A DNA stretch of 64,000 bases from Guillardia theta CCMP2712 (taxonomy: Eukaryota > Protista > Cryptophyta). The DNA is taken from positions 125,837 to 189,836 of the forward strand of contig NW_005434546.1 of the NCBI RefSeq assembly GCF_000315625.1, given 5' to 3'. The position numbers and the translations under genes are program-made. Every line of letters starts with the position of its first letter. Within the stretch, counting starts at the first letter, position 1. This document shows, in pieces, positions 1 to 64,000 of this stretch. Under the pieces are notes generated by a model. It had not been told where the DNA came from. It did no database searches and was given only the letters and a program-made list of their open reading frames with translations.

Positions 1-609
1 ACTAGAGCTATGAAGAAAGTTGAGCGGCAACTCAAGGAGGAGGAAGACGAAGAAGCAATCAAGAAGTTGCGCGAGGAGGAAGAGCAGTTGCGGCAAGACT
101 TAGATTACATCGTCCACTTTCCAAACGACATGAAGTATGTTTCTCTTTTCAAGACAGCCGATAAGGAGAAGGTGGAGAAAATGAGGGTAGTTGTGAGAGA
201 ACGGAGGGAACAGGCTATCAGAAAGTCGATGGAGGAACCGAAGAGTGAGGATGAAGCGGACAATGATGAAGGTATGCGACTCTTGTTGTACTGTCCATTC
301 TTGATGATACGGTGGATGCTTTGAGTTTGTTGTGGGAACTTTGAATTATGAGGGAGAGGGGATTGGTTAGGTCATTGTTGTGACGACGATGATTGCAGAA
401 GAACAAGACGATTTCTTCATGAATGTTGAAGATGACGAGAACAAAGCTTCTGATGAGAACCAAGAAGCTGGTGGGGGTGAAGATACAGAACACAAGCAAG
501 GAAAGAAGAAGGACAAGAGGTGATGTTTCTGGAGCACTCTTGTGTAAGATCCTAATGAAATCGTAGGTTACCTGATCGAAACAGGAAGAAAAAGAAGAGC
601 AAAGATTGA
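1..609 (+). CDS. EFG1: rRNA-processing protein EFG1-like (3' part, spliced; 5' end outside window)
   Basis: QLRQDLDYIVHFPNDMKYVSLF matches the Efg1 core motif (L..DL.Y...FP...KY.SLF). Acidic EEQDDFF and Lys-rich tail; two GT-AG introns; stop TGA 607-609. Confidence 0.75.
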
Positions 610-715
610 GATCCTTGCAGCGAGGAGGTCACGTCGCACATTGCATGGGAACTAGAAGAATACAAAGTCGAGATATTCATTTTTACACATACATGTTTAT
701 CAAGATTAACTTGGT

Positions 716-2026
716 TTAGCTGTTTGAGCCTTTTGTGCTTTGTTGGCCCTCCAATCTTCTTATCTTCTTCAGGAGCAGCTCCTTCTTAAAGGTGTCGCCC
801 AGTCTCTCTGCCTTTTCAAGTTCCCTGACAACACGCGTGAGTGACGCAAGGCAATAGTCGTAGAGCCTTACCGCTTCAGCTTCGAGAGCTTACTGCTAGA
901 GTGTTCGGTCGAGGGCACGGCGGACTGAATCATCTCCATCGTAGCTCCTACAAGTCAAGAACACTTGAGAGACTGTAGCAAGGCGATTCGCTAATACCTC
1001 TCAGCTTCTTGTTCTGCCCTTGCTCCTCCTCCTCCATCTCCTCAACCTGGACCACCGGCGATACGAAAGGATCGATCACTGTGCTCAACCGTCTTGGACG
1101 TTCGATGGTGCCCAGGTCCCGGTACATGCCTTCAAGGTGCTTCCTGACAATATTACGCTCAAGAATGTCCCCCACCACCCCACCCACTCCCCGCGGGCCG
1201 CAACCCCCTCTTGACGCACAGAACAAACTTCCTTGTCTCCCTTTCCCACCCGTCTCGTCGCTCTCCTCACCTAGCAGCCTTTCTATGGATTTCATCCATG
1301 ATCCGATGCCTCTCCCTGCCGTCCTCGGAGATGCCCAGGTCGAAGAGACCAGCACCCTCCATCATCATAGACATCTCGTCATCCACTCTCTCTTTTCTCC
1401 TGATCGGATGGCAAGCTTGTACTCTTCCACTCGCTTCCTTGTGTCCGACATGACCTTCTTGTCCTCCAGTTTTCCCATGCTTCCGTTGTACGTGATCTGC
1501 AAGCTGAGTGAACAAGGTAGAGGTTGTCTAGAACAAACACCAGCATCTGCCGTTTATCCTCTGCTTCCAGTTCCTGTCAAACTATCAGACCCCCTTGCTC
1601 CAGTAGCATTCCTTCCGTACCTGCAGCTCATACTGCAGAACCAACGCGACCATCTACAAGGAACGACATGAGAGGAGTGATTTCGACGTCTCTCAGAGCA
1701 ATCAATGTAAGACGCACGTTCTGTTCATCTTTGGAGGCAAGCTGTGCCGCCTCTTTGAGGAGCTTCATCCTCAGGACTCTGGCGATGACAAGAGATCACC
1801 AGGCAAGGAGGAGAGATCATGGAGTACCTGGAGACCTTCTCGCCAGCCTGCTCGTACAAGAAATCTATCACTGCCTGAATCATCTTCAGCTCCGATATAA
1901 ATCGCTGCTCCTGCTCCGTGTAGTTTCTGTCGCTCGCCTCTCCTGCCATCATCCTCGCATCCGCGTCATAATCGCTGAGGTTCACCATCGCAGAGAAGAA
2001 TTCCTGTGCAATCAGTCAGCCCAAGG

Positions 2027-2064
<38 letters not shown>

Positions 2065-3019
2065 GGCAGCAGCAGCAGCAGCAGCATTAGCAACATGTAT
2101 CATTCACAGACTTGGTCATCGAGTCTCTTGGACAGCCTCCAGTTGATTCGGAAGATTCGCTCCTGCAGCAGGTCCAACGCCTGACCACAACCATCGAAAA
2201 TTCATCCAGGGTAGACAACACCAGCGTACTCACAGTCATGTTCCTGTACTCCACGTCGGCAAGATCTGCACCATTCCGCAACAGTGCCAGGATACAGTCG
2301 AGGTCTCCCCGAAGGCAGGCGACCATCAGTGCATTCTGCTCGTCCCACTTCCTGCGAGCATGGACCGAAGCGCCCATGTTTACAAGAAAGTCGATCATAG
2401 CCGGCGACCCTTGACCTCTATCAAGCTCTATGTAGGAGTCCTCCACATCGATCAGGTGCCCAGAACCTGCAGCGAGCATGACCAGTGGGATTCCTTTGCT
2501 GTTCGGGATATGCACCGAGGCCCCTTGATCTATCGCCTGTTTCGCCGCGTCCAAATCGTTACGCTTGACAGCGACAACGAGCTTCCTATTGAGCGCCCGG
2601 AATCGTCGCTCGTTCTTAGCTTGCAGCTCAGCAATTGACATCCAGATCGCAAGCTCGTCCTCGTTTTGGATCGGGGGATGGTAGAAAAGGTTGGGGAGGT
2701 CTTCAGCAGACGCCCGGAGCTCCTCGTTATCATACCATACATTCTCGTCGAGTCTCGATCTGACCATGGACACATCCGTCCCGTCTTCCATGAACACCCT
2801 AGCAGGCTCAGAGAGCAGTCTCGTCCCCTTCCCTTCTAAAGCTTTCAGTCTTTGTTCCTTTTTCCTCTTCCCTGCGCTCCTTGCTGCGTCGTTTGCTTCC
2901 TTCCTGTAGCTCGCCCTCAATCGAGCGTTTTCTTTCGAGGAGTCACTCTGTGCATGTGAGCAAGAAGCAAGGAAGGAGAGGAGGAGGAGGAGGAGGAGGA
3001 GGAGGCGTCTATCACCCAT
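716..3019 (-). CDS. Ankyrin-repeat protein with N-terminal signal peptide (multi-exon)
   Basis: Leader [18 protein letters not shown]; ankyrin repeats (GIPLVMLAAGSGH, NALMVACLRGDLDCILALLRNGAD). Downstream ORFs 1725-1988, 1267-1515 and 948-1355 appear to be further exons ending at TAA 716-718. Confidence 0.7.
2027..2085. repeat. (CGG)n(CAG)n trinucleotide tract, intronic
   Basis: Seen directly; lies between a minus-strand GT donor and the CTGAC...CAG acceptor. Confidence 0.85.
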
Positions 3020-3049
3020 GCCCTAGAGCGCCCCCCCACTCATTTTCCA

Positions 3050-3520
3050 TGGGTCTCATTGATTGGGGACCTCATCCCCGGGCCTGGGCTACCGGCGCAG
3101 CAGCCCGGCGCAGTACCGGCCAGAGTGACCGGCGGGCCAGCTGGCGGGCCCGGGCTACTGCGGCCGGGGGGCACCGACCGCCTACCGGGTCCGCCCTCCG
3201 AGGCTCAGTCATCGGATGATCACTTTCTGTCAGTGTCACCGTGGCCGCCGCCGGAGTCACATCCGATCCGGGACCGGGATGACTCGAGTGCTCAGTGACC
3301 TTTGGCTCAGTCGTGGGGCCCAAGTTCAAGAAGCTAAGTTAAAAACTGCTTAGCCCGGGCCGGCATGGGCGCTCAGGGCGGCGGTCGCCATCCGATGATC
3401 GGCCCGCGGCCCCGCGGCCGGGGGCGGCGCACCGCCGGGTCACGGGCGTCACTGGCGCGGCCAGTGACACTGTCAACGGATGTAACGGCTGTTGACCTGG
3501 TTTGACTCGGAGGTTCGTTA
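3050..3520. promoter_or_regulatory. GC-rich palindromic island at a divergent gene junction
   Basis: Dense CCGG/GGCC/CCCGGG palindromes and CAGTG/GTCAC motifs between head-to-head genes (3019-, 4118+); TTTTTAACTTA on the minus strand at 3335-3345. Confidence 0.5.
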
Positions 3521-4117
3521 TCCTCAACTGCCCCCCCACCCCTACCCCCATCTGCAAACTACCCCTGGATCCTCATGAATACCACCCTACCCCTTTTGTG
3601 AGATCACACAATCCTTCTTCTTGTAGAGTCTCTCAGAAACCCATCAAGTATGAATATCTTATAGTTTTGTCGCTATACTCAAAAGGGGTTCCCTTGACCT
3701 TGCTCTGCCTTTTGGGTGCACCACACGTACCCTGCTCTCTGTCAGCGTACCCCCACCCCTTCACCTTCCTCCATTGCTCCTTCCTCCTTCCTGTACAACC
3801 CCCGTCTCCTCACCTTTCCTGCCTCCCTCCTCTTCACTTCTGCTCTAGTAGCTTCTATAGTGCTCTTCATACCCCCTCCCCCAGGCCCTTCTATTACGCT
3901 CTTGAACCCCTCCTCTCCTCTTCCATCATCATCCTACAGTTCTCTTTACCTCCAATCTACTTGTCATCCTACCCTTGATCCTATACTATAGAGCTCTCAA
4001 CCTTTTATTCATTCTCTTCTCTTCATATCAGCCGTAAACCATCGCAGATTCTCTCTTCCATCAACCTTTTTCAGTTCATACAACGAGTGTCGCTTCATAC
4101 AACAGACATCAGCTGCC

Positions 4118-6143
4118 ATGAGTTCGTGCACGGATCTTCACGTAGTTTCACTCCTCCTCTGTCTTCTGCGTCTTGTGTACTGTAGAATAGATTATGCAGG
4201 CACCACAAGATTACTCGGTGGCAGTGGGACTGGGGCAGGTAAAGGATTTCTGTGGGTTGCGGGTGTTTGAACCGGTTGCTTCCTCCAGGGTTGATGAACG
4301 TGACTGAGAATTGGAGACTGAGAGTCGACGGTGGCGAAATAGTCGGGAGACCAGCCGTGCTGAGCGATGGCGACGTTATTGTTGGGACACTGCAGGGCTC
4401 TGTCTATCGGATCAACCCAATCTCGAATGGTGTAACATTTCTCTACACGCTCCGACCTGTCGTCTTGCAGTTACCCTGTTACTCTATGCCTGTTCCCTTG
4501 CGATACTCCACACGAGCGTTCCATTCGTAGTGTTTGATTGCTGCAGCTTCTTGTGATGCTGTTCTTGCCTGCCGTCTGGACGATGACGACACGGATTGTT
4601 CTCATGCGCTGGTGCAGGGACCGTCATCTGGAAGGTTTATGCAGGATCCATTGTTGGCGCACCGGTTGTCGATCAGGACGACACGATCTATTTCGGGAGC
4701 GGAGATCGCAATGTAGTGCTTCTTATATGACTCTTGGCATTTCCTCTCACGACGTTCAGGTTTGGGCCCTGACGCCTGACGGCATGACGAAATGGCAGTA
4801 CCTCACCCGTGAGTTTGACCCAGCCGTTTGACAGTGATGATCTCTTGGTCTGACACGGTGTCACGTGCAGAACAACCTTTGATGACCGCTCCTCTGCTGC
4901 TTGACATGATGTATCTCTATGACGGGTCTTACTCTGATCCAGGGGTAGGTCATGCCGTGCGCTGCTATGATGTGGCTAAAGTTTGGAAGGTTGTGATAGG
5001 AGGCTTGGATGGAATCCTGTATAAACTCAACCTGGACGGGACAGAAGCATGGACGTTTCAAACCGGAGGACAGATAAGAGGGGCGGCTAGTGTAACTCAT
5101 GATGGAAAGGTGAATGCCTGCGTTTTGCGTTGTTTGAATCGCAGATGACAAAGTGAACAGATCCTGTTCGGATCCACGGACATGTACCTTTACTGCATCA
5201 GTGCAAAAGACGGGAGTTTGCAATGGAAGTACAATGCTTACCAGGAGATCACGAGCAAGCCTCTCGTTCAAGACGTCTCCATCGTGTTTGGTACGAGACA
5301 GAACAACTCAGATTCAGGACGGTAAGTTTGAGACCTGGATTTGAAAGGTTTGACCGCCATGCAGGATCATCGCCCTCAAGTTTGACGGCACATGGAGATG
5401 GGAGATCAGCATAACTTCGTCCGTGGAAGGAGAGCCAATCGAAGACCCGGAGACAGGAACAGTCTACGCTGCTTCCAACGACGGCAAGATCTTCGCGATC
5501 CAGGCGGACGGTGCCATGCAGTGGCGATACGTCACGGGAGGGTCAGGAGGAGTCTGCGGTGACTACTCGAAGATCAGCGACGAGAATGCAAGCCCAACCG
5601 TCAGCGGGAAGTGCTCCTTCTCTGAGTTGGGTGCGCATGGTGAGAGCGGAGAGCTGGCAGAAGAGGAGTCAGCATGACGTCTACAGCAGGAGCAACCTCA
5701 CCCTGCTTTGTGCATGGCATGTTGGTCACAAGCTCGGCAAACAAGTTTGTCTACGGCCTTGGACTAGATGGCTCCCTGCTGTGAGCTCTCGATCGCTAGC
5801 TCGTCCCACCTGACCTCCAGCTGCAGATGGAAGTTTGGCACGCGGAAGAGAATCAAAGCTCCGGTGCCTTTTCTTCTGCCAGCTCTGTCATGCTCAGTGC
5901 CTTTCCCCTCTATTATGCTTCTGCTCCCATCCTCTCCTCCGTCCCCCGTCGCTTCCCTGCCGCCTTCTCCCTCCCTTCTCCCCAGCTCTGCTCTGATATC
6001 CTTGACAGGTTCGGTGTCTGAGTAGCACAGACTCGTTCGGTCGCACCTCCGTCACAGTCTTGGCTGCCTCCAACGACCGTTACTTGTACTCCATAGATGT
6101 CTCGGTGAACCCCAGCAGAGACTCCAGCAACTTCCCCTGCTAG
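4118..6143 (+). CDS. Secreted PQQ-like/BamB-type beta-propeller protein (many introns)
   Basis: Signal-like MSSCTDLHVVSLLLCLLRLVYC. Repeated blades: VIVGTLQGSVYRINP, VVIGGLDGILYKLNLDGTEAWTFQTGG, VYAASNDGKIFAIQADGAMQWRYVT, VLAASNDRYLYSID. Stop TAG 6141-6143. Confidence 0.75.
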
Positions 6144-6269
6144 TCGTCGTGTTTTCTTCGTCGTGTAACAAGATAATTTGGAATACTGTTTGTTACTAAC
6201 GTACAATCCTCCTCCTCCTCTTCCTCTTTCTCCTCCTCTTCCTCCGCGCGCGCTCTCTCTCCCGCTTGA

Positions 6270-9200
6270 CTAGAAGATGTAGTCTGGGGTCACCGTCTTG
6301 TGCTCCCTCAGCATGTCAGGATGAAACTCCATCCTGGGAACCTTGACCTGCTGCCCGTCACCTCCTCGCCTCCCCCGACGCTCTTCCCTTCCCCCCCTCC
6401 GCTGCTCACCTCCACCAGGTCTGTCAGCTCAATATCCGAGTACTCTAGCCTCCTCTTGGTCGCCTTCGGCAGCACCTACCGCCTCCTCTCAGCAAACCAG
6501 CAGGACCCCAGCAGGACTGTACCACGAGCGAGATCTCAGAGCCCGGCTCTCCTCGTATCAGCTTCTCGCACATCCGCTCCGTCGTCACCTGCCGGCCGTT
6601 CAGTGACTCCCCGACATCTCCAGCTGACGCCCACCAGCTCCCCGTCTACAAAGCAGATAGTGTCCCCGGTCTCCACCTGCAGCGGCTCATCCTCGCAGCT
6701 GGAGCACAGCTGCTCACCTTCCCCCTGCACGGACTGTCGCCGGCGACTCTCGTGACGATGAGCTCTGCTCCCTGCCGCATCCACTCGATGCCGATCCCCT
6801 GGAAGAGCGTGAGGAGGAACGAAAGAGAGGGAGGGAGAGGGATGGCGAGGTAGAGGTAGAGGGAGGGGGAGAGGGAGAGGGAGAGAGAGGGAGAGGGGGA
6901 GAGGGAGAGGTAGAGGACGAGCAGAGATGGAGGAGAGACGGCAGTTAAAAGTGACAAGGTGAAAGAAGGAGAATGGAGCGATGATCGGTGAAGGGGACGA
7001 AAGAAGAGAAGGACGGGAGCTCACGGTTCCTCGGAGAGGATAATAAGGATACTTGGAGCGGAGGATCACATTCGCCTGCTCCCCGAAAAGTTTCTCCACG
7101 TCCCACCTGAGCAGGGGAGAGCGTTTGAGAGTGAGCTAGGAGGCAAGTGCGGTGCAGACAATCGTCTCCATACCCTTCTTTCCACATGCTCTCGATCAAT
7201 CCCTCGACTGACGGCAAGTCAGAGACAAACTTCACAGCTCGACCTCTCCAACGTTGCATGTGCCGGACCATAAAACGATCCTCCACGTGCTTCTTCTCTG
7301 CCCAGCAGCCGTCAGCTTCACACCCTCGGCCCTCGCTGGCTGCCTCCGACCTTCCAACCTGCCTATCACGCTCTCTGCATAGATCCTGCTCCCAAGGCTC
7401 ACTGAAGCGTTTCAACCTCCCCGTCAACTCACTTCTTTGGGACTTGTGGGAGTTGGTCGACGACTAGGTTTTCATAGTCGACGCCTGCAAGCTGAGAGCA
7501 AAAGGTCATTGAGGTGCCCAGGAAGTTCAACGGTTACGCTCAAGTTCTTGTTTTCTTTGAACCATTTGTACCACTGATGCATTGAAATTTGTCCTGCAGG
7601 GTCATGTAAGGATAGAGAAAGTTGACTGAGCTCACGGTCGAGGCGTTTGAGGTTCACCAGGAGTGAAAGTTTCATTTCCTCTGTGCTGCTTCCATTCCTC
7701 CCGCTCGCCGATGATGCCCGGACACTCGACCATGTTGTTCACGTCTCTTTCCACTTCTAGTCCGCAGCCAAACCAGTTGACCGGACAGTGAGCGAAAAGA
7801 TGCTGCAGGACTTTGGTTTGATCTGGCAGACGTTTCAACTTGATGATGGTGTAGAGGGCGAGCAAGAGGAGGCGATTAAGCTTGTCACGAGAGGAGCATG
7901 TCGAGAAAGCGATGGGGAAGGCAGTGATGAGAAGACAGGGAGGAAAATGTGAAGAAACAAGCGTGAACACGTGCGTCACCTTCAGACCCGATCGCATTCT
8001 CTGAGAAATATTTCTTCACATAAAACATCTTTGTCGCTTCCCTCAACTTGAAGCAACACACACCTCAAACGTGAGTTGTCAACGAAAAAGATTACGGCCA
8101 CTACCTGTTGAGCTTTCATGATGTCAGCAGATCTCACGAGACTGTCTTGCAGGGCAAGTCTGTGCGACTGGATTCCCTCTTGGATCTACACAGGTCTTTA
8201 GAACTGAGATTGCAAACATGGAATACCTCGAGAGCTTTGTAATGTTCTGTTTCATTGTTTCTCAACTTGCCCATGGCTTGAAGGATTTCAATCTGTTGCC
8301 ACAGCCTCGCTCATCAACCCTCCTCCTCCCTCTATCTCAAGACTCACCACACTCAGAGCCGTTCCATCCTCATGAATGACGGGGATGTTCAGATCGATAC
8401 CCACAGGTGTTTCTCGAGCGTGTAAATTCGATCCCTGCACCTCTTCCTCCCCGCCCCGCCATTGCTCATTCTCCTCCTCGTCCTCGCCGATCTTCTCTCT
8501 CCACTCCTGTCCTTTCCACAAGTTCTCTTCCTCCTCGTCTTCCATTCCTTCTTCCTTCCTGTCTTCAGCTCGAGACTGCAGCTCGGGTCCGCTCCTCTTC
8601 TCCTCAGCCACGATCAATTCCTTCATCTCCTCGTCCTCGTTCCCATTCTCCTCTGCCCCCCCTCGCACCCTCAGCCTCCCTGACACAAACGACAGGAGGA
8701 CGTCAGAGCAACTCCCTCCTCGCAGCTTCATTGCTGCTGCTCCGACAAGACCTGGATACCCTGAGCTTCTTCCCGCAGCAGGCAGTGTAAGTTACCTTCG
8801 TCCTCCAAGGCCTGTTCAAGGTCCTTGCAGCAACAATCAGCAGCAAGTCTCGACTGGGGTTGTAGTTACCTTTCTCTGCCCCATGTTGAGGGAGAATTTC
8901 TCCACCAGCTCTTCCTTCTCCATGGCTGCTAGCTGGGCAAGCGAAACCTGCCGAGTCAAGATGTCAAACCCAGTCATGATCTACCTATCCCCTCACGTTT
9001 GCTTCCAGCACGCGCTGCCCGACGTCATCGAGCAACTTGTGTTTGACAAGGAACGCCGACAAGTCCATCTCAACTTGCTTGACAGCCGCCGACTTCTTGG
9101 CAGATCTCCTGGCTGCCGCCCCCGGGGCAGCAGACACGCGGGTCGTCTTTGCCTTGCCAACTTTCGTGTTCTTATTCTTCTTGAGCTCCCACTCGAAGTT

Positions 9201-11716
9201 AAGCTCCTCCAGCAACAACTTCTTCTCTGCCGCTAGCAGCCCCTTCCTTATCTTACTCCTCTGCGTCATCACCCACGTCCCCAGGGGAGGGTTTTCCACG
9301 TGGCGTTTGGGCACGTTGGAGTGTCCGTGCTGCCTGTGGAAAGCCTGCAGCTCGAGGTAACGAGCCTCCCACTCCTTGTCCCTCTTTTGGGTTCGCTCGT
9401 CGACGCTCTCGTCGTCGTCGTCGTCAGGGAGGTTGTCAAACGATGAGAAGTCATCGCTGTGGGAGAGGAGGAGGCTCTCGTCTACCACCCCGTTCTCGAT
9501 CAGGACAGTCTGGTTGAACCTGGCAGACACCTCCTCCCTGATAAACCCCGACGGGGATTGCTTCTGCAGCTGCAGAAGCGCTTTGTCTCTTGCCTCCCAC
9601 CCGGCTCTCAGAACTTCACGGCTAGAGTTGTCAGCCGCGTCCTCGTTCAGCAGGAGCCCCTCCTCTCTTAGGATCTTCCTCCTCTCAAACATGCGCATGA
9701 ACTGGAGCTGGTAGGCGTTGTGGTACGAATTGTTCCTAGCCAGCTCGATCGACTCCATCATCATGTCGTCAAACGCCATGACGTGAAATCGTTTGAACTG
9801 CTTGAGCTCTCGGTTGATGTACCTTCGAGCAAGCGACCACAGCTCCAACGAATGATCGTTCGGCTTCGACTTGACAAACTTGCAGTAGTCAAAGAGCGTC
9901 AAGTTGGCTGCCCTGGCAGAGGCGTTGAGGTCTTCGATCCACAAGTGATCCCTCGAAGTATCACTATCACCTCCTGACTTGTCTGCGGTCGTCTTTCCCT
10001 TGTCCTTTGCCACCATTTTCTTCGCTTCCTTCTTTCCATCGGCCATCCTTGTACCATCTGGTCCTTCTCCCTCCTCCTCCGACCACTCTGAGAGCTCCTC
10101 ACTTTGTTGATCGCCCTTAAGCTCCCCAGCTCCTTCCGGCTCCTTCACGTCCGACTGCGTTCCCCACTGCCTCGCAAGATTCTCAAAATTTTCATCCTCG
10201 TTGCCAAGATCGAGGTTGAAACCATCTGCCAAGGACTTGGGAACCTGTTCCTGTTCGCTGCTCAAGGAGATTCACCGCGATTTTCACGGCGAGAACGCAC
10301 TTTACCTCTCGCGTTCCTCTCCCGCCTTTGCATTTTCAGAGGCAATGACGATGGTAGGCGGTTGCACCTGTAGTGAGCAGTCAGCGACATCCAACTTTCA
10401 ACTTCCGCATGTCCTTGCCTGATGGCTCGCTTCCATAAATAGCTGCGGAGAAAGTCAGAGATGAAAGATGGTATGATCCAAAATCACTACAACCACCATA
10501 GGAATTTAAAATCATCAAGCTTCTCATCAGAATCCTTCTTGCCATCATCATCGTCATCATCAAAGATATCACTATCGCCGCCCCCTCTCAAACTCAATAC
10601 TTCACAAAACAATACCTTCGATTGAAGTTCCAGCAGCCTTTGTTGCTCCTAAAAGGGCTTGTCAAAGGGAGGATGGCAATATGCATCAAGGAACAAACCG
10701 CCTCCTGCTGGAGTTTCTGCCTCATCTTTGCCTCTTGCTTCAATGCCCTGCAGGAACAGATTCATACTTTTCTTCTCGTCTTCATCGTTCTTCACCTAGC
10801 CTTCTCCGACTTGCTTTGCCTCACTTCCGAAAGCTTCCTCTTCTTCTCGGGATTCTCCACCTCCTCCTCACCGGCCTGACCGCTCTGGGCACTCGGCGCT
10901 TGTGCGGGGGCCGCAGCAGGAGCTGAGAACAGATCTGGTCGAGTACTTTTCATGTCTTCCAACCACTTGGCGTCGTCCATCAGAATGTCGTCAAGGTCCG
11001 AGCCTCCACGGAGGTTGTTGGGGTTCGAGTGTATCGAGAAGTAACTCTGGTTCCTCCGTAAGAGCCTGGAAGTCAGCGCATTCTTCAGCTGCGGAACCTC
11101 AGTCTCGAGGAACGATCTCTTTGCAAGCTCATGACTGAAGTCCCCTTCACTTTTCAGCGCGCTCTGGAGCTTCCTCCTTTGGAGACGTCGATCCAATGCA
11201 GCGACTTCACTCGGATCTGCCAACTTCTTCATCTCTTCCCACTCATCCGTTCCGTTGAGATGTTGGTAGGCTGTCATGAGGTCAATCCAGCCCTCGAACT
11301 TGTACCCCTTGCTCTCCGGGCAATCGAAATGATAGCCCTGGTGGAATGCGATCTGAAGGTCAAAATTTAGTATGTCGCCAGGTCGACCAGCAACGCACAA
11401 CCTCTCTCATCAGACGGCTGACATTGCTCGGTTTCGCAGTTCGCCCCATGATCTTGACCGCAGGCAACGAGTCGTCCTCCATCTGCTCACTGCCAGCGGC
11501 GGTTGTGTTCAACCTTCGGAAGAACTGCCCGTCACTTGCCACGAATATGCTGTCAGTAAGAGCTCCACAACCACCACGAACGCGCAACGTGGCATGCTGG
11601 AAGGGAACTGAAAGCTGTCGGGCGATGCTGCTGTCAGTTGTTTGCAGTTGGAGAACAGAGAAGAAAGAAATTTGAATGAATAGCTCCAGCCCTGGGGATT
11701 GCCTACCAACAACCAT
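6270..11716 (-). CDS. Large spliced multidomain protein: leader, unknown segments, helicase-associated (HA) domain, SAM domain and C-terminal PDZ-like domain, with (L/V)RGG linkers
   Basis: HA: WEARYLELQAFHRQHGHSNVPKRHVENPPLGTWVMTQRSKIRKGLLAAEKKLLLEELNFEW. SAM after splicing: LSAFLVKHKLLDDVGQRVLEANVSLAQLAAMEKEELVEKFSLNMGQRKDLEQAL. PDZ-like: GIGIEWMRQGAELIVTRVAGDSP...GDTICFVDG. A phase-1 intron joins the SAM exon in frame to ORF 8288-8731. Could instead be 2-3 genes. Confidence 0.6.
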
Positions 11717-12762
11717 GATTGCTATCGATGCATTTCATGCTTTCTTGCTATCTAGAGACTTGACTTTGTCGCCGCATTTGATGCAGATGATGTTGAGGAT
11801 CACGAGAGATGCAGGAGGGCAGATCATTCCCAGGGCCGTTTCCCTTCATTCTACTAAATCGCTTTCCTTCCTGAACAAAAAGGGCAAAGTTAGCAGGTGA
11901 GCATTGTCAACTAAACGAGAAGATTTATGTGCTCGCGATAGAGGGAGAGGGATGGATAAATGGAGTGGTGGAAGCGGAAAGACATGCAGGTAGCGGGAAA
12001 GGGGAGTTGGTGGGGGTGCATTGATACGAGGAGGCTTTCGAGGGAAGGGCAAGGGCAAGAAGGATGGGATCGCGCGAGACAAGGAGTGAGTAGGGTGACA
12101 AGAGACTGGAAGAGGAGGGCAGAAGAGAGGTGAGGACAGTGCTGAAGGGAAAGAACGATGGAGGAGAGGATGTGGATGTGGGGAGGAGGAGGAGGTGAGA
12201 GTCAAGCAAGTCTGGCTAGATTCGTTCGCTGATGAGGACGCATTGGATTGGAAATGGCATCAGAAGTATCCCTGAAGATACAATGACCAATCCGGGCCCG
12301 CTCCGGTTCTCAGTCTTTATGGATCGCCATCTGCCGCGGTCACGTTTCGACTCTTCACATATCGGGAATGCGGGGCAGCGGGGGAAGGAGAAGAGAGTTG
12401 GAGCTGTTGGTAGGGGCGGCAAGAGGTTAAGAGTGCATGAACACGAGAGCAAGAACATGAGCGAGATGGTATGAGACAGATATATGAGAGAGGAGATATG
12501 AGAGAATGGAATTGAGAGTAAGATAACGATAGCAAGAACATGAGGGTGAGAGCATGAGAGTAAGCGCAGGCAATGTGTATCGCAGATGAGGTTTCTGCAA
12601 TGTACAAGTGGTCGTACCCCATTGACGAGCGCGGATGTGCTTTAGCCCTTTTAGACAAGGGGGTTTCCCTTCATGATAGGCGCGCTTCGTGTCATCCTTG
12701 GCTCACGTTCATCACAGGCTAAAACTCGCAGTCAGGAACTACCAGGGCCAGCAGTATCCAGC

Positions 12763-14624
12763 CATGCTCGAGGGTCCAATGCGGCAAGGTTGCTTGCTTG
12801 CCGCAATGGTCCTCGGTCTGCTGGTTGTCCTTGTAAGTTTGCACCGGGCGAAGGAGCAGGCTCTTCTTAGCTCTCCTCTCCCTGCCTCGGTGATGGGCAC
12901 AGACCTAACTGGAATGTATGCTCACTCAGCGCCGCTCGTGACCTTTGTGCCGGTACCAGAGGAATCGAGGTTTGTTCCTTACAGAGGAAGTGTATCCTTT
13001 GAAGCTCCGGCTTCTGTCCTTGAGTACCCCCCGCGCCAGGCAGTCAGGGACCCGCAATCCTTTTTTGCCGAGCAGCGACGATCAGAAATTAGGAGGATAA
13101 TGCAAGAAGGAAGTGCCGTGCTGTCGCAAATCAAGGCGAGCATGGAGACGAGGCATTCTCCAGTCTCACACAAGAAGGTGTCCAAGGTCCAACTACTCCA
13201 TGCGAACCATCGCCTCGTGCCCCCTGCGCATCTGGCGAAAGACGATCTGCATGCGCACCAGAGCACTTGGCGTCCGTCCAAGAAGGAGGGCAAGAGAATG
13301 GACAAGCACTCCGAAGCCAGGTTGACATAGTCACTGTAGCCGCATCGTATACTAATGTCGATGTATCAGACGCGTGCCCGGTGCGAAGGTTGAGAAATCC
13401 CACAACAAGGAACAGAAATACGATTTTCACTTCAAGGTAACGTGATATCAACGTCGCTCATTCTCCTGTGAACAAGGAACTCAGGGATTTGGGGTCAAGC
13501 TTAGTGCAGACGTGAGAGCCTGGCAACCTCGAGCAGGTGCTTGGTACTCCTACACGCCTCGAGGTAAATATTTGACATTGTAAATTTCATGCTCAAGATG
13601 TTTGCTCGCAGAAAACTTGCAAAACTCAGCTGCTTCTAATCCTAATGGTTTCGTCACGATGACTACGCTGGCAGTTTGTATCACTCTTGCGTTCTGCTCA
13701 ATGTGATTTATTGAAAATTTTACGATAGCCAACAAATATTCCTCTGTGTCCACTATGCATTCAATTTCATGATGTAGATCTATCAATTTCTTGCGTTCTC
13801 CACTCAGCTAGTCAACACATGATATGGCGGGGAGTCTAGCCAGTTCTTCGAATTTGGAAACAACAACAGGCTGTCCACGTTTTGCAAAGAATTTGCACTG
13901 TCATGTTGCTTCAATGCGACTTCACGCCATCGCATTTGCCACATCTTGGATTTCAACTGCTATTGATTACTGCCAAAGTGAACAAAGTACAAAACTGTGG
14001 TTTTTGGCTACAACATTCCGATAAGACATGTGGGGGTGACAGCTTCAGTCAAGCTTTACTTTTGACCCGATAGAGTAGAGAGACAGTATCATCGCTTTCG
14101 ATTGCCATCCTTATGCAGCATTTTGAGCACTGATAGCTTGTGTTATCCAAATCATTGTTCTGTGGCTCAGCGATAATGAGTTGAGAAGCATTTTGGCCTC
14201 GACGATCGTTGAACATGATCCAAGGCTTCTTCAAACAGCTCCTGCAGTTCTCCCTTCCATGACCCTTCCACAGTGAAACTTGATTTATATTTCCGCTGAT
14301 AGGGCCATTTCTGTACGCCTAGTCTTCGGCAAACATTCTTCAAAGCCGATAACGAGATTCCCTGTGGGCTACAGTCACAACACCAAATTTCAAGTGAAAA
14401 AAATCACAAGTACCAAGGACTTCGCTGCCTCCGATTGCTGCAGCTTGAACAATGGTGCTATAGTCGCCAAGGTTATGACTACTTCCTTGGGATACTCTGT
14501 TGGACTTTCTCGCTTCTGTCTTGTGAGAAGACGAACGGTTCGGTCAGTGTCCAATGCTGAAATGTTGTTGAGCTTATCAGGAGCAGGTCCACGCATTGAA
14601 GGGGGAGTAGGAAGATCGGTGTGA
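12763..14624 (+). CDS. Hypothetical type-II membrane or secreted protein (multi-exon; 3' structure uncertain)
   Basis: Long first ORF with hydrophobic CLLAAMVLGLLVVLVSL, followed by short GT-AG-bounded exons; no recognisable domain. Confidence 0.4.
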
Positions 14625-15786
14625 GAGATATGCACTTGGCTGGGGACTTCGAATACCATACAAGGCTGAAGAGGCTGAAGGGATTGAGGGTGCTAGAGCA
14701 CTGCGATGAAGTATAAGTAGGGGAGGGACAAGGGGGCGGAGGATTTGGGGAACGGAGGGAAATGTCGCACTATTTGTTTTTTTAGGAACAATGGGTGAAC
14801 CCTACCCTTGTTGCAAGGGACACCCTACCTCATATCCTTCGTGTGACTTATACTTAAAGGTGGGGGTGGTCTTGTGGAATGGGTAGGTACTCCTATGAAG
14901 TTGAGGAAGACGTCGACCATGCGAGGTCCATGCAACGATTACACTCTCGAGAACGGAAAGATATGATTTCAAGTTTGATTCCCTGTAGTAAATAACGAAG
15001 AGGTCGATTGGCAGTACCAAAGAATCTTTCATGACGTGACAGGCAGGGGATGGTACGTGACTTCTCGCGAAGAGATGCGGATCTAATCGTGCAGCCTCCT
15101 TTCCGTACGGTCGCACGATGAAAATCCGCCACCTTCCGCCCCACCCCCACCTACCTGGACCACCAAAGGTTCTCAACAGGGGTCGAACATGCGGCTCGGA
15201 ATCACGGAATCAACCAACAGTTGCGAAATCGGCCGTCAGGCAAAATCAGCCGTCATTTTGAGACAGGTCACGGCTGCAGGGCGTGACTCATCAGTGACAG
15301 TGATGTCTGCCCGGGCAACACCGTGAGCCAGCAGCCGTGACCAGAACCCCGCGAGTCTCTTGACTCCTTGCTCCACTCTCTCATGAAATCTTCAAACAGG
15401 ACCCCCGGTGCCTCAATCCTATTTCCACAGCTTGCAGGCCTGAGCTGTCCTCGGGCCTCCTGGAATGATACCGATACGTTAAGCTCTTGACCCTGTAAGG
15501 TGAGAAATGCGTCTAATGAAGCCTCCTCCTGAGCCTTTAAGGATGATGGGATGTCCAGCAGATGAAGCTTGATTAGTCTTGAGCTTGACATTGGTTGAAT
15601 ACATCAGTGCTTGACTGGTGCAAGCCATTAACTATTTCAAAGTCATGCTGTCTTGCTGCCGACATGTGTTTTTCACATTCTTCACAGAAGTGCTGGTTTG
15701 TTTCCAAAGTCAACTTAAAACCTGGAGATCCCTCAAAGAATGCTTCACATTTTTAGTGAAAAAATCGAAACCATCCGAAACATCAT

Positions 15787-15801
15787 GGTTTAGGGTTTAG
15801 G
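15787..15801 (+). repeat. Short interstitial telomere-like seed (GGTTTAGGGTTTAGG)
   Basis: Seen directly. Confidence 0.6.
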
Positions 15802-16335
15802 TCCACCCGATATGGCATGAAGAACTACAGATAAAGAACTAAAGATTAAAGACCCCAAGCAGAATTCTCCCTCTCACAGGTTTCAGTCACTTGCATCTCA
15901 CAAAGCAAGTGACTCAGATAGGAATACTCATCACATTTTCAATCAGTGTATCATTTACTTAGCTAGTACTAGTTCTGACTAGAGTACCACTGCTAGAGTA
16001 TTGTAGGTGATCTTTGTACAAGGAAAAATACAGATAGCGTACTGGACACATCTACTAGAATGCTGGTGCCGACTTGATAGTCGAGTAGTTCACGGTACAG
16101 TTCAAGGAGAGGCTACAAGTGTTTAGGGCAGCGATCAGGAGCAGGGAGGGCCGCTTCGAAGCGAGCCAAACTGGAGCATTTGAACTTGCCGCAGCGATCA
16201 TGCTAGGACGTACGAATCTACAGGGTCAGTCCGTTCTGCAAGGAACAGTATGTACTGAGATTTGACGGCGTGACCGTGTCCGAGTCGGGCAATACCGTGG
16301 CCATAGGGTTGAACAAGGCAGTTTATTCCGCTGGG

Positions 16336-18233
16336 CTATTTCCATATCTTTCCGAGCTCAGACTTCAAGGTAGCAGCAACCAGAATGCTCAAGAAAGTTG
16401 AAGGAACCAAGAAAAGTAGAGCCGGTTGTCCTGCTCCAGAGTTGAAAGCTTCGCATAAGAAACATCCCACGGAATATCTGGACAGGGATGATGATTAAAT
16501 TATGTAGCTAGAGACACCACACAACTCACCCCCCGAGAGATGCTTGAAGGTACCAGTTGCTCTTCTCTTGTACATCTACTTGTCCTGCAAATCATCCATA
16601 ATCTCATGATTCCTTGCACCCTTTATGGCGGTCTTACCCTCGCCCGGAGAAGTTGTTTCCGATTCCTTTGTTTTGTCCTTGTCAAATCTTGCTGCCCATC
16701 CGGTCAACATTGCCTGGAAGTATTGAGTGATGGAGAACAGAAATATTACATCTACCGGGAAGACAGCGTCTGCAAGTCCAAGTGCGTCCGTTGGCTTTCC
16801 ATCAATCACAACTTCAAGCAGCCCAGGCTGCCATGACGATCCCGAGAGCTTGGCTCTAGCTTATCAAAATGTCACTGTCAAGATTCAGTATGCAACAAAC
16901 CTTACCCACAGACTCCATTACAGAGGCTGCTGGTTCAGCAGCTGAAGCAGGAGGAACGAGGAAAGAAGATCCATAGACCCCGAAAAGGTCATACGCCACC
17001 TTCATTCCAGTCATGGGGTACAGAGATCGCGCGGACTAAGTGAAGGAACCAATCCTCCAAGAGCAGCGACAGTGACGGGAAGTGACGCGAGCTGAACTGA
17101 ACGCGCAGCCGTGATGGCAATACAGCTGTTGATGGCGTTTCTTTCAGCTGAAGTCAGTAACCGAGAGCTGATGCGTGCAGCAACACCTCATGGGCCAAGC
17201 GACACTGGAAGGTGCCAGGAATGCGAACAGGACCCCAGCAGTGCTCAAGAGGAGAGGGATCTGGTTCGATACACTAGTCTTTTGGCCATCCTCATTGTCT
17301 TTCGCCTGAACTCCCAGCCAGGACAGAAAGTTCCGTACCTCCACTTGAAAGAAAAGGGTGCAAACTGCAAAATTACCAGCTCCAGACTGCAAGTGAACTG
17401 TAAGAAACAACGCTGCACCAGGCAAGATGACAAACCAGCACAGGCAAAACATTCAGTGATCTTTTCAGGCTCTGTAACACCTCGCTAGAGAGGAGCGAAC
17501 TGCTCGTATCCATGTTGGATAATGTTGAACCAAACAAGAAGAAGGACGAAAACAAGGAGAAGGCTAGGAATGCAGGGAGAAAGAAGGCTATGCTGACACC
17601 ACTGACATTATCAAGCTTTGCATAAGCTTGTTTGGCCACCTGTGCCAGTTTTAGATGAGAATTGCATTCGATGATCACCTCTCCATCATTGAAGGTCTTG
17701 GAGATGTTTGCTGTTCCAACGGATTGCAAGATCTCATCGTTGAGTAACTTGAGTCTGCTGCCCAAAGATGATGGAAGATCAACTGATCGCAGAGCCGCAA
17801 GATCGACTATGCTAATGGCCATGCAGTAGAGATACACCCTCTTCAAAATCAGGAACAGGATGATGAGCGTTCTTCTTTCATCTTGTTCGGTTGCTGCTTG
17901 CGCCATTGTGATGAGGTAGGGAAACACGTTGGACAAGAGTGGGAGTACAACGAAGACGCTCGTGTACTTGCTCAGGAGATTGGGTTGCAACGATCTCGCT
18001 TCTGACTGCTGCTGCATGCGGACCCTGCTCGTCACGGATTTTGCGTGCTTGGAGAGGGAAGGTTGGTGTGATGGGGAGGAATGGAAAGAGGTGAGGAAGG
18101 GATGGTAGCAGAAAGCGGAAGGAGATGAGCGCGAAGGATAGCATTGAAGGGAAGATGTAGAAGGAGAAGAGAAGCAGCAGGGCGATGAGATGTGTCGCAT
18201 GGACGCATGGAAAGACGCGGCCAGTGCTAGCAT
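16336..18233 (-). CDS. Signal peptide peptidase-like (peptidase A22B) intramembrane aspartyl protease with probable bipartite plastid leader
   Basis: Spliced exons give VAYDLFGVYG (YD at 16988-16993), DALGLADAVFP (GxGD position) and GAGQPALLFLVP (PAL motif), ending SELGKIWK* (stop 16336-16338). Multiple TM segments; Ser-rich N-terminal extension. Confidence 0.8.
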
Positions 18234-18436
18234 ATTGGTTTATAAGGGGATTCGTCGGGCAAGAACTGAATTAGGTAATAGATATTTCAGCCCGCTGGGG
18301 CCCACGAGGCAGGCCTGATCCAAAATACGTTTCCGGGTTCAAAATTTTCAATATATTCAAAATTATACCCTTGATAATTTGAATATCAACTTTCAGAAAT
18401 TTCAATTTATTATCAATATTTGTTTTGCCGACAAAG

Positions 18437-21010
18437 ATGCAGGTGGATCATGATAATGCAGCTGAGAGACGCGATCAGGCAGCTGATCATTCTCAAGGTC
18501 CTATGAGTATGCAGGTTGAACCAGCCGCAGCCATTCAGATTCAAGCAAATGACTCTGAAGCACAAGGAGGGAGAAGGAATGCAAGGCGTTCAGATGCAGA
18601 GAGACGTCCACGACAGGATAGATCAGCAGAGAGCTTCAGTGACAATTCAAGAGCAATGTACGTTTCCAGCATGAGCGCTTTCATGCGATTCATCTATCAA
18701 CACAAACCCAACCTGCTCACTCCTGAGTTCAAGGCCATGATAGAAAGGCAACTGGAACCTGCCTCCGACGATTGCCCACCCTTGCCAACGAAGAAAGGAA
18801 CACGAGCTGCATTATTGGAGATCTGGTTAGAAAGCACAGGCAATTTTGTGATCACTGCATTGCTCATTAGAAGCTGACGAGAAGTCAATTTGGCAGGCAC
18901 TGCACCAAGGATTCATCCCATCAAGTTTGACGAATTCACGTCTGAGGACTTTTTGATGTGGATTAAGCACCTACAGGAGACAACAGAAAATGGACTTGCA
19001 TCGTATTCCAATCATCGTACCGCTCTGTCCTGCCTCTTCAAAGCTTTTGAACAACCAATTCCATCACAGATGAAGATCGACTTGCACGATTTCTTCAGCC
19101 GACTGAAGGAGATCTGCAATACCTCCAACGCAAGTGATGCACCCAAAACCATAGGAGGCAAAAAGCCAGTCAGCATGACGACTTACCGTCTCTTGGCTAG
19201 GAACATGCTGTTTTCTCAGAAAAGAATGTACGTCTTCGCAAGGACGTACATGATATTTTGTTGGAATCTAATGTGCAAGGCAGGAAGTGCTGAAAGCATT
19301 CAATTCGATCACATGTGCTGGGACGAAGATCATCTTCAAATCTTCTTTTCACATTCCAAAACGGGCCAGACAACTGGGGGCCGTCCAGGGGATCCCAGGA
19401 GGGTTTATGCCAACCCTACCTGCCCTGAGATCTGCCCCATCTTGGCATTGGGGATTTACTTGTTGTGCTACCTACCAGATAGAACAATCCTGTTTCCAGG
19501 TCGATCGCAGAGCAAACGATTCTTGCAAATCTTTTCAAAAATCTTGTCACCCCCGGAGGACCGGCAGAGGGCCCGGAGTATCGGCAATGTGGAAAATGAA
19601 GAGCCTGATGAGGATCGATTTCAGATGGCTGTTCGTGCTCACATGAAATCGTTGGGGCTGCGTGCCGAGGACTTTGGCAGCGCCTCGTTCTCCAAAGGAG
19701 CGGCGGAATACTGCAGCGTGGGAAGTACCCACGGCCCTCCCAGTGCGGCAGTGTCAGGGAGACAGTCAGATGGAGCGATGTTGAAAAGCAATTCTCGCTG
19801 TGAAGCTGCAGGTGATTGTTATGTGGGCAGGACGGTCTGTGGGTTGCCTATTCACCAAACTGAGTTCGCTATTCTCCCACCACATTTCACTCAGCGAGAT
19901 GAATTTCTCACGCAAATGATTGATTTGTGCTTTCCAACCTTACCAGCATCCATGAATCGCGTGGCGGAGTTTGTCTTGGCTTCAGTCCTGCATCATGTTG
20001 ATTTTCTCAAAGCGAATCTTGAACCACAGCATATTCTATGGCAATCTACCTTGTTTCGTGAACAAGAATGTCTTGTCGCATTGAAGTCCAAGGTTGTGTG
20101 CTGTATGCCCAAGGAAGCGAGAGGCAGAATGGAATCTACAGGAATCCCTCCTCATGTACAACAATACATACAGAGTGACGAGCTTTTGTCATCTCTTTCC
20201 AAGATACAGCAGGACATGGTTGAAATGAACCAATACATGAACAGATTTAGGCAACAGGTTCCCTCAGCAGTGCAAGGGGGCGAAGGAGCTACTACTGGAT
20301 TCAGGGTGACCGAGAGTGACAAGGAAAGCTTGAAAGAATGCCTACGGCAAACCTTGCGCGAGGTCATTCAGGAAGTACTGCTAGAGGAAACCGGCGGGCG
20401 CAGCAATCAAACTCCTTATCATCAACCCTCTCACCCACCGCGAGGCAGCCCTGCGTCAGGCGCCGGACTTGTGAGAAACGTGTCAAACATCACAGAAGAA
20501 CAGGCATCAAGATTGCAACACCAGAATGAGGCGGGGGCCGGGGCGGGTCCACAGCAAAGCGACATTATGCTGACCGAGGAGTTTGGAACCGCTATGGTGG
20601 TATGGAACATGTGGTTTTGTGGGAACGCGAGCAAACGGATCCCACCGCTCCGGCTTGTATCTGCGAGTTCGTTGAATGGCAAAAACAACAAAAAAAGATT
20701 CTCAGACATCAAATTCCTTGTTGAGAGCTTTGAAAAGCACGCGAGGGATGTGATCTCCCGTGATCAAACGGGGTCGCGTGAGCAGCGGATGCAGCAACTA
20801 CAGAGGCTGAAGACACTACCCGCAGGGCCAGCTCTACTGGAAGAATGTCAGGAAGTGTTCTTGAGATACGAAAGCTCGTTCTTCGCCTGGTTGAAGATAG
20901 ATGGGTCCATTCGCTCTCGACTGGGTGGCCAACAGCTAAGATGGACCACATTGGTGAAGAAGATCAGAGGGGTACTGACTGGTGAACGTGGACCAAACTC
21001 TGCTTCATGA
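18437..21010 (+). CDS. Crypton-type tyrosine-recombinase-derived protein with C-terminal GCR1_C-like domain; catalytic residues substituted (~838 aa, one 57-nt GC-AG intron 18840-18896)
   Basis: Crypton YR blocks: CWNLMCKAGS, HMCWDEDHLQIFFSHSKTGQ, RRVYANPTCPEICPILALGIY, LFPGRSQSKRF, EAAGDCYVGRTVCGLP, FAILPPHF. C-terminal VWNMWFCGNASKRIPPLRLV...KKRFSDIKFL. ORFs 18425-18877 and 18890-21010 share a frame and are bridged by an in-frame intron with a CTGAC branch site. Confidence 0.85.
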
Positions 21011-21436
21011 TCAACTTACATGAAAATCAACTTACATGACTCAAACTTCCGAAGTTCAACGTAACTTGATCTAGCTTTAAAGGTCAATGTAGATGAATAT
21101 CTAGAGCCAACAGTGACTGATCTGTGAGTAACTTGTTTGCAAATACATCTACTCCTCTCATTCGCCTCCACTACCAATACTCAGCGGCAGTTTGAGGTAC
21201 AGCAATCGGCAACATGAAGGTTGGTTCTCACTGTCTCAGTTCTCTTCTCGCCGTATGGCCTGTGCAACAGTGTCAGGGTCAAGCCTCCTCGAACTGATAT
21301 TTTCAGTCACTGAACTAACTTCCGAGGCTGGTGAGTAAAGAGACTGCAGTCGGAGCCGGCCAGGTTTAGTTCAGAGGCGTTTTAGCTAGTTTGCTGGCGA
21401 CCCTTGACCACAAAGTTAACGAATCTACAGCACACC

Positions 21437-23959
21437 ATGCTCAAGGCCAAGAAGCATACGATCGGTAGGAGGAGGAGGAGGAGGAGGAGGAGGAGGAGGA
21501 GGAGGAGGAGGAGGAGGAGGAGGAGGAGGAGGAGCAAATCATAGTGGAGGTGATCAAAAGAGGAAACGAGGGAGACTGGAGAGATGCAGTGGTGGAAAGA
21601 ACTATAAGATGTAAGGAAAGTGGACAGATAAAGGAGAGTGAGAGGATATGAGATACGTGAGGATGCAGAGAGAAGGAGAGAAGAAGGAAGACATGTAGAC
21701 ATTTAGCGAGGTGTGCTTTCATCGCTATCTGACAATCTCTGCAGCGGACTCTAATGTTGAGGATATCGGCAGCTCGATTGACAAGGCTCAACGCATGATG
21801 GTGAGCAAAGTGAGGAGGAGGCTTCAGGCGAGTGACGCTGGACTGTCAGGCTGCCAAGACGGAGAAGGAGTGGGAGAATGTGAGTGAGTCTTGTCTGCTA
21901 TCAGCTCATCCCCGTCTCCAGGCTGGCAGCAAACCTGGCCTTGAGATCTGGAGGGTCGAGAACAGGTGAAGGAGGAAGCAAGGGACATGAGGGAAGGAAG
22001 AGGGAGAGAGGGGGAGAGGGAGAGGGAGAAGATCTCAAAATAATGATGGAGGACGTGGACAGTCGAACAGAAAACGACAACCCTGACTTCGGAATCAAGA
22101 GAGTGCCTGCAGAAGATTACAGGTAGTTCGCTCCCATATCATTCTTTCCTGTCTCTCCTATGGGTCCGATCGATGAACTTTCTGTATGTGCATGTCTACA
22201 GTTTGCTGTTCTTGATTGTAGGACCTGATTGTTGCATGAGCTTTGCCTTTGTAGAGCTCTTCATGGTTGACTTCTACGTTACTCCTCCCTCCCTCCCTCC
22301 CTGTCCCTTCCCCTCCCTCCCTCCCTCCCTCCCTCCCTCCTTCTCCTTCGTTGTCTCACCCCAACTTCACCAGTCCTGCTTCTTCTCAATTCTTCTTCAT
22401 CATCATTCTCTTCCATCCCTCCCTTTCTCCGTCTAATTCTTCCCTTCCCTCTTCCTATCCTTTTCCCTTTCTCCCTTTCTCCCCAAAGACTTGGCTGTCG
22501 ATGACACGCTCCATGACATGTTGGGCACAGGAAGTTCTACAGAGGCGACTCATACATCTTGCTCTACACGTACACAGACTCCGAGAGTAATCAACTGTTC
22601 TGCTCTCCCTCCCTCCTCTCCCTCCTTTCTTGCTCTTCCACCTCGGTCCCCTTCCTCTTCCGCTCCCTCTTGCTGACTTCCTTCACATCCCTCCTGCTCC
22701 CCTAAATCCCTTCCTACCTACCTCGCTCCTCACGCGCTCTCAGCGGACTCTCTTCGCTGGAACGTGCACTATTGGATTGGATCGGAGAGCACGGCAGACG
22801 AGTACGGGGTCTGTTTCTCTCCTCCTCCTCTCCCCTTTCCTGACTGCAGGTCCAGGTAGCCGCGTACAAGACTGTCGAGCTAGACGACCTGCTGGGCGGA
22901 GCTCCAGTGCAGTATCGGGAGATGGAAGGCTACGAGTCTGATCTTTTCCTGTTAGACCTCTGTCCCTGCCTCTGCCTTGCCCCTCCTCCTCCTCTGCTCC
23001 TGCTCACCCTCCTACTACTCTAACTCCTCCTACTCCCCTCACTCCTTCACTTACTCCCCGTCCTGTCATCCCGCTTCTCTCTGCATCTCTTATCCTCTCT
23101 CTCCTCTTACCTTGGAGCAGGAGCTACTTTGGCTCCGGTGGTGTCTGCCCTGGTAGCATTCAGATCCTTGAGGGCGGGCATGCCAGCGGCTTTCGCAAGG
23201 TGGAGCAGCAGGAATTCAGCCCGCGGCTGTTCTGGGTGAGGAGGGAAGCTGGAGTCATGCTGTGCTCGGAGGTGGCGATGGGGCTGGACAGTTTAAACCG
23301 CGGGGACTGCTTCCTCCTCGACAGCGGGAGCAAGGTGTTCATCTACCGCGGCGACGAGTCGGATCCCTTTGAGAAGAACAAGGCGGCGACTGTAGCCAAG
23401 GAGATGGAGGGCGAGAGGAACGGGCGCTGCAAGTGTGTAGATGCGGAGGATGAGCCCGAGTTCTGGCAGATGCTGGGAGGTGAGATCGGCTGCTCAGTCA
23501 AGGGGCCCGTGGAGCACGCGAAGCGAGACACGGAGAGCTGCCGGGTGGTGGAGCTGTACAGCATGGAGGACGATTCACTAGAGTTCGTCAAGGTCGCTGA
23601 TGGCCTCCTCCGCCCAGATCAGCTCGCCGACGATGACGTCATGCTGGTAAACTGCGGAACTAAGATCTTCGTGTCCGTCGGCTCCGCAGCTCCGCAGCAG
23701 GAGAAGGCATGCTGCATGCTCAAAGCGCAGGCTTTCATCGCCAGCAAGGGGCTGCCTCCCTTCACCCCAATCATGCGCGTCCTCAAGGGACAAGATGTGC
23801 GCTGCAAGTACAACCCTCTTTCTGCTTGACCCTCATCCTCCTCATCCCTTCTTGCCCCTTTCTCCTTCCATTCTTTCTTCTTCCCCTCGCCAACAACCTT
23901 CTGCATCACCTTGACTCTGATCCAGGCAGTGGGACGCGTGCTTTGCCTCAGCAGCCTGA
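21437..23959 (+). CDS. Severin/gelsolin-family actin-severing protein (3 gelsolin domains)
   Basis: Exons read [122 protein letters not shown]. Confidence 0.9.
21467..21533. repeat. (GAG)n microsatellite in the first severin intron
   Basis: About 22 perfect GGA/GAG units. Confidence 0.9.
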
Positions 23960-24495
23960 AGGATCGAGGATGTGCTTCAATACACAGGAGAGAACGAGCA
24001 CGAGCGGGAGGGAGGAAGGAAGAGCACTCACGACTTCAACGTAACTCGATGTTTTCAAATCCCGAATCAAGAAGTTCGACTAAACCTATTTACTTTGACG
24101 GTTTCCCTATCCTGCTCTTCCTCCTGCTCCTACTCCTACTCCTGCCTCCCTCCCTCTGCTTCTCTCTGCTCCCCTCCATTCTCGACTGCTCCTGTTCCTC
24201 GTCCTAGACCTGACCCTCTAGCCGCATCCTCCCTGCCGCACTTGTTGCTGGTTCTGACTTCTTCGACACCATCGGCGCTTCCTCTCCACCAGCGAGGCCG
24301 CAGCAGGACGCCATGCTGAACGCTGTCAAGGTCAGTTCGAAAGAAACTCGACTACTCATTCCACTTCCAGATTCTCCAGCTCCAACCGAGATGATCTCTT
24401 AAGTTTCATCTTAAGCTCTCAGTGCTGTCCTCCATCCCGTCCATCCGCGTTACTTCAGTCAAGAAATCAATCACAATCGGGTCACCCATCAAGTC

Positions 24496-27251
24496 CTAAA
24501 CGTTCCGGTCGGCGGAGGAAAGAGCCTCTGACGTCGCTTTGACGTCCACTTGACTGTCGTCTCCCTCCACCGCCACCACGCAGTTCTCTTTAAGAAAAGA
24601 ATACCATTCCTCCGTCTCGTCTCCTTCCTCTTCTCCCTTCACCTGCTTCTCTGCATCAGCTCTGCCCGTCTACCTCACTTCTGACCTTGAACGCAAGCTG
24701 ATCTCGCAGGAAGTCCAGCGGGATCGAGGGTTTGTAGGAGCGGAGGATCACGCGCAGAGCTCTGCTCCTCATCCTGTCGCGCAATATGCACACGATGCAC
24801 TTTCCATGGTTTGGCGTCTTGGCGAACCTGCGAGTTCGGACGTGAGAAGAGGACAAGGCGTGGGTGCAAGACGGTTTAACTCACAGGCGGAAGAAGGAGA
24901 CGTAATCCGAGAGCTCTAGAGCTCGGTGCAAGCTGAGCGCGTGAGAGACGTAAGGATGTGTCTGTGAGACTTGTGGTGACAAGGTGGACCTCCTCAAGCA
25001 TCGGGTACCTTGAGCTCCATCGGCATGTTTCGAATGTCCTTCACCATGTCCACTGTGTTGTTCTGCATCATCCAGTAGAAGAGCCTGTACGCCATAAACT
25101 CCGCCTTCTCTGTGTCAAAACTTCTCTTATGCACTCAAGCCTGTTCACCTCATTCTCCTTTGCTCGCGTGTCCGCGTACAGCCCCATCAAGTAACTCTGG
25201 ATCTTATAAAACTCACCGAAGTCGTGCTCCAGCATCGCCAGCCGCCCGTTGGACTCGTATACCAGCACCGAGTTTGCGTTCCTGATGTGTTGGATGACCA
25301 TATCTTGCCTGATCGCCTTGAACTGGTCCGAAATCCACTCCCAGTCAGCCTCGTCCGTGTCGTACTTCACCTTGAGCCTTTCAGCCCATTTCACGAGAAC
25401 GCGTTCAGGGCGAACAGTAGAGGGGTCAGGCATCGACTGCAGTCGGATGTACTGCTTCTCCATCTCCATGCAAGTGCCCACGATTGCCTCTGATGACATG
25501 AACTTGATATCGTCGTCAGTTCCATGCGCACCTCCCCCCGTCGGGACGTATCCTCTCTCCATGTCGATGAAGCGTCGATGCCGCTTCTCTCTTGCCTCCT
25601 TCTCAGCTTCATTCTCGATGTCTGCCATGACACCTCCTCGCTTCTTCTTCTTGGATTTCTGTGCATGGCTTTCAGACTTCTTCTCTTGACTCTCTTTCGT
25701 CTTTCCGCTCGCGTTTGCCACGCGGGGAATCGGCTGAGCATCCCAGTCAGTCACCCACAACCTGTTGTTCTTCTCCGCATTTTGAACGATCGACTTGAGC
25801 GCACCAGCCATGCACGTTCTCTCGTACTCATTCTCACATGCCGAAAAGCATTTCTGCACAAACGACTGGCGAAAGGCAGAAATCAGCAACAGCATGCAAT
25901 GTCTAGTCTACCGTGTACCTGGAGTTTCGGTGGCCATTGGTTTGCAGCAGGAGCATGTTGAACGTTTGCTGGTTCTGCGGCTACTGCTGGTTTCGCAGGA
26001 GATTTAATTTGAGACTGCTGCTCCGCTTGCTTTGCCTCTAGCTTGCTGGCAACTGAAGCGGCTGCATCGTGAAGGGAAGGGAAATTCATGTCATAGTTGT
26101 CTGACTTGTCCCCATAATCTCTGCCATCGCTCCATTTGAACTGTTCTTGCGGGTTGACGGGCTTCGCCTTCGGTTTCGGGGCGGACCAGCTGAAGGCTTT
26201 TGCTGCGTTAGCGTTGATGGTCATGGCTGGTACCGCAGCCTTCTGAGCTGCTTGTGCAGCAGGTGCTGCTGCTGCCTGTTGGGCGTAGGGCCACTGGTTG
26301 TAAGCACCGGGATGATAGTATCCCTGCTGGGGAGCTGTATACGCCGCCTGCTTTGCTCAAGTAAGAAGAATGGACGGGTACTAGTAGAATGGATGGTAGC
26401 ATACAGGGTACTGATAGCCGTAAGCGTATTGGTTCTGCTGATAGTAAGCTTGTGCGGAAGCCGCAGGAGGATCCCAGCTAGTTTTCTGTAGAGCATGGTT
26501 GACCCAGTAGACTCTGTTAGTCTTGGGATCAGTCGCAGGTTCCCAAGTGCCATATCCACTGGGATCTGGGACAGCAGCAGGTAGTGCCTGGAGGGTGACG
26601 GTGAGCTCCCAGACAAGGGACAAGTGCACGATCACCTGCTGCTGCCCGGAAACCTGGGGGGTTGCAGCTTGCTGTACCGGTTGGTTGCTAGCATACTGCA
26701 CCATCCGTGAATATGCATCGACTTGTTCGCAATCAAGTGTGCAAGACAAGTCTCACAGTCTGGTTGTACGCGGTGGTTTGGTTGGCATTGGCATTCCAAC
26801 TTGCCTGCTGCTGGAAGTTTTGCTGTGATCGAGGAAATCAGAACATACGTCGAAGGATGGAGGAGGAGGAGGAGGAGGACCTGCATGGAGCTTGCTTGAT
26901 TTTCGCCACCCCTGCGCAGAGCGGCAAAGAGCAAATCAAATCAAAGCGAGTGTGATGACAAATGGAGCAACTTACGATGATTGTGAATTTGCTGGCCATT
27001 GAAATGTCGCAGCTTCTCCTTGATTGTAAGCATCATATGGGTTATACGCCTACACCATAATCAACATGTCACAAACTCGCTTTCATATTTGCTGTGCAAG
27101 GCATTCAGGATTTATAGATCAATCTTACCTGCTGAGTCCCTCCATACACGTAAGTGGACTGATATGCATTGTTCCCGCTAAACAAAGAGTGAGTACAAGG
27201 GAGTTGGCAAGCGCTGGAGTACAACGACATTGCGGGGTTGGTCTGTTCCAT
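24496..27251 (-). CDS. SAC3/GANP-family (LENG8/Thp3-like) protein with an N-terminal WW domain
   Basis: WW: GTWEPATDPKTNRVYWVNHALQKTSWDPP. SAC3 core: IVGTCMEMEKQYIRLQSMPDPSTVRPERVL, DQFKAIRQDMVIQHIRN, VYESNGRLAMLEHDFGEF. PCI tail: RDRMRSRALRVILRSYKPSIPLDFL. Confidence 0.85.
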
Positions 27252-27689
27252 GGCTTGACGAGCTTCAATGATCTCCTATCTCTGGTGTTCTCCTCACCTT
27301 GAGCCCAGGTTCTGCTTGAAAGGCTCAATGGGTACGTTCAGTCGAGTGAGTGCTGGTACCTACTTGAGAGGCAACGAGCTTGGCCCTAGGCGTATGATAT
27401 ACCTGTTCTCTCAATGCTGGCAAGCGCGTGCATCCCCTCCATCCCTGCTTGCACCCCAAGTTCCCATCTGAGTTTCCCTGCTCCCTCCTTCCTGTCTACG
27501 ATCTACCTGACTCTATCACTCTCTCACACTCAGTTTCTTGCTCTCTTCCAGCATCATCTTTGCTCTCCTCACTTCCTCTCTCCTCGTCGCTCTCGATGCA
27601 TCACGTCTGCATGTGGCGTTGCCGCTCTCATCCTCCATCCACCCCTGTGGGCTACCTAGGCTGGCTTCGTGACCCCTACCTACTGTAAT

Positions 27690-27920
27690 GTAAATACCCC
27701 ATAAAAACCCATATCATGGAGGGGTACTCAGAACCCATCGATGCAACCCCACCCATACATAAATGTATGACCCACCCATGAAAGATCCAGCCTGCCCAGC
27801 CTGAAGATCTATGAGGTCCGGCCCGGCCGGGCCGCCGACGGCCCGGGCCGGGGCAATCCGAGGCTCAGCGGCTTCAAGTTGCCTCAGGCTGGGGCCCGTG
27901 CTCCCACACCTCAGTTAGCT
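27690..27920. promoter_or_regulatory. GC-rich palindromic island with GGGGTACTCA motif at a divergent junction
   Basis: GGCCCGGCCGGGCC and GCCCGGGC palindromes; GGGGTACTCA at 27721. Confidence 0.45.
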
Positions 27921-28659
27921 TCCTAATCAGCAATCAACTCAGCAGCTGCCTCAACGTTCCCCCTTCTATTCCGACGATGCCTTTCTTTCCTCCAAGCCCG
28001 TCGCTCCGCGGCAGAGAGCCTTGGCGAGCACGAACAGGCAATCGCAGGTCGTCGTAGAGCTCGAAGCCAGTGCCCCTAGGCGCGGGTCCGAGAGGAGGAG
28101 GGAATCGGATCCGGAAGAGGGGGGGGGGGAACAGGACCAAGTGTCAGTCAACGCCGGGCCCGTTGCTACCTGACCTAGATGATTTCTCTGACAGCCGGGC
28201 GTATATTTGATCTCTTTCCCGAAGTCTCTTTAACCTTTGATCTGCTCCCTGAAGCATTCAATGTTCTTAATCGTTGGGTCTCAACTTCATCTGCTATCTG
28301 TTGTACCGGAGCTACTTGCGCTGTCAGTCTGTCTCGCTCCTCCGTGAACTCTCTGTGAGCTTCTCAGTTGATGATAAGATCAGATCAAATCCTGACTTCC
28401 TCTCCACCTGTCCCTCGAGAAGGTCGTTGTTTTCTATCGCAAATTTCAGCTATTCCTTTCTAGCACAGAGGTCAGAACAAAACCCCTCACTCTCTGATGC
28501 TACATGTTCTCGCTCTCCTTGTGAAGCGTTTCCATGTCTTTCCCGTAAGTTTCCTGGAAAATCTCAAAATGAATGAAACAGAACAAGAAATGTTTGAGAT
28601 TAGGATGACGAAGTTGACGATGAGAAGATCAATGATGGAGATGGTGATGATGAGAAGGT

Positions 28660-28726
28660 TGTTGTTGATGATGATGATGATGATGATGATGATGAGATGA
28701 CGACGACGATGATGATGACGATGATG
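28660..28726. repeat. (GAT/GAC)n microsatellite
   Basis: Seen directly. Confidence 0.85.
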
Positions 28727-29199
28727 AAAGTACTGAGCCAGCCAAAGTTCTCCTGTGCTGCGATGTACGACGACATGGCCGGAGAAGTGAAGGAGTGCGA
28801 AGGTAGGAGGCAGGCTCTTGATTGCGTTGAAGCATTCCTCGATGAACGTCTCCAGTTGACGCTGTGACCATCCTGCCATCCAATTGCAAGACAACGAGGG
28901 ACCTGTCTCAAAGCTCCCAGCAACCTGAGTGTCCTCCTGTATAGGGAGACTGTTATGCTTCTATATCCCGATGCAGAGCGCCACGGCCTTCGGGATCTCG
29001 AGGCCCGGACTATCATCCTTGAGCTCGTTGTTCTCGATGCGCAGCTTGTCCAGCTGATGGACCTGCTGCTCGTACAGGTTGGAGGCGCAGACCATCATCT
29101 TCCACAACCCCGTGTCAGAATGCCTCCATCATCCACAATATCCCGTCATCGATATCATCTTCGCGTGGCCGGCCGCATCTTGTTCTCGGGCTTATCTGG

Positions 29200-29638
29200 C
29201 AGATCGTCAAGATTCTCAAAAGCAAGTTCCCCTCAAGGAGCACCCAGAGCTCGTCCTCCTCCTCAAGCCAGGGGAAGATCTGGCTACCCTGCTGAAGCTG
29301 CCCAAAGAGGAGCTGCTGGTTCGATGGGTCAACTTACATATGGTGAACGCCGGAAGTGACAAGATGCTGTCAGACTTCAGCAGCGATATGAAACACTTGA
29401 CCACCTACACACGAGGCAAGTCCATCGACTGCTGGAGCACTGCAAGACACTGACAGCAGAGCCTCTGCTACAGGTAATGGAGAAACTCGTCAGTGGCACG
29501 ACGGCAATGCCAAAACTCGTCCTGGAACTCGTATGGCAGCTAATACGGCATGATACGATGTCCCAGCTTGAGCTTTTGGGAGAAAGCTCGAAGCTCTCAG
29601 CCTCGGGCCTGGTCCAGTGGGTCAACGACAGGGTGTGA
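29200..29638 (+). pseudogene. Fimbrin/plastin fragment (calponin-homology), internally deleted and frameshifted
   Basis: VPLKEHPELVLLLKPGEDLATLLKLPKEELLVRWVNLHMVNAGSDKMLSDFSSDMK matches the CH1-CH2 linker and CH2 start. It then jumps to the CH3 end (HDGNAK out of frame with LVLELVWQLIR) and VQWVNDRV*. Confidence 0.65.
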
Positions 29639-30507
29639 TGGCAGCATCATGCGAGTAGTCGCATGAGGCTACGCACGCTGACGAGATGTGTACTGGTCGT
29701 AGACGTACGTACAACACATTGATACAATGAAAGCATGAGGCTGGTACAAACCGGTACACATGTTTACTCATTGCTGTACGACGGGCACGAGCCAGACCTC
29801 GAAATATAAGCAATCCAACTTGGACCCTGCAAAAACAAATCTAGCTTCATTGCTCATCTGTTCACTCCTCAGTGCACTATCGCTCAGTTGTTGGACAATA
29901 CCCGAATCAGGTTATCAAATGTTGCCATACCGCTTGCAATGGCCGCCAATCAATCAGCCTCGGGATTTGATGATTACAGCAGTAACTCCTGAGAAAGTGC
30001 ATAGGCTCGCCCCAGACATCGAGAACTTTATACAGTACGAGTTGATAGGGCAATACTATGAATACCTCAACTCTGAAGGGAAGCCAGAAAAAATGAAAGC
30101 CTACTTCCATTGTCATTCCCCATCAGAGAGACTCAGTGAGAAGAATTACAGAAGAACATGAAACAGAAAATAAGAGAGTTTGTACGAGAAGCAGATGCTA
30201 CTGTGACTCAAATCCTCCTCACTGTTTACATGCAATGTCCTGGGAGAATTCAGATTCTGAAAACTCGCATGGATGTTGTTGAGCCAGAGTCCAAAACACG
30301 CTGAGCGAAGGTATTAGAAGCGCGAAAAACTGCCCCTTGTGTTCCTTCTTGCAGGTTGAATGAGGAAGATGCTTTTCTCTTAGCACACAGGATAGCTTTC
30401 TGTCGAGTAAACTGATCAAGAATAAATACACATTCTTGAGGAAGCACTAGAGCACAAAAATCAAGTCCTCAACTGACCGACTGTTTGATTTGCACGCATC
30501 AATGTTG

Positions 30508-31902
30508 CTACACCATCAGCTCAATGCTTGCACAGTGACCTGCCCCTTCGTTCACAAAGAGCGGATGATGCGTCCTTACGTCCGCCATACAATGCTTGAT
30601 CACACTCGCCAAGTGGGAAAGCCTGTCCTCTCCTACAGTGATTGATTTCCTCATGAATACGATAGACTCCCTGGCAATGGCTACTCTTTTTGCTGCTTTC
30701 TCAGGGTCGTGCTGCTGCATTGAGGGAGGGAGGAATCTGTTCTTGTACAAGTGGTAGGATTCGGGCGAAGCTGATTCAAAGACAATAGTATAGCCGGAGT
30801 GTATGCCAGCATGATTCCAGCTCTTTTCAAGGAAGCATTTCAAGTAAAGCATGCGTTTTTCTTGCTCTGGACCGCCGCGTCGCTCCACCTTGATGTAAAA
30901 GATCGACTGGGCGTTGAACGAGCACAAGATGGATGAGACCCACGCAACCAACAGCTCATACTCGCTCATCGAGTTGACGAGGTCGTGGCAGAAGAATCGA
31001 GACAGGATCTCAGTGTGGTGACAGCCGAACAGGTCCGACATCTCGTCTCCTATCCTCAATCTCTTGCAGTTCAAATTCGAGTCAAACTCGACTGACAACC
31101 ATCGTCCATGTCCCCATCGATCATTGCTTGCGATCGTATCAAAGCAGGCTATGTCCTCCTCATATGCCCCTGCATTAAACGTTTCTAACATCTTCGCTCG
31201 TTCGTTCTGCTGAAATCTGCTCACTCGGCCCAGTCCGCTCTGATGGGTCAAGAGAGCCTGATATGCTGGGTTTTGTATCGAGCTCTTGGTGAGACCCTCG
31301 CGTATCAGTTCAACTAGTTCATCCACTGCAACTTTGAGGTCGAGCGGAAGGAGCTTGAAAGCTCTGAAGAGCATTGAGACGTCAAAGCCCAGCTCCCACA
31401 GAGGGCGTACAAGGCTGATGTTCACACCGCTGAAAGCGCAGGTATCTTTCAATGCGCGCAGAGACGCTTCTTGGGCAAAAGCATCTGGGAAATAAGCTTC
31501 TCGTGCGTCGAAGATGCTGGTAGACAACGAGACATTGCACTCTGTCAGACATTTGTGGCTTGTTCCTGCCATGATGCACATCACACAAGGCCTTTCTTGG
31601 CTGCACTTCCGCTTCTTCAGCTTGCATTCTGCACAAGACTTGCGGGTGTATTTGGACCTCTTGTTTCGTGGACGATGATCGATATTGCTCTCAACTTCAT
31701 GAGCTTGTCGCACAGAATGAGAACCTTCTATTAGGTTGACAGCAAGGCTTTGCGCAGCATGGCGGTTGACGCTTGAAAGTTTCGCGGCCATCTGATCGCA
31801 CCACTCGTCGTAGTCTACACCAACAGGTTCAGGATGGCGTTCAACAGGCAGACGCACCCTCTTACCGTCAGCATGACGCTTTGCACCAACCGCAGCAGAC
31901 AT
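30508..31902 (-). CDS. Zn(II)2Cys6 binuclear-cluster transcription-factor-like protein, intronless
   Basis: RKSCAECKLKKRKCSQERPCVMCIMAGTSHKC = C-x2-C-x6-C-x5-C-x2-C-x8-C in a 464-aa open ORF. Confidence 0.8.
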   Translation of the reverse strand: MSAAVGAKRHADGKRVRLPVERHPEPVGVDYDEWCDQMAAKLSSVNRHAAQSLAVNLIEGSHSVRQAHEVESNIDHRPRNKRSKYTRKSCAECKLKKRKCSQERPCVMCIMAGTSHKCLTECNVSLSTSIFDAREAYFPDAFAQEASLRALKDTCAFSGVNISLVRPLWELGFDVSMLFRAFKLLPLDLKVAVDELVELIREGLTKSSIQNPAYQALLTHQSGLGRVSRFQQNERAKMLETFNAGAYEEDIACFDTIASNDRWGHGRWLSVEFDSNLNCKRLRIGDEMSDLFGCHHTEILSRFFCHDLVNSMSEYELLVAWVSSILCSFNAQSIFYIKVERRGGPEQEKRMLYLKCFLEKSWNHAGIHSGYTIVFESASPESYHLYKNRFLPPSMQQHDPEKAAKRVAIARESIVFMRKSITVGEDRLSHLASVIKHCMADVRTHHPLFVNEGAGHCASIELMV

Positions 31903-32099
31903 GGCAGATTTAGCAGAAAATTACTGCTACGATCGGGGTACTAGGAAAGTCGTACCACTGCATACGGTTTCGCTTGCACGGTTTTGGATTTGTTTGCTCC
32001 GGCTTGGCTTTCTTTTTCAGTCAATAAAGGAGATTGTACTGCAGGATATTGTGGTCGTAAGGAAGGAATAGGAAGCAGGGGTTTTTAATAATATTTTTA

Positions 32100-32340
32100 G
32101 AGGGGCATCAGCCCGTCAGGACGGTCCTCGTACTAATTTTTAACTTAACTGTGAACTGGCACCCGGGCCGTAATAAGTCAGGCTCAGGGCGGCCGCTGCG
32201 GCAGACCGGGCCGCCGGGGCCGCCAGGGTTCTGAACGCCGGGTGGACGGTGCGGCCGCGCCCGGCCCGAGCCCGCCGGGGAGCCTCCCCGGCTGTCAGAG
32301 GCTGGTCACCAGTGCCGTTCACTTTCAGGCCTCAGGTTCG
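32100..32340. repeat. GC-rich palindromic island with TTTTTAACTTAACT motif
   Basis: GTCCTCGTACTAATTTTTAACTTAACTGTGA followed by CCCGGG/GCGGCCGC-rich sequence; near-identical motif at 34857-34884. Confidence 0.6.
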
Positions 32341-32475
32341 TTAATTTGGCACTTAGATTTTTCGGTAGGGTCTTTTTTTTTTCTAGGCGTGCTATTTTGA
32401 TAAATGAGTTAGAGACCCCACTTCATAGTACCCATTTGTTTTAGTTTATTTCAACAATCCTCTTTACAAGTTATT

Positions 32476-34153
32476 TTAACGGTAGTTACGGAAAGTACAG
32501 TACGGTACCGACACATACCCTATGGTACTACTTTCAATACCAGTTGCGCTTGAATCCTCCTTGCCTTGACGGACAATGGCGGCGCAATCGGGGCGGCCAC
32601 CGTCGTCAAGGGCTGCCTCATCGCTCGGCATTGCCAAAAGGAGGAGATTGGAGCAAGAGAACAAGTTGATCCTCTTCATTCGCATGAGATACATCCAAGG
32701 GGCACCGTTGTTCCTTGCAGCAAATGCCTTCGATCATTCTGTGCACTTTGAATTACTACACCACGTTGAAGGTTTAGACATGTCATTCAATCTGGTACCA
32801 TGTCATGGTGTGAGGTTTACTGATGTCAATGGGAAATTTCGAAGTGGAATCATCCGAAATTGGAAAGGAAGAATGTCAACTTCTTTAACACTAGAAAACA
32901 AACTGATTTCTTCCGTCTCAACATCGATCTGCACAAGATTAGGACTACGGTAGTATTGTTAATTGGTTTCGCAAACGTGGGAAGCCCTTCTTGAAACCCC
33001 GGATGAAAAGGCCAGTGCAGTTGGACCATCAGTACATCACTCTTACAGAATCCTGTCATTAACAGAGAATTTCCTGTGCCTTTCAAGGATGAACCCTCCA
33101 TGATAGAACCTGGATCAGGTTCGTTATATTTCGAGGGCGCACTGACAGTCACCTTGAAACGAAATTGAAAACGAAATTAGAGGACGCAATACACATGCAT
33201 CTCTTTCAAGTTCGAAAGAATGGTACGATTGTGCACGTTTCACACAGAGATTTGGAGGCATCCAGATTGAACGCGACTTTAATTTACTTTGAAGGAGCTG
33301 CCACAACAAAGTGAAGTGTGCTCGAACCGAATTGTTGAATTTCTTCTTGTCATCTGCATTTCGTGAAGGTCCATCAGTGACTACCGCATGGACAGTGCAT
33401 ATCCCACACATGGTCAAGTTGCCCGTTAGATGCAGTAGCAGCTTCCTTCTTCTCCGAGTCCAATGTAGCTGTTCCCGATCATGGCAGCAGCTCGATATGC
33501 ATCTCTTCCCTGAAGTTGATGTCGATGCTCGATGCACGACATGTTCAATAGTCAGGCTAGTTGAATGCCATATTTCTCGTAGAAATGTACAAACTGATCG
33601 CCCACATGCCCTGACATCATGCTGTGCAAATAGAAAGACTGCAGCAGTCTCGCTTGTCCGATTAATCTGACTAACTTGAAAGCAACACCCCTGACGTCTT
33701 CCTTCTCTTCAATTTCGAAATAGCTTCCTCCCAAAGAAGCTGTTTGGGCTGCAGGCATCGATGACAACAAGGAAACAGACTGAGAGTCACAGTGTAGTCC
33801 TCTACCTCCTCCTCGGTCTCCATCGTCCCTACCTCACAGGGGATCAGGTCGTCTTCTTTGGCCCTTCCTGCCTTCATCCCATGGCCAGCGTAGAAGAGGA
33901 CGACTAGCCTCCTCAGCTCTTGGTGCCAGCCTAGTCGCATCCCTGATAGCGTTCTCCAGCTCCCACCCCGGCTGCACGTACTTGTCCGCTCTAGTATGCA
34001 TAGGCCGAACACCGGGGGCGGCTCCAGGAACAGAATCTCCGACGAGTCCTGATGGAGAGGAGACTGCCAGGAAGCCCGTTCCTCCAGCGCACAGTGACGG
34101 GATGCTGTTGAGGAAGCAACGTCATGCGACATAAATGACTGGTGGATGCTCAT
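32476..34153 (-). other. Possible spliced gene or decayed coding relic of unknown type
   Basis: Chain of abutting minus-strand ORFs (33671-34153, 33552-33770, 33124-33537, 32850-33152, 32476-32694); no domain recognised. Confidence 0.25.
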
Positions 34154-34569
34154 AACAGTGAGTATTCAGAACAGTGAGCATTGAGGGATTTCTCTGTGGA
34201 TTCAAATATCCTCTGTGAGGAGATAAAAAGGGGGTAGGGTGGTGGAGGGGGGAACTTCTGTACCATGAAACCTCTCTTTTGTACCAATATGTTTTCATAC
34301 AGTACAATCTATACTACCATGTATGTGATGGGTAAAACTAAAATTGCAGTACCTCAGTCTAAAACCAAGGCGGGGGAAGGGTTCCACGCCAGAGGAATTC
34401 AAATCACCCCACCCCGCTTATGTCCAGTCTCTCTGCCCCTCGGGGGCCTTTGATCGGTGAAAACAGGGGGTAGTCAACAGGGAGTGTATATACGGACCCC
34501 ATGTGAACCCCAAAAAAAGTAGGAAAAAAAAGACCAGATTTGCTAGGGGCTGCACATGGGTTTGTGAAC

Positions 34570-35130
34570 GGCATGGGCCCGGCTCTTCGACTCAGGTCTC
34601 GGATGATCAGCCTGGCAGTCTTGTCATAGTACTACGTTGAAGAACGGGTCAGGCCCGGGGCCGGGCTTACTACGGTCTGGCAAACTGATAAGATCCGGCC
34701 GCCCCGGGGCAACCCCGGCGCCACTCAGCCTCGGAAAGCCCGGCTTTTTAAACCCTTGAACCCTAAACCCTAAACCCGTAAACCCTAACTTGACTCTAAC
34801 TTAATAAAACCGGCCGGGTGGCAACGTGCCGGGCGGTGTTCCCGTCGTGCCTGATAGTCCTACTGATTTTTAACTTAACTTTGAGTAAAGAACTGATGGT
34901 AGCCCGGCGCGCCGGAAGTTCCGAGCCCGCCCGCCGGATCGGACTTCCGGCCTCTGTCCGAGATTAGTTCGCCGAGGCCCAGTATCTCCGTGAACCCTGA
35001 ACCCTACACACTCAACCCCTAATGTCACTACCGTACTGGCTGGCGTGTAGGGTCGGGTGGGCATTTCAGGGGGTAGGGTGATCACGAGACTTGCCGATGC
35101 TCAACCCATGGGCCGTGAACGGTGCCCGTG
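34570..35130. repeat. GC-rich palindromic island containing a degenerate (CCCTAAA)n tract
   Basis: AACCCTTGAACCCTAAACCCTAAACCCGTAAACCCTAA at 34751-34788; TTTTTAACTTAACT at 34867-34880. Confidence 0.6.
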
Positions 35131-35427
35131 ACAAGGGTCAGCAGCATGCTGGGCAAATACAAGACAAGGGAAACCAAAATGAGATCAAGGGAGAGAAGAG
35201 GCAGGAGAGACGCTGACACACCAAAGGCAGCTGTACCATTGTTTCAGAGTCACAATCCCAGACATTTAATTGAATTTTCACGAGAGATCATAACAACATC
35301 CTTAAATCATGCTCGCTGCAAATTTCTACGATTGAGATGGAAGTCTACGCACATTGCTGACAATTTTGTTTGTGTTTGAAGGAAGGAAATATTTCGTGTC
35401 CGAGAACAAAGTCAGCTGAAAAAAAAT

Positions 35428-38182
35428 ATGGGAGATTCACACGAGGTGAATAATCTTCAGTGCTTTCAAGCCGAACATCCATGAAAATTAATGCAACAAA
35501 GCTTGATTGCTAATTGTCGTAGGGCCAACATCAAGCCTCACCGACTCCAGCAGCGCCTGTTCAGTCATTTCTGGTTCGCCTTTGCTTGTTCTCTTGTAAA
35601 CGTTTTGTGAGATGTATCTTCAGGACGACAAGGGAAAGAGCAGGTGAAAGATGAGAGATTTCTTGATGCAGAGAATCGTTCTAGATTTCTTGATGCAGAG
35701 AATCGTTCTAGATTTCTTCATGCAGAGAATCGTTCTAGATTTCTTCATGCAGAGAATCGTTCTAGATTTCTTCATGCAGAGAATCATTCTTGCCGTCCTC
35801 GAGATTGACGGAAGGATCAGGACAGACCTTCTTGCCGGGAGCAGCCAACCTGTGAAAGAACCGCCTCCTCCAGTGCGTGTTATTATAGTCGATGTGTGCT
35901 ACTCACACCTGTCCAAGCAGTCTTTCATATTTCCTGAAACAGCACCACGAGTATTTTCAAGTGTTTGTGTGATTTCAATGGTGATCATTTCTGTTGATCA
36001 GTCTTCATTCTCAAGTCCAATATCGCCTACGACATCTATCGAATCTGAGAAAAGCTGGAGAGTTTCGGGTGTACCGAATGGGGTTGCCAAAGACATTGAT
36101 GCTGAGGCCCTCCAATCTCAAGATGCAAAGCCCAGGTTCTTCTTGTTGCAATTATACATGCGTATCCCTGATATGACAAAAGGTATTCTACAACCATTAC
36201 CAGCTCCCCAACAGCAGGCGTTCAAGAAATGTATGAAAATAGAGTGAGCTGAACGATTGTTTTGCGTTGAAGCGCTTGACTGTCATTGTAGTATAAGCTG
36301 CTGTTAGATGATAACCGTTTCCTTCAAGACAGTCTGAAGAGAGAGCAGCAGGTGTGAAAAGGAAAGTTTTTTGTGTTTGACATTTAGAAGGCGCGAGAGG
36401 AGATTGCAAAGTTGATGAGGGAAGAATGTGGAGGTTTGAGCCATCAGATCAAGATGTGTATGGAGGAGAAACGGATCACTGAAAACAATCTTGCTGAAGC
36501 AAGATTGGAAATCGAAAGGTCAGCTTTCGATATGTTCTGCAGTTGTAGTGATTCGCGCCTCCACAGGCTGAAGGACTTCCAGCACACCCTCAAGGCAGAG
36601 GTTGATCTAAAGGATCAAAAGATTGGAGATTTGCTAGAGCGGATCAAAGAGCATGATGCAGCTCATAATCTGATCGAGGAGGAGAAGTCTATGGTTTGCT
36701 TTTTTGGTGGTTGCTTTGACAAGAGTTTTACTCGTACAAGTTCAACGCAGAACGTGATGAGCACAAAAAGAATCTCAAGGAGCTTCAGGACGAATTGATG
36801 GTTGAACGGAAAAAGTCTGATAGCTTCAGCTCAAAATGGATGGCTGAGAAGGAAATCAGTCATTCATTGTCCCTAAAGGTGACAATTAATCGCTTAATTC
36901 TAACTTATTCTGACGTCATGTGCAAAGATTGCGGAGTTACAAAGAGATCAATATTCTCATCAAGCTGAAATTCAAACGCTCAAACAGTCGTTGGTTGAAG
37001 TGAAGAACCAAGCTCGGGGAGACAAGTGCTCATAATGCACAATCGTTTATGTTTCACTGATTCCTGCTTTATTAGCTCAAGCTTTCGAGAAGACATTGAA
37101 CAAAAATTGGAGCAGCAAAGGGAGATAAGCACACGGTGAATGACAAACAAAATGCTATTCTGCCTCTCATAGAATTCAGACTACACAGTGAAATCCAGAG
37201 CCTGAGGAAGGAGAAGGAAGAATTGAAGGTAGAGGTCAATTTTCCTATGCACATTTGGTTTGAGCTATCTTTACGAATAGACCATGAACGAGAGGTTCAG
37301 AAGGCAAATCTCGCACGTGACTGAAGAATACAGTCAAAACGCGTCACGTGTCGACGAATTAGAGTCAAAGAATACTGACTTGAAGACGCGTAAATCAGAT
37401 TTTCTCCTCGGTCTCATTCTAATTCTTTTGATTCTCTTTGTTCCTTGTTCACAGAGCTGCGTACATTGGATGATCAACTGAAGAGAATCTCAAGCGAAAA
37501 ATCAAATTTGCAGGTGTACATTGCTGCATAATTTATGAGATTGATTTGGAACCAGGAGTTGGTGTCATCGCTGAAGAAATCCAACATGAATTTCAGCACA
37601 CACAATGAACAACTTCAGCAACGTGTCAAACAAATGAACGAGGAGCTCAGGATCAAACAGAATGAGTCCAGCTTTCTAATGCACAGCTCGAACGTATATG
37701 GACAGCAACAGGCGCAATCAGTCCAATCGTCGTATGGATATAACGTACAGCACGGCCGAGGATCGCAACCTTTGCCTCAGACGGTCGCTCCTCCCGGATA
37801 TCAAAACATGTCAAGCACGATGGATGGTGCTTCTCCCTCCCTCCATCCGTTTGCGCAGGCCCCAAGCATCAGAGGACGCCCACCGGTCAGCCAATCTCAG
37901 GCGCCTGATATGAGGTTTCACATCGGAAAAAGCTTCGATCATGTCTATCACCTCAGGTCAAACGCAGACGGAGGGGGTCCATTCCCTCCTATCAACTACC
38001 GGTACGGTCTGAGCCCAATAGTTCAAACCGCAGGTCCACCATCAAGACCACCAGCAGGGCAATTTGTGCAACAAGCGTACGTTGCTGCAGAGGCGCATCC
38101 ATCCTTCAAGCCGCTGCATGAGTTCACCCCAGATGACATCGCTGCGGTCGGGTATGACCCTCGATCAGTAATCGGGTGTTAG
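35428..38182 (+). CDS. Coiled-coil protein with Gln/Pro-rich C-terminus (multi-exon)
   Basis: Heptad-rich exons (LKAEVDLKDQKIGDLLERIKEHD; LHSEIQSLRKEKEELK) and final exon 37557-38182; regular ~50-nt introns. Confidence 0.6.
35656..35790 (+). repeat. 5 x 27-bp tandem repeat AGATTTCTT(G/C)ATGCAGAGAATC(G/A)TTCT
   Basis: Counted directly. Confidence 0.95.
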
Positions 38183-38190
38183 CATTATGT

Positions 38191-38260
38191 TTGTTGACTT
38201 GTTTGCGATCGATCGGGTGATTGGGTTGTTGACTTGTTTGCGATCGATCGGGTGATTGGG
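38191..38260 (+). repeat. 2 x 35-bp tandem duplication in the 3' flank
   Basis: TTGTTGACTTGTTTGCGATCGATCGGGTGATTGGG occurs twice. Confidence 0.9.
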
Positions 38261-38358
38261 CCTCAGTTTAAATTCCAACCAGAATTAAGTACGACCATCA
38301 GTACAGACACTTTGTTCCCTTATTTTCCCTTATTTTGCTTCTTTAGCTCCTTCGGTCC

Positions 38359-39836
38359 CTATTTCAATTTTATTAGTCTCACAAGATTGCGACAAGCAAA
38401 CCGAGACGCACCTTGAGAAGGTTTCAAGTAGTTTGGGTTCAAGTGAAGTGGAAGCGTTTTGATCAACAACACATAGAACAGATTGAAGGTCCACATGACA
38501 AGATTTGTAAGCGCCACAAGCTTGTCAGGAAGACCGAAGCTGGTTTCGCTTAGAATGATGTTGACACAAAGCTGAATTCAAAACCTGTCCTCAAGGTACT
38601 CGGAGAAAAAAACCGCCATGTACCAGTCGCGCAACGACAGCAAGCGATAGCTAGGAAAACAGGAAAGATGAGATCAGGGCAGGCAGAAATTTTCACTTCA
38701 CGTGTTGTAAGCGATGGGTGTGAGAAGTCGTACAGCAGTGGACCATTTCAATTTGACCATCAACGTCTCCATCAACACCTTAGAGTAGGAATGAGCATCA
38801 GGGTCGTCGCAGCAAGAATCTCTGCCTGCGCCATGATCAAGTAAAGATGAGAGCCTGCAGCCTGTTGCCCATCAGACGCTTGTCACGTGTGCATCAGGAA
38901 AGATCGAACCATGACATGATCCTTGTTGCCTGCCATGATTGGAAGTCAACGCCCACGCGTTCGAATCGAGGATCACCTTGAAAGATCAGGAGCCACGGCA
39001 AGGGGATGGAGATGACTGCCATAAATTTGGCATATGTCGAGACCCAACGCTCGGGAAGAAGCGGCTTTACAGCCTCCTCTTGCTTGTAAACTGATTCACT
39101 TCATGTCAGCAGCTCCGGCGACATGCCTGGTCAACCTTTGGCGTTGAGGAGCCACGAGAAGCCGAACCAGAAGACGACAAACACCTGCAGCTATCAGACC
39201 CTCGGCTCAGGCTCCAGCTGACTCCTCACAAAGTTTTGCGGCTTGATGGCCGTAAAGACATAGTCCAACGAGAGCATGCTCCCCACGTAAATGGCGACCA
39301 GCAGCCCCTGGGCAGCTCTTCTGGCTCGCTGGACTGACTTGAGGGCCTGGCTGCTTGCTCGTTTCTCTACATCTTTCTGCCATGATGTCAGGCATCGCGA
39401 GAGTCTCTGAGGAGCGTGAGAGCGGAGGGAGGCATGCCAAGACTGACCCCAGGCTCTTGCGCTGTTCCTCGACGAACAGGCTGAGCTCGACAAGCCCGGC
39501 GAGAGGAGAAGGGCGGATGGCAGGGGAGAGGGAGAGAGGTGGGGGGGGTGAGAGGGGAGGATCTGAGAGGCGGAAAGTGCGTGTAGAGGGGAGCCAGTGA
39601 GGATGAAGCGAAGCCAAGGGAGGCTGCCATTGCTCCTTCCCTGGTCGGATTGAAGTTGAGTAAAATCTTTGGGAGAATGGCGAAGACGCGGGATAGGCAG
39701 CACATGCCCAGGGAGGAGGAGGAGGAGGAAACAGCACATGCTCGGGAGAAGGGAAGAATCCCTGCTTGTCCCTAGGCATGCCTTGCGTTGCTAATGATTC
39801 GAGGGGAACGCGGTGGGAGGTATAGCATACAGGCAT
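38359..39836 (-). CDS. Conserved hypothetical multi-pass membrane protein (plant/algal type)
   Basis: Exons read HLYLIMAQ, VLMETLMVKLKWSTAVRLLTPIAYNT-YRLLSLRDW, LVALTNLVMWTFNLFYVLLIKTLP, resembling an uncharacterised plant membrane-protein family. Confidence 0.5.
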
Positions 39837-39843
39837 AGAGGAG

Positions 39844-42800
39844 ATGCGAGGCTTCGATAGTGCTCACAATCACAGGCTTCACGCCGCGAGCGTGAGAGAA
39901 ACTTTCCTCCCTATTTCCAATGCCAGAGTCGCCGATTACTGTCGACGCTCGGCAGCGGTGCCTTCCTCCCTCCCGGGCTGCAGGCCAGTCACAGGCCCTG
40001 GGTTCTCAGCCATGCAGGGAGGCATGGGCAGGCCCCACACGGAGGCAGCCAGGGAGGAGGTGTAGCTTTGCTTGAGCAGGTGCCTCTCTTCTGATCGAGT
40101 CTGGCAGGTCATGCGCTCGTTTGTTAGCGCCACCAAGCTGCCCTACGGCAGCAAACAAGTCAGAGAGATGTTCCTGTCGCTTATCGCACTGTCCAAACGA
40201 GGGAAAGCTCGGATGACAGTCGATGACTTCCGAAGCTTCTTCAAAAAATATGTAGACAAGAACGATGCTCTGCTGGTATGCCATGTGATGCCTACACGTC
40301 TTGTCTCACTCGAGTCTGAACCTCTACGAACCTTACTTGTACGCCTCTCACTGATTGACAGGACTTGGTATGGATGCAACTGCTTGCTGATCAACCAGGT
40401 CAAGAAACGATTAGCACTGTACGGCTTGCTCACGAGATTCAAAACGTTTGCGACCTCCTTCTTAGTGGCAGAGTCAGCTGATATAGTGGTGGACCAGATG
40501 TTTCTCTTCCGCGTTGAGCATGTCGGCAGTGGTGCGGGTGGCTACGAACCCAAGAGGGTGATGAAGGAGTACTCGAGCAACAGGTCTCGACGTCAACTCA
40601 AAGACGCGTGGCTACACGTCAGAGGAGGGAGGGTTGATATATTACCTCCAGGTCACTCTTACAACTTCGCTTCCTTGTTCTCTTTTGATTTTTCGAGCAG
40701 AGTTTGCCAAAACAGAAACTGATCGCCAGGATGAAACGCAAAACGAAGAGAAGGAGATCCAAAACGAGGCAGATGAAAGAGAGGTAGCCGGGGAAGGGGA
40801 TGAGAATATCACCCGGACAGCCGAGGGCTCTCAAAACCTTCAAGATGAAGAAATGGAAGGAGACAGGAGCAGGACAAATCTGGCAACGCATTCCCTCTCC
40901 AGCAGAATCCTGAAGATGTCTGCGCTGGAAGAGCAGATGTCGCAGCTTGAGCTACAGGTTTGCATCAGATCTATGCATGTTAATCGACTGAAATACGTGC
41001 TTATCCTCATCTCATTCAATGCTCTATCTACTTGTTTCTCTTTTCGCCCTTCGCTCTTGCATTTCAGATTGCTGAGGCAGCCAACTCAATCAAACCAGGG
41101 AGGTTTGCCGACATCGGGCTGACGGTGGATACCATCATAGACGGGGCAGTCGATGTAGAACAAGTCTGGACAGCAAGCAGACTCTCTCTCTCGCACGCAC
41201 ACCCACCAGCCATGAGGAAAACCAAGACGCCAGAGCCGCGGGTGCAAGAGGAGGTGAGCGGGTCATTTGCACGAACCTCGAGCCTCCGCAGAAGCAACAA
41301 TGAGAGTAGAACGCTGGAGCTCATTGAGGAACAATCTGAGGTCTACGAGCATGACTCCTTCAGAAGGTGCTCCGGCCACCTTCGTGCTGATGGGTGACCA
41401 CAGTTTGCAGGAAGAGTCGCTTTCTTGGCGATGGCGAACATGAGTTCGATGATGCGGCATTGTCTCCGAAGCAAGACATGACTGCTGAGATCTTGGAAAC
41501 CTTGAAGATGTCGAACGAAATGTGCGAAAGAACAATTCATGACATCTGTGAGTTCTCACTTCACCCAACGGTCACTGACAGATCGAGTGTCAGGTACGTG
41601 GAGCAAAGAGTGGCTGGAAGAAATGTTAGAGACATTTCGGAGCTGTGTAGACGAAGATGGTGACCTTTCAGGTGCAGTCGAAGCTGGTAAAAGACGTTGC
41701 AAACGGTTTCCTTTTGTTTTGACAATCAGGACTAGCACTCAAGGACGTCGAAAGCTGGACAGAACAAGTCGTCAACGACGAGATGACAATAGTGCAAACT
41801 CTCTTTCCCAACCTTGAAGTTCGCTTTCAGCACATCTTTCTCTTGTTGAGCACATTGATTTTTGATTGCTGAATGACCAGTCAACAGATATCGCAATGTG
41901 TTATTGACACGGACAAATGCTATGGCGTTGGACATGTCCAAGAACATTGATGCGCCAGCTCTGTCGTCCTTCCTGCAGGTCCCATTCCATCACTGAACAC
42001 ACGAGCGATTACTGACTTGATCGCGATCACATTCAACTGATTGGTTGGTTTTTACTTCAACTTTCTACTCTTGGTCTCTGTCTGTAAACTACTTTCTACT
42101 TTTCACGAATCAGTCAATGCTGATATATATCCTTCGAAGTCCTACTGTTGTTGATATGATAGAGTCAACTGACAACTCCACTACTGTCAAGAAGCTCGAG
42201 GTCGCGTTTATCGACACCATTTTGACTTGCATGCTGGGGGAGAGCAGGGTTGAGCAACAAAATGCAGTGTCAATGATCAGCCCATACCATTCGATGGAGG
42301 TAACAGGCCCCTATCGAACGAATCTCTACAGCCAGCATAAGATTTCGCAATCGAAGAAACAAATCCAACAACGTGATCTTCGTGTTGCCTGTGTTTCCCT
42401 GGGCGTCAGTTGACAGTCCTGCAGATCAACAAAGCCCTCGATCTTTCGCTGACTTTTACTTTGTCGGAGGGAAGAAGATATTTGTTTATCCTCCTCGTAA
42501 GGCAGGTGAGAGTCAGTGTCGAGAGGTTCACTAGCCTGTGATGGCTTCTGATCAGCAAGTGGGATCGAATCTCGCAGCGACCAGAATGACCGACAAATCG
42601 ATGACCTGGTGATGAGATTGATCCTTACAAGTACACTGAAAAATCACAGAAACTCGAGCTTCTTGTCTCAAATGGATTTCGAGCTCACGACACAAGAAAT
42701 GCCATCACATTCAACGCTCAAGGACATCTGATTTGCTTTGCTGGCAAGGTGAGGAAACTGAGTGATTTGTTTGCCGTGTTGCATTTGCCTTGCATCAGGA

Positions 42801-45800
42801 CTGATAACGTGAATGAATTTGCGCAGCTTTGTGTAGTTCACAGTGGGGTAGACAATCTTGATGCTGAAAGCTCGACGCCAAGCCTCGAGGAGGAGGGCAG
42901 AAAGCAGAAGTTTTATCGCGGACATGACGCTGCAGTAACGTAACGAATCCTTATGTGTTCGAAATGTCTGAGAGGTCAGCAGCTGCTTGACAGTCTACAA
43001 AAACGACAGCTCGTCGTCGAATATGAACGGTTGGCTCACAGCTTCCGGTATGCACGAGTTTGTGAAAGTCGTTTGCTGAGTCAGAGCAGGGCAAGAAACC
43101 GCTTATTCCCAGAGGAGAGACGCGTATAGGATGACTAGAGATGGAGCAAAGGGCACTAAGAAGGAGGAAGAGATGACCAGACGTTGTAAGCATGCCTACG
43201 TGTGCTTATGGAGCAGCCAGACCATGGAGGAATTGGGAAGGATAGGATACGAAGAGGAGAGATTTTACGGGTCCATCCTTTCCCTCTCATTTTCCCCCGA
43301 TGGGAAGCGACTGGCGTGTGTGACGGCAGACGCTCGTCACACTTTGACTGTCTGGGATTGGCAGCGACAAGAGAAACTTGTCGAGGAGGCTGCGAGCCAG
43401 CAGGAGGTGCTGGGAGTGTCTTATTGCTCCCTCCCACTCCCTAACAACATTGAGATCCTCGCGACCTTCGGCAAGCGACACGTTCGAGTTTGGAAACTCC
43501 GCGGGCTGGAGCTGAGCTCGATGGGGAGGACAGAGATGATGCATCGTGATGATGCGAAGCCTCGGCTGGCGATCTGGGATGTGACAAAGAAGCCTCCTTC
43601 CTTTAACAAGCCGAGCAATATAAGTAGAAGAGGGGGATGGGGATGGGGATAGGGATGGGGAGACAAGAAGATTGATATAACTTACGGGCTGGCAGGCATG
43701 GAGCAAGCAGCTTCTGAAAGCTACCTCAAGACCTTGTAAGCAGAGTTACCTTCCTGCGCTGAGGTGACCGAGAGGACACAGGTGGGCGTCAAAGCGTCCT
43801 GGTTTCATGGCAGGAGAGGGCAAGTCAGTCTTGATTCCTGCCCAACAGACCAGCAACCGCTGGTCAGGTCTGATCGTCATTGAAATGTACCAAGCTGAAA
43901 TGAGAGGACAGGAAAGTCGTACGCAGCTCACTTGCCAGATGCAGCTGCCATTGCAGACGGGGATAAAAGTTATCGCATAATGCAAGCGAACATGGTGAAG
44001 GAAATTGATGATTTGAAATCAGCTGATGGAGAGGAGGAAGGTTGAAGATCCAGGCGAGAAGAACGTGGGGTGGGAGGCCAATGTATTGCTTCAAGTCATC
44101 CAATCGGTATCTTCTTCTCTTCGCACCTGTTTCTCTTGCTTGTTTGATTATTCTGCCTAGCGACCCGACTTTGACCCACGAGCCACCACCAAGAGAGACC
44201 TGCGGTTTCAGGAAAAGTTGATCAAGGTGAGGAAGGTAGCTGGAGATTACTAGATTGACTTGCGGCCTAGTGTCTGCCCTCTCAGCCGAGCATTCATGGT
44301 AGGATGGCAGTCTTTGAAATGCCCGGCACGGAAGAGGGGGTATTTCCTTCCTTTCCCTCCTCTTGCTGTCCTGACGCCCTCAAAGAGCTCCAGGCAGGAC
44401 GCGTATCAGAGCATAAAGCAGGTCGCTCCACTGACACTTCAAGAGGAACGCGCCTTTGCGATGCTGGAGGAGAAAGGCTGGAAGAGACCGTTCCTCGCAA
44501 GACAAACGGAAAACCCCAGAGTCACATCGAGTGAGAAGATCGCACTGAAAGGGACCCTACGAGGATCCCAACCTGGCTGCAAGAGGATTGCAACCCCAAA
44601 CCATATTCTGTGTGTAGGGTGAGATATGATGAAGTCGAGGTGATAGTCTGACGTGATGAAGGTTTTGCCTTCCAAGACAAGATTACAGCGACAAGAGCAA
44701 ACAACCTGAAACTGATATCATTTTATTGTGCGGAGGGTCAGATGGAAGGGTATACCGGTTCCAAGTTACGACGGATAGGAAGGAACCGAACCTGTTTGAC
44801 CAGAAGGTTTCTCATGTTTGGAGTGATGGCACCGAAGCTCCCAAGATAAATCTTCTCGAGGTTCATCTGGTTGGTTTTATCATTGGTCAGCGTTTTTCAA
44901 GGTGTCTTCGTGCCACTCAGGCCCTGTAAACGCGATTTTCACGTTCAAAGATGGGACTTTCTTCACCGGTTTCCTCTTCCTCTCTCTTACCATTCTCAAT
45001 GTGTGCAGGAGGACAAGATGCAATGCTGAAACTGTGGAACTCGAATATGAAGGTGGGGGCGGCGAACATGCATCTGCCTCTTCTCATTGTGTTGCAGCCT
45101 TTCTATTCCATGGAGATCGACGGGTGTATAGCCGAGTGGAGGTTGTCGAATGCCGTCCGCCATTTGGATGTGTTTCGCTACGAGTCCACCAAGGTGAGAG
45201 ACAGGACAGGAGTCGCTTCAGTGACCAGACTGCCATCAGCAAGGGATTCGCCTGGATCGCGCGATAGTCGCGGTGGGGACTGACAACAGTGAGATTCATA
45301 GGTGAGAAGATGGAGAGAACGTGTCAGTTTGTGTGAATCACAGCCCAACCTTGGTCAGGTTCCCTGTGGAGCCGACAAGATTTCGTGAGATGGAGAAAGA
45401 GTGGTCGCCTCTTGACCCCTTCTCTGTTGTCTGGGCATGGAGGGATCCTATCCAGGTGAATCAGTTTCGTTCTGAGCATCTTCTCAAGGGTCGGTAGGAT
45501 CATTTTGTCGGTTTGTCCATATCATATACCAGATTGCTTGCTGCTCCAAGTGGCGTCGGCGGTTGGAAGGGAAGCATCCTGACAAGCTTAGTGGCTCACC
45601 CGACAAAAGACGGATACGCGGCAATGTGCACGATGAGATCAGATGCCTCTGCCCCATCATGCTTGCAGATTTACAACGACTTTCTAGACCCACTTCCACA
45701 CAGAGTGAGTTAGACCTTGACCCATTACGATAGTTGCATCTGCTGGGCGTTCATTTCTTTCTGTCAGGTCAACTTTGAGGAAGCTTCTTTCAGTGTCGAC

Positions 45801-47077
45801 TACAACCCGGATGGGTCACTGCTGGCGGTGGGGTCAAGAAATGGAACCGTGAGACAATCGTGACAACCTAGTTCGTGATTTCTCAACTTCCTTGCTCTAG
45901 GTCACATTCGTTTCTCACTCCACTGCCACAAAGGTACCCTCAGCTCCTTCTTCATGTTCTGATCTGCAACTAGCTGCACACTGTCGAAGTCTCGACCCAT
46001 GCCATTCGCCAGATTCGCTTTGGCCCGTGTGGCAGGAAGCTTGTTGCTGTTTCTGACGATCGTAAAGGTGAGGCGGAGATTGTGAGATCTGAAACAAGAG
46101 AATACAGCAAAGACTACATCTGACCATGACCTCTTAGTTCACGTATTGGTCTACTCGGGGGAGGGTGAACGAGAGAATAAGTTCACCGATGATTCTGTTC
46201 TGCTTGCTCAAAAGACACGTTGGTACTTGATACTTTCTGCCGTTTCTTTACTCGCTGTAGGTTTTGTTTCAAGTGGCGAAGGACATGCGTGCAAAATCTC
46301 TGGTTTGGATTGGTCGGTTGACGGGCTGTACCTGCGATCATCAGGTGCGGAAGAAGACGTTTGCTTGCTCTGACAGTTCAGGAAGGATCATTCCATGAGC
46401 TGTTGTACTGGGTTGTTGATGAGGATGGGATCATAGTGCAGATAGGGAAGCAGGGACTGCGGGTAAGCCTCTCTTTTCCCTTGTCGGGCCTTCGACATCT
46501 TTGTAGGTGAGCGACCTGCGGAACATCACGTGGCGGTCCACGACATGCCTCGTGGGATGGGAAGTTCAGGCAGTGTGGAATAATGATCTTCAAGGCAAGA
46601 AATATGCAGGACCGGAGATAACAAGCCTAGCATCGAACCACTTCACAGCTGATGTACTATTCCACATCTCACGCTTTTCATCCACCAATTCTACTTCATA
46701 TATCTCCATACTCCTACTCTTCTTTGACTGATCTGTAGTTTCCACACTTTCTTGCTTTCTGCGATGAGGAGGGAACATTGGGTCTATTGAGATATCCTGC
46801 AACCTCCAATGTACGTGAGTCTCTCCCCGAACACGAGATGACAGCTCGAGCAGGTACACAAGCAGACCTACAGGGGCCATGCAGGACCGGTTGCTGCCAC
46901 TGCTGTAGGTCATGGTGGAAACATTTTGATAACGGCTGGAAGGTAAATGTATCAAGGAGCGATGTTTATCTGATTTATGTCAGGCATGATTGCTGCATTC
47001 TTGTATGGAGACTTCAAGTTAAGGAAGAAAGGACGCCAACGAGAAGCTCAACAGCTCAGCATGTGCTGGACTCATAA
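39844..47077 (+). CDS. EML/EMAP-like microtubule-associated WD40 protein with long N-terminal region (possible EF-hand-like segments); may be two genes
   Basis: QKFYRGHD, LSFSPDGKRLACVTADARHTLTVWDW, ILATFGKRHVRVW, CHSGPVNAI...GGQDAMLKLW, GHACKISGLDWSVDGLYLRS, WRSTTCLVGWEVQAVW, LLRYPA, YRGHAGPV, DCCILVWR are EML TAPE-domain hallmarks (mainly 42900-47040). Confidence 0.8.
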
Positions 47078-48271
47078 CGCAGCTCTCATCTTCTGCTTTG
47101 GCTTGAGTTGGTACCCTTGCTGCTCCAGAGCATCTCGGAGCGCGGCCAGGATCGTCAAGACAATGTCACTGCGAGCGTTCACGCCCATCAGACCAACTCG
47201 GAAACACTTTCCTGCGAGCTCTCCGAGCCCGTTTCCGATTTCAATCTGATACTTTGAGAGGATGTAGCTGGTGACCTGCTTTGGGTCAACGCCCGCTGGT
47301 ACTTTAATGGTTGTCAGTGTTGGCAACCGGTGCTTGTGGTCAACCAGGAGCTCCAAGCCCATCGCCTCCAGTTCCTTCCAGAAACCTTCTGCTACCTGCT
47401 GGTGGCGTCTCCAACGACTCTCTAGTCCTTCTTCCCTTACGATCTCAAGGGCTTCACGAAGAGCATAACACATGGAGATTGGAGCCGTGTGATGATAGGA
47501 GCGAGCTCCTCCTCCTCCCTCTGTGAGGTAAGCTGCGATCATTCGCATGTCGAGGTACCAGTTTGCCACTGCGGTCTTTCTGCTCATGAGCTTCTGCATT
47601 GCTCGCTTGTTGAAACTTAATGGAGCAACTCCTGGAGGACAGCTCAAGGCTTTCTGTGTGCCCGCATACGCAGCATCGATTCCCCATTTGTCAAGGAAGA
47701 GAGGAACGCCACTGATGGATGTCACGCAGTCTGCAATGAGCAAACAATTGTGCTTCCTGCATAGTTCGCCAATTCCTTCGAAAGGTTGACAAGCTCCAGT
47801 GGACGTCTCAGCATGAATCAAAGCGAGAACAGCCGGCTTGTGCTTCTCAACTGCAGCCTTCACTTCCTCATAGCTAAAGACCTCTCCCCATGGCTTTACC
47901 ATTGCCTGCGTGACCGCACCATATCGTTTGCCCATCTCTACCAAGCGATAGCCAAAGTATCCATTGCAGCCCACAAGAAAAACGTCGCCAGGCTCAATGA
48001 GGTTGCAGACACAAGCCTCCATCGCAGCTGATCCTGTTCCGGATACTGGAATCGTGAAGTCGTTTGTCGTCTGGAAGGAATAACGGAGGAGGCTTTTGAT
48101 GTCTTCCATGAGCTCGAGGAAGTAGGGGTCGAGGTGTCCCACCTGTGGCAGACTCATCGCTGACAGCACTCGTGGATGCGCATTTCCTGGACCGGGACCG
48201 CAAAGCAGACGGAGCGGCGGATTGAATTTCTTGACCGCTGGAGCATGAATTTCCTCATTTGTGGAACTCAT
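47072..48271 (-). CDS. AGXT: Alanine-glyoxylate / serine-pyruvate aminotransferase (class V PLP), intronless
   Basis: LLCGPGPGN, SGTGSAAMEA, HAETSTG, DCVTSISG, GTQKALSCPPG (PLP Lys), YHHTAP, RLPTLT, FRVGLMG. First ATG 48271. Confidence 0.95.
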   Translation of the reverse strand: MSSTNEEIHAPAVKKFNPPLRLLCGPGPGNAHPRVLSAMSLPQVGHLDPYFLELMEDIKSLLRYSFQTTNDFTIPVSGTGSAAMEACVCNLIEPGDVFLVGCNGYFGYRLVEMGKRYGAVTQAMVKPWGEVFSYEEVKAAVEKHKPAVLALIHAETSTGACQPFEGIGELCRKHNCLLIADCVTSISGVPLFLDKWGIDAAYAGTQKALSCPPGVAPLSFNKRAMQKLMSRKTAVANWYLDMRMIAAYLTEGGGGARSYHHTAPISMCYALREALEIVREEGLESRWRRHQQVAEGFWKELEAMGLELLVDHKHRLPTLTTIKVPAGVDPKQVTSYILSKYQIEIGNGLGELAGKCFRVGLMGVNARSDIVLTILAALRDALEQQGYQLKPKQKMRAAL

Positions 48272-48779
48272 TGGTTCTCGTACAATCTGGGAATATGTGT
48301 TAGTCTGCAAGAATTGTTTGCCAAATGTGACATTGACCAGCAAAATGTATCATGTCTGCCGCGCACTTGAAACATCAAGACAACGATTCAAATAACAAGT
48401 CTTGATAGCATGAATGATGAAAAGTACACATACAGTGCATAGTAATCAAATCAGTTTTTCGCATAAGTGCGCATGATTGGAATGGGCAAGACAACCCCTC
48501 GAGTATTCATGAGTGACAGCAGTGCTGTCAAGAAGGCGGAACAAGAGAACGGGTTTGACCAAACAGAAGTACAATCACAAGATTTCGCGTTCAAGAATGA
48601 CGAGAAACAGTCATCTGGGTCTTCATCGAGCAGTAGATGAGATAACTCCCAGCGAAACATTGAAAGATAGCAGGCCGGCAAGCATGTGTAAGCAGGAGCG
48701 CACGGGAGGTCCAAGTACGTAGGGGAAGGATTGGGGGTTCGCTTTTTGTCGAATCATTAAAAGGACCCCTGTGTTCCTA

Positions 48780-50720
48780 TTCGAGGTGGAGGGCAGAAAG
48801 GGGGTGGGTATCTTTTGGGGTACTCAAAACATGGGACACGATCTAGCAACGATCCGAGTCCGTCACGCGGGCGGTCCGGAGTCCGGCCCGGCCCGGCCCC
48901 CCGGGGCCGGGGCCCAGTCCGATCCGTCACTGCTGAGTCGTCGGACTCCGCCTGCTACTACTAGTGACACTGTCAGCTGTTCACTGAACGGTTGTAGCCG
49001 CAGGCTTGAATTTCGAATCATGAGCCTCAGTCAACCGGCGTTGAATCGCTGGGCCGCCGCGGAACTTCGGAGGCTCGGAATGCCGGGCCGCGGGCTAGGG
49101 CTTATGAAGGCTGGCACTCATCAGTGCTTATCAGGCTTATCATAGTATCGGGAAGCGGCTCCCAGTAAGTCTCTATCTCTCTTCATTGTCCCTGATCTGT
49201 ACTACGGTACGGTCCGATCAGTGTCACGGTGCTGCAGCATCCCGACCGCCGGCCGCGTCCCGGAGCCTCGCCGGTTCACTTGCCGCACTGCGCAGTCTCA
49301 TCGTATCCGAAGTTGATCGGACTGTGACTTGGAACTCTGAGTGACATTCCGGGCCGAGTCACCGGGGGCGCGGCTCCAAGGCTTGTTCGGCGCCGGGCGG
49401 CACTGTCAATGTACCGTCCGCCGGTGTGACTCGCCACGGCCGTCAAGAGGATGCAAGTTCCTCCTGTAAACCAACTTTCACGACTAACTGGCAGGCTTAA
49501 CCGTGACGTGTCCTGGCACCCGGTTGAACCCGGTTCGATACCAGACTATGTTGTATACATCATTGTGATACACAACACAGAGAGTGACGAACTTCGGACT
49601 TGAAGAGCCTGCAATCATTGCAGATCGGACTCCGGCGATCATCAGTGCAGCCGGACCGTCGCATCATCGACCGGTCGGAGGAGCCCGTCACGGCCAGTGG
49701 TGTTGACGGGGCACCCTCAATTCCCAGTGGTTTTGTGTGCATTAAACTCGGTCTTGCAAGTTGGTAGCCTAGAATACACGGGCAGTCTACGGACCGTCGC
49801 CGGTCTCGCCGGGCCACTGAGTCTGGTTTCCGAGCGGCGCACGGTGCCACGGTATGCATTAACTTGTCCGTCTTGTTGCAGCTGAAGCCTGCCGCGATAT
49901 CATCGAGCGGCGGCCGCAGTGAGCCTTTACTGACCGCCGGTGCAGTCGGCCGGGGACCGGGCGGTGACGGTGACGGCGGCCGCAGTGACCGTGACGGAAG
50001 GCTGCCGCTCACTGAGTCATGCGGCCGCCGCTCAGTGCCAGTTTGAAGGTGGGCCACGGCGAGCCCGGGCCGGTGGGTCCGATCCCGGTCAGTCAACCGT
50101 GCCCCATGCCTCAGCCGTGAGTCGGAGCCGCGCCCGGCCGGGCCGGCCCGTGCACTGTAGTGGCCCGGGCCCGGCCCCCCGGCGCAGTGCCACCGTACTA
50201 TGATTAATCCGATTCTTTACTTAATAAATATAATACTTCATGTGAACTTTAAAACACTAAAACTGATACCGTACCCGGTACTACCGTAGAACTTGCAGAA
50301 TCGGAGTACGGTTACATTACAAGTTATTGGAACGAGTTTGTACCAGGCCGGAATAGCCGGGTAGTACAAGAGGTGTAGTAGAGGTTGAGTGTACCGTACC
50401 GGTCTCTGGTTAAAAATGATTTTGCTCCGACCGGCGTGGCAGCCGTTACGGTAGTACGACAGAGAGCCTGACAGCAACTCCTCGGCGGAACGGAATATGA
50501 ACTTGAGTTCGAGGGGGTGGGTAGTCAGAGGCACCCAGGGGTACTCAAACATACTATCAGAGGGCTGCTGGAAGGGGAAGACGGGTTTGGGGTTGGAGTG
50601 GATATGGGGTGGGGTGATTAGCAATCTCTGCCAAATCATCCATCCCCTAGTACTTCATGAACCCACCCCCTGTTTGTAACACCTGTCTTTTGAAAGACTA
50701 CCTGGGGTCCTGCACCCACC
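48780..50720. promoter_or_regulatory. Large GC-rich palindromic island flanked by GGGGTACTCA motifs at a divergent junction
   Basis: Dense CCGG/GGCC palindromes; GGGGTACTCA at 48817 and 50538; lies between AGXT (-) and the PDZ gene (+). Confidence 0.5.
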
Positions 50721-51007
50721 CCCCCAGACTCACCAGCCGTCAGAGCCATGCGCGGGCTGCTGAATTTGCTTCCGAGCATGACGGAGAGCTTAGGGAAGCG
50801 AGTGAGGGAAGATGCGAGGATAGAAGGCGAGATGAGTGCGTTTAAAACATTTCAATCTAGTGGTGATTACGACTAGTTTCAGTGGTACGACTAGAGATCT
50901 GACAAATATATTACAAGAGCGCTGCTGTGAAGATTTTTCATACTTTTTTCACTCTTGTTAGATTTGGAAGAAGAACTTCCAGATTTTAACCATTCATTGG
51001 TGTCAAC

Positions 51008-53953
51008 ATGGATTTGACGATTGCAACTGCAGGAATAAGTGACTGCTGAATCATCATGCACAGAATCAATGCAGGTTTTTTGCATTTTTTTTCTTTCGAC
51101 GAAGCGAAGCATCTGAGCCATGATTTGTTAGGATCTGGCACTCTTGTGTCCGGAGTAGGCATTGCATTCTTACAGGATGTTCAAGGTGAAAGACAAACAT
51201 ATGTCCATCGTATCTACAAAGGTGGGAGTGCTGAGCAAGACGGCAAAGTTCAAGTGGGAGATGTTCTAGAGAAAGTGGAGCACCTTCCGGTCCATGGCAA
51301 GCCTTTGTCTGAAATCAAGCACATCATGCTGGGAGAAGTCGGAACTTACGTGAATCTTCTCTTTAGAAGAACAAATCCAGACGGCTCTATTGTCCAATAC
51401 GATGTTTCCTTGATGAGAGGACAGACAGAGTCATTCCTTTTGAAAGAGAAACAAAGACTTCAATCTTTGCTCGATAGTGACAGGAAGCAGATGCAACATG
51501 CCGAAATTGAAATCGAAGCTTTGAGAGGAGCGTTGTACAGGGCAGATATGCACAAGAATCAAGACTTCGATGAGAAACAGCATCTCACAATGGCTATCAA
51601 AGAAAAGAGCCTCAAGATTGAAGAGTTGCAAGCTTTGATCATCAGCATTCAACAAGAAATTGACAATATGTCAAAAGATCTAGGTGAAGATCAATCGTTG
51701 TGAATCATCCAAACTGATGAGGAATATTTAGTTGACAGCTCCGACATCAAAGAAGAAATGCAAAATCTTACGAAAATGCTAGCGGATGCTGAATCTCACA
51801 TCATCGCTGCCAAAGAGGTGGATCAGAGATTGAAATTCATTCTATCTTACAAGTCTGCGCAGTCCCTTGAAAAAGATCAGCTCTTGACCCAAGAATTGCA
51901 AGACAAATGGAAAAACGAGAAACTTGCTCGTACCAACTGTGAGACAAGGATTGCCAAATTACAGGTAGATTGATTTGATATCATGACAAGAGGATAAAAC
52001 TCAAGACATACGACAGATGGAGTTTCCTGCGCGAGAGGAGCAGGAGAGAAGCTATCGGATGCATCAAGAGCAATTGAAAGCTAAACTCGAACAAGTATGA
52101 CATACCATTCTCATGCTGTACTGACTCATTCAAACAGTCCCGAAGCAAAGCCATGGAAGAAATGAATGATGCTTTGGTAACATTATTCGTTGTGCAAATC
52201 GGTTTTGATTCTTTTGATACAGAGGCGCAAAGAAGAGGAGCTGCGAAAGCTGAGAGAGGCGGAAAAAGCTGAGGCAGAGAGTGAAGAGCAGTTTGCACAA
52301 GTTTCGGCAAACAATCAAGAGATTCAGGTTGACTCATCATGAGAATTTCAGCACACTAATTCAAGAAGGGACGTGTGAGAGAGACAGAAAAATCTTTGCG
52401 AGCAGCTGAAAACGCCAGATTGGATGCTGTGAACAGGTACAAGCGGGCTTGTGATGTATCTTTATTCCTCATGGGATACACGCGAAATCAGGAATGAAGT
52501 TCTTATGGCTGAGCTTTCTCGAATTCGGAATCAGCTCCAGATGCGAGAGCAAGTCATCAATGATCTTCAAGCGAAGATTGAAGAGGACTTCGACAAATGG
52601 CAGATTTCTTTGACCTCTGCAAAACACGGGAGGAAACAGGTTTATATCTAATTTACAGTAATTCTGCGGTGGGACTCTAATATCTGAAAGGATGAAATGT
52701 CTTTCTTGGATGCTGAAAGAGGGCTCAATGAAGAAATCAGGAAAGTCCAACAAAATAGGTATTGAGGGTCCCTTCTGTTCCCTAGTACCATTTACATGTT
52801 TACAGGGCTGACCTGGAAGATTCTATGATGGAGATTTTGAGAAATTTGGAAAAGAGACAGATCGAGCTGGAGAGGGCACATCAGGTTTATCAGTCAAATT
52901 CATCCACAAGGTGTTGCACTTAATTCCTTGCAGGACTTGGAGAGACTCCTTGCAGAACAGAGAAACAACACTACGTCCCTTCGAGGAGATGTGCAGAACT
53001 TGACGCAGCAGCAGCAAGAGACTGAAGCAGAAATCCAGAGATGCAGGTGTGTTGGTCCATTAGTTGAAATCATTTGTTGACCACGTTTTCAACAGGAATG
53101 AGATTCAACGGATTGAAGCAGCTTGCAAAGTCTGCATCCAAGAAACTGGATTGTGTGAACAGCGGAGGTAAATGGGGGCGCACATGCATTGAAGGAGGTT
53201 GGTTCTGACAAAACCCCAGGAGCCATTTGAGTTCTGAGTATGATATGCTCATGCGAAAGGAGCGCCTTCGTATCGAATACATGGAGCAAACCCAGGCTCT
53301 CAATAAGCAAGCGGTAAAATTGCCCCTTCCTCATTTTTCTGTTCACTAGAACCATTTTAGATGGAAGAAATCGAGAAAGCTCTACTCGAAGTTGAGGAAA
53401 GCAAGAAAACAATTCTGAAGGACAAGGAAAAGATTCAGGCCGAGATCGATAAATGCGCTGGCGCCATTCGGAAATTCCTTGAGGCCGACAGAGACCGAAA
53501 GCAGCAAATGAATGATTTTCAGAACAAGAGAAAAATTATTCTTGATGGAATGAATTCCATGCTCTCCAATCAGGTATTCTGCAAGAGTTTCTCAGTTTCC
53601 CAGGAATAAAAATTTGCAGGAGGATCTTAAGAAGATCATCGAAGAAGTGCGACAGCCTGTATCGAGAGTCCTGTCTTACTACAATCGAAGCTACGCCTCA
53701 GTTGCTCCAGCTTCTGCGTACAAGAGTTTCGAGATCTCAGACAAATCGTTCGAGAAGTCAAGCTATTCTACGTCCTACTACTCGTCAGAGGGCTCCTTTC
53801 CCAAGTACAGGTTGTTTAAGCTCTGGGATATCTTGAACCAATACTGAAATTCGTAATAGCAATCGGAGCTACATTTACTCGAGTGTTCCTTCCTATAATT
53901 ACCAAGTGGCAGGATCAACGCATCATTTCACTTCCAACGATGCTTTGGCATAA
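51008..53953 (+). CDS. PDZ-domain + long coiled-coil protein (multi-exon)
   Basis: GVGIAFLQDVQGERQTYVHRIYKGGSAEQDGKVQVGDVLEKVEHLPVHGKPLSEIKHIMLGEVGTYVNLLFRR, then heptad exons; Ser/Tyr-rich end, stop TAA 53951-53953. Confidence 0.85.
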
Positions 53954-54133
53954 ACGAGCAGACGAGACATACCATATAGGCATGATGAAACTCGAAAGAA
54001 GAGACTGCTATGCCCGAATCCACAACCTGGCAGAGCACTTTCCGATTCGAAAATGTGATCAAAATTTGATTTTAGATGGAATGTGTAAGTGGTTTTGTTA
54101 GTTGTTTACCCATTGAAAACAAATATCAGACAG

Positions 54134-55899
54134 CTAGACCAATTCTCTTTGTGACCGGAGCGACAAACGATCGGTTGATATTTCCTGCACAATGTTTAGC
54201 TTTCTGAGCAGGGTCATTCGGGACTTTCTAACCTAGCACCCGGGGTATGAAACGAAAGACTAGAGGGAGGAAACACTTCTCAAACAGAAATTTGGCCGCC
54301 TGATAGTAGAGATATTGAGCTGGAACCAAGTGCTCCATGGCCATCATCTCACCTGAATGAAAAAGACAAATAGAATGTGCGGTTTCCGTCTGAAATTCTG
54401 TCAATTTACGGTGAACGTATGATGTAGTACTGACCTCATCTCTTGCACGAAACGCTGAGGAAGCCTTCCATCAAGGGAAGGAGCGGAGGGACTCAAAATT
54501 TCAACAGAATGAAGGGTTGCAGCCCAAACCTGTTGAGACAGGTCAACGAAATCGAGCAAAGAAACTGAAGGCAACCGGTCCAAGTTTCTTGAGAACATGC
54601 TGTGGTTGAGGTCTGTAAGCAGGGTTTTTTGCCAACATTGGCTGGAGTAGCTTCACAATCCATTCGTTTTTCTGAAATACGTTCAGTATTTTTGAGAGCT
54701 GCCAGTAGCAAACCTTGTCAAGTAGGACAGTTACTTGTCTGCTGAGTTCGTCATTCGAGGTGGAGATTTTGTTGATACACCATTGCTCAAAGTTATAGTC
54801 AACTTCAGGAAGCTCTTCTTCCATCATCTACCATGAAACATAAGCCATGAAAGGATCCCACAGCCACCAGCCAACCTTTCTTAGCTGAGTCGTGCTTTTG
54901 CTGAAAGCAGGAATAAGTGCCCGTAGAGCAGTCACTGCGACGCAGAAGACATCAAAACTCCAAGGATATTTCCTGCTCTCAAATCAACTTTCGTGGCAGT
55001 TGAATTGGCTAGTCACTACCTGTTGAGCTTCAACTCAGGAGGTGCATAGAGGGGATCGACGGTGTCGTCAGTCAATCCTCGTCGCAGGGTTGCACCCATG
55101 TCGCAAGCACTCCCGAGATCTAGCGGCTCATCTTAGCTTTACCAGCCAATTATTTGTATGACTTACCCAAAAGCTTCAAGGGACAGCTTCGATCAGTGGG
55201 AACTATGAAGACGTTCTCAGGTTTCACGTCCCTGTGTATGAGCCCTGCACGGTGCAACTGAACGATACTGCATAAGAGCTCTCCAAGAATCTTGACGAAG
55301 AGATGAATTCTTAGAACGTCTTCTCCTGTTGGACTTGCAGGTACATGCAGACTTTGTTCCAGATGTGAAATATCTTTTGACAGGAATTCATCCAGTGTCC
55401 TCCCTTTCTCTCTGCGGAAAATGAGCATCTGAGAACTAGAAATCTCTTTCGGCAACCCATGAATGTATGGGGGTTTGCACTTTCCAATTAGAGTAGCCCA
55501 GCGTCTTCCATGCCTAGGAGGAATGCTACTGGTTAGTTTCTCATTGAAATATAGCTCGTTTTGCAACAGTCTTTCGGCAAATTCATCTTTGAATGCGAGT
55601 TTGACCACAACTTCTTTTCCACACCTTGTTTCACCAAAGTATACGGCTCCAAAGCCTCCAGCTCTGTCCGGATTGTTCCACTTGATGCTGAGATCGGACA
55701 CAGAGAATTTCGATGTCATGACGATTGGAGAATGCCTCTGGTACTCTAGCTTGGGGCTAGCATACTGAATTTTTGGTATTGAGAAGGCACTAAGGAATGC
55801 AGGTTCATTTGATGATACTTGATGAGTACATGACATCAAGATTGGTAATATCAAAGTAAAAACAGATCGGTATACACTCACTCCCATATGCAACATCAT
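54134..55899 (-). CDS. Ser/Thr protein kinase, STN7/Stt7-like, with signal/bipartite leader
   Basis: GGFGAVYFG, VVVK, IHRDVKPEN, DLGSACDMG, DPLYAPPE, FDVF...EELPEVDYNFEQW (STN7-type DLG..D, DP.Y..PE, YD...W); hydrophobic N-terminus ending ...EPAF. Confidence 0.75.
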
Positions 55900-56305
55900 T
55901 TCTTCACCCTGAGTGGTTCAGCTCACCTCTCTCGTTATCAACACATCCAAATATCTTGAAGCAGGTAGGAGAATTCTGGTATCAGGCTCTTCGAACACTC
56001 GTTTGCTCTTTCTTTTGATGGTTTCCTTCCTGCGATCTCACAATGGGTGCGACTGCAGCCTGCGCAATGCAACTTCCCTTGTCCTCCCTCGCCACTATGC
56101 CAATAAACGGCAGATTTCCCTCACCCCCAACCCACCCCACCCCCACTGTTCCGGAATGACCTTTATAGAAAGTACCCCTACATGCTGGAAACTCCCTAAA
56201 ATAATAATAACAGAATCGGATGTTGATTGACTCTGAGGCGAATCCGCAGAATCTGCTGAAAAGGCAACACCCACTATTCAGCTAGCAAGCGATACGCAAC
56301 GCGAC

Positions 56306-58720
56306 ATGCTGCGGGAGGTGATATCTCGTTGAATGGATTCGATTCTTGATGGTTGCTTTTCCCAGTTCCTCATCGACTGGGTATGGCGAGTAGTGAGTGA
56401 CTACTACGCTCGCCTCAAAATTGGTCATCCCAGTGTGATCTTGGCAGGACACAAGGGCACAATTGTAAACAGTTCGTTTTGCTCGTCTTCCAAACTAATG
56501 TTGGAGTTAGAGAAAAGTAGCTGCATGTCCGAGTGGTAAGCTTGCAGCTTCTGCATCAGGCGACCATACTTTGAGGTATTCTTCTCATCAAATCTGTGTT
56601 GACATCGTGTTCACATGTGCGCAACCAAGGATATGGAATATTCAAGACAAAGTTTGTCAGGCTGAATGTGGCTCGGTTCCGAAGAGATTTGCTGAAGGGG
56701 AATCTGGAGATGGTCACGGGCACCTGGTGACAGCGATGAGTTTTCATTCAATGGCATGTTGACTTTATGTTGGCAGGTTACCTGCGTGTGCTTCTCCCCT
56801 TGTGGCCGACGGATTGCTTCTGTTCGTTTCTTCGTCGAGGGTTAAACAATCTTAAGTTCCTGCAGGCTTCCTTCGACAAGACAGTAAGAATCTGGGATAC
56901 TCAAGGAAAGCCTATTGCAGTTCTGCACGGACACACACAGGTGAGTTCAATCGTCTGACAGTGAAGGAGACAAATTTCTGTCATGCTGCTGATTGAGTTA
57001 ATAGGTGATACATTGCTGTGATTGGTCCCCTTCTGGAAATCAAATCATTAGCGCTGGTCAAACTCGACAATTTCTCTGCAAGATTTGATTTGACCTTTGT
57101 GGAATAGGTGCAGATTTTGATATCAGGGTGTGGGAGCTTGAGGGAGATATGTGGGAGACAGTTGAACCTAAGGATGGCAGCTGTGTCGAAGTAGCTCAAT
57201 TCACTCAAGTGCTATGTGACACTTTTCTTTTTTAAGTTCGCCTTCTCACTTGGAGTCCTTGACGGGGTTGACAAGCATACTGAAGGTAGTTCGGTCATTT
57301 TGCCTCAAGGAAGTGGCTGACGGTGAAGCAATAGCTGAAGATCTCGATAAAGTGTTTGTTCGCATGACCAAGCGAACTCGTAAGGTGATATGTTCATTTT
57401 CAATATTCCAATTCGTTTTTCTGTGTAAAGAAAGCAGAAACTGTTTGATGGTGTTAACCATGATTATGTCAGGCTCTTCCCCACCTCAAGTGTCGTTCGC
57501 GAGTCATGAAGGGGCACAGCGGGAGGTGAAGGAACTAGAACTGTGTGCTTGTATGCTTCTCATCGTGTATCAGCGTCCTTTCATGTGCATTTGAGCCAAA
57601 GACTGGTATTTTAGTTTCCTTCGAGTTGCTTGCTTGTGACGTCAGTGTGAAGGGGAGCATGCTATCTCTACAAGCTATAATGGAGAGATCAAACTCTGGA
57701 AGATTGGCCGTCACAACGGGACAGCAGTTGAAGAATTATTGAGATCCTCAAAATTGATCGCTTCGCCTGTGATTTGTTGTGCATGGAAGCCTGATGTATC
57801 ATTAGAGTTGTTTGACGAATTTTCCTGATGCTTTGCACATTCAGTCATCTATGATTGCAGCAGGAACCGAAGCTGCAGTCTGCTTTCTGCTTCAAGCAAC
57901 AGACCTGAATGTTCTCTGGTGATGTATTGTTGAGTGCGATACAAGCTGATGGAGAAACAGGAGAGTTGATGTCGGAACGGCATACGTTACTGAGGTTGCA
58001 TTCATGAATTTTGTAGACAAGGAAGAGAAGCAAGAGTAAGTAGTTGTTTCATGCTACTGTACCTCACTGATGCAAGGTGTCTGGTTGCCGCTGCTGGAGA
58101 TTCTTCACCTCTTTGCTGGAAACTTCAATCTGGTTTTTTTTATTTTATGGGCATGGACGTTGTTCAATTTGCATGGTTTGCAGGAGAACGACGCTCGGTG
58201 GCAGGCAAGTGTTTAAAGAACATGGTGTGCTTTGCGAAGATCGATTGTCAGAGAATCATTTGTGGTTGCATCGGGAACAATTTACAGGTACTGCACTCCC
58301 TCGTGCCAACACTTGTTGCGGATAAAGTGTTTTCTAATTGTGATGTAACCTTGTTCTCTCTTTCTAACCGACAGAGTCCTAAGGATTTTTTATTTTTTTT
58401 GACATTGCTCGCAGATACTTTCGATATGATCATTGGTTTTTTCCGTTTTTCGTTTTGCAATTTTTTGTGTAATTGTATTTCTTACCTGTTGGTCATTTGG
58501 ACTACATTGGCATTGTCTTTTCTCTGATTTTTGTAGTGTGTATTTATGAAGAATTTTGATAAATCTTCCAACAACTCTTGCAACGTCACGGCTTTTGCGA
58601 CTTTGATGGTCTGGGTAGACCAACAATTCAAATCTTCTGCAAGAATGTTTGTTGTCAGCATCGGCAAATAATCCACTAAACAGCAATGCTCTGGAGCTTA
58701 GTGCCGGAAGGTATCAGTTA
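56306..58720 (+). CDS. WD40-repeat protein (many short exons)
   Basis: LAGHKGTIV, GHGHLVT, ASFDKTVRIWDTQGKPIAVLHGHTQ, SYNGEIKLWK. Confidence 0.7.
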
Positions 58721-59452
58721 AGTTTTGGGGAAAGCAGTAGGCAGGATGAGGTTTAGGGTCTAGGGTCTAGAAGCGCCGTTTATTCCAGGCATCATGGCTG
58801 CGCGCCACACGCAGAGGTTGATGGGTCGTTTGCAGTAGCTGCTCATCACGAATGGTCTGTCAATGACAACTCATCCTCGTTGCTGAACCCTCCTACAGAG
58901 ATTCTCTCCTCTCAGAGCCCGTCAGGATCCTCAGACAGGATCGCAGGATGCTGCAGCTGCTGGTCCGATGGGCAGGATGGCGCGAGCAGGGTCAAAGGTG
59001 CTTTGACTGCCCATGAAGTTCCTCCTGATCCTCCTCCTGATACAAGTTCCTCGTGATGCAAGTATGGTTATACACCAGGCCACTTCTTTACATGGTTATA
59101 CACATTGGCATGTTTGGTCATAGATCAGTGCAATTATTGCTATACACACATGTATGGTTGTAGATCATTGCAAGTATGGTTTTCAAGGCATCGTACATGT
59201 ATGGCTGTAGATCATTTGCAAGCTTCAAGTACAACTAACATACCGTAGTACAACTACTGAGTTGCTTCAACATAACTTTGAGTAAACAGCCTGCCAGTAA
59301 ACAGCCCATTCCCTCGGCTTTCCCGGCGCCGGGCCGGGCAATAATGATTGAGTAAACTAGAAAGGATAGTAGTAAAGTCCTTTGAGCGTATAAAATGAAC
59401 GTGGTGAACCCGAGTAAACTACGTGAAGTAACATATTAGGACGCAAGCACTC

Positions 59453-59806
59453 ATCCGAGAGGAGGAGCTTGCAGCACAACAAGTCGCGTCCGAGAGGAGG
59501 AGCTTGCAGCACAACAAGTCGCGTCCGAGAGGAGGAGCTTGCAGTACAACAAGTCGCATCCGAGAGGAGGAGCTTGCAGCAGCACAACAAGTCGCGTCCG
59601 AGAGGAGGAGCTTGCAGCACAACAAGTCGCGTCCGAGAGGAGGAGCTTGCTGTACAACAAGTCGCGTCCGAGAGGAGGAGCTTGCAGTAGCACAACAAGT
59701 CGCGTCCGAGAGGAGGAGCTTGCAGCACAACAAGTCGCGTCCGAGAGGAGGAGCTTGCAGCAGCACAACAAGTCGCGTCCGAGAGGAGGAGCTTGCAGCA
59801 CAACAA
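59453..59806 (+). repeat. ~10-copy 35/38-bp minisatellite (CACAACAAGTCGCGTCCGAGAGGAGGAGCTTGCAG[CAG])
   Basis: Nine full units plus two partial units; no spacers. Confidence 0.95.
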
Positions 59807-60957
59807 TTCGCAGCTGGCCAAGACAAGACATCTCCACGATAGTTCTCGATTCCTTCACGAAGGGTGCAGTCAAATTCGCGATCCCAGGGAAACCAGTTCC
59901 TCCACCGTTCAGCATCGCTCAAGTACGTTTGATGCCCGAGAATCAGCATGCTCCTGTCGAAGCGCTCTCTAGCGGAATCCCTCTCCCCCAACATCACAGC
60001 CTTCTGCCCTCACTGCAGCAAAACAGCCAGCACGCAGAGCACCCTTGCTTCCCTGGAGTAGACGAGAGAAGCAGCAGGACGATCCATATCCCGGAGGTTG
60101 ACAGCGAATTGCAGATCGGAAAGAGCCTGTCACTCTTGGCTAAGCGAAGTCAGCAGGTAGTGATCGTGCTGCCCCCGGACTGCATGATGCAGCTCGACTC
60201 GATTGTGATTTTTTCGGGGCCATCTACCCTGTGCGACATGGTGGGCACCTCAGATGCAGTGCCAAGGGAGGGGGACAGCGAGAGGGAGGTCCGGAGCTTT
60301 CCGCCAAGCATGGCACGAAGTGTGACCACGTGTAAGGGATCGAAGTGGTCAGACATGGTGTGCATGGCGCTCATCATCATTGTAATTGTAATGCTATTTG
60401 TACAAGTCATGCTGGCGAAATGAATTTTGACTTTTAAATTGGAAAGGAAAAGCAGTTGCTAGCTACCCAGCAGATAGTTACCGAATGAATTCATGAAATG
60501 TTTCGCTCCAAAAGAAGAAATGGGTAAGTCAAACACCTCAAGCCTTCACAGAGCAGCTGGCAAGGATCACGTGTCAAGGCAATGCTCTATCATAGGTGAG
60601 CAGCCGCGTGACCATCTCACCGTCGGCCCGCGGGCGGCTCAGTGGTGAAAGGTCAGCACAGATTGACATCCTGCCGCCGCCTTCCACACCGCTGCAAGCT
60701 CCTCCCTCTCCACCTCAACTCCAGCCGCCGCACCCCCCAGAGGATACACAAACAGAGCAAGCCTCGAACGATGCAAGGGGGGTTAGGGAGGAGGAGGAGC
60801 CGCACTTTCCTGCGATGGATCGAAGGGGAGTGCTGCATCAACTTCAATGGGCCACTTGGGAGGAGGAACAAGTAGTAACAGCACGTAGACACTCTCCCAA
60901 TGCAAGGAGAACAGAAAAGGTCAGAGCAATCATCATGGGTGGAGATGCACAGAAAGG

Positions 60958-61200
60958 ATAACACCCCAGGCAACGTCATCTCTCAAAATGTCAATGGATG
61001 CAGCCAATTTGTGCTGAAGCACATCCTGGGATACCTGATTGAAACCTACCAGCCAAGCGTCGTAATATTGCAGGAGGTCTTGGTAGTGGGCGGAGAAAAG
61101 AGATAGCTCTCCGAACGATGCTCAAGAAAGAATGGGGATGCTACCGAGTGTTTATGACGAAAGGTACAGGGGAAAGGAGAAAGGGTAAAAGTGATCTACA
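60958..61200 (+). pseudogene. N-terminal fragment of an apurinic-like (APE/EEP) endonuclease from a non-LTR retrotransposon
   Basis: NVISQNVNG...YQPSVVILQE are the first two APE motifs (xxxNVNG; PDxxxLQE); followed by a stop/frameshift. Confidence 0.75.
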
Positions 61201-61279
61201 CCTTTGACGCTGGCACATGCTGACCTTCTCCCCCGCCCCTCCCCCTCGCTTAGCCACTTCGCCATGTCGGAGGGGGAGC

Positions 61280-61301
61280 GGGTTTAGGGTTTAGGGTTTA
61301 G
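61280..61301 (+). repeat. Interstitial telomeric repeat (TTTAGGG)~3
   Basis: GGGTTTAGGGTTTAGGGTTTAG. Confidence 0.9.
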
Positions 61302-61624
61302 AGCGCCGGTTATTTCAGGCAGCGCCGGTTATTTCAGGCAGCGCCGGTTATTTCAGGCAGCGCCGGTTATTTCAGGCAGCGCCGGTTATTTCAGGCAGCG
61401 CCGGTTATTTCAGGCAGCGCCGGTTATTTCAGGCAGCGCCGGTTATTTCAGGCAGCGCCGGTTATTTCAGGCAGCGCCGGTTATTTCAGGCAGCGCCGGT
61501 TATTTCAGGCAGCGCCGGTTATTTCAGGCAGCGCCGGTTATTTCAGGCAGCGCCGGTTATTTCAGGCAGCGCCGGTTATTTCAGGCAGCGCCGGTTATTT
61601 CAGGCAGCGCCGGTTATTTCAGGC
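61302..61624 (+). repeat. 17 perfect tandem copies of the 19-mer AGCGCCGGTTATTTCAGGC
   Basis: 323 bp = 17 x 19; no mismatches and no spacers. Confidence 0.97.
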
Positions 61625-61716
61625 ACCATGGCTGCACGCGTGGTGTAGGGGAAGCTGCCAGGGCGCCAAGGAAGCTGCAAGCGAGAGGTTTGTATACTTC
61701 AAATAGCTTTCTAAGT

Positions 61717-64000
61717 ATGGTTCTTCAGTATGATGAAAATGTTCGCAACCTGCTGTATCGGAGATCATGCCAATACACGCAGAGCGGACTTGTGGATGCC
61801 TCTGTCCTCGAAGCTGATCTCGTCGAGAGGGTGAAGAGCTTCGCGAAGCGTTATCCGAACAGCAGGACAGCCCAGGCTTGCAAGGCTGTGGAGGGATGCA
61901 CCCCCGACGCTATCGCAGAAGCCATCCGCTCGACATGTCAGCAGGCACGACGTGAGCTTCTGCAAGAAGCGATGACTGGATGGAGTGACGCATCCAGAGA
62001 GTGGTTTATGCAGCAGATTGAAGAAGCCAAGAAGGAGAAGGTCGAGACATACACCGCCTCAGCAGGCAACGAGGTGACTTCCTTCATCTCCATGACTCTC
62101 CTGGGCATCTCCTCGGTGTATGTCAACCATGAAGAAAAGCTGAAGAAGAAATTTGAAGAGATCGGACTGATCGTAGACTCAGTGCAAGAGAGTAAAGCAA
62201 TCATGTGGAAGGCTCCGTATAGACCCGAGATAGCGAGTGCTGAGGAGATCCCGGTGACTGTTTCCTTCCTCCGCAATGCACAAGCGGAGAAGCTCTGGCA
62301 GGGAAGAGAGGACTTCGCGATCGATGGTCGCAAGTTCACAGCTGTACATGTGAGCATCGTGCACGATAGATCTTTCAAGATTCGAGCCAAGAGAGGACCC
62401 TGGGGCAAAGGGGGCAGCTTGGCAGAGCTGACCCACCTGTTAACCTTGGGCGGCATGACAACGGCTGAGATAGCTGCCGTCTATCGCTATCAGCTGCTGC
62501 GCCAGTCCCTTGCAGCGGTCCAACTCCAGCCGCTGGCAGGCATGCTGGTCGCTGGGGCGCCAGGACAGCAAGTCCACAAAGGCTTAGGTCAGAAAGGCTT
62601 CGTCGCTGTAGGGGCCAACGTCATCTGGAGACAGAGGGAGGTGGAGTGGATCGTCTCCTCGAGCTGCCCAGAGGCGAATGATACAGCATTTCGAGCTTTC
62701 CGAGAGAGCGAAGCGATGGAGGGAGTACACCTGACTCTGTTCAGCGAGGACCCGAAGATCAGAGAGGCGCTCGCAGTCGAGTTGACAGCTGATCGCTTTG
62801 TGTCCAGAAATAAGTTGAAGAAGGCATCAAGGATGCAGAAGAAGGCAGGCGGCAAGGACGGCAAGGAGATCAAGATCATCATCAAGTCGACGGCGGCATC
62901 TGGTCGCTTCACGAGGAAGGAGATGGAGGGGCTGTGCAACGGCGGCAACACGTCTATCGCAAGAGTCAAGAGAGTCTTGTTGGAGATCGCTAACAGGCTC
63001 GAGATCAAAGTTGAAGGCATCGACATGGAGGAGGATTTGAACACCAAGTCCTGGAACGGGTCCAAGCTATGCATCCTCCTCGGCTCCACGGAGGATGCTC
63101 GACGCATGATGAAGGAGCTGCCCTTCTATCTCGAAGGCGCAGCAACCAAGCTCGAAGCAGTCGGCTTCGACAAGGAGCCTGAGGCGGCTGGTCAGCGGGG
63201 CACCAGCGACGCAGCGCAGCGACAGGAGGAGAGCGAGGGAGAGTGGCTGGAGTTTACAGACCTGGAGAGGATCACAATGGAGGCAGCATCTCCGTCAAGC
63301 CAAGAGGACATGCAGCTCGTCAGCGAGCTGTCAGCAGTCATCGAAGATGCAGCTTCTTTGAACGAGGCGGGGACGAGCGAGCCGATCAAGCTGGTCCTGG
63401 ACAAGGCCGTTGGCAACAAGCTCTTTCAATGGGGGAAGACTAACTCACCATGTTGTCCTCACTGTCCAGACCGAGAAGAAACCTGGGGTCATGTTCAGCT
63501 AGCGTGCAAGCAGTTCCAAGATATGATTCAAAAAGCACACAATGAAGTCATGAAGAAGATCAAGGTAAGACTGCAGCAGAGTTGGAGGAAACAAAGGGTA
63601 CAGGTCAATTCATGGTGGGAAACTCCAATACGCATCGTGATGGAAGCGATGGGGACTTCAATGCACCGAGAAGGGCACTGGATACCTGACGGTTGCTGCT
63701 ACTTTGCAAGCATCAAACGCATTGTCCTCATCGAATTTGCAAGGACATCGGAATATGACGGAGTCGAACAAACAAGCCTGGAATGCCTGAAGAAGAAATT
63801 TCAGGAAAAGGAAGAGAAATATGCCCCCCTACGAGCAGAAATCACAGTTTTGCTACCTGACCATGAAGTTGAACAAGCAACATTCATAGCAGGAGTGAAA
63901 GGATCGATCATGGAAAGGGAATGGCATGAGAATTTCAGGGTGCTAAGGGTGGATGACACGGAATGGGAAGGCATCAAGACAGCAGCAATCAAGCAACTGC
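61717..64000 (+). mobile_element. Non-LTR retrotransposon-derived ORF (runs off window; not in ORF track): unknown ~565-aa N-terminus fused to CCHC zinc knuckle + restriction-like (PD-D/ExK) endonuclease, no RT
   Basis: Open frame from ATG 61717 to the window end. CPHCPDREETWGHVQLAC (63454-63507), AHNEV, WIPDG (63679-63693), IVLIEFART, KEEKY, FIAGVKGSI form the RLE signature. Confidence 0.85.

What the first reader, a model, noticed from the sequence alone, without database searches (positions are those of the whole stretch)
6270..11716. Putative polyprotein segmented by ubiquitin-tail-like (L/V)RGG motifs
Seen: LRVRGG (11570-11587) just after the leader, NLRGG (11002-11016), SLRGG (10577-10594, could be partly intronic), KLRGG (8714-8728, could be intronic) and RLRVRGG (8657-8677). 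Several are followed by acidic stretches and separate distinct modules (unknown; unknown; HA + SAM; PDZ-containing). The SAM exon splices in frame into the RLRVRGG exon with either of two acceptors, and there is no room for a promoter between them. Established: deubiquitinases cleave after LRGG, and ERAD-derived ubiquitin-dependent machinery imports proteins into the periplastid compartment of complex red plastids. Inference: a signal-bearing precursor processed by a DUB/ULP-type protease into several proteins, including nucleic-acid-binding HA/SAM units possibly destined for the periplastid compartment or nucleomorph.
Basis: partly seen in the sequence, partly recalled or inferred. Interest (0 to 1): 0.7.

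Follow-up and report, generated by a model that had tools for sequence, protein, structure and literature searches.

The report
Conserved LRGG sites split algal precursor
A single Guillardia theta gene encodes an import leader plus three unrelated protein modules, each boundary marked by ubiquitin's tail motif (LRGG), and a distant relative keeps the motif at the same three places, so the protein is probably cut into pieces after import, though no cutting has been shown.

Summary
All five motifs are at the stated coordinates on the minus strand. The locus is the annotated 23-exon gene GUITHDRAFT_118481 of Guillardia theta (1238 aa). Three motifs are exonic: LRVRGG after the leader, NLRGG, and RLRVRGG after the SAM domain. 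SLRGGG and KLRGG lie in the model's two atypically long introns.

The clustering is not compositional. I count 7 [LV]RGG on this strand against 0.7-0.9 in dinucleotide shuffles. Twenty-two other LRGG-leader genes carry 1 extra motif in 33 kb.

My own sampling confirms a class this scan has already noted many times elsewhere in this genome: signal peptide, spacer, then LRGG (18 of 30 unselected LRLRGG sites). Earlier notes read these as periplastid import leaders. The internal copies have not been reported before.

The decisive evidence is a metagenomic ortholog from an unidentified organism (67% GC, 36-40% identity). It has the same module order on one strand and exactly three in-frame LRGGs, at the equivalent places. 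The second sits at the same distance, within one residue, from a conserved block. One of its ORFs also runs straight across two G. theta introns, which confirms the fused model at that junction.

Best reading (about 0.5): a periplastid-targeted precursor cut after each LRGG. Cleavage, a single transcript and the enzyme are all unproven.

The parts
6273..11716 (-). Annotated CDS of GUITHDRAFT_118481 (EKX35357.1 / XP_005822337.1 / UniProt L1IH13). It has 23 exons and encodes 1238 aa. Of its 22 introns, 18 are 41-67 nt long.
   Evidence: P0002 is 100% identical to the window exons. Exon map. Names.
11570..11716 (-). N-terminal leader, residues 1-49: a hydrophobic core (LELFIQISFFSVLQL), a spacer, then LRVRGG at 11570-11587.
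   Evidence: It has the same layout as 18 of 30 sampled LRLRGG sites. The P4 Val variant is also seen in leaders L073 and L088. Its hydrophobic core scores KD12 1.72, weaker than is typical.
11760..11827 (-). Possible unannotated first exon. ATG 11827 encodes a stronger signal-peptide-like start (KD12 2.35). An in-frame 57-nt GT..AG intron (11703-11759) would join it to the annotated leader.
   Evidence: frame-consistency only. No transcript evidence.
11017..11569 (-). Module 1a, residues 50-214, with a 49-nt intron at 11353-11401. It has no family match, no paralog and no detectable similarity to the ortholog.
11002..11016 (-). Internal site 2, NLRGG (residues 215-219). A 28-residue basic, acid-free stretch precedes it.
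   Evidence: The ortholog has AALRGG at the same position (L069 nt 5474). The distance from GG to the conserved ..M.xTRPDLF block is 14 residues in one and 15 in the other.
10927..11001 (-). Conserved acidic block immediately after site 2 (SDLDD..DD.W.EDM..TRPDLF). Detectable conservation with the ortholog starts at the motif.
   Evidence: (E = 2.9e-9 for residues 221-319).
10616..10747 (-). Two short Lys/Glu-rich linker exons (10699-10747 and 10616-10648), separated by a 50-nt intron. A 48-nt intron (10748-10795) that contains the in-frame stop at 10792 joins them to exon 2.
   Evidence: In the ortholog the same sequence is contiguous in one ORF, which confirms these introns.
10577..10594 (-). 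SLRGGG followed by an Asp run, inside the annotated 248-nt intron (10368-10615). It is in frame with the upstream exon only if that intron is retained, and the frame then ends at the stop at 10487-10489. The ortholog has no counterpart.
8997..10257 (-). Large exon encoding a conserved helical domain plus the HA domain (HA at about 9195-9380).
   Evidence: Pfam HA, E = 1.4e-19. Hanusia phi homolog at 53% identity. Ortholog at E = 2e-54.
8796..9062 (-). SAM-like five-helix domain (residues 738-795), spread over three exons with introns of 49 and 46 nt.
   Evidence: AF2 pLDDT is about 80-87 here. Foldseek's top hits are tankyrase SAM domains: TM 0.74-0.79, rmsd 1.8-1.9 A, but E = 0.16. Pfam finds no SAM. 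The ortholog keeps ..GQRKDLQRAL...
8714..8728 (-). KLRGG inside the annotated 116-nt intron (8680-8795). It becomes exonic and in frame if the acceptor at 8752/8751 is used, which gives a 44-nt intron.
   Evidence: The alternative-acceptor arithmetic is my reading of the sequence. The ortholog has no counterpart.
8657..8677 (-). Internal site 3, RLRVRGG (residues 795-801). It starts right after the last SAM helix and is followed by about 100 acidic residues.
   Evidence: The ortholog has GLPGLRGG in the same SAM-to-C-terminal-module linker (L069 nt 7851).
6273..8656 (-). Module 3: an acidic linker, then a conserved domain and a PDZ-like domain (residues 1129-1200, exons within 6410-6798), spread over 15 exons.
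   Evidence: PDZ_2 at E = 2.4e-4, 21.8 bits, below the cut-off. The ortholog matches at E = 2e-20 within one ORF, which supports the small exons.
6481..6492 (-). LLRGGG inside a typical 47-nt intron (6476-6522). Probably not coding.

Best explanation
The region is one nuclear gene of the cryptophyte Guillardia theta. It encodes a precursor with a signal-peptide-type leader ending in LRVRGG, followed by three unrelated modules:
- a fast-evolving 165-residue piece;
- an acidic, coiled linker plus a conserved helical domain, an HA domain and a SAM domain;
- an acidic linker plus a conserved domain and a PDZ-like domain.

The modules are separated by NLRGG and RLRVRGG. The leader belongs to a large class in this genome (signal peptide, spacer, LRGG) that marks proteins sent to the periplastid compartment, the relict endosymbiont cytoplasm that holds the nucleomorph.

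I infer that the step which recognises LRGG at the end of those leaders, most likely a cut after Gly-Gly, also acts at the two internal sites. One import event would then deliver up to three separate proteins.

Shown: the gene model, the leader class, the non-random clustering, and conservation of the three sites and of the module order.

Inferred: the periplastid destination, cleavage at any LRGG, and the nature of the enzyme.
For: 1. Gene model. The 1238-aa protein P0002 matches the window exon for exon.

2. The model is confirmed at the one junction where a stop codon had to be spliced out. In the ortholog L069 the sequence of G. theta exons 2, 3 and 4 is contiguous in a single ORF. The 15 small C-terminal exons align to one ORF at E = 2e-20.

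3. The Hanusia phi transcriptome ORF for the HA exon starts and ends within 7-9 residues of G. theta's intron positions. The exon therefore looks internal there too.

4. Leader class. The LRLRGG DNA pattern occurs 353 times against 255 for the control. Of 30 unselected sites, 18 lie 29-73 codons after an ATG followed by a hydrophobic core. In L053 the EF-Tu GTPase domain of an EF-1alpha-like protein starts 3 residues after GG.

5. Clustering. I count 7 motifs against 0.7-0.9 expected, with 0 of 300 shuffles reaching 7. The rate is 37 times that in 22 other leader genes.

6. Conservation. The ortholog has exactly three in-frame LRGGs on that strand: at the leader end, at the position aligned with NLRGG (same distance, within one residue, from a conserved block), and in the linker between SAM and the C-terminal module.

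7. No signal peptide plus ATG precedes the internal sites in the ortholog.

8. RLRVRGG begins where the confident SAM model ends.
Against: - No cleavage is shown, here or for any LRGG leader.
- No transcript evidence for G. theta was available.
- The link from the linker exons to the HA exon, and from SAM to module 3, rests on the annotated introns and on conserved order alone.
- In the GC-rich ortholog the raw count of three motifs equals the shuffle expectation over three frames (2.9). The support there is positional, and for the third site only at the level of a linker.
- There is only one independent ortholog. L070 is the same organism, and that organism is unidentified.
- Two of G. theta's three exonic sites have Val at P4. 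That variant is not enriched genome-wide (146 against 141) and is leader-like at only 2 of 20 sampled sites.
- No ubiquitin fold lies upstream of any site, so a standard DUB is an unlikely enzyme.
- The modules were not found as separate genes anywhere.
Confidence: 0.5

Rival explanations
1. This is one multi-domain periplastid protein that stays intact. The internal LRGG motifs would be conserved short linear motifs that are bound but not cut, for example re-engagement points for the ubiquitin-dependent import motor. Alternatively they are simply part of conserved linker blocks.
For: Conservation shows constraint, not cleavage. The conserved block around site 2 extends 25 residues beyond GG. 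Ordinary DUBs need the ubiquitin fold, which is absent. The three modules stay together in both species.
Against: The same four residues end many unrelated leaders exactly where the conserved mature proteins begin, which is what a processing site looks like. Other leader genes carry almost no internal copies. The sites fall between modules rather than inside them.
Confidence: 0.27
2. The model fuses two or three tightly packed genes, or descends from a fusion of them. Each would have had its own LRGG-ended leader, and the internal motifs would be leader ends or their relics.
For: An ATG at 10725 opens a signal-peptide-like stretch and a basic spacer, one nucleotide out of frame with LSLRGGG. 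An ATG at 8731 starts MKLRGG.. and overlaps the stop of the read-through SAM frame. The Hanusia ORF for the HA exon starts with Met. Four introns are atypically long.
Against: In the ortholog the first junction is a continuous ORF, and neither internal LRGG there follows an ATG plus signal peptide. NLRGG lies deep inside a long exon with no upstream start. The leader-like relics SLRGGG and KLRGG are the ones that are not conserved. The gaps are 50-120 nt, too short for separate promoters, though that last point is an inference.
Confidence: 0.13
3. The motifs are chance products of purine-rich, Arg- and Gly-rich sequence and have no function.
For: The motif is only four residues long. The LRVRGG pattern shows no genome-wide excess. 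In the ortholog the count equals the shuffle expectation.
Against: None of 300 composition-preserving shuffles reached the observed count. Poisson P = 2.4e-5 for the protein. The rate is 37 times that of comparable genes. The sites are positionally conserved in an ortholog of 36-40% identity, one of them within one residue.
Confidence: 0.05

Closest known systems
LRGG-ended import leaders of Guillardia theta
   Same: The N-terminus has the same layout: ATG, hydrophobic core, spacer, then (L/V)RGG 43 residues from the start. Acidic or small residues often follow GG.
   Different: This gene repeats the motif twice more inside the protein, at module borders. None of the 22 other leader genes I sampled does that. 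P4 is Val at two of the three sites.
Ubiquitin-fusion precursors (polyubiquitin, ubiquitin-ribosomal protein fusions), cut after LRLRGG by deubiquitinases
   Same: The same C-terminal tail motif marks the border between units of a precursor. A cut after Gly-Gly would release the downstream protein.
   Different: No ubiquitin (beta-grasp) fold precedes any site here: Pfam finds none, and the models show helices or disorder. The units are unrelated proteins.
Viral polyproteins processed at LXGG by papain-like proteases that also act as deubiquitinases (coronavirus PLpro type)
   Same: A bare LXGG lies in linkers between unrelated modules, with no ubiquitin fold.
   Different: This is a cellular nuclear gene with introns. 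No protease domain was detected in cis. The comparison rests on my own knowledge of those viruses and was not tested here.
Nucleus-encoded plastid polyproteins of Euglena and dinoflagellates (LHC, RuBisCO small subunit)
   Same: One N-terminal targeting leader serves several mature proteins that are separated after import into a complex plastid.
   Different: Those are tandem copies of one protein joined by short conserved linkers. Here the units are unrelated, the motif is ubiquitin's tail, and the inferred destination is the periplastid compartment. This rests on my own knowledge and was not tested.
SELMA, the ERAD-derived ubiquitin-dependent translocon of complex red plastids, with its deubiquitinase ptDUP
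   Same: It supplies a ubiquitin-handling machinery in the very compartment where LRGG would be read.
   Different: The ptDUP clade is reported absent from cryptophytes (PMC12412216). No link between SELMA and LRGG motifs has been shown.

Membership tests
LRGG-ended signal-peptide leader class of G. theta | An in-frame ATG followed by a hydrophobic, signal-peptide-like core. | tested here: inconclusive
   From the annotated start the core scores KD12 1.72, below the 2.0 or more reached by 18 sampled leaders. A possible upstream exon would give 2.35. No signal-peptide predictor was available.
LRGG-ended signal-peptide leader class of G. theta | (L)RGG about 29-75 residues from the start, after a spacer. 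| tested here: met
   LRVRGG occupies residues 44-49. P4 is Val, a minor variant also seen in L073 and L088.
LRGG-ended signal-peptide leader class of G. theta | The motif is kept in orthologs while the rest of the leader drifts. | tested here: met
   The ortholog's leader is unrelated in sequence but ends IMLRGG, 70 residues from its ATG.
Polyprotein (one precursor cut into separate proteins) | All units are encoded in one ORF or transcript. | tested here: inconclusive
   The annotated model is a single ORF. The first junction is confirmed by a contiguous ortholog ORF. The other junctions rest on canonical short introns and on conserved order. No transcript data were available.
Polyprotein (one precursor cut into separate proteins) | A conserved processing motif at each unit border. 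| tested here: met
   Three LRGG sites lie at equivalent borders in G. theta and in the ortholog.
Polyprotein (one precursor cut into separate proteins) | Proteolytic release of the units. | not testable with these tools
   Needs N-terminomics, immunoblots or reporter assays.
Ubiquitin / ubiquitin-like fusion precursor | A beta-grasp ubiquitin fold immediately upstream of the RGG tail. | tested here: not met
   No ubiquitin-family Pfam hit. The AF2 models show disorder or helices before sites 1 and 2, and a SAM helix before site 3. The models are low-confidence outside the SAM region.
HA (helicase-associated) domain, PF03457 | A match above Pfam's gathering score. | tested here: met
   69.3 bits against a cut-off of 28.4, E = 3.5e-19. 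PDB 2kta matches at E = 5.8e-5.
SAM domain | Sequence-profile match. | tested here: not met
   No SAM family at E <= 1 on the full model, nor on single exons.
SAM domain | A five-helix SAM fold. | tested here: met
   AF2 pLDDT is about 80-87 for residues 738-795. Tankyrase-1 SAM domains are the top Foldseek hits: TM 0.74-0.79, rmsd 1.8-1.9 A, 28-31% identity. The E-value is only 0.16, because the query was a long model that is mostly low-confidence.
PDZ domain | A match above Pfam's gathering score. | tested here: inconclusive
   PDZ_2 scores 21.8 bits against a cut-off of 27, E = 2.4e-4. The segment is conserved in the ortholog.

The most novel reading that the evidence does not exclude
This would be a conserved cellular polyprotein for the relict endosymbiont cytoplasm. 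One ubiquitin-tail-specific peptidase, still unidentified in cryptophytes (which lack the ptDUP clade), would both remove LRGG-ended import leaders and cut this precursor at two internal LRGG sites. One import event would then deliver three unrelated proteins, one of which (HA + SAM) could act on the nucleomorph. The gene would be a natural multi-site substrate for finding that enzyme.
Probability: 0.42. Interest if true: 0.85.

Novelty: new variant of a known kind. Interest (0 to 1): 0.72.

Why it matters
If the internal sites are cut, this is the first nuclear-encoded polyprotein proposed for the periplastid compartment. It would also be the first cellular precursor segmented by bare ubiquitin-tail motifs with no ubiquitin fold.

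It would turn the LRGG leader ending from a statistical mark into a testable processing code. Three sites in one protein give built-in size shifts and three predicted neo-N-termini (residues 50, 220 and 802).

It also bears on an open question: which enzyme handles ubiquitin-like tails in the cryptophyte periplastid compartment, where the ptDUP clade is reported missing (PMC12412216).

Even if the protein is not cut, conserved LRGG motifs outside leaders would show that the motif is read by something other than position at the N-terminus.

Tried and rejected
- Tiny 16-nt GT..AG introns flanking a 'TGFDIL' stretch in the SAM region. Rejected: the annotated 49- and 46-nt introns give a SAM of the right length that folds confidently.
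- Paralogs of module 1 or of the HA exon in G. theta. None found; only the HA domain recurs. Other HA loci show no evident leader.
- Word-based protein searches with residues 1-337 and 906-1238. No hits in the allowed length ranges. That says nothing about shorter or longer relatives.
- Pfam on single exons. The pieces are too short to be informative.
- Genome-wide excess of the LRVRGG hexamer. None: 146 against 141 for the control.
- AF2 on residues 1-340 and 700-1238 without an alignment. Mean pLDDT was 46 and 42; only the SAM region is usable.
- A metagenome scan for more orthologs. It returned only a second contig of the same organism (L070).
- Look-up of DNA for the Hanusia protein. Not on record.
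- Literature searches for LRGG with Guillardia, with transit peptide, or with periplastid, and for the gene's locus tag. Nothing relevant.
- A canonical splice path that would place SLRGGG in the main ORF. I found none by hand.

I searched no hand-joined spliced model in any tool. The only spliced protein used is the database entry P0002. The alternative splice forms (the 44-nt intron and the upstream exon) were checked for frame only, and were not searched.

Full report
**What the sequence is.** The window is contig 128 of the 87-Mb, 669-contig nuclear genome of Guillardia theta. The locus is the annotated gene GUITHDRAFT_118481 (EKX35357.1, XP_005822337.1, UniProt L1IH13). A full HMMER scan with the large minus-strand ORF returned a 1238-aa protein, P0002, that is 100% identical to it. 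Threading P0002 onto the window gives 23 exons from ATG 11716 to the stop after 6273. Of the 22 GT..AG introns, 18 are 41-67 nt long and four are outliers of 248, 116, 223 and 226 nt.

**The observation.** In the annotated protein three are exonic:
- LRVRGG, residues 44-49;
- NLRGG, residues 215-219;
- RLRVRGG, residues 795-801.

SLRGGG lies in the 248-nt intron and KLRGG in the 116-nt intron. A sixth copy, LLRGGG, lies in a 47-nt intron.

Composition does not explain the clustering:
- I count 7 [LV]RGG in the three frames of this strand, against 0.7-0.9 in dinucleotide-preserving shuffles, even when shuffled in 150-nt blocks. None of 300 shuffles reached 7.
- The protein has 3 against 0.053 expected (P = 2.4e-5).
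- The rest of the window has 0.06 per kb-strand, against 1.13 here.

**Domains.**
- HA is solid (PF03457, E = 3.5e-19).
- SAM is not found by Pfam. However, the annotated splice form folds into a five-helix bundle with pLDDT about 80-87, and its best structural matches are tankyrase SAM domains (TM 0.74-0.79, rmsd 1.8-1.9 A, weak E = 0.16).
- PDZ_2 scores 21.8 bits, below Pfam's cut-off of 27.
- Module 1 and most of module 3 match no family, have no paralog and drew no word-search hit.

**The first motif belongs to a genome-wide leader class.** A DNA pattern for L-R-G-G-x-D-x-D found 44 sites against 18 for the control. Several sat shortly after an ATG and a hydrophobic stretch.

I then took an unselected sample. 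The LRLRGG pattern occurs 353 times against 255 for the control. Of the first 30 sites, 18 lie 29-73 codons after an in-frame ATG followed by a hydrophobic core with KD12 of 2.0 or more.

In one of these (L053) the EF-Tu GTPase domain of an EF-1alpha-like protein begins three residues after GG. There the leader ends where the conserved cytosolic-type protein normally begins. A signal-peptide-bearing translation factor in a cryptophyte is best explained by targeting to the periplastid compartment. That is an inference.

Earlier notes of this scan report the same leader class at many other loci of this genome and read it the same way. None mentions internal copies or a polyprotein. I found no description of the motif in the searchable literature.

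The Val-at-P4 form used here is a minor variant. The LRVRGG pattern has no genome-wide excess (146 against 141), and only 2 of 20 sampled sites look like leaders.

**This gene is exceptional among leader genes.** Twenty-two other leader-bearing genes carry one further [LV]RGG in 33 kb of downstream sequence. This gene carries six in 5.3 kb.

**The decisive evidence is an ortholog.** One HMMER hit, P0150, comes from a 57-kb ENA metagenome contig. Its locus L069 (67% GC, organism unidentified) carries the whole gene on one strand in the same order:
- a 657-aa ORF that starts with a signal-peptide-like core and a spacer ending IMLRGG, 70 residues from the ATG;
- the helical and HA module (36% identity, E = 2e-54);
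- the SAM segment;
- the C-terminal module with the PDZ-like part (E = 2e-20).

That strand has exactly three [LVFI]RGG, all LRGG and all in the coding frames:
- the first ends the leader;
- the second, AALRGG, aligns with G. theta's NLRGG;
- the third, GLPGLRGG, lies between SAM and the C-terminal module, where G. theta has RLRVRGG.

For the second site, the conserved block ..M.xTRPDLF starts 14 residues after GG in one species and 15 in the other, while nothing upstream of the motif is alignable.

The same ORF runs without interruption through the sequence that G. theta splits into exons 2, 3 and 4. This confirms the 48- and 50-nt introns and shows that the in-frame stop at 10792 is intronic. 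Module 1 and the linker are therefore one reading frame, not two genes.

A second contig, L070, is the same organism and adds nothing independent.

Caveats on the ortholog:
- In this GC-rich DNA three motifs over three frames equals the shuffle expectation (2.9). The support is positional, not numerical.
- For the third site the equivalence holds only at the level of a linker.
- SLRGGG, KLRGG and LLRGGG have no counterpart.

**Other evidence on gene structure.** The only close homolog of the HA exon is a 410-aa Hanusia phi transcriptome ORF (53% identity). It begins 7 residues after G. theta's acceptor and ends 9 residues after G. theta's donor. The simplest reading is intron retention at conserved intron positions, which would make this an internal exon there as well. 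A stand-alone gene in Hanusia cannot be excluded.

Some features point to former or alternative starts:
- An ATG at 10725 opens a signal-peptide-like stretch and a basic spacer, one nucleotide out of frame with LSLRGGG.
- An ATG at 8731 begins MKLRGG.. and overlaps the stop of the read-through SAM frame.
- An acceptor at 8752/8751 would give a typical 44-nt intron and put KLRGG in frame (my reading).
- A possible upstream exon at 11760-11827 would supply a stronger signal peptide.

**Interpretation.** The conserved picture is a leader plus three modules, with LRGG at each border. The motif ends many unrelated leaders exactly at the mature N-terminus, and other leader genes almost never repeat it. 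The most economical reading is that whatever acts on LRGG at leaders also acts at the two internal sites. The gene would then be a polyprotein for the periplastid compartment (confidence about 0.5).

The enzyme is open. Ordinary deubiquitinases need the ubiquitin fold, which is absent here. The SELMA-associated ptDUP clade is reported missing from cryptophytes (PMC12412216).

The rivals are:
- an intact multi-domain protein with bound-but-uncut motifs (0.27);
- fused or mis-fused neighbouring genes (0.13), weakened by the contiguous ortholog ORF and by the lack of starts before the ortholog's internal sites;
- chance (0.05).

**Limits.** There is no transcript, proteomic or localisation evidence. 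There is one independent ortholog, of unknown taxon. AF2 was run without alignments. I searched no hand-joined spliced model; only the database protein P0002 was used, and the alternative splice forms were checked for frame alone.

Noticed in passing
window 11703-11827 (-): An ATG at 11827 encodes a stronger signal-peptide-like start (KD12 2.35, against 1.72 for the annotated start). An in-frame 57-nt GT..AG intron would join it to the annotated leader, so the public model may lack its first exon.
   Followed up: partly
window 10594-10725 (-): Inside the annotated introns, an ATG at 10725 opens a hydrophobic stretch plus a basic spacer. It is one nucleotide out of frame with LSLRGGG and its Asp run. 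This looks like a decayed or miscalled second leader; a T-run lies at the frame switch.
   Followed up: partly
window 8728-8731 (-): If the 116-nt intron is retained, the stop of the SAM reading frame and the ATG of MKLRGG.. overlap as ATGA.
   Followed up: no
window 6799-7024 (-): The 226-nt intron is filled with a CT-rich simple repeat that reads as ..PLPLSLSLPLPLP.. in one frame.
   Followed up: no
L069:5380-5470 and L069:8400-8500 (also L070): The peptide TKWTRLV(L)PP(S)VLSGH recurs at two places where the ortholog alignment has gaps. It looks like a repeated intron-borne (introner-like) element of the unidentified GC-rich organism.
   Followed up: no
G000:C23:594893-602045 and G000:C136:82905-100384: There are five FRVRGG-coding sites spaced about 1.7-1.8 kb apart, and four identical LRGGKDDD-coding sites. 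These are probably tandem gene families that each carry the motif. A 24-nt word coding LRGGVDTD occurs on at least ten, mostly small, contigs and is a repeat family.
   Followed up: no
L053 (G000:C3:1063784-1066800, - strand): An EF-1alpha-like GTPase sits behind a signal peptide and a leader ending LRLRGG. The conserved N-terminus GKEK.. starts directly after GG. It is a candidate periplastid translation factor.
   Followed up: partly
P0001 (Hanusia phi) against window 8997-10257: The Hanusia transcriptome ORF begins and ends within 7-9 residues of G. theta's intron positions. This suggests retained introns in that assembly and conserved intron sites.
   Followed up: partly

What the first reader, a model, noticed from the sequence alone, without database searches (positions are those of the whole stretch)
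18437..21010. Intact Crypton-derived gene with a substituted catalytic site: candidate domesticated Ndc10/Gcr1-like DNA-binding protein
Seen: a stop-free ~838-aa frame (one in-frame intron) with all structural blocks of a Crypton tyrosine recombinase. Compared with the recalled Crypton consensus, four of the five catalytic positions are changed. WNLMxR becomes WNLMCK. GTHSFRKG becomes GSASFSKG (H and R lost). RAGWSLG becomes RQSDGAM (W lost). DRYxRYEAAGD becomes NSRCEAAGD (nucleophile Tyr lost). Only the Lys in SKTGQ appears retained. A GCR1_C-like C-terminus is kept. The gene sits between ordinary host genes with no visible element ends. Established: catalytically dead Crypton derivatives became the yeast kinetochore protein Ndc10/Cbf2 and the Gcr1/Msn1/Hot1 factors in fungi, and the ZMYM/QRICH1/KIAA1958 proteins in animals. 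Inference: selective loss of catalysis with conserved scaffold points to an independent domestication in this algal lineage as a chromatin, centromere or transcription factor.
Basis: partly seen in the sequence, partly recalled or inferred. Interest (0 to 1): 0.9.

Follow-up and report, generated by a model that had tools for sequence, protein, structure and literature searches.

The report
Catalytically dead Crypton recombinase gene, Guillardia
A single-copy gene in the alga Guillardia theta descends from a Crypton "jumping gene" recombinase that has lost its cutting residues and mobile ends but stayed otherwise intact, so the host has probably kept it as a DNA-binding protein while active relatives still sit in the same genome.

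Summary
The window is Guillardia theta CCMP2712, scaffold JH993092.1. At 18437-21010 (+) there is an 838-codon reading frame. It has two exons and one 57-nt intron, at the same codon and phase as in three relatives, though here the donor is GC.

The protein belongs to a large CryptonS-like tyrosine recombinase family from oomycetes, diatoms and metagenomes. Its predicted fold matches Cre, Flp, Xer and Ndc10. Over 95% of 194 aligned relatives keep R-K-H-R-W-Y. This gene keeps only the Lys (K,K,A,S,deleted,N). It retains all 30 other columns that are at least 95% conserved.

In simulated neutral decay, losing 5 of 6 catalytic residues always brought at least 7 stop codons; the gene has none.

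New here: G. theta also carries a multi-copy, 96-99% identical, catalytically intact Crypton family with defined ends. The window gene is 48% identical to it, is single-copy among annotated models, and lacks those ends. Hanusia phi expresses two further dead paralogues, inactivated independently.

The claimed GCR1_C C-terminus is not supported.

Verdict: a probable domesticated, non-catalytic DNA-binding derivative. Expression, splicing and orthologues remain unshown.

The parts
18437..18839 (+). Exon 1 (134 codons plus 1 base). It holds a basic GGRR..RR, NLS-like stretch and the first helix of the N-terminal core-binding-type domain.
   Evidence: First in-frame ATG after the upstream stop. 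Aligns to the family N-terminus. Colinear with exon 1 of L002, L004 and L006.
18840..18896 (+). 57-nt phase-1 intron with a GC donor (cag|GCAATT) and acceptor tttggcag|gc. It contains the in-frame TGA at 18875-77.
   Evidence: Same codon and phase as the GT-AG introns of L002 (873-926), L004 and L006. Splicing was not verified; the donor lacks +2 T and +5 G.
18897..21010 (+). Exon 2, ending in the TGA stop. At 706 aa it is part of the longest ORF in the 64-kb window.
   Evidence: The AlphaFold2 model has pLDDT 84 and pTM 0.82.
19223..20150 (+). Tyrosine-recombinase catalytic-domain fold, approximate limits.
   Evidence: The top Foldseek hits are Tre/Cre, Ndc10, Flp, XerH and IntI, with probabilities of 0.9-1.0.
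19277..19279 (+). Arg I position, now Lys (AAG).
   Evidence: R in 183 of 186 filled cells.
19358..19360 (+). Catalytic Lys, retained (AAA).
   Evidence: K in 189 of 192 filled cells.
19682..19693 (+). The HxxR box, now AxxS. His to Ala (GCC) and Arg II to Ser (TCC) each need at least 2 base changes from the relatives' codons.
19760..19792 (+). The segment RAGW..(9)..Y of relatives. Here the Trp is removed by a 2-codon in-frame deletion and the nucleophile Tyr is Asn (AAT, 19790-92).
   Evidence: There is no W or Y anywhere between GSTH and EAAGD.
20495..20989 (+). Family-specific all-helical C-terminal domain with the motif W..W.CG......PPLR and a final QLxW.T.
   Evidence: Conserved in 53 relatives. 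Modelled at pLDDT 86. No Pfam match, including GCR1_C, and no PDB fold match.
18353..18386 (.). Imperfect palindrome ATATTCAAAATTAT-ACCCTTG-ATAATTTGAATAT (13/14-7-13) about 50 nt upstream of the ATG. Candidate relic binding site or promoter element.
   Evidence: These are the only two ATATTCAAA in 64 kb. Inverted repeats were found. The related motif occurs in the 5' regions of L006, L007 and L002 but not of L008 or L004.

Best explanation
This is an immobilised, single-copy descendant of a CryptonS-like tyrosine recombinase transposon in Guillardia theta. Its active site has been dismantled, while the two-domain DNA clamp and the family's C-terminal helical domain are preserved by purifying selection.

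The most likely mode of action is as follows. The protein is imported into the nucleus via the basic motif in exon 1. It binds DNA as recombinases do, clasping inverted-repeat sites as dimers or tetramers, but it cannot cleave. It therefore acts as a sequence-specific DNA-binding factor. Candidate targets are the lox-like palindrome in front of its own gene and sites of the resident active Crypton family.

Shown: descent, fold, loss of catalytic residues, loss of element ends, intact ORF and non-neutral pattern of change.
Inferred: expression, splicing, DNA binding and targets.
For: - Organism and locus: NCBI partial models XP_005822340 and XP_005822341 are 100% identical to parts of the ORF.
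- Family: 2967 relatives at E<=1e-3. Named ones come from oomycetes and diatoms, and some are labelled integrase.
- Fold: the top PDB matches are Cre, Tre, Flp, Xer, IntI and Ndc10.
- Catalytic residues: R, K, H, R, W and Y are each kept in 183-189 of 194 relatives. The window has K, K, A, S, deletion and N.
- Selectivity: 5 of 6 catalytic columns are lost but 0 of 30 other columns conserved at >=95% (Fisher p=1.6e-5). At >=90% the only two extra losses sit next to the Lys and the Trp.
- Neutral-decay simulation: losing 5 of 6 catalytic residues needs a median of 0.6 substitutions per site and then gives a median of 29 stops and a minimum of 7. None of 1000 runs had zero stops. The gene has none outside the intron, and its one deletion is in frame.
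- Catalytic codons carry multiple hits, which points to long relaxation there.
- Divergence: against its intact relative L002, dN is 0.45 while synonymous sites are saturated (pS 0.83).
- Immobility: both end motifs of the active family are absent. There is no second copy in the window. Both NCBI models are one-member 90% clusters on one contig.
- Parallel cases: two expressed, ORF-intact dead paralogues exist in Hanusia phi.
Against: - No transcript-derived protein of this gene is in the 15-billion-protein collection, whereas transcripts of the active family and of the Hanusia paralogues are.
- The intron donor is GC and lacks +5 G, where relatives have GTTAGA or GTTAGG. Splicing is therefore doubtful, and without it translation stops at 18875.
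- The branch is about twice as long as those of the intact relatives (0.61 vs 0.32 and 0.28; 43 vs 22 unique changes).
- Codon usage is closer to the transposon's than to neighbouring host ORFs.
- No orthologue is known. The Hanusia proteins fall outside the window-plus-active trio.
- dN/dS on the gene's own branch could not be measured.
- The Fisher test is partly post hoc, because the gene was picked for its catalytic losses.
Confidence: 0.6

Rival explanations
1. It is a dead transposon relic, that is, a pseudogene. In this view it is an old Crypton copy that lost its ends, its active site and, through the GT-to-GC donor change, its splicing. It makes no functional product, and its open frame reflects chance or only recent release from constraint.
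For: - No transcript is on record.
- The GC donor is weak.
- The branch is twice as long as those of the intact relatives.
- Codon usage resembles the transposon's.
- The NCBI pipeline produced only two partial models.
- No orthologue is known.
Against: - Neutral loss of 5 of 6 catalytic residues never left the frame open in 1000 simulations.
- 0 of 30 other ultra-conserved positions changed.
- The only indel in the catalytic segment is in frame.
- Exon 1 is also open and conserved.
Confidence: 0.28
2. It is still a working recombinase or transposase that uses shifted or unconventional catalytic residues.
For: The fold, the Lys and the conserved Arg of the RAGW motif are kept, and Arg I is replaced by Lys, which is also basic.
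Against: - There is no Tyr or Trp anywhere in the segment that carries them in relatives.
- The only nearby Tyr, in GDCY, is Phe in intact relatives.
- His and Arg II are replaced by Ala and Ser.
- The locus has no element ends and no further copies.
Confidence: 0.02
3. It is a protein-interaction scaffold rather than a DNA binder, as proposed for some DUF3504 domains in ZMYM proteins. In this view the recombinase fold is kept for partner binding.
For: Kojima and Jurka (PMC3212892) suggest protein-protein roles for DUF3504. The conserved C-terminal domain has no recognisable DNA-binding fold.
Against: Both lobes of the DNA clamp and every non-catalytic ultra-conserved residue of a DNA-acting enzyme family are retained. 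No test here separates the two roles.
Confidence: 0.1

Closest known systems
CryptonS transposons of oomycetes and a diatom (Kojima and Jurka 2011, PMC3212892)
   Same: - A gene encoding only a tyrosine recombinase, with no GCR1_C but its own conserved C-terminal region.
- Named relatives come from Phytophthora, Aphanomyces, Thraustotheca and Nitzschia.
- The active G. theta copies have 5-bp terminal direct repeats.
   Different: - The window gene has no ends, is single-copy and is catalytically dead.
- The host is a cryptophyte rather than a stramenopile.
- The terminal repeat of the G. theta family is ACTTA-like rather than TATGG.
- No Repbase sequence was available for a direct comparison.
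Ndc10/Cbf2 and Gcr1/Msn1/Hot1 of budding yeasts (CryptonF-derived)
   Same: - A Crypton recombinase fold kept without a catalytic site and used by the host to bind DNA.
- Ndc10 (4aco, 6gyp) is among the top structural matches.
   Different: - They derive from CryptonF and carry GCR1_C, which is absent here.
- There is no sequence-level similarity to Ndc10 chains.
- This would be an independent event in an unrelated lineage.
DUF3504 genes of animals (ZMYM2-4, QRICH1, KIAA1958, KCTD1), CryptonA-derived
   Same: A domesticated Crypton recombinase domain that lacks most of the catalytic tetrad.
   Different: - No Pfam DUF3504 hit.
- A different Crypton group.
- The animal genes are fused to zinc fingers and other domains, whereas this one keeps the stand-alone transposon architecture.
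Cre, Flp and Xer tyrosine recombinases
   Same: - A two-lobed fold.
- In relatives, the R..K..HxxR..W..(9)..Y pattern with Cre-like spacing. The Cre residue numbers are from general knowledge.
   Different: - 12-14% sequence identity.
- 5 of the 6 catalytic residues are missing here.
- An extra long coiled region and a C-terminal domain.
Truncated or inactive transposase derivatives that repress their own family (P-element KP repressor type)
   Same: An inactive relative coexists with an intact multi-copy family in one genome.
   Different: No functional evidence. The copy is anciently diverged (48% identity), not a recent deletion derivative.

Membership tests
Tyrosine recombinase superfamily (Cre/Int/Flp) | Two-domain fold: a helical core-binding domain plus a catalytic domain | tested here: met
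   AlphaFold2 gave pLDDT 84. The top 45 Foldseek PDB hits are tyrosine recombinases or the recombinase-derived Ndc10 (probability up to 1.00, TM to target about 0.48, E 7e-3 and above).
Tyrosine recombinase superfamily (Cre/Int/Flp) | Catalytic R-K-H-R-H/W-Y set | tested here: not met
   The window has K, K, A, S, deleted and N. Relatives keep each residue in 183-189 of 194.
Tyrosine recombinase superfamily (Cre/Int/Flp) | Sequence-profile match to Pfam Phage_integrase or to solved recombinases | tested here: not met
   No Pfam hit. Only 2 of 18 relatives gave a weak Phage_int_SAM_4 match. The PDB profile searches found nothing.
Crypton transposable element (as a mobile unit) | Element ends with short terminal direct repeats, shared between copies | tested here: not met
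   The active G. theta copies share ends (ACTTATAGTACTTTGGGAGGA... and ...GATCCCATAGCTCTAC) plus ACTTA repeats. Neither end motif occurs in the window at <=3 mismatches, and the flanks show no similarity.
Crypton transposable element (as a mobile unit) | More than one copy | tested here: not met
   There is no second copy in the window. Each NCBI model is a one-member cluster on one contig. The whole genome could not be searched at DNA level.
CryptonS group | No GCR1_C; a group-specific conserved C-terminal region | tested here: met
   compared with the description in PMC3212892.
CryptonS group | Clusters with Repbase CryptonS recombinases | not testable with these tools
   No Repbase sequences are held. 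The only indirect support is the host range of named relatives, which are oomycetes and diatoms.
CryptonF-derived genes (Ndc10/Gcr1 type) | GCR1_C domain | tested here: not met
   No PF12550 hit at E<=1 in the protein, in 18 relatives or in 53 C-terminal domains. The C-terminal model has no PDB match.
DUF3504 (CryptonA-derived genes) | Pfam DUF3504 match | tested here: not met
Domesticated transposase gene | Open frame kept by selection after loss of mobility | tested here: met
   The tests were indirect: the selective pattern of loss, the neutral simulation and dN far below the saturated dS against L002. Branch-specific dN/dS was not obtainable.
Domesticated transposase gene | Syntenic orthologues in related species | not testable with these tools
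   No other cryptophyte genome is searchable. The Hanusia transcripts are paralogues.
Domesticated transposase gene | Expression | tested here: inconclusive
   No transcript-derived protein is on record. That collection is not an expression assay.

The most novel reading that the evidence does not exclude
The dead recombinase is a host-retained, trans-dominant inhibitor of the intact Crypton family that still lives in the G. theta genome. It would bind the same inverted-repeat sites, or co-assemble with active subunits into synapses that cannot cleave. Cryptophytes would have evolved such poisoned subunits repeatedly: once in Guillardia and at least once in Hanusia.
Probability: 0.15. Interest if true: 0.75.

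Novelty: new member of a known kind. Interest (0 to 1): 0.58.

Why it matters
Crypton recombinases are known to have been turned into host proteins in yeasts (Ndc10, Gcr1) and in animals (ZMYM, QRICH1). In those cases the parent transposons have long since gone from the genomes concerned.

Here a candidate domestication sits in a different eukaryotic supergroup and derives from a different Crypton group. The same genome still holds an intact, multi-copy relative whose ends are defined. Parent and derivative can therefore be compared directly in one culturable, sequenced alga.

The questions that become testable are which DNA each protein binds, whether the dead one interferes with the live one, and what the family-specific C-terminal domain does. 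The work also gives a corrected gene model for two fragmentary G. theta annotations.

Tried and rejected
- Pfam on the protein, on 18 relatives and on 53 C-terminal domains gave no informative family.
- phmmer and profile searches against PDB sequences found nothing.
- A profile search with the three dead proteins brought no new members and missed one of its own seeds, because the word index limits it.
- NG86 dN/dS against L002 could not be computed because synonymous sites are saturated (pS 0.83).
- TATGG terminal repeats occur at chance frequency and are uninformative.
- blastn of the flanks against L002, L004 and the active copies showed no similarity outside coding sequence.
- Scans of viral contigs and metagenome contigs found no viral relative and only one distant metagenome locus.
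- Codon usage and GC3 as a sign of long residence were inconclusive.
- An exact look-up of the 684-aa ATG-started product found nothing on record.
- Rfam on the window found nothing.
- I first thought that loss of Trp and Tyr was ancestral to a dead cryptophyte clade. That was rejected once the intact relatives L002 and the G. theta family were found inside the clade.
- The alternative in-frame GT-AG intron 18826-18909 was rejected because it is not at the homologous position and its acceptor is poor.
- No contig was taken to be human.

Full report
**What is there**

ORFs 18425-18877 (150 aa) and 18890-21010 (706 aa) lie in the same frame and are separated by one TGA at 18875-77. The 706-aa ORF is the longest in the whole 64-kb window.

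Removing 18840-18896 (57 nt) joins ATG 18437 to the stop at 21010, giving 838 codons. This intron is not guesswork. In three relatives with DNA in hand, a 49-54-nt GT-AG intron interrupts the same Gly codon in the same phase (ACA G|GT.. ..CAG|G). These are metagenome contigs L002 and L004 and the G. theta copy L006. The upstream ORF also aligns to the family N-terminus (hhalign 89.5%, E 2e-6).

The window's donor is different, however: cag|GCAATT where the relatives have GTTAGA, GTTAGG or GTTGGA. It lacks +2 T and +5 G, so splicing remains to be shown.

**Organism and setting**

Two partial NCBI models of Guillardia theta CCMP2712 are 100% identical to pieces of the ORF. They are GUITHDRAFT_46905 (XP_005822340, 115 aa) and GUITHDRAFT_52330 (XP_005822341, 173 aa). 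The scaffold is JH993092.1. Both models splice out conserved coding sequence and are evidently wrong.

The neighbouring genes are a Peptidase_A22B gene (window about 16336-18017, minus strand) and a gelsolin gene (about 21437-23829, plus strand). Further out lie SAC3/CSN8 and an HA-domain gene. The intergenic gaps are about 420 and 430 bp. There is no second copy and no flanking repeat in the window.

**Family**

The word-indexed search found 70 relatives of 388-1235 aa. Named ones come from Nitzschia, Phytophthora, Thraustotheca and Aphanomyces, some are labelled integrase, and the best hit was a Hanusia phi transcript at 36%. The exhaustive search found 2967 relatives at E<=1e-3.

Neither Pfam nor PDB sequence searches recognise the family. 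The AlphaFold2 model is confident (pLDDT 84, pTM 0.82). Its top PDB matches are Tre/Cre, Flp, XerH, IntI and Ndc10, with probabilities up to 1.00.

The host range, the absence of GCR1_C and a conserved C-terminal region of its own match the description of CryptonS by Kojima and Jurka (PMC3212892). A direct comparison with Repbase was not possible.

**Active site**

In an alignment of 194 family members the six positions are kept as follows:

| Position | Kept in |
|---|---|
| R | 183 |
| K | 189 |
| H | 183 |
| R | 188 |
| W | 186 |
| Y | 187 |

The spacing is Cre-like (HxxR; W then 9 residues then Y). The Cre numbering is from general knowledge.

The window protein has Lys, Lys, Ala, Ser, a 2-codon in-frame deletion that removes the Trp, and Asn. 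The second Tyr of DxYxRY is Cys. The Ala, Ser and Lys codons each differ by two or more bases from the codons of the intact relative L002. No Tyr or Trp lies anywhere in the segment, so a shifted nucleophile is not available.

**Is the loss selective?**

Among columns conserved at >=95% in catalytically intact members, the window has lost 5 of 6 catalytic columns but 0 of 30 others (Fisher p=1.6e-5). At >=90% the only two extra losses sit next to the Lys and the Trp. The catalytic half of this test is post hoc, because the gene was chosen for those losses. The 0 of 30 is not.

I also simulated neutral substitution on the intact relative's coding sequence until 5 of 6 catalytic residues were lost. 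This needed a median of 0.6 substitutions per site and left a median of 29 stop codons, with a minimum of 7. None of 1000 runs kept the frame open. The gene has no stop outside the intron, and its single indel in the catalytic segment is in frame.

Neutral decay is therefore rejected. The frame was held open while the active site was free to change, or was pushed to change.

**Relatives that changed the picture**

A search with a 251-aa piece found P0210, which is 57% identical and lies on contig L002 (3818 bp), and P0216, which is 71% identical and lies on L004. L002 encodes a colinear 820-aa protein with three exons. It shares the clade-specific insertion and has all six catalytic residues. 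It is 49% identical overall to the window protein.

The 90% cluster of P0216 contains several partial G. theta models (GUITHDRAFT_73546, _63220, _82147, _67699, _45494), an MMETSP transcript and a 592-aa ENA protein with an intact site. The fetched loci show copies on JH993014.1 (one full and one truncated), JH993466.1 and JH992966.1.

The copies are 95.9-99.4% identical over about 3.5 kb. They share a left end (ACTTATAGTACTTTGGGAGGA...), a right end (...GATCCCATAGCTCTAC) and ACTTA-like 5-bp terminal direct repeats. Contig L002 shows the same end motifs. One copy has a frameshift in exon 1 but an intact 706-aa exon 2.

So G. theta carries a young, probably active Crypton family. The window gene is 48% identical to it and has neither end motif at <=3 mismatches.

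**Phylogeny and rates**

In IQ-TREE (PMSF, careful search) the window gene, the G. theta active family and L002 form a near-trichotomy inside a clade supported at 100/100. That clade also holds two Hanusia phi transcript proteins, P0001 and P0101.

The Hanusia proteins are also dead, with R,R,H,R,M,E and R,K,D,Q,-,Q at the six positions. Intact members lie between them and the window gene, so the inactivations in Guillardia and Hanusia are independent events.

The window branch is about twice as long as those of the intact relatives: 0.61 against 0.32 and 0.28, and 43 against 22 unique changes at 282 consensus columns (p=0.0125). Against L002, dN is 0.45 while synonymous sites are saturated. 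This fits relaxed or altered constraint, not absence of constraint.

**C-terminus**

The conserved C-terminal domain (W..W.CG......PPLR ... QLxW.T) models confidently as a helical bundle. It matches no Pfam family, including GCR1_C, in any of 53 members, and no solved fold.

**Weak points**

- No transcript-derived protein of this gene is in the collection, although transcripts of the active family and of the Hanusia paralogues are.
- The GC donor is weak.
- Codon usage correlates better with the transposon (r 0.59) than with nearby host ORFs (r 0.38).
- No orthologue is known.

These keep the relic explanation alive at roughly one in four.

**Mechanism proposed**

The protein is a non-cleaving recombinase-fold DNA clamp. 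A candidate site lies just upstream of the gene: an imperfect 13/14-7-13 palindrome at 18353-18386, laid out like lox or FRT. It contains the only two ATATTCAAA in the window. The motif recurs in the 5' regions of L006, L007 and L002 but not of L008 or L004.

Whether the protein regulates host genes or interferes with the resident Cryptons cannot be decided here.

**Literature**

No paper in the held library reports Cryptons or Crypton-derived genes in cryptophytes. Repbase could not be checked.

Noticed in passing
L006 5055-8596 (JH993014.1), L007, L008, L010: G. theta carries a multi-copy, catalytically intact Crypton family. The copies are 96-99% identical over about 3.5 kb and have shared ends and ACTTA-like terminal direct repeats. 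It is annotated only as scattered partial hypothetical proteins. One copy has an exon-1 frameshift and one is 5'-truncated.
   Followed up: yes
P0001 and P0101 (Hanusia phi transcriptome, EukProt EP00960): Two divergent (29% identical) full-length transcripts of the same clade, both lacking the Trp and the Tyr. P0101 has also replaced the N-terminal domain with an acidic low-complexity stretch. They were inactivated independently of the Guillardia gene.
   Followed up: partly
P0004 and P0241 (Nitzschia inconspicua, two chromosomes) and P0044 (Thraustotheca clavata): Other family members show selective active-site loss: RKDRWH in Nitzschia and RNNRYN in Thraustotheca, with 0-1 of 30 other ultra-conserved columns lost. 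They may be further domestications.
   Followed up: no
window 18333-18420: An AT-rich block of TTCAAAAT/TTCAAT repeats that includes a 13/14-7-13 imperfect palindrome at 18353-18386. Exact TTCAAAATT and ATATTCAAA occur nowhere else in the 64 kb.
   Followed up: partly
window 21010-21071: Directly after the stop codon there is a perfect 14-nt direct repeat, ATCAACTTACATGA, twice at 16-nt spacing, and an 11-nt inverted partner at 21061-21071. Both repeat copies contain ACTTA, the terminal repeat of the active family. This may be chance.
   Followed up: partly
window 19313-20749 (NCBI models GUITHDRAFT_46905 and GUITHDRAFT_52330): The public annotation splits this gene into two partial models whose predicted introns remove conserved coding sequence. 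The models need correction to one 838-aa, two-exon gene.
   Followed up: yes
L002 1-150 and about 3690-3760: The metagenome contig starts with a 64-bp segment repeated at 1-64 and 87-150. It carries a right-end-like motif next to a left-end-like motif, as if it had been assembled across a tandem or circular junction of the element.
   Followed up: no
L002 1866-1918 versus window 19827/19828: L002 has a second 53-nt intron inside GDCFVG|RTV. That intron is absent from the window gene and from the G. theta active family.
   Followed up: partly
window 21467-21534: A perfect (AGG)x22.7 microsatellite in the gap before the gelsolin gene. CT-rich low-complexity tracts lie at 22284-22340.
   Followed up: no
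window 30508-31902 (-) and 8985-10265 (-): A 464-aa ORF with a borderline fungal-type Zn(2)Cys(6) cluster match (20.4 bits against a cut-off of 21), and an exon of a 1238-aa gene with a helicase-associated (HA) domain.
   Followed up: no
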